From a virus (lineage: Duplodnaviria > Caudoviricetes): a DNA stretch of 64,000 nt. Location: positions 1,338 through 65,337 of IMG/VR virus record IMGVR_UViG_2778261398_000002, one strand, 5' to 3'. Of the stretch, positions 1 through 64,000 are shown piece after piece. How positions within the stretch are numbered: position 1 is the stretch's first letter; every line of letters starts with the position of its first letter. The notes under the pieces are model-generated. The model made no database searches. It was not told the origin of the DNA and was given only the letters and a program-made list of their open reading frames with translations. The position numbers were made by a program, and so were the translations under genes.

Positions 1-1
1 G

Positions 2-1072
2 GCTCACGAGAAAACGTCCAAGGAGAACATCAAGGGCAATACGCTCAAGACGCCTTTCTTGGATTCGAACAAGAAACACATCACCGTCATTCGTCCGACC
101 ATGGTGGAACTGGATTCGCTGTCCATGATGCCAGTTGAAGCCGTCGAGACCATTTACGACAAGAACGACATCGGCGCGAGCGGCATGAACGTCGAAGCAT
201 TGCGTAGCTCTGGTGCTAAATCCCAGATGCTGATGCAGCTGCCGATTCTGACCGGCAGTCACGGCGTCAACATAATCATGACCGCGCACGCGGGCGATGA
301 TCTTGCACTTGACCCCTACGCACCACCTGCGAAGAAACTCGCCTTCCTCAAGAACAAGGTGAAGTTCAAACAGGTTCCGGAGAAGTTCACGTTCCTGACC
401 AACAACCTGTACATCTCTTTGGCTACCACGCCAGCGCTGCACAAAGAGAAGAAGACCACGCTCTATCCGCGTGACCAGTACGATACCCTGAAAGGCGACA
501 CCGATCTCCAGGTCGTGACCATTCAGAACCTGCGAGCAAAGAACGGCCCGGCGGGCCTACCGTTCGACCTCGTGGTGTCTCAGCGTGAAGGTGTCATGGT
601 TCAGTTGTCCGAGTACCATTACCTGAAAACGTTCGACTACTTCGGACTGGGTGGCAACAACACCACGCACTACCTGGAACTGGTTCCAGATGTGTCGCTG
701 GGGCGCACTACAATCCGCGCCAAGTCAAAAGATCCGAAGATCGCCCGGGCGCTTGAAATCACGTCAGAGCTCTGTCAGATGTTCCACCTGTGGACCGGAT
801 ACGATGAGATTATGTGTCGTCCCGAGGATCTTTATAAGGACCTGAAAGCCAAAGGTTATGATTGGGACGTGCTTTTGAATACGCGCGGCTACTGGGTCTT
901 TGATGACAGTAACGAAGAGCTGCCTTTCCTCAGCACAATGGATCTCCTGCGTATGCGCGCTGGACTTTACCACCCTTACTGGATGAAACCGCTCGAGTCG
1001 GCCAGCAACGCTGTGAAACTTGCTACCGAGGCTGACGCTGCTGGCGACCAGAAGGCGAAGAAGGCCGCGTAG
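2..1072 (+). CDS. uvsX: RecA/UvsX-like recombinase, 5'-truncated (phiKZ gp152-like)
   Basis: Frame is open from nt 2 (AHEKTSKENIKGNTLKTPFL...), so the real start is outside the window. Walker B-like VELDSLS and RecA-type ILTGSHGVNIIMTAH / LRAKNGPAG segments; lies near the vRNAP betaC gene as in phiKZ-like phages. Confidence 0.8.
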   Translation, partial: AHEKTSKENIKGNTLKTPFLDSNKKHITVIRPTMVELDSLSMMPVEAVETIYDKNDIGASGMNVEALRSSGAKSQMLMQLPILTGSHGVNIIMTAHAGDDLALDPYAPPAKKLAFLKNKVKFKQVPEKFTFLTNNLYISLATTPALHKEKKTTLYPRDQYDTLKGDTDLQVVTIQNLRAKNGPAGLPFDLVVSQREGVMVQLSEYHYLKTFDYFGLGGNNTTHYLELVPDVSLGRTTIRAKSKDPKIARALEITSELCQMFHLWTGYDEIMCRPEDLYKDLKAKGYDWDVLLNTRGYWVFDDSNEELPFLSTMDLLRMRAGLYHPYWMKPLESASNAVKLATEADAAGDQKAKKAA

Positions 1073-1096
1073 TAAAGAAAAAAGAGAAGGTTTAGC

Positions 1097-1396
1097 ATGA
1101 ATAATAAAGTGGACCTCAAGGCATCAATCGGGGACGTATTGTTAAAGGTCTCACAGGCCAGTCACCAACGATGGCTGGCGTTGTTTCCAGAACCCATTGA
1201 CCACCTACCCGTAAAGCAGCAGATGGAAGTTGTTAACGGTTTCTGGCGTGTTCAGCTGGGCCTTCTCAATGAACCCACATATCGCGTCCGGGAAAACCTG
1301 GCTATTGATATCAATAGCCAACAATGGATGCAGCGCTTTGAACAAGACATCGTCCCGTTCATTGTCCGCCATAACCTACCGCGAAGGATTCTGTAA
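1097..1396 (+). CDS. hypothetical protein
   Basis: 99-aa ORF with AGAAGG RBS; stop overlaps the next start (TAATG). Confidence 0.7.
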   Translation: MNNKVDLKASIGDVLLKVSQASHQRWLALFPEPIDHLPVKQQMEVVNGFWRVQLGLLNEPTYRVRENLAIDINSQQWMQRFEQDIVPFIVRHNLPRRIL

Positions 1397-1980
1397 TGGC
1401 CTTATCAACATCCAAACCGGCACTGCTATACAACCGGGCATCGGCAGACATCCCGCTGGTGGTAGTGGCAGGGAGTCGCAACTTTAAAGACTACGGTCTT
1501 TTCTGTAGATACCTCGATGCTTACCTGGAGACGGCGGGCGATTGCGAGTTCGTGTCTGGTAAGGCGCCAGATGGCGCTGACGACATGATCATTCGCTACG
1601 CTAGGGAACGAGGCTACATCTGTCGAGAAATGCCGGCCGCCTGGGACAACATCGACGTTAAAGGCGCTGTTGTCAAGAAAAACAAAAGAGGACAACTCTA
1701 CAACGCTGTGGCCGGACATCAGCGTAACGAAGAGATGGCGCAGATCGGTACCCACTTGCTTTTGTTCTGGGATGGCGCGTCTAAAGGCTCCATGGACATG
1801 TTGACTCGAGCCGATCAACACGGTCTCAAAATCAACGTCGTTCTGGTCGATGTCGTTCCAGAGATCGCTCAGCGCGAACAGGTTAATGGAACACAACACA
1901 TTGGCTGGCACGTACCGGGTGTAGATGTGCCTTCCGAAGAAGAGGAGTATGCCGATGCCCAATCGAACTGGTGCGACTAA
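1396..1980 (+). CDS. SLOG-superfamily (DUF2493/YspA-like) protein
   Basis: VVVAGSRNF, VSGKAPDGAD, AGHQRNEEM and LLFWDGASKGSMDM motifs. Confidence 0.8.
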   Translation: MALSTSKPALLYNRASADIPLVVVAGSRNFKDYGLFCRYLDAYLETAGDCEFVSGKAPDGADDMIIRYARERGYICREMPAAWDNIDVKGAVVKKNKRGQLYNAVAGHQRNEEMAQIGTHLLLFWDGASKGSMDMLTRADQHGLKINVVLVDVVPEIAQREQVNGTQHIGWHVPGVDVPSEEEEYADAQSNWCD

Positions 1981-2629
1981 GTTCATACTGGAGTTCCTAG
2001 AAGAGGTTCTTCCAGGCGGTGGAAACAAAGAGATTTACGAAGAGTATCTCTCCAAGATGTCCGATGAAGATTTCGGACGTTTCATTGATCGCCTCGACAG
2101 CGGTGAGGAAATACTGAACCTGATAGCTCCGATCATGAGCGAGGCGAAGCTGAATGTTCAGCGCAACCTCGCAATTGCTCGCAAGCTCGGACACGAGTTC
2201 CTTGAACGACTGTGGGTCACCGACCCGTTCACCGGTGAAACGTATTTGACACCGGAACGGTACATGGTCGTCGACCTTCCGTTGCGCCGACAGATCCAGA
2301 TGCTGATGAAGAAGATCTCGATTCCCGACGATAACCGACACGTTGACGAACTCACTGGTCAGCCGACAGGTACGTCTAAAGGAAGCAAGCTCTCCTTCCC
2401 CGAGATTCAGGTAATGCACGGTCAGGGTCTCTCTCGCACCATTGAGGAGCTGATCAAGTACCGCGGCGGTGACGAGAAGGCGTTTAACGCAATGAATCGT
2501 TCCATCATTGAATCGGGCGGTGTGTCACTGGACGCCATCGCTCCTTTCTCTGGTGGCGTTCGCTCAACCGAAACCCTGGGTGTTTATCTTAAAGCGATGC
2601 ACCTGGATAACAACGCAGCTGAGAGCTAA
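1955..2629 (+). CDS. virion RNA polymerase beta subunit, C-terminal fragment (phiKZ gp149-like)
   Basis: DELTGQPTGTSKGSKLSFPE and IKYRGGD resemble the beta C-terminal TxQP..G..ExE and L.VKSDD blocks; GAGGAG RBS 7 nt before ATG 1955. Confidence 0.8.
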   Translation: MPNRTGATKFILEFLEEVLPGGGNKEIYEEYLSKMSDEDFGRFIDRLDSGEEILNLIAPIMSEAKLNVQRNLAIARKLGHEFLERLWVTDPFTGETYLTPERYMVVDLPLRRQIQMLMKKISIPDDNRHVDELTGQPTGTSKGSKLSFPEIQVMHGQGLSRTIEELIKYRGGDEKAFNAMNRSIIESGGVSLDAIAPFSGGVRSTETLGVYLKAMHLDNNAAES

Positions 2630-2631
2630 TC

Positions 2632-3075
2632 ATGGACATTGAAGACATTCGCCTCGTCGTTGCTGACATCGTGGACAAGCGGAGTCGATCCAGTCTCGAT
2701 GGGGAGGCAATTGGAGAAATCGGCGATTTCATGATCTCTTACGCCAAGACAGCGAACCCTTACTCCATGTCTGGTCGAGGCGATTTGGAGAAGCTCTGGA
2801 ATATCATCCGAGGCCAGGACGTCGTCCTCCACTTCGTCATGATGTCTACCTCCGAGTTGATACTGCGGGTCGGTTACGTCCAGTTCAAAAGACTGGTGGA
2901 AGATATCTGCGCAGCTTACGGTAGTTGTGTCACGTCAGGCAATGAATCGGTCGTGGACTCTACGTTCACAGATCGTGCAATGAGTTCCTCCGAGCTATCC
3001 AAGATAATGACGGCCAACCCGTGGTATGCCTTCATTGTTCTGGCAGAGACCGTTATGGGGCCCGATGAGAAATGA
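2632..3075 (+). CDS. conserved hypothetical protein
   Basis: 147-aa ORF tightly packed in the operon. Confidence 0.7.
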   Translation: MDIEDIRLVVADIVDKRSRSSLDGEAIGEIGDFMISYAKTANPYSMSGRGDLEKLWNIIRGQDVVLHFVMMSTSELILRVGYVQFKRLVEDICAAYGSCVTSGNESVVDSTFTDRAMSSSELSKIMTANPWYAFIVLAETVMGPDEK

Positions 3076-3776
3076 ACCAGATCATCTACGTTGGACTTGA
3101 CGAACTTTTGGACACCCGCTTAGGGACCATCCAGACGCTGTGCCCGGAAGCAATCGAGCGGGTCATGGATAGCGGGTGGACTCTTCGTGGCATTGACGAT
3201 GTAGAATCGCTGTCGGGTGGTTTTGTTACCAATAGTGATTTCACTGACAGATACGCCAAGCGAGACGTAGATGTCCTGAAAAACTCAAGACCTACCCTAA
3301 TTGCCAGGATGATTCATTCGTTTGTCATGGAGTTGGTTTCTAAGAAGTTAACCGACCCCACAATCGACGATATTGAGGTCGACGTCAACGTCTGGCCCTA
3401 CATTCTGAATCGGTCTGAACAGGTGGCCATGGTTGAGGCAGTCTGCACGGTCCTCGATGTTCCATGTGACGTCAATCTCGTCTACACGTCTCCAAAGGAC
3501 TTGACACCTGCGAAGATATACGGGAGATACGCCTGTCTTTATATCTACGGTATAAACGACTGGCTCATGATGCATGACGAGGCCTTGTTGAGGCGGACTC
3601 TAGCGGCGGTAAGCTTTATATCGCCGGCACTGTATCTAAAGCGACCCGAGGAGAAGGACAACATTCAGGTGGAAGGTCGATCGGTATCTCCTCTTGAAGT
3701 TCTCGAGGAATCGCTCGGTGGAGTGATGCATCTGGAATTGGTGGACGTCGGTTGTTTCAGCGTTATGATGCCGTAG
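3072..3776 (+). CDS. hypothetical protein, degenerate HAD-like N-terminus
   Basis: IIYVGLDELLDTRLG resembles a HAD motif I strand; ATGA overlap with the upstream stop. Confidence 0.65.
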   Translation: MNQIIYVGLDELLDTRLGTIQTLCPEAIERVMDSGWTLRGIDDVESLSGGFVTNSDFTDRYAKRDVDVLKNSRPTLIARMIHSFVMELVSKKLTDPTIDDIEVDVNVWPYILNRSEQVAMVEAVCTVLDVPCDVNLVYTSPKDLTPAKIYGRYACLYIYGINDWLMMHDEALLRRTLAAVSFISPALYLKRPEEKDNIQVEGRSVSPLEVLEESLGGVMHLELVDVGCFSVMMP

Positions 3777-3784
3777 TGGCGAAT

Positions 3785-3814
3785 AAAAGGCTCGGTCGCC
3801 AGACCGAGCCTTTT
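3785..3814. terminator. bidirectional intrinsic terminator
   Basis: AAAAGGCTCGGTC-GCCA-GACCGAGCCTTTT between convergent genes. Confidence 0.9.
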
Positions 3815-3852
3815 TCTCCGTGTATCATTTTACATTCAAGATCAATGGTATA

Positions 3853-4302
3853 CTACTTGCCGTCAACAGAGTTTTTGCTCTCGTACTCGTTGACGAAGTC
3901 TCGATAGTTCATTGACTGAATGCCGACATTGGTCTCGTCGTGAACCAGCTTGGCTTCGGGCAGAACGATCTCGTCTGGGTTCGGCTCCTCACCGCGAATT
4001 GTTTCACCCTCAACAACTTTAAACGGATCGCCGCTGTCTGTCGATGTGCCCATGCGCGCAATAATGAGCGCAACTTGACGGTCTGCTTCAGACGAGATCT
4101 CGGAAGACTGGATCTTCTTCTTGCTCAACGACTGGCGATCCATATCGGCCAGAGCATGCAGCGCGATACTCTGTTGACCGGGATCGGTTGTCATTTTGCC
4201 GTTTTCATCACGAAGCGTATCGAGGATCTCGATGCGCATTCTCTGTGTGTAATCGAGGAGATCGTCGTCCGTGAACTCCTCCGGTAAGGTCTTGGAACCC
4301 AT
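3853..4302 (-). CDS. hypothetical protein
   Basis: ATG 4302 with GAGGT RBS; ends at the bidirectional terminator. Confidence 0.7.
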   Translation of the reverse strand: MGSKTLPEEFTDDDLLDYTQRMRIEILDTLRDENGKMTTDPGQQSIALHALADMDRQSLSKKKIQSSEISSEADRQVALIIARMGTSTDSGDPFKVVEGETIRGEEPNPDEIVLPEAKLVHDETNVGIQSMNYRDFVNEYESKNSVDGK

Positions 4303-4327
4303 GGATGGCACCTCTGCTTGAAAAAAA

Positions 4328-4344
4328 TATCAACCCTATATCAT
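4328..4344 (+). promoter_or_regulatory. putative early (vRNAP) promoter
   Basis: TATCAACCCTATATCAT; one of eight aligned 17-mers. Confidence 0.7.
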
Positions 4345-4373
4345 TAAAGTGAATATAAACTGGAGCATTCCTT

Positions 4374-4895
4374 ATGTCGTTCGCTGATATGCGATTAAAA
4401 TGGCGACTTCGTGGTGTCAAAAAAGACCATTTTAAGGAAGGACGATGGGTTGCGTCTACCGCGCTGTTGTCTAGACTGACGTCTGTTTTGACGCCCGACT
4501 TGTTTGGCAAGTACGCCCCCGCCTGCGGGTTCGATACCTATATCGATCTCCGACAGACAACGTATGAAGAATACGTCACCAATCTGAAGGACACAGTTGA
4601 GGCTATCAAAGCAGGTGACTATGTAGATAACCTGGCCTACCTGGAACTGAAAGAAGCCAGGTCGTTATCGCTTGACGAATGGCTAGTGGACAACGGACAA
4701 AGACCCGTTCCACTAATTACTGGACTCGAAGTTATCCGAGGTCTGGTAACTGAGTTAATCGCCGCGCTAGACGGCGTAGACGGCTCTGTTAAGAAAAAAT
4801 ATTACCATCGAAAAACCATACGACTAACCGCCGAAACGTTAGAACTTTACCTAGGTCTGATCGCTGTCAGGAAGGTATCTGAGTTCATACGTTGA
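4374..4895 (+). CDS. hypothetical protein
   Basis: 173-aa ORF, GGAG RBS, downstream of the promoter motif. Confidence 0.7.
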   Translation: MSFADMRLKWRLRGVKKDHFKEGRWVASTALLSRLTSVLTPDLFGKYAPACGFDTYIDLRQTTYEEYVTNLKDTVEAIKAGDYVDNLAYLELKEARSLSLDEWLVDNGQRPVPLITGLEVIRGLVTELIAALDGVDGSVKKKYYHRKTIRLTAETLELYLGLIAVRKVSEFIR

Positions 4896-4922
4896 CCCGC
4901 GACGATAGAGGCTGCATTCGCA

Positions 4923-5498
4923 ATGCAAGACTATAACGACGACATTCTCCACAGCACAACCAAAGCAACGGAGAAGGCAAGGGACCCACTGGCAAAGCTG
5001 TTCCGAGTTATCCTTCGCGACATCAACATAGGTGTAAAGCAATGGGGACAACTCATGGAGCTTTACCTCGACAATCCAAGACACCGTATCCCAAAGAACG
5101 GTAAGGATCGTTCCTCAGCCAGGGGGAATCTAAACAAGGAACTTCGTAGGTCTTACATGACGTGGAAGGTGTTCATGAAGGGTCTGTCCTTCCTCAACAT
5201 CAAGCACGTTCGAATAGAACTCCATGCCACCTGGTGGAACAGACGAGTGACGATTCACTCAGTGGGTCTTCAGTTGAATCGAATACCCGAAGAAGAAAAG
5301 CCGGTTGGACAAATACCAATCAACCAAGATCTAACGGACCGTCTCTATAATGGTCTGGAGTATCTGGAAGACACGCTGTCTGCCGAAGAGTACAACAAGA
5401 TCGTCTCCTCGTTGTGTGAGACGGTTGATGCCAAGTTGTTGTCTGTTCGAGAAGACATCTCTAGCAACATGACCACCGTCGATCCGGTGGGGAAATGA
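4923..5498 (+). CDS. conserved hypothetical jumbo-phage protein
   Basis: 191-aa ORF with GAGG RBS; SSARGNLNKEL..MTWKVF.KGL block looks like a recurrent phiKZ-like family (from recall). Confidence 0.7.
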   Translation: MQDYNDDILHSTTKATEKARDPLAKLFRVILRDINIGVKQWGQLMELYLDNPRHRIPKNGKDRSSARGNLNKELRRSYMTWKVFMKGLSFLNIKHVRIELHATWWNRRVTIHSVGLQLNRIPEEEKPVGQIPINQDLTDRLYNGLEYLEDTLSAEEYNKIVSSLCETVDAKLLSVREDISSNMTTVDPVGK

Positions 5499-5507
5499 GA
5501 GGTTCAT

Positions 5508-6206
5508 ATGGAAAACCCGGAAGCCCTCAGTCCCCTCGACGATGGGGTTACGCATATCAACATCTACAGTAAAGCGCGGACCAAACTTGGTTACCTGCTA
5601 AGCAATCTGACTGATGCGCAGGTTCGACATCCGAGACTGGGTGTCTTCAAGACGCTAGAGGGTCTCTGGTTCTACTATAGCACCGGGTGCGTTGACGAGA
5701 TCTTCAGGGTGTTGCCTGGCTTCAAAGCAAAGCGGTACGGGTCCACTTTACCTCGGGTCCAACAAGACGACTTCGAGGAGGTGATAAAGGAGGCGCTTTA
5801 TTGCAAGGTGATTCAAAACCCGATCATCGCTGAGCTGATGTTGGAATCTACGCTGCCGTTCGAACATTACTATTACTACGGTAATCCGAAGAACGCCAAG
5901 GTCATTAACGTCACATCAAATCGATGGGTGGTTGATGAACTTGAAGCTATTCGTAAGCAGATAAAAGAATCGCCATCGAAGATCGATGCCGGCAATGGTA
6001 ACAAGAACAACTGCATGTGTGTCACGCCGGAAGAGTTCCGCTATTGCAACTGGAACTGCATGCATGATGACCCCGGCACCATCATTTGCTCGTTCAGCGG
6101 TATCCCAGAGTCGGCTTGTCCGGCGGATTGTCTATGCAAAGACAGAGACCAAGATCTAACGGTCGAACTCGATGCCATGGCAACTGCCAAGACCGAGAAC
6201 CAATAA
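5508..6206 (+). CDS. NADAR/YbiA-like domain protein with Cys-rich C-terminal tail
   Basis: LGYLLSNL, FKTLEGLW and CKVIQNPIIAELMLEST resemble NADAR motifs; eight Cys in the last ~65 aa. Confidence 0.55.
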   Translation: MENPEALSPLDDGVTHINIYSKARTKLGYLLSNLTDAQVRHPRLGVFKTLEGLWFYYSTGCVDEIFRVLPGFKAKRYGSTLPRVQQDDFEEVIKEALYCKVIQNPIIAELMLESTLPFEHYYYYGNPKNAKVINVTSNRWVVDELEAIRKQIKESPSKIDAGNGNKNNCMCVTPEEFRYCNWNCMHDDPGTIICSFSGIPESACPADCLCKDRDQDLTVELDAMATAKTENQ

Positions 6207-6280
6207 GAGACATTCGGGTCTCTTATTTTTTTTTTGGCTCAATTTATGATCCCATTCATCCGCCGCTGGAGTTAATCACA

Positions 6281-7297
6281 ATGGCTGGAAAGATAGCAGA
6301 AACCCTATTTCAATCGGGGCCATTGGACGAGCTACTGGCCACTGACGTTTACAACTTGACCGATGCATTGGTCAGGAACCGACTACCGGCCGATCTGAGT
6401 GACACCATCTCATCTACCGTGAAATCATTCATGCGCGACGGGGCGTTGTCTGATTCTGCGTTCAAGAAAGTGTTGTCCCTTGCTGACAACAAGATAGGTC
6501 TCGACACAGCAGCCCTAGTTAGCCGTATAGAGGGCCTATCGGACAGTATCCGTGGCCCACTCAACAATATAAGCTCGGCGGCCAAGGAGGGCATTACAGG
6601 GGCTTTAAAGTCCATGGGTGTCGACCCCACTCAGGCCATGGGTGCTGTTGTCACCATCGGCGACGTGGCAACCACCATTGCCAACGGCGACATTGAAGAC
6701 GCTAGAGGGATCGTTGATCTGATCTCCGAGGTTACGGGTAGCAGTGGGATCGCTAAGATTCTGGATCTGGAAGCGGAAGCTGCTTTGATCTCAGGGATTC
6801 TCGGTGAGGCCATTCGCCTGCAAATTCCGGGTGCGATTGACGCGCTTGTTGACCTCAGTAATGATCGAGACGATCGCGTTGTCAGGAGAGCACTTGAAGC
6901 TAATCTGTTGAGCGCTATTATCAACGGACAGCTGACCATCGTGAGGAACATCCTGACCAAGATCGGTCGGGTAGGTGTACTGACCCAAGTCCCTCAGGCA
7001 ATCAAATTGTTGTTGTCGACTTATCGGTTCAAAGAAGTATCGGCTGTCATTGACTATGACGCTAAGTACACCGAACTGAAAACACTGCTTGACGATATCG
7101 ATCCCAATTGGTTCGTTGACCAAAGGGACGGCGTCGAGGTGACCAAGTTGTCTCCTTTCAGTTACGCGTCCGACGATGCCAAGTTACTGTTCAGAAAACA
7201 CCCCGAGTACCTGACCGAGGTGATGATCTCTGATTCGTACCAGTCAGAGGACGTCAATGACCTGCTGAAGGCGTTCTACCCGTCGATTGTGATGTGA
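6281..7297 (+). CDS. probable virion structural protein
   Basis: 338 aa from ATG 6281 (GGAG RBS); adjacent to the tail/baseplate module. Function inferred from context only. Confidence 0.55.
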   Translation: MAGKIAETLFQSGPLDELLATDVYNLTDALVRNRLPADLSDTISSTVKSFMRDGALSDSAFKKVLSLADNKIGLDTAALVSRIEGLSDSIRGPLNNISSAAKEGITGALKSMGVDPTQAMGAVVTIGDVATTIANGDIEDARGIVDLISEVTGSSGIAKILDLEAEAALISGILGEAIRLQIPGAIDALVDLSNDRDDRVVRRALEANLLSAIINGQLTIVRNILTKIGRVGVLTQVPQAIKLLLSTYRFKEVSAVIDYDAKYTELKTLLDDIDPNWFVDQRDGVEVTKLSPFSYASDDAKLLFRKHPEYLTEVMISDSYQSEDVNDLLKAFYPSIVM

Positions 7298-7302
7298 CGA
7301 AA

Positions 7303-7331
7303 TAAAAGAGCCGGCCATTTGGCCGGCTCTA
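7303..7331. terminator. intrinsic terminator between convergent genes
   Basis: AGAGCCGGCC-ATTT-GGCCGGCTCT preceded by an A-run. Confidence 0.85.
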
Positions 7332-7333
7332 TG

Positions 7334-9286
7334 TCAGTTGAACCTGTCGTTCGGTCTGGCGAACATCTTGATGATATCCCCGGTCCATCCCGATAGACTC
7401 CATTGCGCAAAGTGCGATTTGGACTTCCAGGCTTTGTGGTTAGCCATCATTCTAGATAACCGAATGGCCAATCTTCGACTTGTGTAGATTTGATCAGATG
7501 CACTGAGGTTACCCAAGATAGCGAGGTAGTCAGTGTAGCTGTTGTCGTCGTCGTACGTCGATTTCTTGAGTGCGTTGACAAAGTTGATACCAGTGTCTCC
7601 GGCAACCAGGCTACCGGCACCCTGAAGCAATTGGTCAAACACACCCATCTCGCCACCAATAGGCATGTGTAGGATGCTGGACAGATCCACCACGCTGAAC
7701 GAGATGTCGATGCCCAAGGGTTCTTTGTCCTTGTTGAACCCCATGTTCCCCACGCCACGTGTAATGGACACAGAGTCAATCAGGCCCAACCTCGTTTGAG
7801 CACGACCTTCGCAGAAAGCCTGACACAGGAACGGACTGGTGTACGACTGCATGCCCGTGGATATCGGAAGCGCTCCAGCCAGAATCATCGACAACGGGAT
7901 GTACAGATGCATGAACTGGGACAACTTATTCCCATAAGGCGTACGTAGTTCCATGTTGTACTGCATCCGTGGTAGATCCGCAGTAGATCCATCCCAGTGT
8001 TTGGGTAAGTCCACCAGAGCACGACCAGCCAAGGCAGCCAAACCACCGATGCTGACAGAATCCATCAAGCCAGTCCCGATATCAGCCACTGCTCTAACGG
8101 CGCCCTCGAACAACCCAGTGACAAGACCGTCGCCGACATTGCCATCGGCAAATGAGAACCTGGCATTTCGCATACCAGATGACATTCCGTTGAGGGTTCC
8201 CTCGAGGTCAGATGCTCGTGTTTGACTACTGAAAGACTCACTAGCCGGACCACTATAGTCAACGCGGAAGGTGGCGAAATCGGCACCGTCTCGTGCCTCA
8301 GCTACGGTGAAGTCCATGTAGTCCGTCATGGTGCTCCAGTACGTTGCTGGCTCGGCATCCTCAGAAGACGACTCGGTCTCCCCGCTCTCTGCTTTCGCTG
8401 CGCTGGTGGTCATGTAACGATTCAAATAGACATCGATTCCTGAACCACCGTCATCGGACAACGTGCCAACTTCGGCATAGTATTCCAACAGCTTCTCACG
8501 GAGATCCTGACGACTTGTTGAATTCTCAAAGACAGTGTTCAGCAACTCTCTGTTCTTGTCAGCCAGTCGCTGCGCTCGGTTGGACATTGCATAGATGTCG
8601 ACACCGCCATCGTCCCTGAAGATGCCGCCCCACACCTGACTGTGACGTTTAACGTCGGCCATTGTGTATTGTGCTTCGTCGTCTGAACGCGTGGTACCGG
8701 GAATGTGGACACGAGGAACAATGGCTTTGTTAGTTGCGATACCGTTGGCAATGGTGTTGACAGCGTTCCAATACAGCGGCATTGTAGGCTTCAGGTAATA
8801 GTAACGGCTAGTTGGTTTGTTAATGGCAAAACGGATAGCCGCACCCGCCAGAACAACCGACTGCAACGGCAACGTGGTAACAAACCCGAGTGCCTTACCA
8901 ATCGTGTAGAACGCGCTACTGCTTCGACCGGTACGTGCTAGCGTTGCCGATTCAGTGTCGTAGAAGTTCCCAAAGAACTGAGTCAGGGAGTTAAAGCTCG
9001 CCACCCCGAATCGAAAATGAACCAGCTGACCATAGTCATCCAGTCCCTCACTATACGCCCGCCCCATCCCGTTGGAGGCCGAGAACCGTCCTTTGATACG
9101 AAGGTCGGCGTACTCTGTGAATTGCGGTGGTGGATTGATTGCAAAGTTACCGCCCAAACTGGTGTCAGTAAACTTAAGAGCAGCATCCGACAACAAGCGT
9201 CGGCGGGACAACTCTGCATCCACCGCGTGCTTGGGTAGTAAGAAACTGTTCTTAACCCACTCGGCATCTTTCAGCTCACCTGCCAT
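7334..9286 (-). CDS. virion structural protein (phiKZ gp182-like, baseplate/tail region)
   Basis: 650 aa from ATG 9286 (GGAG RBS); directly follows the gp181-like gene as in phiKZ-like synteny. Confidence 0.65.
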   Translation of the reverse strand: MAGELKDAEWVKNSFLLPKHAVDAELSRRRLLSDAALKFTDTSLGGNFAINPPPQFTEYADLRIKGRFSASNGMGRAYSEGLDDYGQLVHFRFGVASFNSLTQFFGNFYDTESATLARTGRSSSAFYTIGKALGFVTTLPLQSVVLAGAAIRFAINKPTSRYYYLKPTMPLYWNAVNTIANGIATNKAIVPRVHIPGTTRSDDEAQYTMADVKRHSQVWGGIFRDDGGVDIYAMSNRAQRLADKNRELLNTVFENSTSRQDLREKLLEYYAEVGTLSDDGGSGIDVYLNRYMTTSAAKAESGETESSSEDAEPATYWSTMTDYMDFTVAEARDGADFATFRVDYSGPASESFSSQTRASDLEGTLNGMSSGMRNARFSFADGNVGDGLVTGLFEGAVRAVADIGTGLMDSVSIGGLAALAGRALVDLPKHWDGSTADLPRMQYNMELRTPYGNKLSQFMHLYIPLSMILAGALPISTGMQSYTSPFLCQAFCEGRAQTRLGLIDSVSITRGVGNMGFNKDKEPLGIDISFSVVDLSSILHMPIGGEMGVFDQLLQGAGSLVAGDTGINFVNALKKSTYDDDNSYTDYLAILGNLSASDQIYTSRRLAIRLSRMMANHKAWKSKSHFAQWSLSGWTGDIIKMFARPNDRFN

Positions 9287-9310
9287 GACGATCACTCCAA
9301 AAAAACATAT

Positions 9311-9340
9311 AAAAAAAGGAGTGGGGGCTGAGCCCCCACT
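9311..9340 (-). terminator. intrinsic terminator
   Basis: AGTGGGGGC-TGA-GCCCCCACT with an A7 run that gives a U-tail on the minus strand. Confidence 0.8.
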
Positions 9341-9342
9341 TA

Positions 9343-12300
9343 TTACGCGTTGCGTCTAACGCTCATTGCAGGTACAAACGCTTCTTCCCTTTGACGACCT
9401 GGTCTGGAAGCAGCCGCCTGCCTAACGTCAGGGTTCTGAGCTGTCGGCGAGGCCGGAGCTGTACCCTTGTTAGACATCTCGAGCAGTGTCTTGTCAATAC
9501 TAGACAATGTACCACTCATTTGCGTCTGAACGTCCAGTTGTTGTCTCAGGATAGACTCCATTCCACCAAGTGACTTAGCAGAATGTTCCTCCATGGCCTG
9601 ACGTTGCTCTTGACGTTGAACCGCTTGCTGGGTCGACCTTCTCCCTTGTTCAGCAACCAGTGCATCCGAAGACGTGTCTGGGTTAACTGCCGTTGGGTTA
9701 TTGGAAGCCCTCAGTAGCGATACGCCAACATTGGACGGTCCTGCTGGCCGGTTGGCTACAACCGGAGCATCAGAATCACCCTCATCAACCAGATCAACCG
9801 GAGTTTGACTCGGCACATTAATGCCGGCCATGCGCCGCGCTTCTGCGGCCTCTTTGTGACCAAGGTTGTAGCGTCGTGCCAGTTCCGCATAGGTCTCGTG
9901 GATCGTTCTGTAGCGTCCACCGTCCTTGAAGATGTCCGGGTTGGCTTTGGCCTCGGCCGGGAACAGATTTGCTGCAATGGCATTGGGGTTCGCTTTCAGG
10001 AACCGAGGAGCTGCTACGCTACCCATAAAATGAGACACGTAGTAGTCGACGTCGGTCATCTTACGACCGAGCGCAGGCTCCATTATGCGCTGGTTCTCTT
10101 TCATGTACTCAGCTGCCATCAGGGCATTCGCCCGTGGGTCTCTCCGTGAAGCAGTTGGAGAGATACCGTACTTAGCACCGTAGCGCTGAAGCATGGTTTT
10201 CCACGTACTATCGATGAACTGGTACAGACCAGTCGCCGAGCCCGTAGACGCGGCAACGCCGCCCCTGAAGCTAGACTCGATTCGAGCCTTCGCCGCCATC
10301 ACACCGGGATCTACTCCCGCCATCTTGGACGCTGCAACAATCAGATCCTTCATGTTGTTCCAGCCGTCGCCCTTAGGTATCGGCAACGAGTTAATGTCGC
10401 CACCTGTTCCGTTACCCGGATGTACCACAGCGCCCCCGACCGACATCATGTCGCCCATGCCAAGGCTACCACCCCGTTGGATGCGGTCAATGATCCTAGA
10501 ACCATTGGAGCCGTAATCATTGGTGCGGTTCCGATTCAGCGGAATCGGCTGTGCAGTGGTATTGGGGGTCAGCAATGGGTCGAGTCTCATCACACCTGTC
10601 GTCTGACTAGCGTTTCTGGACTCCTTGCTGCGCTGCTCGTAGTAGGTCTGTTTCCCAACAGCCTCACGCATTACCTGCAAGTTATTCTGAATGGACCTGG
10701 GGTCCGTGTTGATTCCTTCTGTACGGAATGGACTGGTTGAGATCAACCACACGCTGGTCTGAACCTTGTCCAGCAGCACCGTGGCACTGCTGACGGAGAG
10801 AGCGACTTCCAACCTCTCGGCTGGCGTGAGGCCCAAGGCACTTACAGCGATGTCACCACTGGGTTTGATCTTGCGTACACTGGTACAGTAGTTGAGGAAG
10901 ACCGGTAGGAACCGGTTGGTAAACCACACGAGCCAATTAGCGCCGTATTCACTTGTGGTGTCTACAACACCAAACAGGCTACCGTGCTGCGACAAGATCT
11001 CACCGGGATCGCCGTTGAACTCCGCCACACCACCGTTCGTATAGACGATTTGACGATGGAGCGTTTCCTCCAGACCCATCATCAACCGTACCTTACTTAC
11101 CTCTAGTTCGCCCAGACCGTAGGTTCGCATCCGAACCATTGTCAACGGGTCGATCGTAGACTGCGTAAACGACAGGTTAACCGAGGATTCCCCGACCGCC
11201 CTGACTGACCGACCCCGAACGCCAGCACCGCGCGCCCTCCTGGACATCGTTCCAGTTCCTTCATCGACAGAGTTTTCTTCAGCACGACGTTGTTCTGTCT
11301 CACGGCGATCAAACCCGTGACGATTCCGACGCCGGGCGAACGCGTTTTGCTCTGTCGGAGTACTACCCTGGTGTCTCTTGGCGATCTCCTTGTTGTACGT
11401 CTCAATGGCTTCGGCAGTCAGGCGCTCAATGAGACCCGTGGTGCCGCTCAGCTCCTCTCTTGGGAAAGGACTAGCCGTGACGTTGTATGGTGATTGACGG
11501 TCCGTCGTTCCAAACCTAACCTTGCTGAGGTATTGGATCTTGGACGTCAGCGGGACCTTTTGATCAGCTTCCCGGAAAGAAACACCCGGGGCCAATGCAT
11601 TGGTTACCACGACGTGGGACAGCAATACCGGCTCAAACCGACGCTTGAACCAGAGTACCCACGACTCGAGCTGCTGCTCGTCCTCCTTGTCGACTCCGAA
11701 GAGATCAAGTGCCTCATCGACAATGTCCATGTCAAGCTTAAGGCTGGCGGTACCGCGACCATTGGTTTGAATAGTGGGCTCTACCAGTTCCTCCAGTTTA
11801 CCCACAGCAGTGGCCTGTGCCTCGTTGGCCGGGTCTATGCCGTATTGCGCGAAACGGATACGCGCCAGCACAGCGTCTTCCTTGGTCAGGTACTCGTAGG
11901 CGAAGTACGCACCAGTGCCCAGTAGAGCGAGCGCCCCTACGGTGAGTGTAACCGGTGCGGTGAGAACACCCGCAATGGCTGTACCCGCGACAGCCAGACC
12001 AGTGCCCAGGGCACTCATGGCCCCAGTGCTCGCCAACGCAGTAAGGCCTGTCAGGGCCCACCGTCCCGCGCTAACCCACCGGCTAGCCGACGCAGCCGTC
12101 CTAGCCGCATTAGCCGTCCTGGCTGCATTAGCGGTCCTAGCCGCATTGGCTGTCCTACCGGCGGCGCCCGGAGACGGTCTTGGTGTGCGACCTCTGTTGC
12201 GACGACCTCTGAAGAGATCTCCAGCGCCACCGATCAGGTCTGCGGCTGAGTTAAGACCAACCAGTCCAGCGATGGCCGCAGCCAAGGCACCGAGTGGCTT

Positions 12301-15300
12301 GCCTATGAACTTCAGGGCCGCCATCAGAATGTTACCCGACTCCTTTACATCCTTGGCCTTATCTTGAGCAGTGGACTTCTTGGCCTGTCGTTTAGCCGCC
12401 CGACGTTTCATGATAGCGGCATAGCTTCCTTCGCGCTCACCGTCGCCATCGATGTCGCCCAATACACGCTTCTTGGGTTTAGGTAGACGATCAGAGAGAA
12501 GTTTCTTGATGTCGGACAAGAGAGAAACCTGGGTCTGCTCGGGGGACACAATCCCATTAGACAAACCACCCGCTTTTGCCCTGCCTTTGCCCAGAATCCC
12601 TTTCACCGCTGTCTTGGCTTTACCGGTTGCGCTCTTCACGCTATCCAAGGCCTTGCCAGCGGCGTCGGTGACGCCAGTCTTAAGGTCACCCTGCCACAGC
12701 ACCGGACCGCCTGTCACATAGCTCCCCACGCCGTCCTTGATGTCCGAGAGAGACTTGAGCACCTTCCCTGTTTTCAGGGAGTAATACTCGCCCGCGTCGA
12801 ACTTGGCTTTCGTCAGGCGTGGACGATCTTCGCCGTTGACATAAACGTCCTTGAACTCTTCTTTCTTACGACGCGCCAAACGCCACAGTGCCTTGATAGG
12901 CGCTACTTGGACCTTCCAAGCCGTACCGATGAACCCAGTGAGTTGCGACAGGCGCGGTCTGAACCTGCGACCGGCTGTATCGTTCAGGCCCTCGGCCAGC
13001 TCTTTGGCAGACGCCACCAGATTACCAGCTCTATCGAACACCGAACCCTTGATGTCACTCCAGCGAGATATCGGTTTTCCATCCTCATCGACGTACTCGC
13101 CCTCGCGGAGCAGCTTGGCAGACAACAGTGGGAACCTGGAACGACCATCCTGGTACAGATCAGTCGCTTTCTTGACACCTTTACCGAGTAGTCGAGTGGC
13201 CAGCTCACGCGGAGACCTAACAGCATCAAACATGTCTCGCGCGGTGTCACCCACTTCACCCAGTTTACGCTTACCGGATTCGACCTCTTCGGAGTTAGCC
13301 AGCAGCCAAGCCTGGTAGCGTGCTTTCTCTTTCTGAGACCCGTACAGGCTGAGGTATTGTTCGAACCTGCCACGGAGAGAGTCACCCGCTTGTTCTCGAC
13401 CGGCGTTTAGCAAGTCTTTGAACTCGGTGGCCTTGTTAACTGCTTTTCCGAAGTAATCTTTACCGGATTCCTTCACACCGCTGAATTGGTCCTTAGCGGC
13501 CGCTCTCGCCAGCCACATCTGGTAACGTGCCTCTTCAGCACGGTCCATTGCTGCGCCTTTAGCCGATCCGAAAAGACCCTTGGCCTTCTCTTTGCTTTCA
13601 GCGTATTGTCCCTTAGCGGCGTTCTTAAGGAGCCACGATTGGTATCTGGCGTTTTCAGAGGCGCTCCGAAGCTTGTCGTTCAACACGTCCAGTTTGTCGT
13701 TGGCCTTTCCTTTAAAGCCAGCGGCCATTCCCTTGAACTTACCTACCTGGTCCTCAGCGGCATGTTGAAGCAACCAAGCCTGGTAACGACCCTCTTCCGA
13801 CTTTTCGGATAGGTAAGACTTGGCTTTACCCAGGCGACCCTTAACACCACTACGTTGTTCATCAATCCACGCGCCCGACGCGTTTCGCATCAACCACGCT
13901 TGGTAGCGGATGTTGTCGGTTCCAGCGCCCAGTTTGCTACGAAGCTTGCCAAAGCTAGGGTTCTTGTCCATAAGACCCTTGGCATCTTCTTTAACCTGGT
14001 TGGTCTTGGTGCGGAGCTTCTGGTACATTTGACGCATGTAACCAGTGGTGCCTTTGACCATTTCTCCCGTGCGCTTACGGAACGCCAGTGATCCAGGACC
14101 ACCAACGCCTCCGGGTCCGCCACCCACATCCATCCTGATCAATATCTCATCGATCTTGGAGTTAGTGATCTGGGCCTCAGTCAGTTGCTCTTTGGCCAAC
14201 AGTTTGACTGTTTGCTCACGGAAGGCATCTTGAATCTGGGTGATCAGGCGATCTACCCAGTCTTCGCCGAACGCATTCCCCGCCGCACTGTCACCAAAGG
14301 GAGACGGTACAGCTGAATCCCCAGTAGCACCAGCACGTATACGACTAAGGCTACCGCCGTCCCCAAACAGCGGAGTACTTTCTTTGCCCGATTCATCGGC
14401 CATCCCCTCAAAGCCGAGCCCGCTATCTGCGCGGTACATCGACAAAACTCGATCGTAATTGAGCCGGTCGTCGTAACCAGATTTATCCACGAGACCCATA
14501 CTGCGCAACAATTCACCGTAGCCGAGATTCATGTATCGTTGTGCATCGGCGCGTGCATTGGGTACGTTGTTTCTCAACCAGCGTACTTTCATGTCGGTGG
14601 AGGTTCGGAGGGCTTGGTACTCGTCGGTATCGGGCATACGCCCTTCTTCATCTATACCGAAGGTGTTTCTAAAGAACTCGGCCAGTTCTTCCCGAACATC
14701 ATCACCAACGTTGGAGTTATAGTTATCGGACTTAGCGTATTTCTCCGGATTGAAATAACCACCGCCTGCAATGTCCCGAAGGATTTGAGCTTGGAAGGCC
14801 TCTTTTGCATCGTCCGACAACGCGTCTTCAGCGCCCAGTTCTTTGTAGATAGCCCCCATATCGGAACGCACACGCTCCACATCTGACACGGGGAACATCT
14901 TACGGCGAATGTCATTACGCATGGTCGACATCGACGTGAACTTGTTACGCTCAAGGTTATACGTCACCAACTCCAACGAATCGTCACCGGTCCGTATCTT
15001 GTCCATGGTGTTCAAGATACGTGCAAGATACCCGGGAATGATCTCAGTGATTGACTTGCGTGTCAATACGTTGAAGTGTGCGGCATCGTTCATCGCCTCA
15101 GTTCGATCGCCGGTCAACGACGTATCCAGATACTGTCTGGGGATGATCGACTTAAAGAAATCTTTCACGCCAGCAAGTGGATCGTCGAAGTCCGTCTGGG
15201 ACTTGGCCCAATCGTTCGCCATCCCTGAAACGTTACCAATACCGTAGGCGAGCTTGTTACCGAACCGTGTAACTGCTTTGTTGCGACCAACGCGAGGCTT

Positions 15301-16359
15301 CAACCAACCACTGGCCTTTCGACCGAACCACTCACCTGCTGCACCGCCTGCGAGGTTACCAGCCATTTCCTCTGGAGAGATCGGCATATCGTCCAGCATT
15401 TCCAGACTACCGCCCATGCCAGAGAAGCCAGAGGAGAAGCTACCGACTTCACGCAGTACCCGATTGCGCAGGTTGTTGCTCAGGTTGCGAACAAAGTTCT
15501 GAGCATAATCCGACACCGAGCTTTGTGCTGCGCCAACAAGTTGCTCGCGAAGCTGGTTCTTGCCCACCTCGCTCAACTGTGCCTTACGGTATTCAGGCAA
15601 AGATGTGTTCTTGACCGTATCACGCAGATACGCAAGGATGCCCTCGTTAGAGGTGCGCTGGAGCTCCAACAGATCGCGCGCAGCAAAGAACTGGCGATAT
15701 TGAAGTTCTAGTGTCTTGCGCTGGAACTTGGCCTGAATGTTATCTTGGTAGCTAACCAGGCGATCGAGCGCATAGTTGACACCGCGCATGGTGCCCAGTG
15801 TTTCTTTATGACGCTTGTCCTCTGAAATGAGTTTCAGAGTGTCACGAGCAATGTCCTCTTGACGGTTAGCGGCGTCGCTTTCAGCCTGCACACCGAAGAT
15901 GTTGCCGAGCTCTTGTGCGATCTCCGCACCAACGGGGTCATAACCGGGACCCACCCCTTGATCGGAATTCCGGTCTGCGAAAGCCTCCAGTCGATCCTTT
16001 AAACCTTTGGGTATTTTACCCTCGATTTTGGGCAGGATCTTGCGAGTCCCTTTGGCCAGTTCACGTGTGACCGGTTGAAATTCACGGGCGGCGCTATTGT
16101 ATAGTTCTCGCGCATCACTGACAATGGTGTCACCCATCTGGGCCGCGACTGAATACTCGTCGGGCAGGGCACGGAGCACAGACCGCTTTAGAAAGTTCTT
16201 GTCCTTGGCCGTGGTCTTAAGACCATCTACAAACCCAGTTGCTACTTTGGTAACGGGCTTGCGATCGTCTTTACTTGGATCGAGCGCCATCTCCAGATCG
16301 TCAAGATCCAGATCATCGAAATCCAAGTCGTCTAAATCGAAATCGTCTTTTTTAGCCAT
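9343..16359 (-). CDS. giant tail tape-measure / virion-associated lytic transglycosylase (phiKZ gp181-like)
   Basis: ~2340 aa from ATG 16359 (AGGTG RBS). C-terminal lysozyme-like domain (IESSF, GLYQFIDSTW, NALMAAEY, YVSHFMG), hydrophobic Ala/Gly stretch, RYQxWL repeats; divergent from vRNAP beta'. Confidence 0.85.
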   Translation of the reverse strand: MAKKDDFDLDDLDFDDLDLDDLEMALDPSKDDRKPVTKVATGFVDGLKTTAKDKNFLKRSVLRALPDEYSVAAQMGDTIVSDARELYNSAAREFQPVTRELAKGTRKILPKIEGKIPKGLKDRLEAFADRNSDQGVGPGYDPVGAEIAQELGNIFGVQAESDAANRQEDIARDTLKLISEDKRHKETLGTMRGVNYALDRLVSYQDNIQAKFQRKTLELQYRQFFAARDLLELQRTSNEGILAYLRDTVKNTSLPEYRKAQLSEVGKNQLREQLVGAAQSSVSDYAQNFVRNLSNNLRNRVLREVGSFSSGFSGMGGSLEMLDDMPISPEEMAGNLAGGAAGEWFGRKASGWLKPRVGRNKAVTRFGNKLAYGIGNVSGMANDWAKSQTDFDDPLAGVKDFFKSIIPRQYLDTSLTGDRTEAMNDAAHFNVLTRKSITEIIPGYLARILNTMDKIRTGDDSLELVTYNLERNKFTSMSTMRNDIRRKMFPVSDVERVRSDMGAIYKELGAEDALSDDAKEAFQAQILRDIAGGGYFNPEKYAKSDNYNSNVGDDVREELAEFFRNTFGIDEEGRMPDTDEYQALRTSTDMKVRWLRNNVPNARADAQRYMNLGYGELLRSMGLVDKSGYDDRLNYDRVLSMYRADSGLGFEGMADESGKESTPLFGDGGSLSRIRAGATGDSAVPSPFGDSAAGNAFGEDWVDRLITQIQDAFREQTVKLLAKEQLTEAQITNSKIDEILIRMDVGGGPGGVGGPGSLAFRKRTGEMVKGTTGYMRQMYQKLRTKTNQVKEDAKGLMDKNPSFGKLRSKLGAGTDNIRYQAWLMRNASGAWIDEQRSGVKGRLGKAKSYLSEKSEEGRYQAWLLQHAAEDQVGKFKGMAAGFKGKANDKLDVLNDKLRSASENARYQSWLLKNAAKGQYAESKEKAKGLFGSAKGAAMDRAEEARYQMWLARAAAKDQFSGVKESGKDYFGKAVNKATEFKDLLNAGREQAGDSLRGRFEQYLSLYGSQKEKARYQAWLLANSEEVESGKRKLGEVGDTARDMFDAVRSPRELATRLLGKGVKKATDLYQDGRSRFPLLSAKLLREGEYVDEDGKPISRWSDIKGSVFDRAGNLVASAKELAEGLNDTAGRRFRPRLSQLTGFIGTAWKVQVAPIKALWRLARRKKEEFKDVYVNGEDRPRLTKAKFDAGEYYSLKTGKVLKSLSDIKDGVGSYVTGGPVLWQGDLKTGVTDAAGKALDSVKSATGKAKTAVKGILGKGRAKAGGLSNGIVSPEQTQVSLLSDIKKLLSDRLPKPKKRVLGDIDGDGEREGSYAAIMKRRAAKRQAKKSTAQDKAKDVKESGNILMAALKFIGKPLGALAAAIAGLVGLNSAADLIGGAGDLFRGRRNRGRTPRPSPGAAGRTANAARTANAARTANAARTAASASRWVSAGRWALTGLTALASTGAMSALGTGLAVAGTAIAGVLTAPVTLTVGALALLGTGAYFAYEYLTKEDAVLARIRFAQYGIDPANEAQATAVGKLEELVEPTIQTNGRGTASLKLDMDIVDEALDLFGVDKEDEQQLESWVLWFKRRFEPVLLSHVVVTNALAPGVSFREADQKVPLTSKIQYLSKVRFGTTDRQSPYNVTASPFPREELSGTTGLIERLTAEAIETYNKEIAKRHQGSTPTEQNAFARRRNRHGFDRRETEQRRAEENSVDEGTGTMSRRARGAGVRGRSVRAVGESSVNLSFTQSTIDPLTMVRMRTYGLGELEVSKVRLMMGLEETLHRQIVYTNGGVAEFNGDPGEILSQHGSLFGVVDTTSEYGANWLVWFTNRFLPVFLNYCTSVRKIKPSGDIAVSALGLTPAERLEVALSVSSATVLLDKVQTSVWLISTSPFRTEGINTDPRSIQNNLQVMREAVGKQTYYEQRSKESRNASQTTGVMRLDPLLTPNTTAQPIPLNRNRTNDYGSNGSRIIDRIQRGGSLGMGDMMSVGGAVVHPGNGTGGDINSLPIPKGDGWNNMKDLIVAASKMAGVDPGVMAAKARIESSFRGGVAASTGSATGLYQFIDSTWKTMLQRYGAKYGISPTASRRDPRANALMAAEYMKENQRIMEPALGRKMTDVDYYVSHFMGSVAAPRFLKANPNAIAANLFPAEAKANPDIFKDGGRYRTIHETYAELARRYNLGHKEAAEARRMAGINVPSQTPVDLVDEGDSDAPVVANRPAGPSNVGVSLLRASNNPTAVNPDTSSDALVAEQGRRSTQQAVQRQEQRQAMEEHSAKSLGGMESILRQQLDVQTQMSGTLSSIDKTLLEMSNKGTAPASPTAQNPDVRQAAASRPGRQREEAFVPAMSVRRNA

Positions 16360-16426
16360 GGTAACACCTATGGTTAACGCTAAAGGTTTCACTCATACTT
16401 TCGGGTACTTATTGGGAGATCTCTCC

Positions 16427-18106
16427 GTGGACAATGGTAAACAATCCGTAGCAATGGTCGGAAAGCCGGCGCTTGTGTCGACAAATGTACGTAAAAGCCG
16501 ACCATTCAACGTAGCTATCATGGACACCAATTCTGAGCGATTGAAGACCCTTAAACCGGTTCGCTCTCTTGATATCTACGATGGACTGACGAACAACTTT
16601 CACGAAGACGGTTTGTTCTCCGTCAGTATCTTTGGTCGTATCGGGGAAGAAGCTCGAGACAAACGATTCTCCTACATCCCCATTCGGACCGAGATCCTAC
16701 ATCCGATCATTTACGATCGACTGTGTCGACTAAAGGGTCTGTATAAAGGCATCCTTTCCGGTAAGGAGTTTGCCAACTGGGACGAGCAGGAAAAGGACTT
16801 CGTCAAAGCCGACGAATTGAGCGGCGATACCGGGTATCATTTCTTCATGGCCCACTGGCGGGACATCGAGTTCAAAGAAACCAAGTCCACTGTTCGTAAC
16901 CTGCGAATAAAGCTCGTCAAAAAGTATATCGATCGGGCAACGGTTGACAAGATCCTGGTATTGCCTGCTGGTCTCCGCGACGTAGAGATCGATGCCAGTG
17001 GCAGACAAACCATGGACGACATCAACAGCATCTATTGGCGGATCATTTCCATCTCCAATACGATCTCGTCCACGTCGGTGGGTCGAAATGATCGGGTGCT
17101 AAACGTCTCCAGGAATTCTCTCCAACTTGCGTTCAACGAACTGTACGACATGTTGGAGAACATCCTGAAGGGCAAGCGTGGGTTTATCCAGAACAAGTGG
17201 GCGAGTCGCCGGGTGTTCAACGGTACCCGTAACGTTATCTCGGCCATGGACACCAGTGCCGCTGAACTAGGGTCTATTAACCACCCCAAGTACACCGACA
17301 CCGTAATGGGGATCTATCAGCTGTCCAGAGGTTGCTTACCCCTGACGATCCATTTGCTGCGTTCGGGTCTTCTGGGCGATGTGTTCGGCTCTTCCGATGG
17401 CAACGCCAAACTGGTTGACCCTGAAACACTGATGCCAGAGTTCGTGAAGCTCCCATCGGACGTCCATGACAAATGGACCACCAGCGAGGGGTTGGAATCG
17501 GTCATTGTTTCGCAGAGTGACGTACCGCTTCGCAATCAGCCGATCATGGTCGAGGGTCGTTATATCGGTCTGATCTACAAAGGTCCGGGGATGGACTTCC
17601 GTATTTTCTCGGACATTTCCGAACTCCCCGCCGACCGAGACCGTAAGGATGTACACCCGATCACATTGATCGAGTTGATCTATCTGTCCGGATACCAGAG
17701 GTGGAACACGCTTTGTACGCTGGTTACTCGTTACCCCGTGATTGGTGCCGGCAGTATTTATCCGTCCACCGTCTACGTGAAAACCACCATCACTGGGGAA
17801 GTGCGTCAAGAGCTCGACGAATCGTGGCAGCCAATGGGACCAGAGTTCAGAGCTCCTGAATTCCCCAATGGGTCGGACAAATACGTCGACAGTCTGATCC
17901 CGCATCCAAGTCGACTGGCTGGTCTCGATGCTGACTTTGACGGTGACACTGCGTCAGCCAACATTATTTACAGTGACGACGCATTAGCTGAGATTCGTCA
18001 GTATTTCACCCGCAAGGAGTCCTTCATCGACACCAAGGGTTCCTTCCGAGCAGCACCGGCTACTGACACTGTTTCACTGGTATTGAGAAGCCTTACTGAG
18101 GACTAA
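16427..18106 (+). CDS. virion RNA polymerase beta' subunit, N-terminal/catalytic part (phiKZ gp180-like)
   Basis: Catalytic LDADFDGD motif; DGLFSVSIFG and GKRGFIQNKWASRRV blocks. Start GTG 16427 (GGGAGA RBS) or ATG 16454; the 16097 start overlaps the opposite gene. Confidence 0.9.
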   Translation: MDNGKQSVAMVGKPALVSTNVRKSRPFNVAIMDTNSERLKTLKPVRSLDIYDGLTNNFHEDGLFSVSIFGRIGEEARDKRFSYIPIRTEILHPIIYDRLCRLKGLYKGILSGKEFANWDEQEKDFVKADELSGDTGYHFFMAHWRDIEFKETKSTVRNLRIKLVKKYIDRATVDKILVLPAGLRDVEIDASGRQTMDDINSIYWRIISISNTISSTSVGRNDRVLNVSRNSLQLAFNELYDMLENILKGKRGFIQNKWASRRVFNGTRNVISAMDTSAAELGSINHPKYTDTVMGIYQLSRGCLPLTIHLLRSGLLGDVFGSSDGNAKLVDPETLMPEFVKLPSDVHDKWTTSEGLESVIVSQSDVPLRNQPIMVEGRYIGLIYKGPGMDFRIFSDISELPADRDRKDVHPITLIELIYLSGYQRWNTLCTLVTRYPVIGAGSIYPSTVYVKTTITGEVRQELDESWQPMGPEFRAPEFPNGSDKYVDSLIPHPSRLAGLDADFDGDTASANIIYSDDALAEIRQYFTRKESFIDTKGSFRAAPATDTVSLVLRSLTED

Positions 18107-18108
18107 TC

Positions 18109-21100
18109 ATGTTCACAACGACCCCAACGATCTCGCTTGAAGGAATGACGCTGAATTCTGACGTCTACTACAAGCGATACGGTATCCGGACAGAAGGGCG
18201 ACTGATGTCGCCCAAGTTTCACCCGATCTCAACCCTGACCCTACCTAAAAGCTCCGTCATCCATTATGTCGGCGAAGACGACAGCGACAAGGGACTGGAC
18301 CAAACCGCCCTTATTCTGCGTGACGCCGATCGACTCATGATGATCGAACACCAGGTCGAACTCGCTACCCGGGAAGGCAACCCACGTCCCACCTACGTGA
18401 ACTCGGGCAGATTGATCCGCGAGTACTCTCGTGTCAACCGTCGCATCAAACTGGTTAAGAAGCTGGAGCGTAGCGCTTCTGACCCGATGACGTTGCTGAT
18501 TGAGAACTACGCGCTTCTGAATCACCTGTACCAATATCCAACCAGCTACTTCGCCAGCTGGTACAAGTGGAAGAACGTGCAGAACACACTCTGGGCCAAT
18601 GTGGATCGTGTTTGCAATGTGCTGGATCGCGATCACTACATCTACTGTCAGCTCCCGAACACCATTCCTGATATCATCGACTTCAGGAAAGCAGAGAAAA
18701 CCCATACTCGGGCCACTCTGGATGCATTCGGTGAGAACGGCGCTCGCAACATGCTGGACATCTGGACCTGGCTTGGCGCTAATCGCGAAATGTCCTGCAT
18801 GTCTGCCCTCCAGCCAAAGAACTTCTCCAAGGTCAACTTGATTTGGGTGGAATCTGGCGAGTGGTTCGTTATTAACCTGGGTCTACTGAACAGCTGGGCT
18901 AATGGAGACGTTTCTCTGGAGTCCATTGCCGACGTAGATCCGGAGCGGATCACGCTGTCGCTGGAGTCGGATGAAGGGGACTTGTTGATCCAGCGTTATT
19001 TCCTCCGCATGCTGACCAGCCTCTACGAGGTCCGCACCAATACGGTGTCGTCCACCAGCCCCATCGAAGAAACCGTCGTTGCCGAGGTTTCCGATGAACT
19101 GGGGATTCCGGAAGACGAGGTTAAAAAGGCTGACGACATCAACGTCGTCGAATCAAAAGAGCCTCGCAAGATAGAACCGAAGGACATCGTCCCGGGTATG
19201 TCACGCAGCCAGGAGATCCGGGAAGAGAAGATCCGTGGTGCCGCTAAGGTTCAGAGCGCAGTGGGTGAGAAATCCGAAACAGCTGCCAAACAGCCTCAGC
19301 CAGAGGACCTCAGGCTCCTCGATCAGGAACTGAGCTCTCCGAAGAAAGAAGTCATCGAAGATGCTGCCCAGACAGAGAACCCGCTGGTCAAAGGGATTCG
19401 CGTTCGAGCAGCCAAGATGGTGGAAGACGGGATGATGTCCAATGCCCAGTATAACCGAGCATTGGCAATGGCGGAGAAGTACAAGGAGATCCCCAATCCG
19501 TTTGGAGAAGGGACGTTGGCAGAATACATCGAACCCAAGGAAGGGGAAATTGAACTCGAAGGCGACGGTGCATTGGCTGACATCTCGACCGTGACTGACA
19601 AGTCGATGCTGCACAACACGCTCGAGGAAGTGTCTGAAGGCTATCGCAAGAAGCTCCTGACCAAGGACATCGCGGCCTGTGTGATGAACGTCCAGAAGGT
19701 AGGCGTTGCGGTCACCAAGTTCGAAGTCGAGCCCATCCAGGACGCGTTGAACGACTTTAACGCCTACACCGTTCGATTGAATCCGGTCTCTGGTTCTCCG
19801 AGCACGATTCGCGCGGCGATCTACGACATCAAAGAAGATGGCACCTATATTGCCAACGGTGTCAAGTGTCGACTGCGTTGGCAGCGAGGCGATATGCCGG
19901 TAAGGAAGATCTCTCCAGATTCGGTAGCGCTGACCAGCTTCTACGGCAAGGTGTTTGTTCGACGGTCTGCCAAGAAAGTGAATGCCTATGGCACGTGGTT
20001 GTGTGACAACATCGTTGCATTGGCCAACGTCGAAGAATCGGCAGTTAGCGACATACACGTTGGACGAGTGTGGAAGCACCAAGACAAAGTGCCTCGTCTG
20101 TTGAGCATGTTGGCTCAGCGTATCCGTAGCGTCAAAATTGGTAACGTGTCGTTCAACTTCGACTACACTAACCGCCGGGACGTATTCGGAGAGGACAGTG
20201 TCTCTGTCGAATCGAATGGTAGTGTGTTGGTAGGGAAGACCCGCAATGGTCTCGTGGTGATCACGGCCGATAACCGCTTGATGTTGCACAGCGGTGACAA
20301 AGTCACCGAGTTGCCCGCTCTGCCGATCATGGCTGGGTTTGAGAACCCAACTGGTCCGCTCGAGGTTGCCGAGATCAACATCTTCCGCTCCAAGATACCC
20401 GTTGGCGTTGTTCTGGGGTATCGGATGGGTCTCAGTAATCTGTTGGCCAAGCTGAACATCGTTCCGCGTCGTGTACCGAAGGGTACGCGGTTGAACTTGG
20501 AGATGAATGAATTCGCTGTGCAGTTCATCGACGAGTCGCTGGTGTTCGATCGAAACAACCCAATGGCCATGCTCATGATGAGCGGGTTCGTTAACTTCAA
20601 GAACGTCATCCGCAATTACGGGTCATCGGTGTTCGACAAGCAGGATGTCTACTTTAACCTGTTGGACAGTCAGGGCATGGGTATTCGCCATCTTCGAGAA
20701 ATCGACCTGATGTTCCCAATGTTCATTGACCCCATTACTGAAGGTATTCTGCGCAGCCGCGACGAACCTACAGAGATGGACGACCTGGTCATTTACGCAA
20801 TGGAGCTGCTGACCACTGACTGGCACCCGAAGGAGATCGACATTCGCTACATGCGCCTGAAAGGCTATGAGCGTTTTGCCGGGGCTTTCTACCAGGAACT
20901 CATCAAGTCCCTCCGGGCGTACAATGCGCGCTCTATGTCGGCTGGCGCCAGTATCGAAATGTCTCCACATGCGGTGAGGCAGGCCATTGATCAAGACACC
21001 AGTAAGATCTTGGTGGAAGAATCCAATCCAGTACACAACACAAAGGAGAAAGAAGCATTGACGTTCTCCGGTACCGGAGGGCGATCCATCCAAACCATGG

Positions 21101-22443
21101 TCAAGCGCACCAGGGAGTTTGATCCGCACGACCAAGGCATTGTGTCAGAGGCCACCGTGGACAACAAGTCTGTGGGTGCGACTACGTATCTGTCGGCCAA
21201 TCCCCAGATAGCCAACCTCCGGGGCGTTGTCAAGGTAGAGGACAAGGCCATCAACCCAACCACTGTGTTCAGTACCTCTGCACTGTTGTCAGTGGGCGTT
21301 GACCACGATGACCCAAAACGGATAAACTTCGTCAACATCCAGCAGTCCTCTGTTATCCCAGCAGATGGGTATCAGGTGTCGCCGGTTCGCACAGGGTACG
21401 AGCAGGTACTAGCACAGCGGACAGACGATCTATTCGCAACAGCCGCCAAGCAAGACGGTGAGGTTACTTCGGTGACCGCAGATGGGATCGTTGTCACGTA
21501 CGCTGATGGTTCGGTTCGCAGGATAGAACTCGGTAGACGCTTTGGCACAGTTGCTGGGGCCACGGTTCCACACACTGTTATCACTGACCTCAAGGAAGGT
21601 GACAAGGTTGTCAAGGGCGATATCCTGGCATTCAACACCGGGTATTTTGCACGAGACCCCATTAACCCAAAGACGGTTGCATGGAAGGCCGGTATCTTGG
21701 TCACCACGGCGTTTCTTGAGTCGCCGGATACATTGGAGGACTCCTGCGCCATCTCGGAGAAAGTAGCCGAGCAAATGACCACGCAAACCACCAAGATCAA
21801 GAACGTGGTTGTTAAGTTCGATCAAGTGATTCACAACCTGGTTAAGCCCGGGGTTAAGCTGGACCTCTCTAGTATTTTATGTACCATAGAGGACCCGGTC
21901 ACGGCCAATAGTGATCTGTTCGACGAAGACTCGCTGGACACGCTTAGGATGCTCAGTGCTCAAACTCCTCGAGCCAAGTTTGTAGGTACGGTGGAGCGCA
22001 TTGAGATCTATTACAACGGCGATAAAGAAGATATGTCGGAGTCTCTGAGAGAACTCTCCGTCAAATCGGATACCCAGATCCGTAAGCGCTATAAAGTACA
22101 AGGGCGTGGTAACAACGTGACTGGTCGCGTTGACAGCTCGATGCGGGTAGATGGTAATCCGTTGGAAAGTGATACGGCCGTCATCAAGGTCTACATCACA
22201 GCTTCTGTTCCAGCGGGCGTGGGCGACAAAGGCGTTTTCGGCAACCAGATGAAGACGGTTATCGGTCGAGTTATGACTGGTATCAACCGGACTGAATCCG
22301 GTGTGGACCTTGGGGCCATCTTCGGATGGAACAGTGTCACTGCACGTATCGTCGAATCGCCGGTCATTATCGGCACCACCAACACCGTACTCAAACTCGG
22401 CAGTCGCCGGGCCGTAGACATCTACAGAGGAAAGCAGCAATGA
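18109..22443 (+). CDS. virion RNA polymerase beta subunit, large fragment (phiKZ gp178-like)
   Basis: 1444 aa; GDKGVFGNQMKTVIG, FDPHDQGIVSEAT and SVGVDHDDPKR blocks are beta-like; synteny with beta' and protease. Confidence 0.9.
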   Translation: MFTTTPTISLEGMTLNSDVYYKRYGIRTEGRLMSPKFHPISTLTLPKSSVIHYVGEDDSDKGLDQTALILRDADRLMMIEHQVELATREGNPRPTYVNSGRLIREYSRVNRRIKLVKKLERSASDPMTLLIENYALLNHLYQYPTSYFASWYKWKNVQNTLWANVDRVCNVLDRDHYIYCQLPNTIPDIIDFRKAEKTHTRATLDAFGENGARNMLDIWTWLGANREMSCMSALQPKNFSKVNLIWVESGEWFVINLGLLNSWANGDVSLESIADVDPERITLSLESDEGDLLIQRYFLRMLTSLYEVRTNTVSSTSPIEETVVAEVSDELGIPEDEVKKADDINVVESKEPRKIEPKDIVPGMSRSQEIREEKIRGAAKVQSAVGEKSETAAKQPQPEDLRLLDQELSSPKKEVIEDAAQTENPLVKGIRVRAAKMVEDGMMSNAQYNRALAMAEKYKEIPNPFGEGTLAEYIEPKEGEIELEGDGALADISTVTDKSMLHNTLEEVSEGYRKKLLTKDIAACVMNVQKVGVAVTKFEVEPIQDALNDFNAYTVRLNPVSGSPSTIRAAIYDIKEDGTYIANGVKCRLRWQRGDMPVRKISPDSVALTSFYGKVFVRRSAKKVNAYGTWLCDNIVALANVEESAVSDIHVGRVWKHQDKVPRLLSMLAQRIRSVKIGNVSFNFDYTNRRDVFGEDSVSVESNGSVLVGKTRNGLVVITADNRLMLHSGDKVTELPALPIMAGFENPTGPLEVAEINIFRSKIPVGVVLGYRMGLSNLLAKLNIVPRRVPKGTRLNLEMNEFAVQFIDESLVFDRNNPMAMLMMSGFVNFKNVIRNYGSSVFDKQDVYFNLLDSQGMGIRHLREIDLMFPMFIDPITEGILRSRDEPTEMDDLVIYAMELLTTDWHPKEIDIRYMRLKGYERFAGAFYQELIKSLRAYNARSMSAGASIEMSPHAVRQAIDQDTSKILVEESNPVHNTKEKEALTFSGTGGRSIQTMVKRTREFDPHDQGIVSEATVDNKSVGATTYLSANPQIANLRGVVKVEDKAINPTTVFSTSALLSVGVDHDDPKRINFVNIQQSSVIPADGYQVSPVRTGYEQVLAQRTDDLFATAAKQDGEVTSVTADGIVVTYADGSVRRIELGRRFGTVAGATVPHTVITDLKEGDKVVKGDILAFNTGYFARDPINPKTVAWKAGILVTTAFLESPDTLEDSCAISEKVAEQMTTQTTKIKNVVVKFDQVIHNLVKPGVKLDLSSILCTIEDPVTANSDLFDEDSLDTLRMLSAQTPRAKFVGTVERIEIYYNGDKEDMSESLRELSVKSDTQIRKRYKVQGRGNNVTGRVDSSMRVDGNPLESDTAVIKVYITASVPAGVGDKGVFGNQMKTVIGRVMTGINRTESGVDLGAIFGWNSVTARIVESPVIIGTTNTVLKLGSRRAVDIYRGKQQ

Positions 22444-22643
22444 AATACAACCACAAACCCATGTTAGTGACGCTGGCTAACGCCACCGAGCTCACGGCCC
22501 GGGTCATCGCCGACGTTGTTGGGGGAGACCTGGCGAGCGAAGTGGGCGATGAGCCGGTGACTTCCGAGTCGATGTGCGGCGTCATCACTGCGAAGTTGCA
22601 AAACAACATCGCCAACTCCAACAAGCAAGGGGGTATCCAGTAA
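22440..22643 (+). CDS. small probable head protein (SPN3US gp242-like)
   Basis: 67 aa, ATGA and TAATG overlaps on both sides. Confidence 0.6.
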   Translation: MKYNHKPMLVTLANATELTARVIADVVGGDLASEVGDEPVTSESMCGVITAKLQNNIANSNKQGGIQ

Positions 22644-24070
22644 TGCTCAGCAACGTTAGCACTGGAGAGGCTTATCTCCTGACAGAAAATCTGCTCGCCA
22701 AAGGCATTACCGTAGCACCGCTGGTTGGCAGCCCGCTGGAAACGCTGTGTCAGGAAAGTACCGATGGCATCAACGTAGTTGGTGGCGAAAACGTCTACGC
22801 TGACAACGTCGTTGAAGAAAGTCGCTACGTGGACGCCGCTGGAACAGCGATTCACGAAGCAGTCATGCAGGACATGGTTAAGAACGTGTCCAACGTGGTT
22901 CGCAAGACCATTTACGTTGCCAAGAACGTCGTTAACCCGGCGCTCAAGTCCGTACTGGAGAAGTACGAAGCACGGGTCGCAGACAGCACTCACGCTAGCT
23001 CCAACGTCATGTCGGTTGTTCCCGACAACCTGTCGAAGGTGTGGTCGAACCCGACCGTGCTGGGCATGATCGAACCGTACACCAACGTGGCGATCAAGAA
23101 ACTGACTCTGGACCTGCGCTTCCCGGTTCTCGAGCCGGAAGAACTGATGGATCTCGTGCTGACCGGTAGCGACTCGTTTGATCGCGAGATCAAGAAGTTC
23201 ATCGAAGAAGTCGGCCCAGAGGTTCTGATGTCGACGTACGACAGCGTCTATCGTCTCACTGGCTCTCTCAACGAATCCACCTCGCTGCTGTCCGGTGACA
23301 CGCAGGCCGACCGTGCTCGAGTTCTCCTGACACACGTGCTGGCCCGCAAGCTGATCAACTCTCCGCCCGAAAGCATGAACATCGGCCTGGGTGAGTATCG
23401 CGAATACGTGGCCAAGCTGCAAGAGCAGTCTGGTCGTGCGGCGATTCGCATCATCGAACGCTATGAGCTGGCCGTGGCCCGTAAGTCGCTGGTCATCTCG
23501 TATCCGTACGGTACGCTTTCCCTGTTGAACGCGGACTCTGGTGTCGTTCTCGTTAACGGTCAGGTCTACAAGCAATGGCTGAAGGATGGTGGCTGTCCTG
23601 AGATGTTGTTCGGTGCTGCTCTGACCGACCGGTTGACCGATGGTGGCGCTATCTTGGCTGATGGCGAGCGCTACGTGAAAGCGTACGAGCGCGAGAAGGC
23701 CATGTTGAATACCCAGCTGCGACTGGACTCCATCAACATCCAAACCGACGCCATGTTGACTGCGCTCACCGAGCACATCAACGAGATGTCCGAAGAGGAC
23801 ACCCCGAAGACCAAAGCCGAGTGCCACCGGGCACTGGCTGACAAGCGTTCAATGATCACCGCCGTCACACTGAAAGAACCAGCCCTGTTGGCCCGTAAGC
23901 TGCTGACCTGTGTCGTCTACGACCACACTGATGCCGAAGCCCTGCTGAGCGCCATCGACAACGTGTGCGAGGCCAACAAAGACATCTCGATGGAAGAAGC
24001 CGCTACCTTGGGCACCATCGAGTATGTTGCTCACTGGGTATCTACCAACATCGTAGCATCCTATCTGTAG
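22643..24070 (+). CDS. virion head/ejection protein (phiKZ gp177-like)
   Basis: 475 aa from ATG 22643; position between vRNAP beta and the protease cluster. Confidence 0.7.
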   Translation: MLSNVSTGEAYLLTENLLAKGITVAPLVGSPLETLCQESTDGINVVGGENVYADNVVEESRYVDAAGTAIHEAVMQDMVKNVSNVVRKTIYVAKNVVNPALKSVLEKYEARVADSTHASSNVMSVVPDNLSKVWSNPTVLGMIEPYTNVAIKKLTLDLRFPVLEPEELMDLVLTGSDSFDREIKKFIEEVGPEVLMSTYDSVYRLTGSLNESTSLLSGDTQADRARVLLTHVLARKLINSPPESMNIGLGEYREYVAKLQEQSGRAAIRIIERYELAVARKSLVISYPYGTLSLLNADSGVVLVNGQVYKQWLKDGGCPEMLFGAALTDRLTDGGAILADGERYVKAYEREKAMLNTQLRLDSINIQTDAMLTALTEHINEMSEEDTPKTKAECHRALADKRSMITAVTLKEPALLARKLLTCVVYDHTDAEALLSAIDNVCEANKDISMEEAATLGTIEYVAHWVSTNIVASYL

Positions 24071-24081
24071 GGGTATAAGGG

Positions 24082-24810
24082 ATGATGGACTTTTCAACGT
24101 TGACGAGGGACGCCAGTAAGATCCATGGCGCCTTGAAGGAAATGAAGGATGGGTCCGTTGTCGCTTTGGAACCCGTCAAGATATACATACCGGTTCGCTT
24201 CTCAGAGTCAGGCCTGGCTCACGTCGACGACGAAGTGTCAACCGTGGCGATCTTCGGCATCACCGTGCAGGATAAGTACCTAGGTGTCTCCTGTACGGTT
24301 TCTAACATTCGACTAGACCCCAGCTCCATTGGGGTCGTTGAATGTGAGGACGGCGATTACCACGAATTCTCGTTCGAGACCGGTGCAACCGTGTTTGTTT
24401 ATACCGACTTGGTTCAGGTCGATACATTGCCTTATTCGATCTCCAGCGAATTCATCGACAAAGGTAAGGTTCCGTCCTACCTGACGTACGATGACACCGT
24501 AAAGCTGTTCGATACGTCCGGGGATTTCACAGGGATGACCGTTGGGGCCAACCATGCGTTGGCCGAGATGGTTTGCTCGGTTATCTTCAGACAGCAAGAC
24601 GACCTCGGTAAGTACTATCGCAAAATTGCCGAAGAACCCGGTTCCAAGCGTGTCCCAGCGCCAGCAGTGGTACCCAACCGCAGCGTGGCATGGGGTGCAA
24701 CCAATACAACGGCTAAGCTCACTGGAGCTTATTTCAGCGAGGGCTTGACATCTGCCCTGATCAATCCGTCGGAGCGGTCAGAGCAGATCGAAGAGCTACT
24801 TCGCCGCTAA
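24082..24810 (+). CDS. probable virion RNAP beta' C-terminal subunit (phiKZ gp176 / SPN3US gp244-like)
   Basis: C-terminal GATNTTAKLTGAYFSEGLTSAL..IEELLR; conserved position immediately before the protease. Confidence 0.65.
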   Translation: MMDFSTLTRDASKIHGALKEMKDGSVVALEPVKIYIPVRFSESGLAHVDDEVSTVAIFGITVQDKYLGVSCTVSNIRLDPSSIGVVECEDGDYHEFSFETGATVFVYTDLVQVDTLPYSISSEFIDKGKVPSYLTYDDTVKLFDTSGDFTGMTVGANHALAEMVCSVIFRQQDDLGKYYRKIAEEPGSKRVPAPAVVPNRSVAWGATNTTAKLTGAYFSEGLTSALINPSERSEQIEELLRR

Positions 24811-24821
24811 AGGAGTTGAGA

Positions 24822-25574
24822 ATGTCTCAGCGTGCAACGTTTGCCTGTACTGCACTTTTGCAGACTGGTAAGAAAGGAATACTCAAACCGGATGACGAAG
24901 GGTATTATCCGGTTGTTCTCGGTGCGTACGATGTCTGTAACAGCGCCGGTGCTCTCTACCCACTGCAACCAGCTCTGGATGTCTTTAAGTCATCCGGTCC
25001 TTTGATGCGACGTATCTCACGTGGCGCCTGTCGCGGCGAGTACGGTCATCCGAAACGCCTGCCCGGCATGACGGATCGCGAGTTCCTTCATCGTGTAATG
25101 CAGATCTACGAAGAGCGGGTCTGTTTCCACATTCGTGACGTAACTTTGGACTCGGGCACTGTTAAAGACGAGAACGGTCGTCCGGTAACGGTCGTGTGCG
25201 CCTCTATCAAGCCCTGTGGGCCTCTTGGGCATCTTCTTGAGGCTAGCCTAAAGAATCCCAACGAAAACGTCGCCTTCAGCGTTAGAGCGCTTACTGACGA
25301 CTTCATGGAACGGGGTCAGCTTATTAAGCACACGCGTTCTATCGTCACGTGGGACTATGTGAACGAACCTGGGTTGGCTCAAGCCACCAAGTACAACTCA
25401 CCCGCGCTGGAGTCGGCAGAAGAAGTTCTCTTCACGCGTCAGCAGGTAGAGTCGCTGGTTGAGCGTCAGTCGGTCGGTGCCTCTATGGAGAGCTTCTACT
25501 CTCCGAGTGACATTGTGCGCGACATGGGTTGGAACGAACCCAAACGACAACTGCCCGGTTCCATGAACTGGTAA
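24822..25574 (+). CDS. prohead (head maturation) protease (phiKZ gp175-like)
   Basis: YPVVLGAYD..NSAGALY, RGEYGHP, AFSVRA and TWDYVNEPG motifs of T4 gp21-type serine proteases; AGGAG RBS. Confidence 0.9.
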   Translation: MSQRATFACTALLQTGKKGILKPDDEGYYPVVLGAYDVCNSAGALYPLQPALDVFKSSGPLMRRISRGACRGEYGHPKRLPGMTDREFLHRVMQIYEERVCFHIRDVTLDSGTVKDENGRPVTVVCASIKPCGPLGHLLEASLKNPNENVAFSVRALTDDFMERGQLIKHTRSIVTWDYVNEPGLAQATKYNSPALESAEEVLFTRQQVESLVERQSVGASMESFYSPSDIVRDMGWNEPKRQLPGSMNW

Positions 25575-25588
25575 AGATCGTTGGTCAG

Positions 25589-25620
25589 AAAAGGCTAGCC
25601 CGTCGGCTAGCCTTTTTATT
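25589..25620 (+). terminator. intrinsic terminator
   Basis: AAAAGGCTAGCC-CGTC-GGCTAGCCTTTTT. Confidence 0.9.
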
Positions 25621-25648
25621 CGCCAGGTGGCTAGTCGATCTAAATCTT

Positions 25649-25665
25649 TTTCACCCACACATCAT
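25649..25665 (+). promoter_or_regulatory. putative early promoter
   Basis: TTTCACCCACACATCAT followed by TAAAGTG, the same extension as the 4328 copy. Confidence 0.6.
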
Positions 25666-25826
25666 TAAAGTGCATTAGTCAAGCAGTTCGATTCGGTATA
25701 AAAAATTACATCGAGAACTGTAGCTATGAACCCCGATGTGTATTGCCGGTGCAAATGATGCTAGCTAACCCCGCACAATACCGTTGGTTAATCGCAGTAA
25801 ACTTCAATAAGCAAGGAAAGAAAGAC

Positions 25827-26294
25827 ATGTCTGATATCAACCCCGTTGTACTGTCCCTGGCCGAAATCCTGAAGAAATCCGCCAAGCTCGATCCCGAGAC
25901 CGGTGTCATCGTTGCCGACGAAGGCGCGTTCGAGAAGACCCTCGAAGGCACTGACCTGACCATGGATCTGTACAAGCAGATCGCAGCGCACAACGCCAAC
26001 ATCGCCGCCGCTACCGGCCACGTGACTGCCGACGTCGGCCTGGCTGCCATGAAAGCCGACAAGACCCTGAACAAGGTATCCTTCGAACTGCCGATTCTTC
26101 AGGACTCCGTGTCCCATACTTTCACTCGTGAAAAAGAAGTCCTGGGCGGCGCGCCGGGCAGTACCGATCGCGAAACCAAGAAAGTGTACGGCCAACTGTC
26201 CAGCCGCTGGTCCGTGTACGCCTCTGGCCCGCGTGGCCAGCTGAAGAAAGTCAAGGCGCACTTCGCTGCCCTGGCTGAAGAAGCACTGGGTTAA
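25827..26294 (+). CDS. hypothetical protein, probably highly expressed
   Basis: 155 aa, AAGGA RBS, strong bias to C/G-ending codons, own promoter and terminator. Confidence 0.8.
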   Translation: MSDINPVVLSLAEILKKSAKLDPETGVIVADEGAFEKTLEGTDLTMDLYKQIAAHNANIAAATGHVTADVGLAAMKADKTLNKVSFELPILQDSVSHTFTREKEVLGGAPGSTDRETKKVYGQLSSRWSVYASGPRGQLKKVKAHFAALAEEALG

Positions 26295-26317
26295 TCAGAC
26301 TCCAGTTGTTTATTGAT

Positions 26318-26349
26318 AAACGGGGCCTTCGGGTCCCGTTTATTTTTTT
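26318..26349 (+). terminator. intrinsic terminator
   Basis: AAACGGGGCC-TTCG-GGTCCCGTTT then T-run. Confidence 0.9.
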
Positions 26350-26411
26350 GTCTTGTCGTGGCGGAAAAGGGCCACCGGCCACAATGTATGAAAGTCCTTG
26401 CGAGGTAAATC

Positions 26412-26786
26412 ATGCAACTCTATACCGTACAACTGGGTCAATGGCGTCTCGTCCCACCCGATGTTGAACTGGTGGACACCACAGTCAAGTCAGGCGCCAA
26501 ATTCCTTGCTCCTACGTGGGACATGGTCATGGGTGTGAAGGACGGCTCGTTAACTGAAGAACAGTACACTGTTCAGTATTACGCTATGATGCGTGAAAGT
26601 TATCGTCGTAACAAAGAACAGTTCTTGGCGTTGCTGGGTAAGCCCGCTGTTGCCTTGGGTTGTTACTGTAAACCCGGAGACTTCTGTCACCGTCTGTTGT
26701 TGATTGATATCCTGAAAAGGATCGCAATAGTCAACGATATACATTTTGAATACGTGGAAGAAATAAAGTCGGCCATCGGAGACTAG
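26412..26786 (+). CDS. DUF488/DUF4326-like protein
   Basis: FLAPTWDMV and VALGCYCKPGDFCHRLLL motifs. Confidence 0.7.
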   Translation: MQLYTVQLGQWRLVPPDVELVDTTVKSGAKFLAPTWDMVMGVKDGSLTEEQYTVQYYAMMRESYRRNKEQFLALLGKPAVALGCYCKPGDFCHRLLLIDILKRIAIVNDIHFEYVEEIKSAIGD

Positions 26787-26787
26787 G

Positions 26788-27369
26788 ATGACGCCAAATC
26801 GCTTGCTGTGCTTGTTGTCGGACCAATTCATGAACGATGCGTTCTGGTGGCCCATTGAGGTCATGCGTATGAAGTACCCTTCTCTTGATCTTGATCAGCG
26901 AGTTCTGGATGAAGTTAAGTACCTCTTGCGATTAGACAAACTCGTTGCTGAAGACGGTAATACCGGATACATCGTCCAGAGACAACCGTATTACGTAGCG
27001 GTCTATGCGTGGCTTGCCGGTAACCCTGACGTACTCAGTTTAGGAGAGGCGTTGGAGAAGTACAAGGAATGGTCAGCACCGATACAAGAGAGACGTAGAA
27101 CCGATCCTCCAAAGCACCATATGTTCGAGTACATCTACCATTGTTTCTACAACAGACACCACGGTCCTGTCTGCACTCCACCGGTGTCAGAATCGCCCCT
27201 GGCGAGTTTCATTGAGGAACTCAAAACCCCTGATATTTATGAGGGGTATCGCGCGTGGCTGGCCCAATTGGGCTACACGTGGGAACAGGGGGGGTTTGCC
27301 GTAGACAGTTACTTCAATAGCGTCTGGACAACCCTGTATAACCATGGAGGAGCTGAGGGGGTGACATGA
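26788..27369 (+). CDS. hypothetical protein
   Basis: 193-aa ORF in the operon. Confidence 0.65.
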   Translation: MTPNRLLCLLSDQFMNDAFWWPIEVMRMKYPSLDLDQRVLDEVKYLLRLDKLVAEDGNTGYIVQRQPYYVAVYAWLAGNPDVLSLGEALEKYKEWSAPIQERRRTDPPKHHMFEYIYHCFYNRHHGPVCTPPVSESPLASFIEELKTPDIYEGYRAWLAQLGYTWEQGGFAVDSYFNSVWTTLYNHGGAEGVT

Positions 27370-27599
27370 TTGGACATGTTGGCATGGGACTCAACTCGGG
27401 TCTCAGGGTAGTTCTTGGTGACGAAGACGATTTTACACGCAGACAAGATCGCTTCCACGGAAAGATGGTGGTGATCATCAAGCAACGGACCCGGTCATTG
27501 GAGTCGGTTGTTTATTATGGGTTGGAACGCCTCGATGGAAAGAATTACCGAAAGGTAGAACACGACATCGACGAGAACACCCTTAAAAAGATTCGTTAA
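27366..27599 (+). CDS. small hypothetical protein (beta-rich, SH3/KOW-like pattern)
   Basis: 77 aa, ATGA overlap, GAGGGGG RBS. Confidence 0.6.
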   Translation: MIGHVGMGLNSGLRVVLGDEDDFTRRQDRFHGKMVVIIKQRTRSLESVVYYGLERLDGKNYRKVEHDIDENTLKKIR

Positions 27600-27656
27600 C
27601 GCATCCGGATGCATTACATGACCCGACCGAGATTGTTCGCGATTGATGTCAAGATT

Positions 27657-27687
27657 TGAGGGCTTCGGCCCTCACTGTTTTTTTTTT
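27657..27687 (+). terminator. intrinsic terminator
   Basis: TGAGGGC-TTCG-GCCCTCA plus T10. Confidence 0.9.
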
Positions 27688-27691
27688 GCAC

Positions 27692-27732
27692 AAAAAAGCG
27701 CATAAAGGCGGAGTCCCGAAGGACTCCGCTTA
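27692..27732 (-). terminator. intrinsic terminator of the sheath-tube operon
   Basis: GCGGAGTCC-CGAA-GGACTCCGC with A-rich flank. Confidence 0.85.
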
Positions 27733-27750
27733 TGCCGGTTGACCGAATGG

Positions 27751-28608
27751 TTACCGAACAGCAGTACGAGAAGCGTTGGCCAACTGGTTGGTGTAGCTCT
27801 CGGACGAGGTGTCAACGCTGGAATCAACGTTGTCGTACATTGCCGGACGCAGCGACGGGTTAACGTGAGTCAGGATCAACTCATTAACCAACTGCTGGGC
27901 CAGCATGTCAACGCCTTCACCGACTTGAGTGGTAGCGGAGAACTCGATGTTGTAATCGATGGTTTCGCCAGAACCGGTCAGGTCACGACGACCGGTTTTC
28001 TCACCGCCACTGTTCGGCATCATGTTGGTAGTCAACCAAGCGGTCTGAACCCGAGTATGAGTCGGGTCCAGTTCGATGAAGATCATCGTCGCTGCCTGGT
28101 AATCGGGCAGCAAGTCGCTGGTGGTGGACAGACCAGTGGAGACAACGCCGGGAACCTTGGAGTTCGGGTCCATCATCAACATCGTGATCCAGTACTCCAG
28201 GAACGCGTTGATGGGCTTACCGTACTTCTCAGTCCAGACGAATGTCGGTGCGGTACGAGCACGGGTGACGTTGCCGACACCTTGATGCATTTCGCCAGCG
28301 CCACCGAAGGGCGTTTCAGTGAACTCAACGTCCAGCGTCGATTGAATCCCCTCGATCGAACGAGGATGGAGTTCAACCAGCGCTTTCAGCTGAGCGGCCA
28401 GCTTGCCGGTCGGATCGAGATCTGCAAAGCCTTTCGGCGCGTCCAGGAGGATACAGATCAGGTTCGGTTTGATGTGAGGCGTGTTGCTCACAAAGGTCGG
28501 CATGTCGGGTTGGAAACCCATCTGACCGCCCTTCTGGATATCCAGCATCGGCGTGTTTTTATTCACGCTATACGTGGAACCCTGGAAAATCGCGTCTTTT
28601 GGTCTCAT
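27751..28608 (-). CDS. tail tube protein (phiKZ gp30-like)
   Basis: 285 aa, translationally coupled downstream of the sheath gene. Confidence 0.8.
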   Translation of the reverse strand: MRPKDAIFQGSTYSVNKNTPMLDIQKGGQMGFQPDMPTFVSNTPHIKPNLICILLDAPKGFADLDPTGKLAAQLKALVELHPRSIEGIQSTLDVEFTETPFGGAGEMHQGVGNVTRARTAPTFVWTEKYGKPINAFLEYWITMLMMDPNSKVPGVVSTGLSTTSDLLPDYQAATMIFIELDPTHTRVQTAWLTTNMMPNSGGEKTGRRDLTGSGETIDYNIEFSATTQVGEGVDMLAQQLVNELILTHVNPSLRPAMYDNVDSSVDTSSESYTNQLANASRTAVR

Positions 28609-30650
28609 CCTTCATAATCCTCAAGTCGGCGGGCTACGATGGTGTAGGTACCAACAGTGCGCATGTTGTTACCGTACAGGTTGACCTTACAGGACCAGCT
28701 ATAGCCGCGTTGTTCGTCAGCATCGGTCATGAAGGTATCGGGCTCAATGATGAACCGGTTGGCGAAGCGAGAAGCCGCCGCACGCTGCTCAATCAAGCGG
28801 TTGGACTTGTCGATGAACTGACGGACAGTCAGGGAACTATCGCCAGTCAGGTCGCGCCATGTGCGTTGACAAACCTTCTCCAGCTCGGCCAGCGCGAATG
28901 CGGTGATCAGCGAGTTCAGGATGGAGGTGTCGTCGCTATAGACGGTTTGAATGCCCGGGTAGAACAGAGAGCGACGATCGTACGACGCTACCCACACCAG
29001 GCCGTTCGCCCAATCCTTGTTACGGATAGAGGTGGACTTGTAGGTGGAGTTCACCGTGTTCACATTGAAGCGAGTCACGATGTTGGCCGGAGACACATCG
29101 AAGGCTTTGTCCGCTTTCCAGACACCGTTGCTGGCGCCCATGAACTCAGCTACCTTGGCAGCCAGGTCAATCGTCAGCGGCAGGTTGCCCTTGAACTTGG
29201 TGTTCAGCATGCGACCACCGTGTCCAACAACCGCAGCACGACAAACGCCGGTGCCGTAGTATTCGGATTCGGGGAACATGGCCGCCGCAGTGCGCAGAGC
29301 GATCGCGACACTGGACTCTTCGGCAGTGGTGTTCAGGGGCTTGTTAGCCTCTTGAGTACCAACGATGGTGATGATGTCCTTGCGAACACCCATCGGAACG
29401 AAGAGCTTCTTCTTGGTTTCCAGCGGAAAGCCCGAGTCCCAGATAGCGGACTGTGGCCACATGGCTTCGTCCAGGAACTTGTTTTCCAGCTCGCCGTAGT
29501 TCTCGCACTCGTTACCAACGCGCTCGGCGAAGTCTTCGTCGTTCATCACACCGTCAGAACCACCGGTAGCGTAGTGGGTGGTGCCAGAGGTGAACAGCAG
29601 GCCGCCGTTGGACGGACCTTCAACAACGTACGAGTAGTGCGGACGACCCAGGTAGTCAACGCCAGACAGCAGGTTGATCATGTGCTTGTCGCCGTCTTCC
29701 CACTGGTCGAAAACGTCCTCGGACGCAAACAGCATGTCCAGGATGGTATCGACGTTCTGGTGATAGACGAAGAACTGGCCGATGTCACCGTAGACCGGAG
29801 TAACCGCATCTTCATCGTTCCACGCGGTCGGGAACAGCTCGTCAACAAACAGGTCTGTTTCCAGACGCGGGTTGATCGCGCCTTCCATCAGGGAGAATTC
29901 CAGATACTGACCACCAGACTGGGTCTCGTTGATGTTGGGCAGAGAGTCGACACTGGGCTTCAGTACAGACTGGAGGCGATACAGGTTGGTGCGCTGAGCT
30001 TCGACCAGGTCTTCGTCGACAGGAATGGAAGAACGAGCAGTTGCGCAGTAGAAGCGAATGCCGGACAGATCGCCCCATTTACCGAAGCTGGACATCGGGA
30101 TGTCGAACATCGGATACAGTTGAGACTGTTCGCCGCCATTGGTCTGAGAACCAGCAACAACTTCAGCACTACCAACGTCGCCAGTTACGACGCCAGCGAC
30201 CCATTTACCGATATAGCCAGGAGTGGTGTCGCCGGTAGGAATGGGGAGACCGGCCTGGTCCAGGCGATAGGTGCCGTCAGTGTTGCGTTCGTACACCGGA
30301 ACATCAGTAGGCAGCAGATCCAGAGACAGACGAATTGACGCAGTTGCTGCGCCGACCGCCGGCTTGATGCGCTGGACGATGGCCAGGTTGCCGTATTCAT
30401 TGAATACGTTTGCCAGAACAGTCTGGTGGTTGGCGTATGCTTCGGAATAATCGAAGCTCTTGGCCCCGTACATCCGGGTCCGTGCCGCGCCCGCTACCAG
30501 CTGAGGGGTGGAAGGACCGCGCTCGGTGTACAGGAAAACGTGGGGCAGGTGCGTCGGTAGCGCGATGGGATCATAGACCGGTGGCCGGCCCGACAGATCC
30601 TGACCGCCCAGCAAGCGATATTGCGGTGAGGCATTGATGATCGGGGTCAT
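28605..30650 (-). CDS. tail sheath protein (phiKZ gp29-like)
   Basis: 681 aa from ATG 30650 (GGAG RBS); PTHLPHVFLYTERGP N-terminus, WDSGFPLETK, and sheath-type C-terminus ending IVARR. Confidence 0.85.
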   Translation of the reverse strand: MTPIINASPQYRLLGGQDLSGRPPVYDPIALPTHLPHVFLYTERGPSTPQLVAGAARTRMYGAKSFDYSEAYANHQTVLANVFNEYGNLAIVQRIKPAVGAATASIRLSLDLLPTDVPVYERNTDGTYRLDQAGLPIPTGDTTPGYIGKWVAGVVTGDVGSAEVVAGSQTNGGEQSQLYPMFDIPMSSFGKWGDLSGIRFYCATARSSIPVDEDLVEAQRTNLYRLQSVLKPSVDSLPNINETQSGGQYLEFSLMEGAINPRLETDLFVDELFPTAWNDEDAVTPVYGDIGQFFVYHQNVDTILDMLFASEDVFDQWEDGDKHMINLLSGVDYLGRPHYSYVVEGPSNGGLLFTSGTTHYATGGSDGVMNDEDFAERVGNECENYGELENKFLDEAMWPQSAIWDSGFPLETKKKLFVPMGVRKDIITIVGTQEANKPLNTTAEESSVAIALRTAAAMFPESEYYGTGVCRAAVVGHGGRMLNTKFKGNLPLTIDLAAKVAEFMGASNGVWKADKAFDVSPANIVTRFNVNTVNSTYKSTSIRNKDWANGLVWVASYDRRSLFYPGIQTVYSDDTSILNSLITAFALAELEKVCQRTWRDLTGDSSLTVRQFIDKSNRLIEQRAAASRFANRFIIEPDTFMTDADEQRGYSWSCKVNLYGNNMRTVGTYTIVARRLEDYEG

Positions 30651-30775
30651 CGTGGACTCCTGTGACTTAATGGTATAGTTCAAGTAGCGATGTAGCACAT
30701 CATATTAATTGGTTACATGACTGCGCGTAGACTACCCAGTGGATTCATCAGATAATTGCGAAAGAGGAAGGCTTG

Positions 30776-31684
30776 ATGTTCATTTATCCATACACTACCA
30801 CCCCCTGTGAGGGTTATGCCCCTGCCGTTGCGAACATTGTTCGCGCCATTAAAGAGGCGCTGGTGCACGGTACTTTGCATCAAGCACAGTTGCTCAAAGG
30901 AACCCCAAAGAGTAACGTCCTCACAGTGTGCGGCGACTCCCGAGACATTCCACCCTTCGCACATCCAATTGAAGTGGAGTGGAACTCCGTTAAGTACGTT
31001 GTCGCTGACATGCGAGGTTTCACTCGCATCAATCAGAACAAAGAGGTTATTGTTTCAGCACGCAACGAATACGACACCGCTTACCTGCGGGCCATGCTGA
31101 CCAGTCATTGGGCGGAGAGCTCTCCGCAAGATCTGGCTTCGCTGGGTAGTCTGCCACTAGCCGTTTACATGCGCTGGTTGACAGAGGCGATTGTACGTAG
31201 GATAGGACTCGATCCACAGGAACAAATGACCATCATGGTCATCACCGGGTACTTCTACCTGTCGCTGTTCCGTGAAGATCCTGCCCTCAGTGACAAGGAC
31301 CTGCAAAACTTTGCCAAGCAGATCTCCAACAACAGTTTCATCCCTGTTAACAAGGCGATGGAGATTGCTGATCAGCTGGCACCCATGTACTCCGTAAAGG
31401 ATTACGTTGCCAACCTCAAGAAAGTGGTGAACAGCAGCCGCCTGGAGAAGTTCTCTGAAGGCTTCTTGTACTCCATTCTCCTTGGCAGCTGGTTCGGCGC
31501 CAACGCTCGTGAGATGATTGCTGTTGCCGTAGAGCACCCACCGACCTTCATTGCCATGGTCTATGCTGCTCTGCGTGATCGTTCCTACAACAACACACAT
31601 CTCGGCAAGCTGGTTGTCCAGCTCGACAAGCGAGACCTTGGTAAAACGTTCACATACAATCTGTCCAGTCTCAACGATCTATGA
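30776..31684 (+). CDS. virion structural protein (phiKZ gp28-like)
   Basis: 302 aa, divergent from the sheath in the conserved gp25-gp30 block. Confidence 0.7.
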   Translation: MFIYPYTTTPCEGYAPAVANIVRAIKEALVHGTLHQAQLLKGTPKSNVLTVCGDSRDIPPFAHPIEVEWNSVKYVVADMRGFTRINQNKEVIVSARNEYDTAYLRAMLTSHWAESSPQDLASLGSLPLAVYMRWLTEAIVRRIGLDPQEQMTIMVITGYFYLSLFREDPALSDKDLQNFAKQISNNSFIPVNKAMEIADQLAPMYSVKDYVANLKKVVNSSRLEKFSEGFLYSILLGSWFGANAREMIAVAVEHPPTFIAMVYAALRDRSYNNTHLGKLVVQLDKRDLGKTFTYNLSSLNDL

Positions 31685-31694
31685 GGTGATTGGA

Positions 31695-34250
31695 ATGTTC
31701 GACTTCCTCGTTGACCACGCTCGTAAAAACGTGTGGTGTACGCCGGACCAAGATATGCAGGTTATCCTACAACCGGCACGCATTACCCCAATGAACGGTA
31801 GTCGCAACAGGGTAACTGTTGGGTGGGATAGCTACCCCCTTCCCACTCAACAGGAACGTTATTTTGTTTATCAGATCGGCCAATTCCCTCCGGAGCTCAT
31901 GGGTCTTTTGCCCACTAAGGGAATCTGGACAACCTTCGCCGATGTCTGTACTCAAGAAAACCTGATTGCCGACCTTTATGTCAATAGCGGCATTCAGGTG
32001 CCGCGTGTTCTGTCATGGCTGCTGGTCACCAATGACAAGAACGTTGTCATCGCCGTAAAGAACCCGATTGACCTGGGGATCGATTTAAACGCCAACTCGT
32101 TATTTGTTCGTCTTTACTCCAACGCCTATTTTGGATCGGTGCGTCGCGGCGATCAAGAAACAGGCATTGTGGTTCAAGGCGGTTTGATTGAGACCACCTC
32201 CCAGTTGCTCGATCTGCAACACCAGTACGACCTCCGGAAAGCAATGCCGGGTAAGACAATGGCTTATGTCAATGGCGTTGTTCGCCACGCCATTAGTCCG
32301 TTCACTGTTTCCATCGGCGACGTGGCCGAGTTCGTTTATGACAGCACGGTTCGTCGTTCTTTTGAAATGACGTTGTCGAGCCTCGGTACTTTCGATAGCC
32401 TGTTGGACGGCAAGCGCAAGTACCTGATCCATCCGTCGAATGGCGACATGAACACCATTAGCTATCGGGACGACATCGACATCTATCTCATCCGGAAGGA
32501 CGGCACGTCCTACAGCGGTGTCTATTACCATCGCAATAGCGACGACGCTGTTCGCATGGTCACGCACCGTGATTACTCGATCGCCGTCCCATATGTCCAG
32601 GGTTACATCACGGACAACGCTTTCCTGGGCACCACGTCCAATGTCCGGGTTCTAGTCAACGTTCGGAACAGCGGCTATGAACGACCCCTTGTGAACGTAC
32701 ATAACCGGATCAAGGAACTGTACAAGTTGCCCGATGCCAAGATCAAGCAGGCATTCCTCGGGATTAACTCGACTGTAGCCAACTGGCGGGCTGATGTTCT
32801 CGAACAGGCAGCCTATCCTGAAATCATGCGCTCTCCCCACGGGAACGTACCAGCTGTTACGGTTCAACGCGCTTACGGGTACAACGCCATCGCTAAGCTG
32901 GTTGCGGACACGCCTGTCGATGTGTTTAGCATGGGTGGCACGCCTGCCGTTGCGCTTCCGTATGGTCTCTGGGTAGCGTCCACCATGTACGAGTACGATG
33001 CCAATGGTCATCTGTTGGGTTTCTACCAGCATCCACAGGGCGAGCACTATTTCCCTTTGAATGACGGATGCGTTCGAGTCGAAGGCATTGTTGGCACTGG
33101 TTCCCACGCTCTGGATGTCGACTTTGGATCACCGACCACCCAGGTCGACCCACAGTACAGCTACCGCTTCTACCGCTGCCCTATCGTTCAGTCTGGCGCT
33201 AACGAGGAATGGGTGGATGTCACGGGTACTTCAGACTACACGATGGTCGACGGAGTTGTTTATTGGTACGTCAACACCGTGGACTTCTACACCCAGGTGT
33301 TGTCTGACAAAAACTTCCTGGCCTATGAGTTCACCATGTCGCCCAGTAGCGGTTTGTTGTCATTCGACATCACAGCCAGGGAGACCCACTTCGGTATCGA
33401 GCAGACCAAGCCTTTGAAACTACCGCCTGGTAAACTGGAGCTGTGGTTAAATGGTCGGAGTCTGATCGAAAATCTGGACTATTATCTCGAATGGCCCCGG
33501 GTGGTAATTGTCAACAAGGCGTTCTTGGTGGAAGAGGGAGAGCAGCGCATTACTGTGCGCGGCACGGGTTTCTGCAACACCGACCTTACGCAACCAGCAG
33601 CAACCGAGTTCGGTTTCGTTGAACACGGTCTTCTGAGTCGCGATGGCCAGTACGATCTGCGTGATGACCGCGTTGTTCGTTTTGTGGTCGAGGGAGCTCT
33701 CCACAGTCGTGACGAACTGGCCTTCTCTGAGGAGCACAGCGGCGCGATCGTCTCCAACGTACGTAATGGTGCCCCTTATCTGGTTGACGACCTTGTCGTT
33801 GCTCTTAGGGGTCTTCCTGAGGGCGATACGTACACTCTGCGGGATGAATCTAAGTTGGTTGACGCTGCGGTGTCTAACTACATGACGGTTCTACTCCCGG
33901 AACCCACCATCGACCAGCCAAATGCCATCCCTGATGTGTACGATGTGGTCAGTCCTTTCTGCTCCAAGATGATCAATGATCTCGTCAACGGTGTTTTCGA
34001 ACCAATGGGTATCGAAGGTCACTATAGCGAGGCCATGATTCGGACATGGGTCAGCGAGTACGAGTGGTTGCTGGAGTACGACCCTTGTATTCGGGGACTC
34101 GATGAACGCTACGTTGAGGTCCATCCCCACGACCAATATTACGAATTGGAGCTGACCATTTACCAGTATAAATTCATGGAGCGGGTTATCGCCATGTACC
34201 TGGGAAACAAGGTCGACTTGTCACGCTTTGTTAGAATGAGGATTAGTTGA
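31695..34250 (+). CDS. virion structural protein (phiKZ gp27-like)
   Basis: 851 aa from MFDFLVDHARKNVWCTPDQD; GAGGTG RBS; synteny. Confidence 0.75.
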   Translation: MFDFLVDHARKNVWCTPDQDMQVILQPARITPMNGSRNRVTVGWDSYPLPTQQERYFVYQIGQFPPELMGLLPTKGIWTTFADVCTQENLIADLYVNSGIQVPRVLSWLLVTNDKNVVIAVKNPIDLGIDLNANSLFVRLYSNAYFGSVRRGDQETGIVVQGGLIETTSQLLDLQHQYDLRKAMPGKTMAYVNGVVRHAISPFTVSIGDVAEFVYDSTVRRSFEMTLSSLGTFDSLLDGKRKYLIHPSNGDMNTISYRDDIDIYLIRKDGTSYSGVYYHRNSDDAVRMVTHRDYSIAVPYVQGYITDNAFLGTTSNVRVLVNVRNSGYERPLVNVHNRIKELYKLPDAKIKQAFLGINSTVANWRADVLEQAAYPEIMRSPHGNVPAVTVQRAYGYNAIAKLVADTPVDVFSMGGTPAVALPYGLWVASTMYEYDANGHLLGFYQHPQGEHYFPLNDGCVRVEGIVGTGSHALDVDFGSPTTQVDPQYSYRFYRCPIVQSGANEEWVDVTGTSDYTMVDGVVYWYVNTVDFYTQVLSDKNFLAYEFTMSPSSGLLSFDITARETHFGIEQTKPLKLPPGKLELWLNGRSLIENLDYYLEWPRVVIVNKAFLVEEGEQRITVRGTGFCNTDLTQPAATEFGFVEHGLLSRDGQYDLRDDRVVRFVVEGALHSRDELAFSEEHSGAIVSNVRNGAPYLVDDLVVALRGLPEGDTYTLRDESKLVDAAVSNYMTVLLPEPTIDQPNAIPDVYDVVSPFCSKMINDLVNGVFEPMGIEGHYSEAMIRTWVSEYEWLLEYDPCIRGLDERYVEVHPHDQYYELELTIYQYKFMERVIAMYLGNKVDLSRFVRMRIS

Positions 34251-34252
34251 AG

Positions 34253-35917
34253 ATGACCATTTCTCCCAATGTCGTAGTGCAGATCTATGATCCTTCTCGC
34301 GGGTACCGGGAATGGCTTGCGTCTCAGATATACACTGGTCCGGACGGAACGGGCGTGTATGTGCCCAATGTCGACGATAAGGTCTGGGACTGGGAACAAG
34401 GAACGTTCCGCGTAACTGCGGTCGATCCGAGCACGTACCTCTCCACGCTGAGCAAGTGGGTACCGCCGTCCACCCAGGGCGCCGTTAACACCAACGACAT
34501 CCTGTTGGGTAGCGGTCCTGGTACGATTTCCGAGTCGTACCGGTTGTACATCGACACCAGCGTGCAACCACACACGCTGTGTATCGACAGTCGCCTCCGG
34601 GCCTATGGTCAGGATTTGTCGTACGCCAAGGTATTCCGTGGATACGACGCCGGTGTCAATGGCGAGGTAATCTCGAGCTACTACGACCAAGGCAACACTC
34701 TGCTTGGGGAAAACATCCCGCTGGAGACAGTGGTGATGCCCGATAGTCAGAATGTCGCCGTTAAAACCATGATGACCGGTTATACAACCGCGCAGCTCAT
34801 GGACAACGAGCCGTGCGTTGTGGTCTTTTACAGCGACAGTGGTCAAGCTCGGTCGATCAACGTTCTGTTGGCCAAGAACACCGCGTTCATCCGAACCACC
34901 GATGCATCGCTGAAGTACATCACAGGCATTCACCTTGAGTCGCCATCGTTGTCTGAAGCGGACGATCGCCTGATCGAGTATCCGGAGAACACCACTCTGG
35001 AATCGCTCACTCTGTTCGGCGTGGTCACCTACAGTAACGGCGAGACCAAGAAGATGCCGATCGATGGGAACAAGTTCTCGTTGTTCGGTCGCGATGCGTT
35101 CGTGGCATCACACCAAGGTCAGCGAATCCCTCTGGGGTTGAACTACAAGCTGTCGTCTAACGAGGTGAACTACATCGCCAACAGTGGTCTGTCCAAGACC
35201 ATCAACGAACCTTACTTCGCCACCACCACGGCGGTGAACGGGGCTTACACGATCAAGATCTTCGCCTACCCACTATGGGTGGACGCTATCAATGGGTATC
35301 GCATGGAGTACTTCATGGCGAACCTGGATCGACAACAGATCTACCGTGTGACGCCTTATATCGAGTACGGTAGTGATTCGCCTGTCTTCAACCCCACACT
35401 GTACGGGGTGTCTCAGAACCTCACGATCGCGTTGGATTTGTCGAATGTTAACGGGACCTTCCCCAAACACCGACATGTTCAAATCATCCAGGTCTCTCTG
35501 CTGGCGCGGGGTGATGAGGCAACCAGCCAACGCTGGACAGTGGCGTTCACACCGGATCAGTCGCCTGTGTACGGTCAAAACGCCGAGGCCAAGGTGTCGT
35601 TCTCCAATGTGAACTTCTGGAACATGACGATCGATGCTGGCGCCAACAGCAAAGAAGAATGGCTGCGTAAGCTGTTCTACAGCACACAACCGCTGTACAA
35701 CACTGGTATTGAAGCAGAGGCACCCGAGCCGAACTTCTTCCGTCTGGTGGTGGGCACTTGGTCGGTCGAACAGGCTATCAGTCAGTGGTCTGCTGAGTTC
35801 GTCGTTCCAAGTGGCCTGTTGAACGAAGGCAGTTTGGTCTACCTCGAGTTCTTCCGTCGCACCCAATCCACTGATCTCCAGTTGGGTATCAGTGGTCTCC
35901 GCTACACTCAAGTCTAA
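34253..35917 (+). CDS. virion structural protein (phiKZ gp26-like, probable baseplate)
   Basis: 554 aa; GAGGA RBS; synteny before the terminase. Confidence 0.7.
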   Translation: MTISPNVVVQIYDPSRGYREWLASQIYTGPDGTGVYVPNVDDKVWDWEQGTFRVTAVDPSTYLSTLSKWVPPSTQGAVNTNDILLGSGPGTISESYRLYIDTSVQPHTLCIDSRLRAYGQDLSYAKVFRGYDAGVNGEVISSYYDQGNTLLGENIPLETVVMPDSQNVAVKTMMTGYTTAQLMDNEPCVVVFYSDSGQARSINVLLAKNTAFIRTTDASLKYITGIHLESPSLSEADDRLIEYPENTTLESLTLFGVVTYSNGETKKMPIDGNKFSLFGRDAFVASHQGQRIPLGLNYKLSSNEVNYIANSGLSKTINEPYFATTTAVNGAYTIKIFAYPLWVDAINGYRMEYFMANLDRQQIYRVTPYIEYGSDSPVFNPTLYGVSQNLTIALDLSNVNGTFPKHRHVQIIQVSLLARGDEATSQRWTVAFTPDQSPVYGQNAEAKVSFSNVNFWNMTIDAGANSKEEWLRKLFYSTQPLYNTGIEAEAPEPNFFRLVVGTWSVEQAISQWSAEFVVPSGLLNEGSLVYLEFFRRTQSTDLQLGISGLRYTQV

Positions 35918-35929
35918 GGAAGTGCAGTT

Positions 35930-35966
35930 TCCCACCAGAGCCCTTAACAGGGGTTCTCGGTGGGGT
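35930..35966. promoter_or_regulatory. GC-rich hairpin upstream of the terminase
   Basis: CCCACC-AGAG-CCCT-TAAC-AGGGG-TTCT-C-GGTGGG, followed by TATG; no U-tail, role unclear. Confidence 0.45.
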
Positions 35967-35986
35967 ACTATGCTCGCGTGAACACT

Positions 35987-38167
35987 ATGCTTCTATTCAA
36001 GTCTGATTGGCGCAGTTACCCTAGCGCTATTGTGGATACACAGACCACCAACGAGACCTTCATCCGGATCGTTGACGTGTATCGTCAGATGGGTATTGCT
36101 AATCGCTTCTGGCCTCTAGCGTTGATTCAACCGGAGCTACAGGGAGTCGATCCACATGGTCCTGATCTGACCCTTGACCAAAAGATCAAGATCGCCTACG
36201 AGTGCAGGTACAACATCTGGTACTTCCTGCGCGAAGTAGTCCGAATCCCACCCGTTGCAGGTCCGGTGCCAAGGAAATACGAGTGTAACCGAGGCAACCT
36301 TGCGATGGTCTGGTCATTCCTGAACAACGTCGACTTTGCCTTGATCCAACCACGTCAGACGGGCAAGTCAGTAGCTGCTGACTGTTTGATGGTTTGGATT
36401 TTGTACATTGCTGCCTCCAACACGCGAATCAACATGGTCACTAAGGATGACTCTCTGCGACGCGCGAACGTTGAACGTCTCAAGAAGATCCGTAACCTGT
36501 TGCCGAAGTTCCTGCTGTCCACCACCAAAGCAGACAGTGATAACCAGTACGAACTGACCTGTAAAGCACTGGTTAACGTATACGGTACCAACGTAGCCCA
36601 GTCTTCTGAAGCAGCGGCCAACAACCTGGGTCGTGGACTGACTGCACCGGTATCACAGTTTGACGAAGGTCCGTTTATCTCGTTCATTGGCACCACTCTG
36701 CCTGCTGAACTGGCTGCTGCAACAGCTGCCCGTGAAGAAGCCGAACAATACGGTCGTCCGTACGGTAACCTGTTCACTACAACTGCCGGTAAGAAAGATG
36801 ACCGCGACGGCGGTTACATGTACAAGTTCATCACCGACGGCAGTACGTGGAACGAGATCTACTACGATGCGGCTAACAAGGTTGAGCTGTACACGATTCT
36901 GAAGAACAACCGCAAGGGCAAGAAGAACATCATCAATGGCACGTTCTCCCACCGTCAACTTGGCAAGACCGACGAATGGTTGTACAACGCTATTGTTGAT
37001 GCCAACTCCATGGGCGATGCAGCTAACCGCGACTTCTTCAACGTGTGGACCAGCGGTACTCAATCTTCTCCGCTGACACCGGAGTTGAACGCCAAGGTGC
37101 GTGATTCTGGTAAAGACCCTGTGTACAACACACTCTCCAAAGACATGTACCTCGTACGCTGGTACGTTCCGGAGGAGGAGCTGCGTCAGTTGGTCAAGGA
37201 AGGTTGTCCGTTCATCATGGGTCTTGATACGTCGGAAGCAGTGGGTCGAGACGCCATCTCGATGAATATTATCAACGCGCGGACTGCCGAGGTAATTGGG
37301 ACTGGTGACTACAACGAGACGAACCTGATTCGTTTTGCTAACTTCCTGGGAGACACACTGGTGGAGTATCCGAACATCACCATGATTCCCGAGAAGAAAT
37401 CGACCGGTCAGATGATCGTTGACTCGCTGCTGATCACCCTGCCGCGTAAGAACATCGATCCGTTCCAACGTATCTTCAATCGCATTGTGCAGAACCCCGA
37501 CGAGCGTCCTGACGATTACCGGGAAATCAAGAAGCCGATGCACACCCGTAGTCCGGAAATCTACGATCGCCTCAAGCGCTTCTTTGGTTTCAACACCACC
37601 AGTGATTCACGTACGGTTCTGTTCACTACTGTGTTACAGGAAATGGCCAAGCGTGCTGGCGATGTTGTCAACGATGCAAACCTGATCACAGAGATCCTAG
37701 GGTTGGTGGTTAAGAACGAGCGAATTGACCACACGGCATCTGGCCACGACGACGCTGTCATTGCATGGCTGTTGGGTGGTTGGTTGATGATGTTCGGTAA
37801 GAACCTCAGTCACTACGGTATTCCCACTGGCACTGTCATGTCCGACGTTAAGAGACAGGGCGTGGTGGCCGACCCGGTTAAACAGAACGAGGACAAGTAC
37901 CAGGCCGAGTTGCTCGAGAAGATCGAAGGCATCGTAGAACAACTCAAGCGCCGTGATCTGAGCGAGTTCGCCATTGTCAAAATGGAACACAGTCTACGGG
38001 CCGCTGTTGCAAAGCTAACCGACGACCAAAACGACGTTGTCAATATCGACTCGTTGATCGAATCGACTCGGGAGGATCGTCGCGTGGCGTCTACGCCAGC
38101 GAGACGGGGGCTGGGGACTATTCATCGCGGGTTTGGTGCGGGAGACGGTTACCGAACGATAATGTAA
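35987..38167 (+). CDS. terL: terminase large subunit (phiKZ gp25-like)
   Basis: Walker A PRQTGKS, Walker B QFDEG, RNase H-like MGLDTS and GHDDAV. Confidence 0.92.
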   Translation: MLLFKSDWRSYPSAIVDTQTTNETFIRIVDVYRQMGIANRFWPLALIQPELQGVDPHGPDLTLDQKIKIAYECRYNIWYFLREVVRIPPVAGPVPRKYECNRGNLAMVWSFLNNVDFALIQPRQTGKSVAADCLMVWILYIAASNTRINMVTKDDSLRRANVERLKKIRNLLPKFLLSTTKADSDNQYELTCKALVNVYGTNVAQSSEAAANNLGRGLTAPVSQFDEGPFISFIGTTLPAELAAATAAREEAEQYGRPYGNLFTTTAGKKDDRDGGYMYKFITDGSTWNEIYYDAANKVELYTILKNNRKGKKNIINGTFSHRQLGKTDEWLYNAIVDANSMGDAANRDFFNVWTSGTQSSPLTPELNAKVRDSGKDPVYNTLSKDMYLVRWYVPEEELRQLVKEGCPFIMGLDTSEAVGRDAISMNIINARTAEVIGTGDYNETNLIRFANFLGDTLVEYPNITMIPEKKSTGQMIVDSLLITLPRKNIDPFQRIFNRIVQNPDERPDDYREIKKPMHTRSPEIYDRLKRFFGFNTTSDSRTVLFTTVLQEMAKRAGDVVNDANLITEILGLVVKNERIDHTASGHDDAVIAWLLGGWLMMFGKNLSHYGIPTGTVMSDVKRQGVVADPVKQNEDKYQAELLEKIEGIVEQLKRRDLSEFAIVKMEHSLRAAVAKLTDDQNDVVNIDSLIESTREDRRVASTPARRGLGTIHRGFGAGDGYRTIM

Positions 38168-38180
38168 AAAAAAGGGCATA

Positions 38181-38208
38181 AAAGGAGCAGGCGTCGACCT
38201 GCTCCTTT
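38181..38208. terminator. bidirectional terminator
   Basis: AAAGGAGCAGG-CGTCGA-CCTGCTCCTTT between convergent genes. Confidence 0.85.
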
Positions 38209-38215
38209 CTGCGGT

Positions 38216-38686
38216 TCAGCTGTACAGGTTGACGACGTTGCCCGGTCCGACCGAATCAACCCAAGTCGGGTTGAGTGCGTGTTGCTTGTAATATTCCACC
38301 GGGTTCCCTGCGTCAGCGTTCTCATCGCCGAAACGGTAGTACATGAACGTCGTGGCAAATTGTAGAGCGCAGGCCACAGCGTCATCCACTGATGGCGCGG
38401 GAATGAAAGGTGTCGTGATGATGATGGGGTCTGGGTCTCCGCGCAGATAGAGATCCATCTCTACATTGAACCCAGGGTGCCAGTGATCCGGGACCCATGG
38501 TCTACTATGGATGACCACCGTGTCCACGGGTGTCAGGTGGATAGCCAGTGCTTCAACACCGGGACCCAGCACAACTGGGTTGTTGATGACACGTTGGAAT
38601 TCAACCCCTGTGAAGTGGAGCTCTCGGCGGTCACCCACGGCCCAGTTACAAAAACGCTTCAATAGAGACCCGTTACTATTGTTCAC
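38216..38686 (-). CDS. hypothetical protein
   Basis: 156 aa, GTG start with GGAAGGTGA RBS. Confidence 0.65.
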   Translation of the reverse strand: MNNSNGSLLKRFCNWAVGDRRELHFTGVEFQRVINNPVVLGPGVEALAIHLTPVDTVVIHSRPWVPDHWHPGFNVEMDLYLRGDPDPIIITTPFIPAPSVDDAVACALQFATTFMYYRFGDENADAGNPVEYYKQHALNPTWVDSVGPGNVVNLYS

Positions 38687-38705
38687 GTCACCTTCCCCTT
38701 TTTTA

Positions 38706-39992
38706 TCACGTATAATGTTTCATAGTGAATGCGCGCAGAACCAGGTAAAGCATCAAACCAGTTCTAACTGACGCAATGATAGAAACGTTTCTACTCTTGA
38801 TTGCTTTCTCAACAATTTCTTCGGATAGCTTTCTCATTTTCAGCAACGAGGCATCGCTGCTCCGGGAGGACATGTACACCGCACGTAGCCGGGTTAACAT
38901 GCCTGCCAGATCATTGGGATTAGCCAATATAGCTCGATTGCTTGATATGTAATCGAAAGCATGCAGAAGAGTTTCATCCACCAGTTCTTCAATATGGGCG
39001 TACCTCGGACTGCGATAATGCTTCGACATAAACATAAGGGTATCTGTTAAAAAACGCTCAGGCATGGTTTTCATGGCCGAGGTAATGATACCGGTCAGTT
39101 CAGACTTGATGAAGTTCGACGAGTCCGACACGGTCTCGTGCAGATACCGCTTGTAGCTGTTGAAATTCCGTGTCTTGTCACGAACGAACGATTCGCCGTC
39201 AATGTTGATCGATGTGGTCGATGTTGTCACGATCTTGGACTTAGACGTCAGGATGGTCTCGAAGACATCGCGCATCGATTTAACGATTTCACGGAGACGA
39301 CCCTGCACGTCGTTCAACATGTAGACAACGCCGCTATCCGAATCCATCTTGGTGTAGGTGGTGTAGTGGATGCTGTTGTGGGCCAGGATGCTCTTAGTGC
39401 GGTTTTCCAGCAATGCCTGCCAGCTACCATGGACCTTCAGGGTAAACTTCTTAGAGAGGGCCGCATAGGTCGCCTGAGCCACACCCTTGTCCGCCGGGTA
39501 TGGGAAGTAGTGATACATCAAGCTGGAGATGAACTTGTACTGAAGAGCGATGACGCAGTCGGTCAAAGCGTCTTCTTTCTCCTTGGGGTTGATCTTCGTC
39601 GACTCGTAGATCCTGTTCAACAGAGCGACGCACGACAAGTTGAACGCGTCACTCGAGATCTTGAATTGCGGGTTGATGCTGTCGAGGCCTTTGATGTACC
39701 CTTTGAACTGGACTTCATCGATATCCAATACGTCGTCGAACCACGCGTCGCGGTCTTCCGGATGGAATCGAATGGGGTGCACACCGAGCAGGTTACCGCC
39801 AAGGAACGCAATGTGGTCCGAGTTCTTATTGGCAAAGCTGACCGTGTAGTTTCGGAGCTTCTTGATGAAGTTCCTATCAACCACCAGATCCTCACTCACT
39901 GCTGCAAAGGCTGCTTTAACTGAATCGGGGCTGCCACCAGAAGCGACCTGCCGCAACCCAGATCCAGCGGCTTCCAATGAAACGTCCACCAT
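38706..39992 (-). CDS. conserved probable virion protein
   Basis: 428 aa from ATG 39992 (GAGGGG RBS); N-terminal VSLE protease-type site; family identity uncertain. Confidence 0.65.
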   Translation of the reverse strand: MVDVSLEAAGSGLRQVASGGSPDSVKAAFAAVSEDLVVDRNFIKKLRNYTVSFANKNSDHIAFLGGNLLGVHPIRFHPEDRDAWFDDVLDIDEVQFKGYIKGLDSINPQFKISSDAFNLSCVALLNRIYESTKINPKEKEDALTDCVIALQYKFISSLMYHYFPYPADKGVAQATYAALSKKFTLKVHGSWQALLENRTKSILAHNSIHYTTYTKMDSDSGVVYMLNDVQGRLREIVKSMRDVFETILTSKSKIVTTSTTSINIDGESFVRDKTRNFNSYKRYLHETVSDSSNFIKSELTGIITSAMKTMPERFLTDTLMFMSKHYRSPRYAHIEELVDETLLHAFDYISSNRAILANPNDLAGMLTRLRAVYMSSRSSDASLLKMRKLSEEIVEKAIKSRNVSIIASVRTGLMLYLVLRAFTMKHYT

Positions 39993-40101
39993 AAACCACC
40001 CCTCGTTATCTGTGTTTATCAACTACACAATAGGGTTACTACGTCTGTAATTATAAACACGACCGTAATCTATTATGGTCGCCGTATTAGATTCCATTAT
40101 A

Positions 40102-40118
40102 TTTCAAACCTATATCAC
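40102..40118 (+). promoter_or_regulatory. putative early promoter
   Basis: TTTCAAACCTATATCAC. Confidence 0.7.
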
Positions 40119-40160
40119 AGTGGTGAATAGCAAGCACTACACCTAACACAAGGAAGACAA

Positions 40161-40403
40161 ATGGGTACTGCCAAAGAAATGAAGAAGTCGTTACGGACCC
40201 GGACTAAAGAGTCTTTGATTAAACATCTCTACTTGGTCAGGGACCTGGAAGAGAAACACGGCTCAGATACCTGCGCCGAGTTGGTAGGGAAACTGAGCAT
40301 TTGTACTCGATTGTTCTACGAACACAAAATAGTGGAGAGTCATCAACAACTTGAACGTTTTTACGACGATCTTGACACGTTCCACAAACATCACCCCGAC
40401 TAA
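40161..40403 (+). CDS. hypothetical protein
   Basis: 80 aa, AAGGA RBS, behind the promoter motif. Confidence 0.65.
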   Translation: MGTAKEMKKSLRTRTKESLIKHLYLVRDLEEKHGSDTCAELVGKLSICTRLFYEHKIVESHQQLERFYDDLDTFHKHHPD

Positions 40404-40428
40404 TCACGATACCATTAGGAACCCTTAT

Positions 40429-41346
40429 ATGACTACTTCGAACATTGTATCAGGTAGAAGCGATTTAACCCTGTACCATCTAAGCTTTAGAAGTGATTTA
40501 GCCGGTATATGGGAACCCCGTCATCCTGCCGGTAGCGAGGACGATGGGTCTACAAGTGGCGCTTATCCAGAATTCAATGGAAAGCGCATATCGACCTCCG
40601 ATTCAATCGGAGGTGCTTTTATCGGCATATATCCAAATATCTCCAGGTTATTTGAGGATAAGAAATACCCCCACATGGATTTCTATGTCTATCGGCCGAT
40701 CTTTAAGGGCACCGAACGTGTCTTGACTCCTACCGACCTAACCGAGAACAAGCTTGTGTGGGATGCGCATGTAACTGGTGAGCACGTTATATTGGACGCA
40801 TGTCGGATGGAGCTGGCGGGTAAGTTACGTGTGTTCAACACTAACAAAGTCCCCGTCCGATACACTCACCCGTTTAACGATCCTAAATTGCCCCAGAAGT
40901 CAGTGGGTCCCGAGACGGTGAAATGGAAATGGACTCAACATGTGCGACGAATCAGTAAGGAAGACCATGGTTCATTGGAACCGGTCATTTATCAGGAAGA
41001 GAATTCTACATTTACCCACAACGGGGTTGTGTATGATCTAAATGACCTCTTCATAAAAACCGCACAGACTGGCGTGTCGCCCATAGACGTTAAGCACCTG
41101 TTATGGAATATCCGGGATGTCCGGTCCGACCCAAAACGAGTAGCCTCTGTCGACTTGACCTATCCAATCCTGGTTGTGATGGACTCTCGATTTAATAGAC
41201 CCTATGGATACGTGGTGGTGGACGGGCAACATCGTTTACAGAAAGCCGTTAACGAAAAGCTCCCTTACATCGATGCGATTATCGTACCCTTGTCCGAGCT
41301 AACGCCGGTGAATAAAAAAGACTCCCGTATCCATACAAACCTATGA
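40429..41346 (+). CDS. two-domain protein: ADP-ribosyltransferase-like N-domain plus ParB/Srx-like C-domain
   Basis: LYHLS...RISTSDSIGGA...DAHVTGEH in the N-half; PILVV...VVVDGQHRLQKA in the C-half. Confidence 0.55.
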   Translation: MTTSNIVSGRSDLTLYHLSFRSDLAGIWEPRHPAGSEDDGSTSGAYPEFNGKRISTSDSIGGAFIGIYPNISRLFEDKKYPHMDFYVYRPIFKGTERVLTPTDLTENKLVWDAHVTGEHVILDACRMELAGKLRVFNTNKVPVRYTHPFNDPKLPQKSVGPETVKWKWTQHVRRISKEDHGSLEPVIYQEENSTFTHNGVVYDLNDLFIKTAQTGVSPIDVKHLLWNIRDVRSDPKRVASVDLTYPILVVMDSRFNRPYGYVVVDGQHRLQKAVNEKLPYIDAIIVPLSELTPVNKKDSRIHTNL

Positions 41347-41368
41347 CCCCCGATTGAAGGATGTCTTG

Positions 41369-41599
41369 ATGGACACTTCTAAAGACGACCATATGCTGGG
41401 AGTTGTCACCATGGTTGAACTCCAGGCAGGTATTCGCAAAGGAATCGTTCAGGTACACAACCTGGATACCAGAGAGACCTACAATGCCGTTAGGTTAATG
41501 GATCGGTTTGTTGGTAAGTCGGAAGGTGGCTGTCCTGCTGTCGGTCCATTTCTTCACAATCGAAGAATTCAAGGACACGATCATCGATCAACTTGTTGA
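41369..41599 (+). CDS. hypothetical protein, possibly frameshifted (true end may be 41633)
   Basis: GAAGGA RBS before ATG 41369; an alternative-frame tail is discussed under findings. Confidence 0.45.
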   Translation: MDTSKDDHMLGVVTMVELQAGIRKGIVQVHNLDTRETYNAVRLMDRFVGKSEGGCPAVGPFLHNRRIQGHDHRSTC

Positions 41600-41625
41600 C
41601 CTCGCCGAGAAAAAGGACTATGAAG

Positions 41626-42372
41626 ATGAATAATTCAGTAGTGCAGCACCCGCGCCTTGTGAGCGCTCAGAACCGCATGCGCGAAAGCGTGTGGGGGTTG
41701 AAGAAAAAGATCATCGCGTTACCGGCGACGGATCGGGACACTGTTAACCTGCTGATCCGGGTCGACAAGTTCCACGGGTCTCTGATCTGTCGTAGCCTCG
41801 CGGAAAATCAGGACATGCTCGAGGCCTTCGAAAAGGAATACAAAGAGCTCGCTAAGAAGCTCGAACATTCCAGTAGTCAATGGCTGACTGCGTTGTCTTA
41901 CGACTACGGGTCGCCACCCTACATTGAGGAGAAGTCGATGATCAAGGACGAACTCTCGTTCAACATCAAAACGAGCGACCGTACAACCCGTCTTGCACGA
42001 CTGTTCTGCATCCTGCAAGATGACGTCGCAACAGCGCAGTCTATCCTGGCGAATCAGTTGCCCGAGGCCATGGATATACTGCGTGCCAGCAACCACGTCA
42101 AGACCTCGTCTGGCGAGCCTACGGTGCAGCATCGTGCTGTGCGTGCCATCCAGTCCAAGGAGATCATTCCGTGGATCTGTGGGGCTCACAAAGAGCTTGT
42201 TGAGACCGCTGCCAGCATCCTCTACAAGGGTGGCGCTATCGACTGGACAGCGGTGGTCAAGTTGGAAGCACGTGGTATCGATGTCTACCGCGACGACGAG
42301 TCTAACCTGGTCGTGATGATCTGTGGTATCTGTCTCTGTGTGACCCAAGAAGGCAAGTGGCACGTCAAATGA
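41626..42372 (+). CDS. hypothetical protein
   Basis: 248 aa from ATG 41626 (AAGGA RBS); terminator follows. Confidence 0.7.
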   Translation: MNNSVVQHPRLVSAQNRMRESVWGLKKKIIALPATDRDTVNLLIRVDKFHGSLICRSLAENQDMLEAFEKEYKELAKKLEHSSSQWLTALSYDYGSPPYIEEKSMIKDELSFNIKTSDRTTRLARLFCILQDDVATAQSILANQLPEAMDILRASNHVKTSSGEPTVQHRAVRAIQSKEIIPWICGAHKELVETAASILYKGGAIDWTAVVKLEARGIDVYRDDESNLVVMICGICLCVTQEGKWHVK

Positions 42373-42378
42373 TTGAAT

Positions 42379-42424
42379 GGGAGAGAACTTCGGTTCTCTC
42401 CCTTCTTTCTCCTTATTTTTTTTC
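42379..42424 (+). terminator. intrinsic terminator
   Basis: GGGAGAGAAC-TTCG-GTTCTCTCCC then pyrimidine/T tract. Confidence 0.85.
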
Positions 42425-42637
42425 TTGTTTCGGTGTATTTTTTTACTGGGTTGGGGGAACCTATGAGGAGGGGGGCTCTTTATGGGTGGGGAGAGAATCC
42501 CCACCAATTGGAAAACCATTTAAAAGCGATTTTGAAATAGACAGTAGTGGAACACTACCATCCTTATTCCATCGATACTCTGATAACGATCCAATACTCT
42601 GATACCCCTTAGTAAAGTCCATTTAGGAGCAGCAGAC

Positions 42638-43783
42638 ATGTCATCTAAGAAAGATCGTCTCAAGAATCTATTCCTCTCACTAGAGGACGATGCAGAGACC
42701 ATCGAGACACAAGACGCTAACATCCCCAAAGAACCTATTCAACCCCTTGTATTCCTAGGTGGTACTTGTGGGGAATCGACATGGCGTGATGAATTGATCG
42801 AAGGTCTCACGATCCGCTACTTTGATCCGCGTGTTGATATCTGGACCACTGAGAGCCAACAGCAGGAAGAAGACCAGAAGGAGAACGCAGACATCAAACT
42901 GTTTGTGTTGACGCCCAAGCAAGACGGTCTGTTTACTCCGGCTGAGATTGGTGCAGAGGTTACACGATCGCCTGAAACCACCATTGTCACTATCCTCGAT
43001 GAAGACGGTGACGACAAGTGGGACGAACACCAGAACAAGTCCGTTGGAGCCATCCGTAGTCTGGTTGAAGAACACGGTGGTCGTGTGTTTACGTCGGTAA
43101 CTGAGACACGCGATTTCTTGAACGGTCTGACGGTTTCGATGGATAGCTTTAAGCAGAAGGTCTTTAATGGCCTGCGCAAGGTAGCGAACACTGAATCCGA
43201 TGAGAAGGTGTCGATGGAGTCCGAATCAGGCGAAACCATTGGTCTGCTACCCAAGTCAGCCGTTGACGCGTTGTTCAAGGAACTGCCAACCCAGAACACC
43301 AACCCACCGACCTTCAAGGACATTTATAAGGATTCGGTGACCGACCTGATCCGCGTGCGCACCGCAGCCATGGAGGCCGAGGAAGAAGAGGAAGAAGATG
43401 TTCCAGAACCCGAAGACGAGATTGAAGTAGATGACGAGGACCAGGCGGTAGATGGAGAGCCAACCGATAGTTCCGACGACGACGAGTCGGACGAAGAGGA
43501 CGATGAAGTGGAAGAACCAAAAGAAATGTCTGAGTATTCTGGTGCTGAGATTGATACCCTGGTTGCTCTTGTTGAACGGGGGCCTTTGTTTGATGGCGAT
43601 GTGCCTAGCAAACTAGGTCTGGCAGCACTGGTTGAGAAAGGTCTGGCTGCTGAAGTGGTTTCTGAGCAAGAAGCGTATCAGAACGCTGCGACTAACTTGG
43701 GTGCCGCTACTTACGTCAAGTGGTTTGCTGAAGGCAAGACGCTAGCAGAAGCCATCGACGCGCGCGCGATCGATAACAAGTAA
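42638..43783 (+). CDS. multidomain protein with nucleoside 2-deoxyribosyltransferase-like domain and acidic linker
   Basis: VFLGGTCGESTWRDELI...YFDPRVDIW and FTPAEIG are NDT-like; Asp/Glu tract of ~50 aa; SLE and SME sites. Confidence 0.7.
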   Translation: MSSKKDRLKNLFLSLEDDAETIETQDANIPKEPIQPLVFLGGTCGESTWRDELIEGLTIRYFDPRVDIWTTESQQQEEDQKENADIKLFVLTPKQDGLFTPAEIGAEVTRSPETTIVTILDEDGDDKWDEHQNKSVGAIRSLVEEHGGRVFTSVTETRDFLNGLTVSMDSFKQKVFNGLRKVANTESDEKVSMESESGETIGLLPKSAVDALFKELPTQNTNPPTFKDIYKDSVTDLIRVRTAAMEAEEEEEEDVPEPEDEIEVDDEDQAVDGEPTDSSDDDESDEEDDEVEEPKEMSEYSGAEIDTLVALVERGPLFDGDVPSKLGLAALVEKGLAAEVVSEQEAYQNAATNLGAATYVKWFAEGKTLAEAIDARAIDNK

Positions 43784-43791
43784 GCGAAATA

Positions 43792-43818
43792 AAACGGACT
43801 CCATGACGGAGTCCGTTT
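43792..43818 (+). terminator. intrinsic terminator
   Basis: AAACGGACTCC-ATGAC-GGAGTCCGTTT. Confidence 0.8.
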
Positions 43819-43835
43819 CTGCCGATTCAAATATA

Positions 43836-43852
43836 TTTGAAGCATACATCAT
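43836..43852 (+). promoter_or_regulatory. putative early promoter
   Basis: TTTGAAGCATACATCAT. Confidence 0.7.
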
Positions 43853-43906
43853 TGTGGTGACTAGCTGTATATACCCTGTAGTACAACCAACGAAAGGAAT
43901 ATCGAC

Positions 43907-44596
43907 ATGCGCAATCAACACGTAAGTATCGCCCGTTTGCTCACCGAAACCGTAGACGCCAGCCCGATCGACTTCGCAGCAGTGTGCGGCAATGCCACGC
44001 TGATTCCCGAAGAACAAGTCAGTCGTCTGAAGTCGGCGGTTGTAAAGCACGCTCGTGGTCACCGCATTCTTGCGGCTGCTGCGATCTCCACCTGTCGGGA
44101 CTACATGAAAGTGGTCATGGGTCCGGTCATGGATGAGGTCAAGTCCGATTGCTATGTGTTCCACGTTCGCGTGGGCATCGATGCCAATGACCTCCGTGTC
44201 ATCGGCGTGTACGAAGCCAAAGTCGGTATCGACCGCAGCGAGGCCGAAGACTACTGCTATCCGCCCACCAGCGTGTACCGCAAACTGGGTGTGATTGTTG
44301 TACAGGCCACACGCGAGACCGGTAACACAATCGGTTGGAACTGGCGCGCGGTTAACTCACACCATGCCAACCCGCTGTTCGTTCGTACCGACGCCAAGGA
44401 TGTGGTCAAGACGTCGAAGGCAACGCCCACGCTTCGCGATGAACTCGGGACCTTCTTCGAAGACGACCGTCAGTCCGCCCATCGCTCCGCCCAGATCCCC
44501 GGCGCCAGCAGTCAGGTGCATCCGATGAACGACCCGGTCGAAAACATCGTGCCCCAACTGCCACGCAGCTGGCGTGAGAACGATACCGTGGATTAA
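43907..44596 (+). CDS. hypothetical protein (early)
   Basis: 229 aa, AAGGA RBS. Confidence 0.7.
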   Translation: MRNQHVSIARLLTETVDASPIDFAAVCGNATLIPEEQVSRLKSAVVKHARGHRILAAAAISTCRDYMKVVMGPVMDEVKSDCYVFHVRVGIDANDLRVIGVYEAKVGIDRSEAEDYCYPPTSVYRKLGVIVVQATRETGNTIGWNWRAVNSHHANPLFVRTDAKDVVKTSKATPTLRDELGTFFEDDRQSAHRSAQIPGASSQVHPMNDPVENIVPQLPRSWRENDTVD

Positions 44597-45396
44597 AAAC
44601 CACCGCCCACAATCATCGAGAGATGACGCTTCTTGGAAGTACCGTCGTTCAGATACGCTGTTGCGCGCCAGACTTCTTCGAGATGAACTTCGTAGAGCTC
44701 GTTCGCATCGGCGTATTCATCCACCTTGTCCAGAATGGTCCCAACGCTCTGACCGGCGTTGATCTGACCCAAGTCGATCAATACCTTAAGGGTGTTGTGG
44801 ATATAGGCTTTGGTGGCCAAGACAACCAATTTACAGAAAGCATGGTAACTGGCCGGCTTGATGTTGTTCATCTCGCTGTCGTTGGTAAGAATACAACGCA
44901 GCGAAAGATCAAGCGGGAGAGCCAGTGTGTCTCTCACGTAAACCGTGTTCTCTCCAATGAGGTCGACGTAGGCAGAGTTGACCTGAGGTATCGGAGAAAC
45001 CCCGCCGATGATTTGTTCGGCGGCTCCCACCAAGGGAGACTGTTGTGTCGGTGCGAAATACGCCGAGCGCGACAGACCACCGGGTCCGTACCCTACCGAC
45101 AGAGCGGTGGTGATAACCTTACCACCTGTTCTTTCTTTAGGGATTCGGAAGATGGCAGAGTACGGGCTGTCGACCCATTGAGCTGGCAGGCCGGCCAGAG
45201 AGACATTGTCTTGAATGCCGCCAACGAGGTTACAATCAACCAGTACGCGAGAATCGATAACCTTCTGTCTGATTCGGTAGTCGAGCGAAGTTGGTTGAAT
45301 GGCGGCCCAGCGCTCCTGGCGAATAAAAGCCAGCTCTAACAGCTGCACTGGGATAGTGAATCTAACCTCGTCCAGTGCTTTTTGGATAATGTTCAT
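44593..45396 (-). CDS. conserved probable virion protein divergent from phuZ
   Basis: 267 aa from MNIIQKALD; this position next to phuZ is typical of phiKZ-like phages (from recall); function unknown. Confidence 0.65.
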   Translation of the reverse strand: MNIIQKALDEVRFTIPVQLLELAFIRQERWAAIQPTSLDYRIRQKVIDSRVLVDCNLVGGIQDNVSLAGLPAQWVDSPYSAIFRIPKERTGGKVITTALSVGYGPGGLSRSAYFAPTQQSPLVGAAEQIIGGVSPIPQVNSAYVDLIGENTVYVRDTLALPLDLSLRCILTNDSEMNNIKPASYHAFCKLVVLATKAYIHNTLKVLIDLGQINAGQSVGTILDKVDEYADANELYEVHLEEVWRATAYLNDGTSKKRHLSMIVGGGF

Positions 45397-45514
45397 ATGG
45401 AGGTCACCCGGATGTAAGTACCCTGTGTAATTAATTACCGCTCTAACAATGGTATGCTTAAAGCGGTAGCTGCTCATAGATTATCTCGAACCCTCCCCAA
45501 TAAAGGGCATCAAA

Positions 45515-46489
45515 ATGAATCAACTTGGTAAGATCCGAATTTTTGGTTGTGGTGGCGCTGGCATGAACATCGCCTCGCATTTCATCGGTCAGAAGAGCGA
45601 TCCTGGCGCCGCTGAGATCTTCACGTCGTTCATCGACACCTCCCGCAGCAACATGCGCGCCAACATGCCGCCCGAAGATCTGTACGTGATCCCCGAACTC
45701 GATGGCTCTGGCAAGATCCGCAAGGAAAATGCCGAGGTAATCTCCGGTGTTATCAAAGACATCCTCGTTCGTCAAGCCCCACTTGATACCAACCTGGTTA
45801 TCTTCAGCGCAGGCGGCGGTAGTGGTTCTGTCATTGGTCCCCTGATTCTGGCCGAGCTGCTGCGTCGTGATATTCCGGCCATTGCGCTGGTTATCGGTTC
45901 TGATGAATCGGTACTGACCGCAAACAACACCCTGAAGACCCTGGAAACCCTCGACAACATCGCCGGTGAAGCAGATCGACCGGTTGTCATGGTTTACGGT
46001 CACAACCATCGCGGCCAGCGTCGTAGCGTGGTCGACGAAGACATGACCACCACAGTGGCTGCTCTGGCTTTCCTGGCATCGCGTCAGAACGATGGTCTGG
46101 ACTCCAAAGATCTGGAGAACTGGCTGAACTTCAGCAACACGCCAACCTGTCAGGTCGCACCGCAGTTGTCCTTGCTCACGGTGATGTCCGATCCGGCCGA
46201 AATCGAAGACCGCTTCCCTTGTCCGGTATCAATCGCTTCGCTGTACAGTGAAACCGACATGCCTGGTCTGACCGTGGTGTCCGACTACCACTGCGACGGT
46301 TTCATGATCGATGCCAACCCGCGCGTTGATCAACTGCACTTCGTCATCGACGTCGACAGCGTCAGCGAAATCGGTAACAACATTCGCGACACGCTGGCAC
46401 GACAGAAAGAAGTCAGTGCGAGTCGCCCGACCCGCAACCGCCTGTCTAAGGACACCAAGCCATCCAATGGTGGTCTGATCCTGGACTAA
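45515..46489 (+). CDS. phuZ: phage tubulin PhuZ
   Basis: IFGCGGAGMNI, FIDTS, DGSGK and tubulin signature GGGSGS; short C-terminal tail ending GGLILD. Confidence 0.93.
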   Translation: MNQLGKIRIFGCGGAGMNIASHFIGQKSDPGAAEIFTSFIDTSRSNMRANMPPEDLYVIPELDGSGKIRKENAEVISGVIKDILVRQAPLDTNLVIFSAGGGSGSVIGPLILAELLRRDIPAIALVIGSDESVLTANNTLKTLETLDNIAGEADRPVVMVYGHNHRGQRRSVVDEDMTTTVAALAFLASRQNDGLDSKDLENWLNFSNTPTCQVAPQLSLLTVMSDPAEIEDRFPCPVSIASLYSETDMPGLTVVSDYHCDGFMIDANPRVDQLHFVIDVDSVSEIGNNIRDTLARQKEVSASRPTRNRLSKDTKPSNGGLILD

Positions 46490-46512
46490 CACAACAATGA
46501 TAAGGAGTTGGT

Positions 46513-46728
46513 ATGCAGCAGTTTGTCTGTGATAAATGCGGTAACATCGACCTGTTGGATCTCACACATCCACAGAGGAAGGTGGCTGCGCCACTGCCAA
46601 CGCCGTTGTTGTGTGCTGCTTGTTTGCCATGTGGTTGGCACAATCACTTCCCGCAAGAGAAGTACGATTCGACCAAAGACCACGTGGTTAACCGACCAAG
46701 TCCCGGTACCAGTATTTCACTGGGTTAA
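46513..46728 (+). CDS. small Cys-rich putative Zn-binding protein
   Basis: CDKC...CAAC..C.WH; AAGGAG RBS. Confidence 0.7.
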   Translation: MQQFVCDKCGNIDLLDLTHPQRKVAAPLPTPLLCAACLPCGWHNHFPQEKYDSTKDHVVNRPSPGTSISLG

Positions 46729-46737
46729 GGAAGAAAC

Positions 46738-47076
46738 GTGTCAATGAGTAAAACGTTGCTCATTGGGGCGGTCGGAGCCTGCTTGTTAGCCGGTGATTAC
46801 TTCGACTTTGTCGAATCCGGCTATCATGGAGAGGGATCGGTGGACGTTAACCACCAGTCCTTTATGGTGGGAAGGGAGGTGGATGATCTCGATATCACAG
46901 GAGCAGCGGCGCTGATCCCGATCATCAGAGATTATCTCGAGACAGTATGGGCTCACATCTTCCCCCCTAACAACCATCATGTGCCTGGGCAGAGTGTCCC
47001 TATAACCGCGCTGGGTTGGACAGCGTGTGGCGACGGGGCTCTCATGAGATCGCACCCCATATGTAGATTACATTAG
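46738..47076 (+). CDS. hypothetical protein
   Basis: 112 aa, AAGGA RBS. Confidence 0.6.
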   Translation: MSMSKTLLIGAVGACLLAGDYFDFVESGYHGEGSVDVNHQSFMVGREVDDLDITGAAALIPIIRDYLETVWAHIFPPNNHHVPGQSVPITALGWTACGDGALMRSHPICRLH

Positions 47077-47109
47077 ATCAACACGAGCAAAAAAAGGAAC
47101 CGCCAGTAC

Positions 47110-47310
47110 TTGTTGTCAGTAATGACAAATCTCGTAGGTCTGATCTCCTCGACGATGTTTTCGCTGGCACTGTTTTTGATTGGACTCAATCGGTGTGAAG
47201 AACCCGAGTTTGTTCCAGAAGAAAATAGTGTCGTCGAACCTGTTGTCTTGGAAGTCGCCATCGAGTCAGTACCGCATGGCTTCGGGCTATGTATGGGCTG
47301 CCCTTGTTGA
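47110..47310 (+). CDS. possible small membrane protein
   Basis: Hydrophobic N-half and acidic C-half; its 3' end overlaps hairpins of the structured region. Confidence 0.35.
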   Translation: MLSVMTNLVGLISSTMFSLALFLIGLNRCEEPEFVPEENSVVEPVVLEVAIESVPHGFGLCMGCPC

Positions 47311-47500
47311 CACCTTATAGATCTTACAAGGGAACATATCTCAGACATACCGATTAAGTTCGGATTACATGCTCGGATATAGTCCGAGCTAGCAGCACGG
47401 TTGTGACAACGTCACCGCCCCAGGGAAGGTTAGTGAGTTCTAGACATGCGAGGTCTAGTTCCACGCCCACCCCCTGGGCTGGTGGCTATCCACTTTTTTA
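47301..47500 (+). ncRNA. candidate structured ncRNA A
   Basis: No ORF; stems CCCTTGT/ACAAGGG, GCTCGGA/TCCGAGC, GTGAC/GTCAC, CCCAGGG/CCCTGGG, CTAGAC/GTCTAG; ends GTGG-CTAT-CCAC-T6. Confidence 0.5.
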
Positions 47501-47513
47501 TTTGTTCGAGTTT

Positions 47514-47680
47514 CTAATTGTAAAAGTGTAATTATATGGCGAGTTTGCGCAAGCCAAAACGTTCTTTTACAATTAGTGGCTCTACCGAGCAGCACAGGCT
47601 GCATTTTGTGTGCCCTTCTCAAAGGGTTACCGACCTTAGGGTCACCATCTGCATCTAGCCCCGCTTCGGCGGGGCTTTAT
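47514..47680 (+). ncRNA. candidate structured ncRNA B
   Basis: Perfect 13-bp inverted repeat (47514-47526 / 47564-47576), further hairpins, strong terminator AGCCCCGC-TTCG-GCGGGGCT. Confidence 0.45.
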
Positions 47681-47732
47681 GTTCGTTTTTACTTACAAGA
47701 CGGATAATCCGATAAGAACAGGAGAAAAGGAA

Positions 47733-48059
47733 ATGTCTAACGGAATACGCATTATACTGTCCGACAAAGAGCAGAACGACAAACACCTACTTGACATCGT
47801 TGGTTCTGCCCACGCTTGGCCATCGTGGGATATCATGGCTGCCATTGCAGCCGAGAAAGAACCGACTATCTGGATCGTTACCCCGCATGCGGCTAGCGTG
47901 TTCGGCAAGATCAACACCATGTTTAAAGTAACGCGCGGCGTCGCGCTGATTAACGGAGAGTATACAATCTTTGGGTCGGATGGTGAATGGACGGGCAGCC
48001 AGATCAACATTGTACGAAAAAACACTCTAGAGTCCATGCGAGGCTACCGTGAGTATTAA
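47733..48059 (+). CDS. hypothetical protein
   Basis: 108 aa, AAGGA RBS. Confidence 0.65.
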   Translation: MSNGIRIILSDKEQNDKHLLDIVGSAHAWPSWDIMAAIAAEKEPTIWIVTPHAASVFGKINTMFKVTRGVALINGEYTIFGSDGEWTGSQINIVRKNTLESMRGYREY

Positions 48060-48522
48060 CATTTCTATCGTCCAGATCATGAATCCACCAGCTTGGGTTT
48101 CTGAAAACGAGGTCCTCGATATCCTGAAGAAGATCCCCGGTCTACCCAACAAGGAAATTCGAATTGGCCACCGTCTGACTATTAACAAAACCCTGCACAA
48201 CGGCTCCACTGTTAAACACGTCAACTTCCGTCAAGCAGGGGTTGATGCGCCAGTGGTCGTCGTTTTCGCCGACATCAAGGCTTTCGCACGACAGCAGAGG
48301 CTTATAAGCCCCGGCACCACCGGCGAGACAGTTGACAAGTTAGTCGCCAGCACCATGGACTACTGGTGTCGTTCCTTTGGCGTTCCTCTGGATTACGAGG
48401 TTCTTGAGAGCGATGCCTACCTCTACATGAAAGTCAATGTACCCGGTTCGGTATTTGATTCTCGAATTGAAGCTGAATTTGGGAACATGTTCACCCGATC
48501 CACTTGGTCACCAGCGGTATAA
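48049..48522 (+). CDS. hypothetical protein
   Basis: 157 aa overlapping the previous stop. Confidence 0.65.
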   Translation: MSINISIVQIMNPPAWVSENEVLDILKKIPGLPNKEIRIGHRLTINKTLHNGSTVKHVNFRQAGVDAPVVVVFADIKAFARQQRLISPGTTGETVDKLVASTMDYWCRSFGVPLDYEVLESDAYLYMKVNVPGSVFDSRIEAEFGNMFTRSTWSPAV

Positions 48523-48535
48523 GGAAAACGTTCTA

Positions 48536-48925
48536 ATGGTCTATAACGACTCTAAAGCACCCGTTGTTTGCGTGGTGCTTGGTCTTCTGATATTCGCAGG
48601 TGCTCTGCTGTTACTTGCGAACACCAATCCAGCTCACCTTTCCATTATGGATAGTCGAGATTCCGTCGAACGAGATCTGCGCAAGCGGTGTGAACTGATC
48701 GTGGAGATCGAGAAAAAGATGGCCGAGGAAACCACTGGCGTCGGTTCGACGCCCGTTGGATATGACGAGAATCCGTTTCTGACAAACCTGACCACTCGTC
48801 GCATTGAAGCCATCTACGACTACAATAACGTGCTGATGGGCGCCGTTAACGCCGGCTACCCGCCACCCCAGAACTTACCCAAGTTCCTAGATCGATTCTC
48901 ACCGACCACGTGTCGGACACACTGA
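48536..48925 (+). CDS. N-terminally membrane-anchored hypothetical protein
   Basis: VVCVVLGLLIFAGALLLLA TM segment followed by a helical region; AAGGA RBS. Confidence 0.65.
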   Translation: MVYNDSKAPVVCVVLGLLIFAGALLLLANTNPAHLSIMDSRDSVERDLRKRCELIVEIEKKMAEETTGVGSTPVGYDENPFLTNLTTRRIEAIYDYNNVLMGAVNAGYPPPQNLPKFLDRFSPTTCRTH

Positions 48926-48938
48926 CGGAGCCACCGCC

Positions 48939-49283
48939 GTGGAAGAGACCAATCATTTCGATCAATTTCCCTCCATTCTCGAACCACTCGAGCGCTTTCG
49001 ACTTACATTCGAGAGCGACACCTATCATATCCGGGACGACGACGTCGACGGCAAAATCGTCTTTACGGATGGCAATGGGTGTAAGGAGATCAAGTTCAAA
49101 CTCACCGACGGTGTCTTCGGTCCGGAACGGGGACATTTGCTCAACTGGCGTTTCATGGCTCGCCACATCGACCAGATGTTGACGATGCGGGAAACCGACC
49201 GAGACCTGTTAATACTCCGTGTTGCAATTCGAGAACGATGCATGTCTCCCGATGGCGGCAACGCGTTCGTTAACCTTTCTTGA
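48939..49283 (+). CDS. hypothetical protein
   Basis: 114 aa, GTG start with GGAG RBS. Confidence 0.55.
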   Translation: MEETNHFDQFPSILEPLERFRLTFESDTYHIRDDDVDGKIVFTDGNGCKEIKFKLTDGVFGPERGHLLNWRFMARHIDQMLTMRETDRDLLILRVAIRERCMSPDGGNAFVNLS

Positions 49284-49305
49284 ATATCCCACAAGGAACA
49301 CAACC

Positions 49306-49572
49306 ATGGCTACCAAGAATGCTTCCCTGTTCGTAACACTCAGTGAAGAAACCAAACAATTCTCTTCACGCAACTGGTCTACAACGACAATTTCAGCAAT
49401 GCCTGTGGGTGAAGATCAAGTTGTTCTGAGGACGGTGACTGTCATCATGTCCGGTAACCCAGCGACTGATAATTCGATCACCGGGTACGAAGAAAACATG
49501 GTCGTTGTTAAAGACGTGAAAATCGAGGCCGGTCCTTCTGGGACCAAGCGCCTTGTTAGCACTGACAGTTAA
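49306..49572 (+). CDS. hypothetical protein
   Basis: 88 aa, AAGGA RBS. Confidence 0.6.
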   Translation: MATKNASLFVTLSEETKQFSSRNWSTTTISAMPVGEDQVVLRTVTVIMSGNPATDNSITGYEENMVVVKDVKIEAGPSGTKRLVSTDS

Positions 49573-49577
49573 ACTAA

Positions 49578-49594
49578 TTTCAACCCTACATCAC
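49578..49594 (+). promoter_or_regulatory. putative early promoter
   Basis: TTTCAACCCTACATCAC. Confidence 0.7.
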
Positions 49595-49631
49595 TAAGTT
49601 GACTGTCCCACTCACTAGGTTAGTTTAAACG

Positions 49632-49817
49632 ATGTCTACGACCCCTCAGCAGTTTGAAGACCTCGATAGCGCAGTTAATTGGCTGCACGAGAATAACGCA
49701 ACGCACGTCATTCCGGCCGATGCATCGAAGGAACAGGTCATCCACATAGCCAGTCTCTACCGTCACAACTGGGAAGCGTTGTCTTCAGTAACCATTGATT
49801 ACGGTATTCTGGACTAA
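49632..49817 (+). CDS. small hypothetical protein (monocistronic)
   Basis: 61 aa bracketed by its own promoter motif and terminator. Confidence 0.65.
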   Translation: MSTTPQQFEDLDSAVNWLHENNATHVIPADASKEQVIHIASLYRHNWEALSSVTIDYGILD

Positions 49818-49822
49818 CCCAA

Positions 49823-49850
49823 AAAAGAGAGTCCAACCGGACTCTCTTTT
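49823..49850 (+). terminator. intrinsic terminator
   Basis: AAAAGAGAGTCC-AACC-GGACTCTCTTTT. Confidence 0.9.
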
Positions 49851-49973
49851 GTTTATCCTCCCAACAAGGAAATGCAATGTCCAAACACATCATCGAATCG
49901 GGGACCGGGACAACCGCCAACAGCGGATGTTCTTACCAAACGTCGTTAGGATAAAAAAGCAGGAGTAATTTTT

Positions 49974-50216
49974 GTGGAAAGGGATTTAATCAAAGTTATT
50001 GCAACACGACCAGTTACCCTCCGCCGAGAGATACCTCGGCCATGGTGGGCCTTTTGGAGAACCAAGTACAGCTATATTAACCAGACCCAGACCGTTGTTC
50101 TACATGAGTCTGTTGATAAACGAGAGTACAGACAGAATCTGGATCTCCAAAAGAAACGAGATGAGAAATACCCGGCTTCAAAGGGCTGGGTGATCCACTA
50201 CGTACCTGTAGATTAG
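49974..50216 (+). CDS. hypothetical protein
   Basis: 80 aa, GTG start with AGGAG RBS. Confidence 0.6.
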   Translation: MERDLIKVIATRPVTLRREIPRPWWAFWRTKYSYINQTQTVVLHESVDKREYRQNLDLQKKRDEKYPASKGWVIHYVPVD

Positions 50217-50285
50217 GCATGTAGTATTTTTACTTCAACAACGAAACCTATGTGAACTTCAACCCGTAACGAAGAAGGTGCTAAC

Positions 50286-50609
50286 ATGAAAATCAAAGAC
50301 ACAACACTGATCAATGACATGCTCGTGTTCCTGGCCAAGGACTCCGACAAGGTAGTCGGCCGCGTAGACTTTCTCGCCAAGACGAGAATGGGTGTTCGTG
50401 TTGACGACACCATCCAACTGTCATTCGACGTTGTCGACCGCGACGACAGCCTCACCCTCGGCGACACCGTATCGATCGCCGTCGGCACCGGCGAGATTCA
50501 AATTGTTGAATCTGCCTTCAAAGAAGACAAGTCAGAAACCAAGCGGAAGAAAGAACCGTCGTCTGCCGGTTGTTCGTCCAAGATCAGTCTGACTGCCGAG
50601 CGTCTCTGA
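50286..50609 (+). CDS. hypothetical protein
   Basis: 107 aa, AAGGTG RBS, beta-rich pattern. Confidence 0.65.
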   Translation: MKIKDTTLINDMLVFLAKDSDKVVGRVDFLAKTRMGVRVDDTIQLSFDVVDRDDSLTLGDTVSIAVGTGEIQIVESAFKEDKSETKRKKEPSSAGCSSKISLTAERL

Positions 50610-50615
50610 TAAAAT

Positions 50616-50646
50616 AAAAAAGAAAGGGCGCTGCCCTTTCTTTTTT
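50616..50646. terminator. intrinsic terminator
   Basis: AAAAAAGAAAGGGC-GCT-GCCCTTTCTTTTTT. Confidence 0.9.
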
Positions 50647-50664
50647 CTCTAATAGGATCACCCC

Positions 50665-51195
50665 ATGACATCAATTGTCTTCCACGACGGGATGCTGGTA
50701 GCGGATCAAAAGCACCTGATAATGCTCTCCCCGTTCCAGACTTACCTCGCTACCAAAATCTTTAAGTCTTCTGACGGACAGTTCTACTTTGCATACACCG
50801 GACCGACCATCGGACCCGACGATGTAGAGCGAATGGAACGCTATTCCCGAAGAATCATCGAACGGTCGCTGGCGATGGGGTCTCGGAAACACCCTATCGA
50901 GTCAGTTCTGTGTGGCGAGGAGCCCGCTTTTGCAGGTAACGGTATTCTGGTCACCAAGACGAATCAGTTTGCCGTTGTTCACGAAGGCGAAGAGATACGA
51001 CGACTTGACGGAGCTACACACGGAGCAGGATCGGGCGGTACTATCCTAGCCACCATGCTCATGGGAGGATGTCCCGTCAACGTTGCCATGCAGCGGTTGC
51101 AACTGGTAGATCCGTTGTCCTCAGTCGAACACGACGTCGTCTACTCGAAACGACTCAAACAGTTCAGAGTCACAGGAGTCCCCAAATGTCCCTGA
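50665..51195 (+). CDS. HslV/proteasome-beta-like Ntn hydrolase
   Basis: Thr after Met (MTSIV), LVAD, ATKIF, FAYTG, GAGSGG and VDPLSS match the Thr1/Asp17/Lys33/Ser129/Asp166 pattern. Confidence 0.75.
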   Translation: MTSIVFHDGMLVADQKHLIMLSPFQTYLATKIFKSSDGQFYFAYTGPTIGPDDVERMERYSRRIIERSLAMGSRKHPIESVLCGEEPAFAGNGILVTKTNQFAVVHEGEEIRRLDGATHGAGSGGTILATMLMGGCPVNVAMQRLQLVDPLSSVEHDVVYSKRLKQFRVTGVPKCP

Positions 51196-51791
51196 GTATG
51201 GTGTTCTATAGAAACGGTCGGGTCGGGTTCCCCATGGGACCACGGGCGACTTCCGTCAGCGATCATGTCCACATCGAGGACGATATCTCAAGTTACTTCA
51301 CCCCCGATGGGTTCTATTACCCCATCCGTAACACAGGCCCGGCCATCAGCGACATTCTCAACAACCGAGTGCCGTTCATTTCACATCCAAGGCTACGTTT
51401 TTTGTCCGCCTACATTCACGTCAACAAAGAAGGTCTGTTCTGTCAGGTGACCGCATCTAAGGCCCTTGACAACGAAGTAGAGATCTCGATGACAGACTTG
51501 CCGATGGGACAGAGGTCCTATCTCATTTCGTCGGACGACTGCAATGCACGCGACAGTGCTGTGGGTGCGATGCTTGCGTGTAAGACTGAAGAAGACTTCC
51601 AGAAACTAACAAACGACACCTTCGTGTTACAGGGCAGAGAGATCGTTTGGATGTCCCTGGAAGATTTGATCCGACGGTGTCGGATCGTGTGGGCTGACGA
51701 TATCAAGGGTCCGGGTAACGAAGCCCGGGAAATGCGAAAGAAACTGCAAGCAGAGCGAAAGCAGAAAGCGGCCAGTGCTGAAGAAAAATAA
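51186..51791 (+). CDS. degenerate paralogue of the upstream Ntn hydrolase
   Basis: SMVFYRNGRV, FTPDGFYYPIRNTGPAI and AVGAML align by eye with the upstream gene; catalytic residues absent. Confidence 0.55.
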   Translation: MSLSMVFYRNGRVGFPMGPRATSVSDHVHIEDDISSYFTPDGFYYPIRNTGPAISDILNNRVPFISHPRLRFLSAYIHVNKEGLFCQVTASKALDNEVEISMTDLPMGQRSYLISSDDCNARDSAVGAMLACKTEEDFQKLTNDTFVLQGREIVWMSLEDLIRRCRIVWADDIKGPGNEAREMRKKLQAERKQKAASAEEK

Positions 51792-51861
51792 AGAACTGGT
51801 CTTTGGTTTTATAGTCAACAGCAACGATGTCTACTCAAGGTAGACGATTAAGGAGAAAGAG

Positions 51862-52071
51862 ATGTCCATTGAAATCCTCGAAACTGACGATGCCGTAGAA
51901 CAACTGCAAGATGTTTTTCAAACGTGGCAGGGCGAGATCCCTTCTGCGGGCGAGCTGGTTGCTTTCGTCGAGGCATTGGAAACCAACGGTCTGGGTCTGG
52001 TAGTAGTTGAAGAAAGTCCCTCTGTTGAATCCGATGACGACGCGGACGAAGAAACCGTGGAGGACGACTAG
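51862..52071 (+). CDS. small acidic hypothetical protein
   Basis: 69 aa, AAGGAG RBS. Confidence 0.7.
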   Translation: MSIEILETDDAVEQLQDVFQTWQGEIPSAGELVAFVEALETNGLGLVVVEESPSVESDDDADEETVEDD

Positions 52072-52078
52072 GTAAATT

Positions 52079-52627
52079 AATACCTGAATCGCCCTATGTA
52101 TGAGGGAGTATTCACTCGAGTGTTTCCTGCCACAGTCAAGACTTCAGAACCCCCGTACACAGAAATCGCTGGTGGGCAGGAAACCATTAACATGTTGACC
52201 GTTATCACGACGGTCATAAAAGAGCGTCGCTGGGGTGGGCACGACCACCTCAGCAATTGCGCCGTCGAGGCTATTCGTGTTAGCCATCGCAAACCGACTC
52301 ACCTAGGAATGCGGGACGACAAGGTGACCTTCCGAGGCTTGAACACTATTTCGGCTTCGGACTTAGGCTGAGAGGCCAGCCATAGGGCCAAATCGTTAGG
52401 GTGATGCCCAAGCCCAAACGACTCCACTACCTGAGGGCTAGTCCTGGTGCAAGGATGAAGTGCGCATACTGAGGTCGCACCGACCGATGAAAAAGGCGTT
52501 GAGTTGTGTCGGGACCTGACCCGACGCTGGGCGACAAGCCAATGGTTGTGTCGTAGCTAAAAGCTGCTCAAACGGAGAAAGCCCCGCTGGGAAACCAGCG
52601 GGGTTCTATTCGCTTTTTTTTCTTTTT
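52079..52627 (+). ncRNA. candidate large structured ncRNA (~550 nt)
   Basis: About ten consecutive stems, no ORF with an RBS, strong terminator GCCCCGCTGG-GAAA-CCAGCGGGGT plus T-run. Confidence 0.6.
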
Positions 52628-52668
52628 GTGTAGAAGTATGGTATGGAGCCCCTCACCGGAGAATACCC

Positions 52669-52929
52669 ATGCTTCGATGCGCCTCACCGGATGTGTACGA
52701 TACATTCGACTACAGGGTATGGCTCATTGGGAAGGATATCTTAGTTAAGCTGGGATACGTTGTCATCGAGAAGCATACCTGCACGGAAATACGAGATCCA
52801 ACCAACAACCATCTCTATGCGATCTGGTTTAACCAGTGCGCACGCGAGGTGCGGGGAGGATGGATCATGAGACACTCAGTGGCTGGCCACGATGATGAGC
52901 TCAAAAAACATTTCAAAAGGGAGGCTTAG
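52669..52929 (+). CDS. hypothetical protein
   Basis: 86 aa, GGAG RBS. Confidence 0.55.
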   Translation: MLRCASPDVYDTFDYRVWLIGKDILVKLGYVVIEKHTCTEIRDPTNNHLYAIWFNQCAREVRGGWIMRHSVAGHDDELKKHFKREA

Positions 52930-52940
52930 GCCTCCCTTTA
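52917..52940 (+). terminator. intrinsic terminator
   Basis: AAGGGAGGC-TTAG-GCCTCCCTT. Confidence 0.75.
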
Positions 52941-53042
52941 TGTCGCTAAGGCCTCTATTAGCTCCTGTGAGAACGTTTCTGGGATATTTTTACCTACCCC
53001 ACCTATTCTATGCTAACGAGGCACAGAGAGCATTCTAAGAAG

Positions 53043-53059
53043 TTTAAGACATACATCAT
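53043..53059 (+). promoter_or_regulatory. putative early promoter
   Basis: TTTAAGACATACATCAT at the head of the paralogue operon. Confidence 0.7.
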
Positions 53060-53091
53060 AACTGTGTAGCACCAACCCAACTGGATTGCTT

Positions 53092-53463
53092 ATGGTGAAT
53101 AAAGCGTTATTTATCTACGACGTTTCTTGCTTAATAGAAGACGTTCGTGACGAACTGAAGAACCTCCTAGAAAGGTTCAAGGTTGGCGATGATCCGGTCC
53201 CTCACGATCGCAATGGCAACACACTAAACGACTACATCGTTTACTGTATTCGTGACAGACTGGTAGAATTGCATTACATGGTCTTTGATGAACATCGAAT
53301 ATGGGCCCTCCGACTACCGGAAGAGACACGTAATGCGATTCGACAACTCGACATTCGGGAGCCAGATCGGCTCTACGGACAAATAACAATCCCAATCGAA
53401 TACCAGTGCCGTTATGCAGACCTGCGTCTGGTTGGCAGCGATCTGTATATTCACTTTGACTAG
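53092..53463 (+). CDS. hypothetical protein, putative paralogue family member 1
   Basis: ALFIYDVSCLIEDV...LVGSDLYIHF. Confidence 0.65.
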   Translation: MVNKALFIYDVSCLIEDVRDELKNLLERFKVGDDPVPHDRNGNTLNDYIVYCIRDRLVELHYMVFDEHRIWALRLPEETRNAIRQLDIREPDRLYGQITIPIEYQCRYADLRLVGSDLYIHFD

Positions 53464-53474
53464 GAGTCCGACCA

Positions 53475-54326
53475 GTGATTCACTTATTCCCAATCGAACA
53501 GCTCGCTGAGGAACTGAGGTACGATCTGATCGATTACGCCGAGCGAAACAATCTACCGGCAGACCGCATAACGGGCAGTCTCACTCGTGAAGTCATAACC
53601 TCGCACGTGGTCGAAGTCATAGCCGGATATCAGAATTGGATAACCGAAACACTTTGCGTGCCTGCCGTGGCCGAGAACCTGGCCAACGTCTTCCATGAGG
53701 CGGGTATCTGGAAAGTGACCGGCACAACACTCGATATCGCTGACGCGCTGAATCGCTTGGCGCGTGCCGAGTACAACGCGGAGGTTTCCATCCAGCGCGT
53801 ACTGGTGGCTCTTTGTGTAGAATCGGGATCACGACACGACGACGGTGTTTACTGTGACGTCGTCGATCGTTACGTAGGGTTCATCAACGAAACCATTGAC
53901 GACATTTACCACAGAAAGGTCCGCGCACTGGGCGGGTCTGAGGAAACGGCAGGTTGGTACATAACAATCCCCTATCTGTTCGGTGGTGACCTGTGCATCG
54001 TGACATGGGAAGACTATCGTGTGGTCGCGACAAAACAGGGTCTAGGTCGACGGGTCGCTAAACGGCACGTGGGTCATCAAAAGTCAACACCGGACCTCCA
54101 TCGGTTATTGGAAGTCAAACCACGGGACGCTGGCGGGGATCGGGTTCTCGTTGTGGATCATCAATCGGTGGCCTTGTCTTCCATCTCGGCCACGCAGGAG
54201 CGTGAGGAAGCAGAGCTCGAAGTGATATCTGGTAAGTGGAAAACTGTCATCAGAAAAGACGGCAGTATATCCATCTCTCGTGTTGTTGAGGGAGACCCTA
54301 AATTCCTTACAGGGGGACACATATGA
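53475..54326 (+). CDS. hypothetical protein, putative family member 2 with C-terminal extension
   Basis: IHLFPIEQLAEEL...LFGGDLCIVT; AGGAG RBS. Confidence 0.65.
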   Translation: MIHLFPIEQLAEELRYDLIDYAERNNLPADRITGSLTREVITSHVVEVIAGYQNWITETLCVPAVAENLANVFHEAGIWKVTGTTLDIADALNRLARAEYNAEVSIQRVLVALCVESGSRHDDGVYCDVVDRYVGFINETIDDIYHRKVRALGGSEETAGWYITIPYLFGGDLCIVTWEDYRVVATKQGLGRRVAKRHVGHQKSTPDLHRLLEVKPRDAGGDRVLVVDHQSVALSSISATQEREEAELEVISGKWKTVIRKDGSISISRVVEGDPKFLTGGHI

Positions 54327-54796
54327 AGACATCCGTTGTCTTTTCTGTAAGCGACATACTGGTCGACATCATCGAAGAACTCTCACCGGTGATGACGAAA
54401 GAACGTGCTGAGAAGGCAAACTTGCTACCCCTGATAGAGATGGCTATTGACATTTATATCCACGGGTATGTACTGGGGTCCCCACAAGGTCCCACCGCAG
54501 CACTGATGTCGCTGGGGTTGTCCCAGAAGGATGCGACCAGGTTATCTGAACACATATCCTACAGTGTCCAAGTGCTGCTGGATCGTCTGCTTGTAAACTT
54601 CAGAGACACTGAGCGATCAGTCAACGTCATCGTTGCTCCAAATGGCGAGGTGGAACTGCTGATATTCGAGCCAAACGTTACGATGAAGTCCGATGCAAGT
54701 CGGCTGGAGAAGGAGATGAGTGAAGCCATTGAAAACGGCGACTATTATCCCGAACGCATTCGAGCACTTCACGGTTCCTTGAAAATGATAGGGTAG
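54323..54796 (+). CDS. hypothetical protein, putative family member 3
   Basis: VVFSVSDILVDI...APNGEVELLI. Confidence 0.65.
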   Translation: MKTSVVFSVSDILVDIIEELSPVMTKERAEKANLLPLIEMAIDIYIHGYVLGSPQGPTAALMSLGLSQKDATRLSEHISYSVQVLLDRLLVNFRDTERSVNVIVAPNGEVELLIFEPNVTMKSDASRLEKEMSEAIENGDYYPERIRALHGSLKMIG

Positions 54797-54824
54797 CCCC
54801 GGCTACCCTTATGACGGTGAAACT

Positions 54825-55307
54825 ATGCTTGTCAGAATAGAACTAGAGGACAACGATATTCTCAAGGACTATCGTGCTGACCTCGACACCTTCAATGTCC
54901 CGCACGACATCATGTTTGAGATCACAGCCACTGCCTTGCAGTTGTCGGTTGAGAGCGGTGATGACATGATGGGTGATCGCGGGTTTTTCCAGAGTACCAT
55001 GGTCGACTTCTGTCTAGAACAGATAGTCCTCGGCGGATACATGAAGAACCAGCGACCCGACGAAGTTGAGGTTGTCGATGGGGTTGCCTACACGGTATCG
55101 TCAGAGGTTGGTCTTTCATACGCCCTGGCTGAAATCGTGGAACAAATTTACATCCAACTCTATCCTACGTTTAAGAGACTTCTCTCCGGCAACCCAAGGA
55201 GAAAGATTGTCTTCCTGAAAGAACAAAACGACACGTTGATCATGAGAGTACTGGATTCACCCAGCGAACCTCGAACAACCATAGGACCGATTGAGAGTTA
55301 TATCTGA
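54825..55307 (+). CDS. hypothetical protein, putative family member 4
   Basis: VRIELEDNDILKDY...EQNDTLIMRV. Confidence 0.65.
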   Translation: MLVRIELEDNDILKDYRADLDTFNVPHDIMFEITATALQLSVESGDDMMGDRGFFQSTMVDFCLEQIVLGGYMKNQRPDEVEVVDGVAYTVSSEVGLSYALAEIVEQIYIQLYPTFKRLLSGNPRRKIVFLKEQNDTLIMRVLDSPSEPRTTIGPIESYI

Positions 55308-55720
55308 TGAAGCCCGTGATTTTGATCCTTCCAACGAACGAGTTAATGTTCGACATAAAGGGAACCGAGCTACTGTTGTCTGCTCACAGCGTTACGGCGT
55401 ATAAACTGGTGGAAGATCTGGTGATGTATATGGCCAGAGATATTCAGACCAGGGTCGATGCCAAGGTAGCCGAACTCCGGTCTCTCTCGACCATGGACAT
55501 TGAACTGGATGCCTGGATCAATGATTACCTGGATGACCAGGCATCACACCTGGATGAACGGGACAAGTCCGACTTCATTCGCCTGATAAGACTGATCGCC
55601 GAGAACATTCGCGAAGAGGTCGCTTTCCTACCGAGGTACTTGGAGAGCTCCAAGCCTCTCGTAGTTATTCCACATTCGTGGCTGGGGGACGACTTCACCT
55701 TGAAGTTATTGTACAACTAG
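55307..55720 (+). CDS. hypothetical protein, putative family member 5
   Basis: VILILPTNELMFDI...WLGDDFTLKL. Confidence 0.65.
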   Translation: MKPVILILPTNELMFDIKGTELLLSAHSVTAYKLVEDLVMYMARDIQTRVDAKVAELRSLSTMDIELDAWINDYLDDQASHLDERDKSDFIRLIRLIAENIREEVAFLPRYLESSKPLVVIPHSWLGDDFTLKLLYN

Positions 55721-55755
55721 CCGTCTTCTCGTACACGTTGACTAGGAGCCAACCA

Positions 55756-56160
55756 GTGATCACTATAAGCAATGGCCATCAACAGCGATCGTTGATCCTG
55801 CCTACAGCGGAAGCATACAGGGACTTCTATACCGCCGTTTCCAGAATGCAGAACATCGACTTCGACATGAATCAGATCGGCAACGCGGTCGTTAACCTCA
55901 TGGCGTTCACCGACGAGCCGGACAGTAGTGAATATAGTCGACTCATGGACTCGTTGTCTAGGCACGGTAGTCCTGGTTACGAGAAAACCGTCGACGGCGG
56001 CATCCTAGCAGACGCCACCGCACAACTCATCGTTGCCGTATCGACCATATTCAAGCGATCCACTGGTCATCGATACAGCAAGGTGGACACGTCACTCAAC
56101 TACATTTTCAAGAGCTGGGATGCCGATGGCAATCTCTGGCTGTCCGAATTCCCCTTCTAA
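55756..56160 (+). CDS. hypothetical protein, putative family member 6
   Basis: GTG 55756 with AGGAG RBS; SLILPTAEAYRDF...DADGNLWLSE. Confidence 0.65.
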   Translation: MITISNGHQQRSLILPTAEAYRDFYTAVSRMQNIDFDMNQIGNAVVNLMAFTDEPDSSEYSRLMDSLSRHGSPGYEKTVDGGILADATAQLIVAVSTIFKRSTGHRYSKVDTSLNYIFKSWDADGNLWLSEFPF

Positions 56161-56178
56161 CAAGAGCCGAGGTTTACT

Positions 56179-56424
56179 ATGACCGATTCAGCAATTTCCC
56201 GTCATGCAACACTGTTTAGAGAATTCAAGTACCGCACCGTACCCTGGTCGCGAGAGGGTATTCGAAAACAAAAAGCGCGTAATGGTTTGTTGGTAGAAGA
56301 GTTGAACATGGAAGACAAATACGGATTGGATGGTTTCTCCGATTCCATTCCTCTTCCGATGCGCCCCAGTAAACGGCGGTACCTTGCTAAAATCAAGCGC
56401 TATGTTAGCAGGGTAACAAAATAG
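56179..56424 (+). CDS. small basic hypothetical protein
   Basis: 81 aa, GAGG RBS, Lys/Arg-rich; does not fit the family pattern. Confidence 0.6.
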   Translation: MTDSAISRHATLFREFKYRTVPWSREGIRKQKARNGLLVEELNMEDKYGLDGFSDSIPLPMRPSKRRYLAKIKRYVSRVTK

Positions 56425-56435
56425 CGAGGTGTCCC

Positions 56436-56771
56436 TTGATCGTCGTACTCGAAGTAGAAGAATTGAAGAATATCGGACTTTGGCTGATGTCCTCTTTGGG
56501 CACAGCACTGGCCGACCTAGACGCCCCGGACGGGTTGTTGGATTTGAACCCCGTTGACGATTTGACGGCGTTACTCGAGTATCATCTGGGCCTCTCTGTT
56601 GATCTATCCCCCGAACTCCTCGACTTGTATGACAATGGACTGGCTGAAGAGTTCAACGTGTTCACTAACCAGAGGGGTATCAGGAACCTCCTTAAAGCGG
56701 TTACGCACGTGACATGCGGCGGACAGTTCGATACCCTAGAGATTTACATCAATACAGGAGTGACATTGTGA
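56436..56771 (+). CDS. hypothetical protein, putative family member 7
   Basis: IVVLEVEELKNI...GQFDTLEIYI; GAGGTG RBS. Confidence 0.6.
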   Translation: MIVVLEVEELKNIGLWLMSSLGTALADLDAPDGLLDLNPVDDLTALLEYHLGLSVDLSPELLDLYDNGLAEEFNVFTNQRGIRNLLKAVTHVTCGGQFDTLEIYINTGVTL

Positions 56772-57178
56772 TTATTGCAGAGAACATCGCCATTGGCTCG
56801 ACTATCAGTTTCTCGGTCTATGGTGAACAGGTATTGGGTTCGGGATTCAAGCGCGCAAAGGTACAAGCCCTGCTTGACCCTGAAACGGCAATGCGTTATG
56901 CCGATGTGGTAGCAATGCACAGCCAGGTACTGCCTTTCCTACCAGAGGGCACTCCAAGCAGCTACTCTGGGTACTACTACCTCAAGCTGAAGATGCCGAA
57001 CCAGACAACTACGATTGTCGGTGTGCCGTGGATCAAGCTCGAGACCGTGGAGGTCTATAGCGCAACGTCTCTCCAGTTCGACATCCACAACGTGTCCCCA
57101 CAGGACCAGGATCGCATCCGTCGTCTTCTCTTGGCAAACAACTACACCCAGCTGGAGTCTCGCACGTTGGATGTGTAA
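56768..57178 (+). CDS. conserved beta-barrel (SH3-like) protein preceding the DNA polymerase (phiKZ gp49-like)
   Basis: GTG 56768 with AGGAG RBS; IGSTISFSVY..VLG and YYYLKL...TIVGVPWI; position matches recalled synteny. Confidence 0.6.
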   Translation: MIIAENIAIGSTISFSVYGEQVLGSGFKRAKVQALLDPETAMRYADVVAMHSQVLPFLPEGTPSSYSGYYYLKLKMPNQTTTIVGVPWIKLETVEVYSATSLQFDIHNVSPQDQDRIRRLLLANNYTQLESRTLDV

Positions 57179-57279
57179 CTTTTTTACATCTTGTAGTATT
57201 GTATGCAAGTAGCTCTATTCGGTTGGGCGATATAGTAGTTGCTTCGGTTGTTCTGTTGTATAAGGCTATTCGATACTCA

Positions 57280-57310
57280 GCCCCTCCCGGTTTGGGAGGG
57301 GTCTTTTTTT
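57280..57310 (+). terminator. intrinsic terminator
   Basis: GCCCCTCCC-GGTTT-GGGAGGGGT plus T7. Confidence 0.85.
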
Positions 57311-57368
57311 GTTTTCTTTTTTTACAGTCGTACTGTATCTATTGAAGATAGAAACGGGCAAGTAAACT

Positions 57369-59501
57369 ATGAATCATTTCGTCAAAGCGCCCCACGAATA
57401 CACACGAGACCTCAACATCATCAAAGTGTATATGGAAGCCAGCGCCGAGTACCTTTCAAGGATGACCGGCAAACCTTATGACTATTGTCTCGACTATGTG
57501 AAAAAGACCACGGCTAAAGGTGGCAAGCACCCTCTGGTTAACCCGGAAACTCTGGTGCTTAGTAAAGAGACACCCGGTAATCGCAAACCGACCACAATGG
57601 CGTTCACGGAGTTCCTGAAAGACGTTGTGGAGAACAAGCGAATCTTGTCTCCGACCATGTGCGTCTATCGTAACGCCGTGGACATGAAGTCTTTGCTTTC
57701 CTTGTACATTTCGGCCAACATCAAGAAGCGGTCGGCGAAGAAGAAACTCGCCCACACGGCAATGATGGAAAAGGACAAAGAGAAAGAAGACCTTTACGAG
57801 AACCAGCAGACCACGGCTAAGGTAAAGAACAACGCTTTGTCTGGCGGACAGGCTTCCAAGGGAACGCCGCTGTGTAATAAGTCTGCCCACAGCTCACTTA
57901 CATCGACGTGTCGTTCAGCGACCGGGTACGGCAACGCCAACAATGAGAAGTTCCTCACCGGCAACCGTCATTATTGGCACCCCAACGTCGTGCAGGCAAA
58001 CATCCTGTCTATCATCAGCAGGACAGACCTCGAGTTGTTACAACAAGCGTTGGACCATTACGGTATTCGCCATCCCACGTTTGAAGAGGTTTGTGAGCTG
58101 ACACGCTATTCGACGGATCTTTACTGGAGAAGCAAGCCAGCGCGACTTCGAATAGAGAAGCTTCTGTCGACGCTGTCTCCCATTGAACGATCCGCTTATG
58201 CTTACGTGGGCGACCTCTACCATCTTGCTCAATACAACCCGGAGATAGTGCGGTCTTTCTTGGCCAAGTTGTCTTCTAAGGGAACAATTGCAGTCGAGAC
58301 GCTGGAGGAAGCGAAGACAATTGCCTCCAACATCGACCCCGACATTAAAGCCCTTGCCAGTATCCTCTGCGCTAAAGAGCTAGAAGGAAGTCGACTGGAG
58401 GTTTTGCACGAGACCAACCCAGAAGGCCTCAAGCGATTCGCGTCTACCGTGTTGTCGACCAACCACATCCTTGACGAATACGCTCTGTTGATCAAGGCGC
58501 TGTGGGCTACCGATAACGTTCCGGCATCCGTGGCCAGCTTGCCTGACATCATGCGGCGTTCTGTTATTGCTTCAGATACAGACTCCACCATTTTCACCAC
58601 TCAGTACTGGACTGAGTGGTTTGTTGGTAAACTGGATTTCTCCGAGACCTCCACAGCCGTGGCAGCAGCGGTGACGTACTTGGCCAGCCAAACCATCATC
58701 CACGTTCTCGCCTTCATGTGTGGTAACATGGGCGTTGAGGAATCGAAGATACATCAACTCGCTATGAAGAACGAGTACATGTTCCCTGTCTTTGCTCTAA
58801 CCCCGCGTGCGAAGCACTATTATGCCTACCAGGCGGTGAAAGAAGGTAACGTGTTGCCCAAGATGAAGAAGGAGATCAAGGGCGTTTATCTGAAATCCTC
58901 GAACTGTCCACCACACGTCATTGAGAAGGTCCACAACATGATGGGCTATGCAATGGACACGGTGATGAAAGGCGAGCAATTGAGTCTGAGGAAGATTTTG
59001 GAGGACGTGTCGTCCGTAGAAATGGAGATTCGCAATTCCATTGAATCGGGTCAGTTCAACTACCTGACCAGTGGACAGATCAACGACAGGTCTTCCTATA
59101 AGAACCCTGACTCGTCGCCCTACATGTACTACGAGATGTGGGAAGAGGTCTTTGCTGAGAAATACGGTCACACCGAACCACCCAGCTACTCTAGCATCAA
59201 GGTTGCGTTGGACACACCTAACAAGACCAAGGTGGCCGAGTGGTTGGCTAGAATGGACGACCGCGTCATCGCAGAGAAGATGTCCAAGTGGATGGAGTCT
59301 AAAGGCAAAGTCATGCTAACGTCTATCCTGCTCCCAGAACTTGCCATGGGGGAAAGGGGCGTGCCTAAGGAAGTCATCAATGGCATCAACATTCGAGGGA
59401 TCGTCTATGAAACGATCAAGCCTTTCTATTTGGTTCTAGAGTCCTTTGGTCTGTTCATGATCAACGATAACATCACTAGACTTGTCTCCGATCGTCATTA
59501 G
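57369..59501 (+). CDS. family-B DNA polymerase, polymerase-domain subunit of the split enzyme (phiKZ gp50-like)
   Basis: Motif B-like AKVKNNALSG and motif C ASDTDSTIF; no exonuclease domain in this ORF. Confidence 0.85.
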   Translation: MNHFVKAPHEYTRDLNIIKVYMEASAEYLSRMTGKPYDYCLDYVKKTTAKGGKHPLVNPETLVLSKETPGNRKPTTMAFTEFLKDVVENKRILSPTMCVYRNAVDMKSLLSLYISANIKKRSAKKKLAHTAMMEKDKEKEDLYENQQTTAKVKNNALSGGQASKGTPLCNKSAHSSLTSTCRSATGYGNANNEKFLTGNRHYWHPNVVQANILSIISRTDLELLQQALDHYGIRHPTFEEVCELTRYSTDLYWRSKPARLRIEKLLSTLSPIERSAYAYVGDLYHLAQYNPEIVRSFLAKLSSKGTIAVETLEEAKTIASNIDPDIKALASILCAKELEGSRLEVLHETNPEGLKRFASTVLSTNHILDEYALLIKALWATDNVPASVASLPDIMRRSVIASDTDSTIFTTQYWTEWFVGKLDFSETSTAVAAAVTYLASQTIIHVLAFMCGNMGVEESKIHQLAMKNEYMFPVFALTPRAKHYYAYQAVKEGNVLPKMKKEIKGVYLKSSNCPPHVIEKVHNMMGYAMDTVMKGEQLSLRKILEDVSSVEMEIRNSIESGQFNYLTSGQINDRSSYKNPDSSPYMYYEMWEEVFAEKYGHTEPPSYSSIKVALDTPNKTKVAEWLARMDDRVIAEKMSKWMESKGKVMLTSILLPELAMGERGVPKEVINGINIRGIVYETIKPFYLVLESFGLFMINDNITRLVSDRH

Positions 59502-59517
59502 TCGTAGGACGGTCATA

Positions 59518-59560
59518 ACTCCCCACACACCCAATGCGTCAGGGTGCGTGGGGAGTCTTT
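59518..59560. terminator. long hairpin terminator between convergent genes
   Basis: ACTCCCCAC..CACCC / GGGTG..GTGGGGAGT. Confidence 0.75.
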
Positions 59561-60650
59561 ACAAATATGCCGCGATTCGTGTATCGATGTAATCCACTGT
59601 CTCAGCGTACAAGTACGACGGCAGCGCATACTGAATGGTTTTGTCCGATCCGAGCTGCACGAGACTTCGACGGATCTCATTCAACGCATTCCGGTTCCTG
59701 TAGTGCTTAGCCACCGCAGCGTGCCGTAACAAGAAAGCAATCACTGGTAGACGAGCCAGTACTAGACCCCAGACGACCTGTCGAGTTGGCGGGATACTGG
59801 GTAACCGTATTGCTTGTAGCATGTTGTCGGAATAGAAAGTGGGTATGTTCTTCAACATGCCGACGAAATCGGTGGTGTTCTTCAGAAGCAACTCGTTGAG
59901 CTTCACAAGTTCACGGTCGATCTTGTCGTGGTACGAGACCGTCATGAAAGGGAACCAGGTCTCTTCCTTGGGGATGTCGTAACCATCCAACGCAGCATTC
60001 ATCCTGTTCAACATGGCAATGTCCATGTGGGACCCCAGCATGTTAGGTAGGACGTAACCGGCAACAAACTGCATGACTGTTCGAAGAGGCTCCCCCGTCG
60101 GCGTTGTCTTATCGCGATGACGTCTCCACCCTCTGTACTGTAGCGCCAGCAGAGGTATGTCGATCAACATAACGACCAGGCCACCATTGCCCGGGTTCTT
60201 CGACGGTTGTAGCGGATTCAACAAGACACTGTACTGAGGATGCCTGATGACACGGATGGGCTCCAGGTTCTCCCAGTTGTCAACCGCCTTGAGGGGGTCT
60301 ACATCCTCGATGACCGACACCATTACCTCAGTGTACCCTTTGCCATAAAAACGACCTGAAAAGGGCTCTCCTACGCTTAGGGGCGAGGTCAGTTTGAAGA
60401 CCCTGCTGATGTCGTAAGCTTGGTCAACAACGTTGTCGTAGTAAATATCTACGTCGTAGCCAAATTGTAAGGAGAGTGTGTTCAGCAGTCTGACGATGAG
60501 ATGATCTGACCTGACTGCGAAGCCTCGCTCTCGGTAATAGGTCTGTATCTTGTAAAGCTCTCTGTCCAAACCCCGTCTGACAAAGTCTAACTGGGGGATG
60601 TTGAAGCCCCCTCTGTTAATGGTGGGCTCGTCATTGAAAAGATTGTACAT
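59559..60650 (-). CDS. conserved protein between the DNA polymerase and chimallin (phiKZ gp52-like)
   Basis: 363 aa from MYNLF; synteny only. Confidence 0.65.
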   Translation of the reverse strand: MYNLFNDEPTINRGGFNIPQLDFVRRGLDRELYKIQTYYRERGFAVRSDHLIVRLLNTLSLQFGYDVDIYYDNVVDQAYDISRVFKLTSPLSVGEPFSGRFYGKGYTEVMVSVIEDVDPLKAVDNWENLEPIRVIRHPQYSVLLNPLQPSKNPGNGGLVVMLIDIPLLALQYRGWRRHRDKTTPTGEPLRTVMQFVAGYVLPNMLGSHMDIAMLNRMNAALDGYDIPKEETWFPFMTVSYHDKIDRELVKLNELLLKNTTDFVGMLKNIPTFYSDNMLQAIRLPSIPPTRQVVWGLVLARLPVIAFLLRHAAVAKHYRNRNALNEIRRSLVQLGSDKTIQYALPSYLYAETVDYIDTRIAAYL

Positions 60651-60676
60651 TTGGGGTTCCTGACGATTCAAAAGGA

Positions 60677-60693
60677 TTTCAGATACATATCAT
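60677..60693 (+). promoter_or_regulatory. putative early promoter
   Basis: TTTCAGATACATATCAT. Confidence 0.55.
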
Positions 60694-60728
60694 GGTCGTG
60701 CATTGTTACATTAATGGAGAATTATGAC

Positions 60729-61046
60729 ATGCGCAATGATCAGAATGAGATTTCACGGTTTGCCGAGCGCTTGCAGGACATGGCTATCCGCCACGAAGCC
60801 AAGCCACGCTCCAAGTTCCCGAAGCCGCCGATGCCTGAGCTGGACCCGACTTTCCACGACGGTTTCTTCGTTGAACTGGCTACCTACGAAATCGATGACC
60901 CGGACAAGGACGTGTTGAAGCAGGTTACTCGGTGCCGAACCATCTCCACTCACAATGCCATCCGTCAGGCTAAAGAAGAAGCTCGGGAGAACGGACTGGT
61001 TGTGATTGAAGTACTCGGCATCAAAGCCGTTAGTAATTGTGAGTAA
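60729..61046 (+). CDS. hypothetical protein
   Basis: 105 aa, GGAGA RBS 8 nt upstream. Confidence 0.65.
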   Translation: MRNDQNEISRFAERLQDMAIRHEAKPRSKFPKPPMPELDPTFHDGFFVELATYEIDDPDKDVLKQVTRCRTISTHNAIRQAKEEARENGLVVIEVLGIKAVSNCE

Positions 61047-61164
61047 AAAAATACTTACAATGTGCTATTGTATAGAGACTGTGAAAAGTCTACGGCTGCC
61101 GCCATGGCAGCTGGTTTACTATGACCGATAGTGCAAAAGAATTCTGATATTTGATTGTAAATAT

Positions 61165-61181
61165 TTACAAGCATATATCAT
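61165..61181 (+). promoter_or_regulatory. putative early promoter of chimallin
   Basis: TTACAAGCATATATCAT, 62 nt before the ATG. Confidence 0.7.
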
Positions 61182-61243
61182 GATAGGACATACCAGAACA
61201 GGTGTGTTTGCGCAAACAAAACCTATGTAGAAGGAAGATAAAG

Positions 61244-63142
61244 ATGGCAGTTAAACGCGGTGGTGGTGATAACCACATCCCTGGGAACGAAGAAGCAACA
61301 GTAATCGGTGGTCAGAAGTCGGCTACTGTATCTCGCCGTGGTGGTCTGTCGGCGCTGGCCGGTCCCTTTGGTGGCCCGATGTCCCGCACCGGCGCCAGCA
61401 AGGGCGTGACTGAATTCGCAGATGCCTTCAAGGCGCTGCTTGAGAAGGAAGTCGAAAGCAAAGAACTGGGCTTCAAGGTAACCATCCTCGACAGCTCTAT
61501 CAGCAACGCGGCATTGAGCGCCATCATCATCACGCTGCTCCGCAGCCAGGGCGGCAAAGAGTGCGTCACCGCGCACACCATGCTGGTCGAAAACTCCGGT
61601 AAGCTGATGCCGCGCACCGTTACGGTCGGCCAGAAGCAGTTCGAATTCGCTGTCACTGCCGGTGACGTAGCAGACAACAGTCTGATGGCTGAAGTCAAGC
61701 AAGCGGTTACCGACCTGTTCGGCGGTCGCAATGTTCAGGTCGTCGACGCCGGCGCATCGGTCATCCCGACCGAGCTGTCCATCGATGACGAGCAACACGT
61801 TCGCAATGTGCTGTACGGGGCAACTGTTGCCTGCTGGACCACCATGGTCAGCCTGGGCTTCATCGACGAGCCGCCGTTCACCGCTGAATGGGTTGAAGAT
61901 GGCAACCGTCTGCAATCCACCATCCACTTCAACCCGGCTGATCCGGCCGAAACCCTGGCGGGCCTGCCGGTCCGTAACGACATCGAAGTTGTCCTGCAAG
62001 GTTCGGTCTCGAGCCAGAGCAATGGTCAGATGGAACGTGCAATCGACATCACCAAGGTGACCGGTTACACTGACATCATCTACACGCCGCCTCAGTCGGC
62101 ACAGCAGCACAGCTTCTTCAACCAGAACCAACCGGTACAGATCGAACCGTACTTCACTCCGGTGTTCGTAATGACTTCGCTGGCTACCGAGATCAGCGCT
62201 GCCACCATGGAACTGCACCTGGCCGGTATCGCCAGTACTCTGGTTCTGCTGAACGGCACTGGTGCCGGCGTACCGCCGTGGATGAACGGTTTCCGTCAGA
62301 ACTACCGCATCAAGGCAAACGAAGTTGATGTTCGCGACATTGGCGCGATCGGCTACTTCATGAACCTGACCGGTGATCCGAATGCCAAGCCGACCCCCGT
62401 CGCTACCAAACTGGACAGCTTCGGTACTCGTGGTCTGTACAGCCTGCTGCACGCTGCACTGCACCCGGGCCTGGTGTTCGCCATGGATGTCGAAGAAGTA
62501 TCCGACACCTCCTGGATCAACCTGGCGTTCATCGCTGCTGCCGGTGGCAACCGCGAAGCCATTGCGCTGATCAACGGTGCGGCAGACACCCTGACTCTTG
62601 GTAACTTCTCCAAGATCTGGGACGCAAGCCAACCGATCGCCTACGACACTCAGAACCGTATCCACACCGGGTACTACTTCGATGACGCTGGCGTGAAACG
62701 CGACCTGCGTGACCTGGACCAGCTGGCCATGGCCAACCTGGTTGGTGGCTCTGATCGCGATGCAGCGATTCTGTGGGGCGACAGCTTCTCCCGTACCGAC
62801 ATCCCTGGTGTCGAGCGTCTGGAGCGTCGTGAGCAGATGATCCGCACTCGCTTCCAGTCCGTCAAGTTCAAGGGCTACGCTCGTCGTATCAACTTCAACC
62901 CGAACTGGCTGGCCGCTCTGGGCGAAGCGTGCGCCGCCGCCGGTCTCCGTATCCAACCCAATAACCCGACTCAAGAGTTCGGTGATGCGGGTCGTCACGG
63001 TGATCCGAACGCAATGCAGTACGCAATGCAGGGTGTTAACAGCAACCTGTTCAGCTTCACTGGCAACCAACGTACCTTCGGTGCGTCCTTCAGCCAGCCG
63101 AGCTTCGGTGGTAGCTACCGTCGTCCGGGTGGTGGACTCTGA
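61244..63142 (+). CDS. chmA: chimallin, major phage nuclear shell protein (phiKZ gp54 / 201phi2-1 gp105-like)
   Basis: 632 aa, highly biased codon usage, flexible Gly-rich termini, located directly upstream of nvRNAP beta' and near the DNA polymerase. Confidence 0.82.
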   Translation: MAVKRGGGDNHIPGNEEATVIGGQKSATVSRRGGLSALAGPFGGPMSRTGASKGVTEFADAFKALLEKEVESKELGFKVTILDSSISNAALSAIIITLLRSQGGKECVTAHTMLVENSGKLMPRTVTVGQKQFEFAVTAGDVADNSLMAEVKQAVTDLFGGRNVQVVDAGASVIPTELSIDDEQHVRNVLYGATVACWTTMVSLGFIDEPPFTAEWVEDGNRLQSTIHFNPADPAETLAGLPVRNDIEVVLQGSVSSQSNGQMERAIDITKVTGYTDIIYTPPQSAQQHSFFNQNQPVQIEPYFTPVFVMTSLATEISAATMELHLAGIASTLVLLNGTGAGVPPWMNGFRQNYRIKANEVDVRDIGAIGYFMNLTGDPNAKPTPVATKLDSFGTRGLYSLLHAALHPGLVFAMDVEEVSDTSWINLAFIAAAGGNREAIALINGAADTLTLGNFSKIWDASQPIAYDTQNRIHTGYYFDDAGVKRDLRDLDQLAMANLVGGSDRDAAILWGDSFSRTDIPGVERLERREQMIRTRFQSVKFKGYARRINFNPNWLAALGEACAAAGLRIQPNNPTQEFGDAGRHGDPNAMQYAMQGVNSNLFSFTGNQRTFGASFSQPSFGGSYRRPGGGL

Positions 63143-63167
63143 TTCGTTAGAGTCTCGATGTAGTACA

Positions 63168-63197
63168 AAAGGGGGCCCTTCGGGGTCCTCTTTTTTT
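63168..63197 (+). terminator. intrinsic terminator
   Basis: GGGGGCCC-TTCG-GGGTCCTC plus T7. Confidence 0.9.
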
Positions 63198-63226
63198 ACC
63201 CATTCGATATAAAGAGGTGCATCAAA

Positions 63227-64000
63227 GTGGGTGTTTATGTTGAAACCGTAGACTACAATCGAATGTTCAAGGGATTGTCTAAAGCTGCAATCATCGTTAA
63301 CGACTTCGACGTCTCAACCCAACGTGACCGTGATCGGCTGATGAATTTGCTGTACACGCACTACGAGGACGACACGCTGGACATGATGCCCAAGTGCGAT
63401 TGTGGGTCCGTCAAAGGTGAGTTTAACCTGGGTGTTCGTTGTGGGGAATGTAACTCGTTGGTGGAGCCTATCACCGAGCGGACATTGGAACCATCGCTCT
63501 GGATTGCAGCGCCTGAAGGTGTCGACACGTTGATCTCTCCTCATGTTTGGAACATGTTGGAGAAAAAGATCAAGATGCCCAACGGCTCTCTTCTCCAGTG
63601 GCTGACCAATCAAGACTACAAGTTGAAAGGGCCCATGGGTCCAATCTGCTACAGTCTGATCAAGGCGGGTCACAAGCGGGGCATCAACTACTTCACACGT
63701 AACTTCGATCGCTTGATGGAAGACGTGGCTCGGTTCGACGGTGTGAAGGGTTCTACTGTGAAGGAAAAGCAAGACTTCATGGACTTCTTGTCTCAAAACC
63801 GAGACCGGTTGTTCTCGAAACATCTGCCCATTCCCTCCAACCTGACCTTCGTTATCGAGAACGCGCCGATCAGTCGATACGCTGACCCGAACCTGGAGTT
63901 GGCCGGCGAAGCAGTGCAGACGATCTCGTCTATTCGAGCGGCAAACAAACCATTGTCCCTCAGGGCTCTGGAGAACCGCGCGATGACGGCGGTGATGCAG
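63227..64000 (+). CDS. non-virion RNA polymerase beta' subunit N-terminal part, 3'-truncated (phiKZ gp55-like)
   Basis: GTG 63227 with GAGGT RBS; translated by hand: MGVYVETVDY...MPKCDCG..KGEFNLGVRCGECNS (beta' Zn ribbon); open to the window end, so missing from the ORF track. Confidence 0.85.
   Translation, partial: MGVYVETVDYNRMFKGLSKAAIIVNDFDVSTQRDRDRLMNLLYTHYEDDTLDMMPKCDCGSVKGEFNLGVRCGECNSLVEPITERTLEPSLWIAAPEGVDTLISPHVWNMLEKKIKMPNGSLLQWLTNQDYKLKGPMGPICYSLIKAGHKRGINYFTRNFDRLMEDVARFDGVKGSTVKEKQDFMDFLSQNRDRLFSKHLPIPSNLTFVIENAPISRYADPNLELAGEAVQTISSIRAANKPLSLRALENRAMTAVMQ

Follow-up and report, generated by a model that had tools for sequence, protein, structure and literature searches.

Bacterial HslV (ClpQ; MEROPS T1B; PDB 1M4Y, 1G3I, 4HNZ) is the described enzyme most similar to the first member (gene 1) of the gene pair reported here. 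The two proteins are alike in size (≈175 aa), begin with Met-Thr without a propeptide, and share equivalents of Asp17, Lys33 and the GSGG loop; HslV is also the best structural match of gene 1. Gene 1 differs from HslV in its low sequence identity (11–18%), in falling below the Pfam thresholds and in having an N-terminal hairpin that is 4 residues shorter. It is furthermore accompanied by a dead paralogue, which HslV is not, and it lies on a contig without an HslU-type ATPase. We know of no case in which HslV is paired with a dead paralogue. The 20S proteasome resembles the pair in that active and inactive members of one fold are encoded together, and its β subunits are the top matches of the second member (gene 2). 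In eukaryotes the β3, β4, β6 and β7 subunits of the 20S particle are inactive. Unlike the 20S α subunits, gene 2 has neither the H0 gate helix nor the helices H1/H2, and the ATPases linked to its relatives have no HbYX tail.

To our knowledge, viral proteases of the proteasome family are known merely as single, uncharacterized genes. The available text on PPH, AAH and CPH presents these phage proteasome homologs as stand-alone, compact group-I proteasome-like proteins of tailed phages (Fuchs et al., 2021; PMC8665760). In that text they are single genes, with no active/dead pair, OB-like partner or AAA linkage, and our comparison of gene 1 with them is one of descriptions. Gene 1 matches PHROG 1040 (“peptidase HslV family”). 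Another paper on giant phages lists HslV genes without HslU (PMC7823757). In the archaeal proteasome-like ligase connectase (PDB 6ZW0, 8JTU), as in the model of gene 2, the first pair of helices is missing from a proteasome-like fold (VIA Z 5.2–5.8). Connectase has a Thr1/Ser1 nucleophile, and an S3/S4 insertion is its signature; gene 2 has no conserved nucleophile.

The initial annotation of this DNA stated that no such pair had been described in a phage. This agrees with the literature searched as far as the pair is concerned, but single phage proteasome homologs have been published (PMC8665760). The supplements of the paper on Erwinia phage RAY do not mention gp56 and gp57, the RAY counterparts of the pair, and a 2026 review of jumbo phages mentions neither HslV nor proteasomes. 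What appears to be new, in the literature searched, is the conserved active/dead pair; single phage proteasome homologs, and the HslV annotation of relatives of gene 1, were already known.

The window, i.e., the whole stretch of 64,000 nt analyzed here, encodes chimallin (PHROG 4795) at positions 61202–63142. It also encodes a β subunit of a multisubunit RNA polymerase, a tail sheath, a terminase and a DNA polymerase, a set like that of phiKZ. The stretch is present in marine metagenomes, and the source phage is a marine chimallivirus, i.e., a nucleus-forming giant phage. Its chimallin shares at most 33% identity with that of any isolated phage. Given this divergence and the marine metagenomic origin, the chimallivirus is deep-branching and uncultured. 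CheckV puts the completeness of the contig at ≈24%.

All features of the locus lie on the plus strand, apart from a symmetrical hairpin. A small conserved gene (≈107 aa; 50286–50609), recognized by family alignment and HMM, precedes the pair. Gene 1 (176 aa; 50665–51195) follows, with an AGGA ribosome-binding site (50654–50657) 7 nt before its ATG. Gene 2 comprises a core (residues 1–174; 51186–51707) and a Lys/Glu-rich C-terminal helix (residues 175–201), which together with the stop codon occupies 51708–51791. Read from the ATG at 51186, it has 201 aa and overlaps gene 1 by 10 nt, as stated in the initial annotation, and all three sequence blocks quoted there are present in this reading. An AGGAG ribosome-binding site (51174–51178) lies within the 3′ end of gene 1, 7 nt before this ATG. 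An alternative public gene call starts gene 2 at the ATG at 51198, with zero overlap, and the homologs begin with M-N-x-x-hydrophobic-Y-R at a position between these two start codons. Equivalent GGAG/GGGG signals are found in the relatives, where the two genes of the pair usually meet in a 4-nt ATGA or GTGA overlap and otherwise in a gap of 0–1 nt. These signals indicate that gene 2 is translationally coupled to gene 1.

Between the small gene and gene 1 there is a hairpin (50616–50646) with a perfect stem of 14 bp, an A-run on one side and a T-run on the other, although the three genes are syntenic everywhere. The hairpin is listed on the minus strand, yet its stem is symmetrical and a T-run is found on the plus strand too, so that it is terminator-like on both strands. 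By acting as a partial terminator or by influencing RNA stability, it could fix how much small protein is made relative to the protease pair.

The motifs on which gene 1 had initially been assigned to the Ntn proteases (the M-T start, LVAD, TKIF, AYTG, GSGG and DPLS) are all there. Residues 1–166 match PHROG 1040 with E = 6e-6. A Pfam search gave no family for gene 1 at E ≤ 10, and the threshold of the Proteasome family PF00227 was missed. A word-indexed protein search returned a single relative for gene 1 and only its own entry for gene 2, and the search for related loci with the single proteins found zero relatives of either. With a family profile of eight members, gene 1 matches Thermotoga maritima HslV (1m4y) in the PDB with E = 0.0056, and the conserved Lys and the GSGG motif are placed on the corresponding residues of HslV. 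The AlphaFold model of gene 1 has a pLDDT of 89.6 and a pTM of 0.86. A Foldseek search of the PDB with this model, a check proposed earlier, ranks HslV chains first (E = 4e-7 to 3e-6, TM ≈0.6), followed by proteasome β5.

In the gene 1 family, D14, K31, G46 and G122-S-G-G, the equivalents of Asp17, Lys33, Gly47 and GSG(G), show little or no variation. The M-T start is found in 14 of 15 loci (the exception being RAY, with Ser for Thr), the Asp and Lys in all 15, and GSGG or GTGG in 12. As the PHROG, profile and model matches agree and the catalytic residues are kept, gene 1 is identified as an HslV-type Ntn threonine peptidase whose active site is intact in sequence and which is far diverged from cellular HslV. 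The homologs and the PHROG match also indicate that both gene 1 and gene 2 are real genes under selection.

The gene 1 ortholog of RAY (gp56; L024:3062–3610) has Ser at the Thr1 position after an annotated N-terminal extension of 6 residues. It also has GNG instead of GSG, and a conserved late Asp is replaced by Asn. Gp56 may use Ser, may need processing, or may be inactive, and because of the Ser and the GNG, activity may vary within the gene 1 family.

By sequence, gene 2 gave nothing meaningful in Pfam, PHROGs or the PDB, whether searched as a single sequence or as a profile. An exhaustive search found ≈10 relatives of 170–190 aa (E = 9e-24 to 5e-5). The alignment of gene 1 with gene 2 that had been made by eye is insignificant as a sequence comparison (BLASTP E = 0.53; hhalign probability 1.9%); the kinship of the two proteins rests on predicted structure. 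The AlphaFold model of gene 2 made with the alignment of its relatives has a pLDDT of 89.3 and a pTM of 0.77. A model from the ESM Atlas was unfolded (pLDDT 0.39), gave uninformative neighbors and was discarded.

With the AlphaFold model, the top 50 Foldseek matches in the PDB are all proteasome or HslV chains, with weak scores (best E = 3.6e-3). The all-against-all alignment with VIA gave mainly proteasome β subunits, connectase, BPH, Anbu, HslV and other Ntn hydrolases (best Z 5.5). A second look with VIA reached Z = 6.2, with ≈137 residues aligned on proteasome β from the N-terminus of both proteins. The match to proteasome, HslV and connectase covers the β-sandwich and H3/H4 (128–141 residues, rmsd ≈4.2), at Z values of 5.5–6.2 that lie below the safe level of the tool. 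In the viral library BFVD, the model finds its neighbor from Pseudomonas phage pPa_SNUABM_DT01 (E = 3.7e-10), many proteins of giant phages, and phage HslV-like proteins (E = 3.6e-4 to 5e-4). Since Z alone is below the safe level, the fold call is based on how uniform the hit lists are, on the collinear alignment and on the gene context; taken together, these make a trimmed Ntn/proteasome-like fold probable for gene 2.

In the model the first strand spans residues 5–9, H1/H2 are absent and replaced by a one-turn helix (54–58), H3/H4 are kept, and a conserved C-terminal helix is gained. The loss of Thr, Lys and GSG had been noted for the copy in the window and extends to the whole family, no member of which keeps any of them. 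After Met, the family has Asn, Ser, Met or, in DT01 alone, Thr, and because this residue varies, there is no conserved nucleophile. The charged C-terminal helix described earlier is predicted (residues 175–200 of the model), but it is peculiar to the copy in the window; the homologs stop earlier or bear different charged or basic tails.

The suggested analogy with the β/α organization of the 20S proteasome holds for the combination of an active with a dead member, but not for the identity of the dead one. With H0 and H1/H2 absent, gene 2 is not α-like and is better described as a dead β-like partner. In known complexes H1/H2 form the layer that touches the α rings or HslU, and the H3/H4 side makes the ring-to-ring contacts in known rings. 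Because one helical layer of the canonical sandwich is absent, assembly of gene 2 into a ring is uncertain.

A survey of co-occurrence, which had been proposed as a check, showed that the pair recurs as a unit. The order small gene, HslV-like gene, gene 2-like gene was recovered with HMMs in 13 loci (the window, DT01 and eleven metagenomic or IMG/VR loci). A gene 2 homolog directly follows the HslV-like gene (173–185 aa) in every contig that reaches far enough, and a gene of ≈105 aa stands in front. In DT01 the block comprises PA10_00288–291. Distant versions of the block are found in RAY (gp55–57, with hhalign probabilities of 97.6% for gp56 and 85% for gp57), in Ralstonia phage RSF1 (ORF138–136, with ORF137/136 as the pair) and in Serratia phage PCH45 (QFP93175/93160), where the second gene is recognized by structure and length alone. 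These four blocks are like that of the window in gene order, sizes and overlaps, with homology detected by profile or structure. They are annotated as hypothetical, except for “putative protease HslV” in DT01. No gene 2-like match was found in phages Goslar, Eowyn and LucasX, and the block is therefore accessory among the chimallin-encoding giant phages. RAY gp117 and gp118 and a 198-aa gene after the pair of locus L012 were considered as extra paralogs and rejected, as they gave no profile match.

The pairwise identities of the gene 1 and gene 2 families correlate (r = 0.92, 78 pairs), and since they track each other the two families have been inherited together. Gene 2 evolves faster, with a mean identity of 31% within the family as compared with 40% for gene 1.

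We consider it somewhat probable (≈0.55) that the pair forms an HslV-like protease of heteromeric type, to which gene 2 contributes a partner subunit without catalytic function. In such an enzyme gene 1 would be the catalytic subunit; removal of the initiator Met would expose Thr1 as in HslV, and Thr1 would work together with the equivalents of Asp17 and Lys33 and with the GSGG loop. Gene 2 would be a diverged copy of the gene 1 fold from which nucleophile, lysine and H1/H2 have disappeared, and translational coupling would keep its synthesis matched to that of gene 1. Its place in the assembly with gene 1 would be structural or regulatory, comparable to that of the inactive β subunits of the eukaryotic 20S proteasome, and the retained H3/H4 side is the one used for ring-to-ring contacts in known rings. 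The ≈107-aa protein belongs to the block and may serve as an adaptor or client; in some relatives the block also includes a classical AAA ATPase. We infer that the two proteins form a physical complex, that its substrates are proteins rather than small molecules, and that it has a role in infection.

Co-inheritance and coupling would equally fit a transient regulator or chaperone. Gene 2 could be an assembly chaperone that leaves again, or an inhibitor or latch that silences gene 1 until a signal arrives, with gene 1 alone forming an HslV-like double ring. Dedicated assembly factors are established for proteasomes, and the missing H1/H2, the faster evolution of gene 2 and its variable, charged C-terminal tails would all suit such a role. 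On the other hand, one-to-one translational coupling is commoner for stoichiometric subunits. Moreover, we are aware of no proteasome chaperone or inhibitor that is an Ntn-fold paralog. We regard a chaperone or inhibitor as unlikely and the partner subunit as the better description of gene 2.

If the heteromeric protease is real, the conserved active/dead pair would be an independent viral re-invention of the heteromeric proteasome design, with a constant small companion and, in many of the relatives, an ATPase at its side. Nucleus-forming phages would then own a regulated proteolysis of their own, possibly for remodeling of the cell, turnover of phage proteins or counter-defense. The block is directly testable, since it is present in the cultured phages RAY, RSF1, PCH45 and DT01.

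The observation that no AAA+ partner is encoded nearby holds for the 65-kb contig, in which searches with PF00004 and PF07724 gave none. Likewise, tblastn of the contig with four of the AAA proteins that adjoin the block in relatives (cassette AAAs), with that of DT01 and with RAY gp116 found nothing. As the contig is a ≈24% fragment, no conclusion on the phage as a whole follows from this absence. The cassette AAA is an orthologous ATPase of ≈400 aa that adjoins the block in nine loci with 48–73% identity (DT01, L004, L007, L008, L030–L033 and L035). Among the four isolated phages with the block, DT01 alone has it. A search for it in RAY, PCH45, LucasX, RSF1 and Goslar, run without a positive control, gave no match. 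It belongs to the classical AAA clade (PF00004) and not to the HslU type; the solved structures nearest to it are those of p97, Rix7 and NVL. It aligns without gaps to a p97 D2 chain, the sequence of which we take, from wild-type p97, to have no aromatic pore loop 1. The C-termini of the cassette AAAs are unconserved, and HbYX is absent from them. Lacking pore loop 1 and HbYX, the cassette AAA is unlike a canonical threading unfoldase.

It has to be considered whether the block as a whole might be a proteasome-like machine that nucleus-forming phages encode for themselves and that is complete in itself. Active and dead subunits would sit in a heteromeric ring of new architecture, and the small protein, possibly of OB fold, together with the AAA, in the many relatives that have one, would deliver specific host or phage proteins to it. 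Because the adjacent AAA has neither pore loop 1 nor an HbYX tail, a complete “phage proteasome” is unsupported, and we think this extended version improbable.

An ATPase could also act in trans, be it host HslU or a distant phage AAA, on a homo-oligomeric HslV made of gene 1; gene 2 would then be a remnant of a duplication with no role, or an unrelated one, with respect to the protease. That gene 1 finds its best structural matches in HslV itself would suit such an enzyme, as would the ≈76% of the phage genome that is unseen. RAY encodes an HslU-like ATPase, gp116, 37 kb away from gp56/57, and this “HslVU” protein was reported in the phage nucleus (bioRxiv 10.1101/2023.02.24.529968). However, gp116 has no relative in the window, and homologs of it and of the cassette AAA are lacking from the contig as a whole. 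Since gene 1 is only 11–18% identical to bacterial HslV, docking of HslU is not implied. The conservation of gene 2, its confident fold and its strict linkage in more than 13 loci argue against a remnant. A homo-oligomer served in trans is quite unlikely when these points are weighed, and we retain the heteromeric protease.

Locus L034 (4917–7400; IMGVR_UViG_3300011868_000001), on a giant-phage contig, has the cassette AAA and the small protein with no HslV-like or gene 2-like ORF after them, and tblastn detected no remnants of these. As it keeps the one part without the other, this locus suggests that the AAA and the small protein form a unit that can be separated from the protease pair. In RSF1, the 420-aa product of ORF139, upstream of the block, is a P-loop protein that is not an ortholog of the cassette AAA; the Walker A motif alone aligns.

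Homologs of the small gene of the window precede the pair in DT01 and in L003. Its family was found by HMM in 13 loci, and RSF1 ORF138 is a further member (hhalign 64%). The proteins consist of a domain of ≈75 residues, a variable linker, a nearly conserved Gly-Cys and a short tail; the Gly-Cys lies ≈12 residues before the C-terminus, also in RSF1 ORF138. In the ESM Atlas model (pLDDT 0.64), the commonest structural neighbors are the OB domains of PAN/Rpt (PF16450), with TM ≈0.5, and there are faint sequence matches to the OB insertion of RuvBL2. As a weak lead, the small protein may have an OB fold, and it may be an adaptor, a client or a processed substrate.

The last of these roles would follow if the pair were a connectase-like enzyme that processes or ligates at a specific site, with the Gly-Cys protein as its dedicated substrate. 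Like gene 2, for which it is one of the best structural matches, connectase has no H1/H2 (PMC8665760). The small protein is invariably linked to the pair and has the conserved G-C followed by a tail of ≈12 residues. Against this, the intact protein, gene 1, resembles HslV and has H1, and the connectase-like trimming is found in the dead gene 2; moreover, the Gly-Cys is missing in L010. A connectase-like pair is therefore very unlikely in our view.

In Xanthomonas phage LucasX, the nearest chimallivirus to the window by chimallin, two separate matches to PHROG 1040 (217–253 aa; L021 and L023, 228222–228818 and 27911–28465) have no adjoining gene 2-like profile match. LucasX may have a different arrangement of proteasome-like genes. 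For RSF1 ORF137 (L039:2028–2597), the annotated start seems to be too far downstream; the match to the gene 1 profile begins at position 131096 of the record, and reading from there gives ≈190 aa that start at the N-terminus of the family.

Contigs from marine metatranscriptomes of one study match the small gene, gene 1 and the genes in front of them in part (window positions 49953–50992), with 95–100% identity, which is a weak hint that the phage or a close relative was active in the sample. Gene 2 is uncovered by these contigs, a gap that proves nothing; the data are contigs, and DNA carry-over is possible. Finally, an ORF at 26412–26765 of the window is 42% identical to a 125-aa gene that lies directly downstream of the pair in PCH45; the two phages thus have this gene in common, yet the synteny around the pair differs between them.

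Follow-up and report, generated by a model that had tools for sequence, protein, structure and literature searches.

What does the 549-nt stretch at positions 52079-52627 of this phage contig encode: a large structured RNA of a new kind, as a preliminary description had proposed, or a small gene whose message happens to be strongly folded? The window, by which we mean the whole stretch of 64,000 nt that was analysed, makes up nearly all of a 65-kb IMG/VR contig that is itself estimated at 24% of its genome. A chimallin-type nuclear shell protein is encoded at 61202-63142, and the contig also encodes a multisubunit RNA polymerase beta-like subunit, a DNA polymerase and a large terminase. Judging from this set of genes, the phage is a Chimalliviridae-like, nucleus-forming jumbo phage. 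In DNA polymerase it is only 49% identical to its nearest relatives, whether cultured or in IMG/VR, and the sequencing runs that contain the stretch are marine (Tara Oceans-type assemblies) together with one vent metagenome at about 98% identity. The features of the locus are as follows:

52095-52102, plus strand: tandem TATGTATG, a candidate phiKZ-type (non-virion RNA polymerase) promoter recognised in the sequence, with putative start sites at G52098 and G52102
52096-52371, plus strand: orphan open reading frame (ORF) of uncertain coding status, 91 codons from ATG 52096 (no Shine-Dalgarno sequence) or 83 from GTG 52120
52104-52108, plus strand: GGGAG, Shine-Dalgarno-like, 11 nt before GTG 52120, picked from the sequence by a start-site scan
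52120-52185, plus strand: 16-pair helix with a 31-nt interior (mean pair probability 0.72), in which the GTG start codon is buried
52196-52361, plus strand: local hairpins within the ORF, at 52196-52216, 52229-52254, 52269-52285 and 52331-52361 (pair probabilities 0.90-1.00)
52372-52580, plus strand: non-coding, GC-rich array of predicted hairpins, at 52441-56, 52473-85, 52508-25, 52533-52 and 52553-67
52580-52627, plus strand: intrinsic terminator with a GAAA loop, a GC-rich stem of 10-11 bp (52580-52605) and a U-rich tract including T8 at 52615-52622 (pair probability 0.99)
52171-52690, strand not given: RNA-library span, covered by contigs from three samples of one study

Plus-strand structure of the stretch

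The stems that the preliminary description had read from the letters were all found in place when checked against the sequence (among them 52122-31/52175-84, 52196-202/52210-16 and 52229-38/52245-54, the last with one G-U pair), as was the GAAA-capped stem of 10-11 bp at 52580-52605 followed by its U-rich tract. Minimum free energy (MFE) and partition-function folds reproduced these stems, with most local hairpins at a mean pair probability of 0.8-1.0. Folding better than dinucleotide-shuffled controls had been set as a test of the RNA proposal, and the plus strand folded at -208.7 kcal/mol against -179.4 ± 6.2 kcal/mol for the shuffles (z = -4.75; 0 of 100 shuffles were as good), with a z of -4.38 when only the interval from the putative start site to the terminator was considered. 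The minus strand of 52079-52627 reached a z of only -1.84. For the sub-interval 52171-52627 the corresponding values were -6.0 (plus) and -2.1 (minus), although this interval was picked post hoc after the RNA cover and is no independent test.

Hairpins of at least 7 bp, with G-U pairs allowed, numbered 8 on the plus strand against a genome average of 3.9 (top 1.9% of windows), and 5, without enrichment, on the minus strand. Perfect Watson-Crick palindromes of at least 7 bp numbered only 2, again without enrichment, and a tenth of windows have as many. Since stability above shuffles is confined to the plus strand and is joined there by an excess of G-U hairpins, the strand asymmetry is real and the structure RNA-like, which bears out the suggestion that the G-U pairs favour function as RNA on the plus strand.

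Nine hairpins had a mean pair probability of at least 0.8, and all confident pairs were local. The MFE fold consists of about 12 local hairpins; every long-range helix in it had a pair probability of 0.28-0.42, and one of these low-probability helices pairs an A-run with the U tract of the terminator. The predicted architecture is a chain of hairpins, unlike the junction-rich ROOL, GOLLD or OLE. The likeness to these ornate RNAs that had been suggested for the stretch was therefore not borne out: its long-range helices are weak, its confident part is made of local hairpins, and several windows of the contig that overlap ORFs are equally or more structured. ROOL, GOLLD and OLE are in a similar size range and some of these RNAs occur in phages, but the stretch has no covariance-model match, no confident long-range multi-helix junctions and no conservation of the kind that marks them. 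Local hairpins without confident long-range helices are what is expected of a structured mRNA or untranslated region (UTR) rather than of an ornate RNA.

How the stretch compares with the rest of the contig was assessed by regressing MFE on base composition across all windows of the contig, as the sequence of this phage tends to be more structured than its own shuffles. The 549-nt stretch ranked 8th of 347 windows (-2.26 SD), outranked by the 47138-47869 region and by four further ORF-overlapping loci, and at the 300-nt scale its windows lay only -0.65 to -2.1 SD from expectation. The stretch is structured, yet it is no unique outlier among the windows of this genome.

The statement that the stretch resembles no known RNA class was confirmed, as no Rfam 15 family reached its gathering score anywhere in the window. 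Within 51800-52900 at E<=10 the best Rfam score was 16 bits against a gathering score of 68, and ARAGORN found 0 tRNA or tmRNA genes in the window. A group I/II intron was rejected: no intron model matched at E<=10, the upstream ORF69 ends in an acidic tail and two in-frame stops, and neither flank matches a protein family. Type III toxin-antitoxin-like and other repeat RNAs were likewise rejected, the stretch containing no tandem repeats, no repeat family longer than 15 nt and no motif common to its hairpins.

From 52372 to the terminator, the tail has no plus-strand ORF that reaches 30 aa, and none of its frames shows a coding signal. Its GC content is 56%, against 37-51% in the other non-coding gaps of at least 100 nt of the contig and 53% in coding sequence; this fits selection for stable stems, or a foreign origin. 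The z score of the tail is -1.77 without the terminator and -3.5 with it. The terminator itself has the form expected of an intrinsic one, with a stem of 10 pairs (52581-52590/52595-52604) followed by UUCUAUUCGCUUUUUUUU, and a consensus scan flags an overlapping stem at 52597-52614 plus a T run. One RNA-library contig has T9 in place of T8 in the U tract (52613-52622), either a length variant or slippage.

The ORF and the TATG motifs before it

The stretch had been described as intergenic. This stands for 52372-52622, which is clearly non-coding, and fails for the 5' half, which is filled by the ORF at 52096-52371. The codon log-odds score of the ORF was 0.139 per codon, against 0.22 ± 0.13 in 25 held-out probable genes, -0.21 ± 0.20 in spurious ORFs inside genes and -0.16 ± 0.14 in ORFs of shuffled regions. 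When the region was dinucleotide-shuffled 3000 times, the longest ORFs seldom scored as high (P = 0.019), and the total score was likewise unusual (P = 0.004). Under a 3-periodic Markov model the ORF scored 0.020, against 0.167 ± 0.071 for small genes and -0.218 ± 0.098 for shuffles (P = 0.01), lower than 22 of 23 small genes. Its off-frames scored as they do in real genes, and public gene callers also called it. Its length is unremarkable, arising by chance in 12-18% of shuffles (18% for at least 83 codons). The coding statistics of the ORF are thus intermediate between those of real genes and those of chance ORFs.

No homologue of the product was found among 1.84 billion representative proteins, in Pfam or in PHROGs, and an HNH-like reading of its WGGHDHLSN...H segment was rejected, with no Pfam match even at E<=10. 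The predicted product had a pLDDT of 0.37 (ESM Atlas) and 39.6 (AF2), against 0.64 (ESM Atlas) for a neighbouring orphan gene; the AF2 single-sequence models of this ORF (ORF91, 39.6) and of the downstream ORF86 (50.4) were both low and do not discriminate between the two. Opening the ribosome site at the GTG would cost 10.4 kcal/mol, which places it among the highest 8.5% of the phage's genes. Weighing these results, we consider translation of the ORF probable, if by a modest margin. Translation of this frame had been named in advance as the observation that would tell against an RNA element, and the objection applies in part: the Shine-Dalgarno sequence, the TATG spacing and the codon statistics are gene-like.

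Two TATG motifs had also been noticed at the 5' end, and both are present, at 52095 and 52099, which places them at -25 and -21 relative to the in-frame GTG 52120. On the plus strand TATGTATG occurs only twice in the 64 kb (52095 and 47288). TATG lies 20-40 nt upstream of start codons 14 times against 2.2 expected (about six-fold, P = 1e-7), and 10 such cases, before other genes, remain when the two units discussed here are left out. Over the whole contig, about half as many TATG motifs occur as expected (132 and 90 on the two strands, against about 250), and one stands at -20 of the chimallin gene. The non-virion RNA polymerase of phiKZ has TATG as its late promoter, with the G as the start site, and TATG by itself is insufficient for promoter activity (PMC4666361). 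The scarcity of the motif together with its upstream enrichment fits a TATG promoter element like that of phiKZ in this distant marine phage. TATG would be common to both phages, whereas the tandem duplication (TATGTATG) is a feature of this contig, where the start site is a predicted one.

When a tandem was defined as TATG, 0-4 nt, TATG, there were three plus-strand occurrences in the 64 kb (47288, 52095 and 52637), and all three head strongly folded, terminator-ended units. The two tandems on the minus strand are not comparable: one, at 53050-53060, was set aside because it is the reverse complement of an early promoter at 53043, and the other lies inside a gene. The stretch itself contains no early-promoter motif. 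A 17-nt motif with the consensus TTTCAACCATATATCAT was found at 4328, 25649, 40102, 43836, 49578, 53043, 60677 and 61165, with 2-4 mismatches each; there were no other occurrences on the plus strand at <=4 mismatches, and none inside the stretch.

Homologues, further copies and RNA-library cover

We found no diverged relative of the locus. A blastn search of 51800-52950 against 50,697 phage records gave no match; the flanking proteins and the DNA polymerase, searched against IMG/VR and JGI metagenomes, led to no homologue of the locus; and nhmmer, blastn and tblastn gave no match over 83 chimallivirus loci gathered through a DNA-polymerase alignment (nearest 49% identical). A covariance model of 52372-52560 found nothing credible over the same 83 loci and five whole relative genomes, its match in locus L017 being rejected as gapped, antisense to a gene and missing from close kin. 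In a phmmer search against 1.84 billion representatives, ORF91 retrieved only itself and P0003; the latter is a 5x tandem-repeat protein in which five weak repeat scores add up, and was judged a chance match. The sole match to the ORF in the JGI metagenomes (L085) was likewise discarded, as only the seeded word RRWGGHDHLS is common to the two, in an Arg-rich frame of high-GC DNA. The flanking small genes ORF69, ORF86 and the 240-aa ORF also had no detectable homologues, the last of these matching only itself among 5.8 billion proteins. A decayed paralogue, whether of the downstream gene array or of another protein of the window, is not recognisable either: no such similarity was found, for the tail included.

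Copies of the locus itself were recovered. Exact-protein look-ups yielded seven further contigs with the flanking genes, six of them from Tara Oceans assemblies, and these were 100% identical across the parts of the stretch that they cover. The vent-metagenome contig is about 98% identical and reaches only 52220, with a single change past the upstream gene. The copies thus offer no variation from which covariation or dN/dS could be derived. Short DNA contigs from several independent assemblies end inside the stretch, between 52123 and 52616 (right ends at 52123, 52192, 52220, 52239 and 52340; left ends at 52555 and 52616), and in 5 of 6 contigs fetched by a flanking protein the shorter arm points into the region. 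These breaks could reflect poor sequencing cover of the GC-rich hairpins or strain-level variation.

RNA evidence came from assembled Logan contigs of three marine metatranscriptome samples of one study, which carry no strand or end information. The contigs covered 52271-52690 at a depth of 24.5 (sample X2), 52228-52558 at 14.7 (X4) and 52171-52447 at 8.4 (X7); other pieces of the phage in X2, within the 6 kb compared, had depths of 5-10, so that the stretch was the deepest-covered piece of these 6 kb. Flanking ORF86, and ORF69 upstream of 52009, were uncovered in all three samples, although missing contigs are no evidence of silence. As the runs were selected for containing the query, only the contrast within the query is informative. 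Two wastewater runs showed small word shares, which carry no weight. The stretch is real and transcribed, and this contrast suggests that its RNA accumulates above that of its neighbours. One RNA contig (52009-52158) spans the stop codon of the upstream gene, so some read-through enters the unit; another extends 68 nt beyond the U tract, so either termination is incomplete or transcripts overlap there.

Readings of the locus and its neighbouring units

The reading that we prefer, although we hold the balance for and against it to be about even, is a small gene particular to this lineage, followed by a hairpin-rich 3' UTR of 250 nt that ends in an intrinsic terminator. The locus would then be one lineage-specific accessory transcription unit of a marine chimallivirus. 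Transcription would begin at the tandem TATG (52095-52102), if this is used as a promoter, and run through a short leader with GGGAG into the small orphan ORF, presumably translated as 83 codons from GTG 52120 or 91 from ATG 52096. A 250-nt non-coding, GC-rich tail of local hairpins would follow, closed by the intrinsic terminator at 52580-52622. The RNA of 550 nt would be an mRNA with a strongly structured body and a long, strongly structured 3' UTR, and the chain of hairpins and the terminator stem may protect it from 3'-to-5' decay; a stable 3' fragment might also accumulate. We propose that the RNA-library cover is the deepest of the neighbourhood because the hairpin tail and terminator give such protection.

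Transcription units of phiKZ and 201phi2-1 (PMC11512511, PMC8244752) share this layout, with a promoter motif, a short leader, a Shine-Dalgarno sequence, a small ORF and a GC-rich stem with a U tract, and in the stretch, too, TATG stands at a gene-like distance. Unlike the ordinary layout, the 3' UTR here is about 250 nt long with 56% GC, far longer and GC-richer than the other gaps of the contig, and the ORF is putative. Several results count against the gene: the intermediate coding signal, the lack of a homologue, the low pLDDT, the buried GTG, an ORF length within reach of chance, this unusual UTR, and RNA contigs that begin at 52171-52271 instead of at the putative start site, although contig ends are unreliable. 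If the mRNA reading is true, nothing is out of the ordinary about this accessory gene of an uncultured marine jumbo phage except the length of its structured tail.

The first alternative is a true non-coding RNA (ncRNA) of about 450-520 nt, reaching the terminator from the tandem TATG promoter or from a site of read-through processing and acting, for example, as a protein sponge or scaffold, with the ORF as a chance frame. We regard this as rather unlikely, although much of the evidence sits well with it. The plus-strand fold is stable, with z at -4.75 overall and -6.0 in 52171-52627, the minus strand giving -1.8 to -2.1; G-U-dependent hairpins are enriched on the plus strand only, the GC content exceeds that of every other non-coding gap, and the stretch is the deepest-covered piece in three RNA samples. 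The predicted protein has neither fold nor relatives, its start codon is sequestered, 18% of shuffles contain a frame of 83 codons or more by chance, and the other plus-strand TATGTATG, at 47288, heads an ORF-free, structured (z = -3.73), terminator-ended unit of 200 nt. Against an ncRNA stand the absence of a homologue and hence of covariation, the absence of an Rfam match and of a confident long-range architecture, the rank of the stretch among the genome's windows, where it is no outlier, and codon statistics that chance rarely gives, found together with a promoter motif, a Shine-Dalgarno sequence and a start codon at gene-like spacing. Of the new large RNA element first proposed, then, the stems, the plus-strand stability, the terminator, the TATG motifs and the lack of a known family all stand, and the sequence is present in RNA libraries, whereas the ornate class is not supported and the ORF has gene-like signals.

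Nucleus-forming jumbo phages do produce small RNAs, among them sRNA005 of 201phi2-1 and the gp182-leader sRNA of phiKZ (PMC11512511). These are likewise phage-encoded, structured and terminator-ended, and were found by transcriptomics; they are under 250 nt, mostly derived from 5' UTRs, and one is conserved across genera, whereas the stretch is about 520 nt long, carries an ORF and has no homologue. In its strongest form the non-coding reading makes the locus an abundant structured ncRNA of roughly 450-520 nt, transcribed by the phage RNA polymerase from the tandem TATG, and one of two or three such units (with 47295-47497 and possibly 52640-52945), so that lineage-specific large phage ncRNAs would take part in nucleus-based infection; we think this unlikely. 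Were the stretch non-coding, no RNA of its size (about 500 nt) would have been reported before from a nucleus-forming phage, the sRNAs described to date all being under 250 nt (PMC11512511). The tandem-TATG pattern could also define the way in which the lineage produces its most stable late transcripts.

The second alternative, that the stretch is functionless, is also unlikely. It would be decaying or recently acquired DNA (a dying gene and its remnant) in a hypervariable accessory region, transcribed by upstream read-through, with structure as a by-product of GC content. The tested flanking genes (ORF69, ORF86 and the 240-aa ORF) lack homologues too, in a phage whose nearest relatives are at 49% in DNA polymerase; the intermediate coding score is as expected of a degrading or foreign gene; the RNA contig at 52009-52158 bridges the upstream stop into the stretch; and the structure is only -2.3 SD from the genome's expectation. 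Against this, composition-preserving shuffles are beaten on one strand only (z = -4.75), the ORF runs unbroken for 91 codons, and no protein of the window is similar, so that the mark of a decayed paralogue is missing. The identity among independent Tara Oceans assemblies, with the vent contig at about 98% up to 52220, argues for persistence, but on a short time scale. A DNA-level element, whose inverted repeats would be protein-binding or recombination sites, is very improbable: inverted repeats are many in this non-conserved region, but only 2 are perfect Watson-Crick stems of at least 7 bp (matched by a tenth of windows), the excess is G-U-dependent and confined to one strand rather than giving equal stability on both, and no repeated motif is common to the hairpins.

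The unit at 47288-47500 is a cleaner ncRNA candidate than 52079-52627. There, TATGTATG (47288-47295) heads an ORF-free stretch of about 200 nt (z = -3.73) that ends in a stem and T6 at about 47497, and two windows here, 47138-47686 and 47321-47869, come 1st and 3rd in structure among the 347; the unit has no Rfam match. The two loci were rejected as paralogues, having nothing in common beyond CTATGTATG.

Downstream of the stretch, the tandem TATG at 52637 (TATGGTATG) lies 27-32 nt before ORF86 (52669-52929), and the unit at 52637-52945 (z = -3.85) ends in a bidirectional terminator at 52908-52940. The coding-model score of ORF86 is poor (-0.11). Within the window ORF86 weakly resembles the gene that follows, 53092-53463 (phmmer E = 0.004), so it may belong to the downstream paralogue array as a diverged or truncated member. 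In the nearest cultured relative, Xanthomonas phage Xoo-sp14, an unannotated gap of 604 nt (L002:5127-5730; z = -4.5) occupies a similar place, upstream of a small-gene array before the DNA polymerase; it has no sequence similarity to the stretch and may contain an unannotated ORF. Finally, just upstream of an HslV-like protease pair lies the 107-aa orphan gene at 50286-50609 (ESM Atlas pLDDT 0.64). Among the structures nearest to its predicted product are cold-shock/OB proteins and the OB domains of proteasomal AAA ATPases, the resemblance being weak (TM 0.45-0.52), and the product is a possible accessory of the phage protease.
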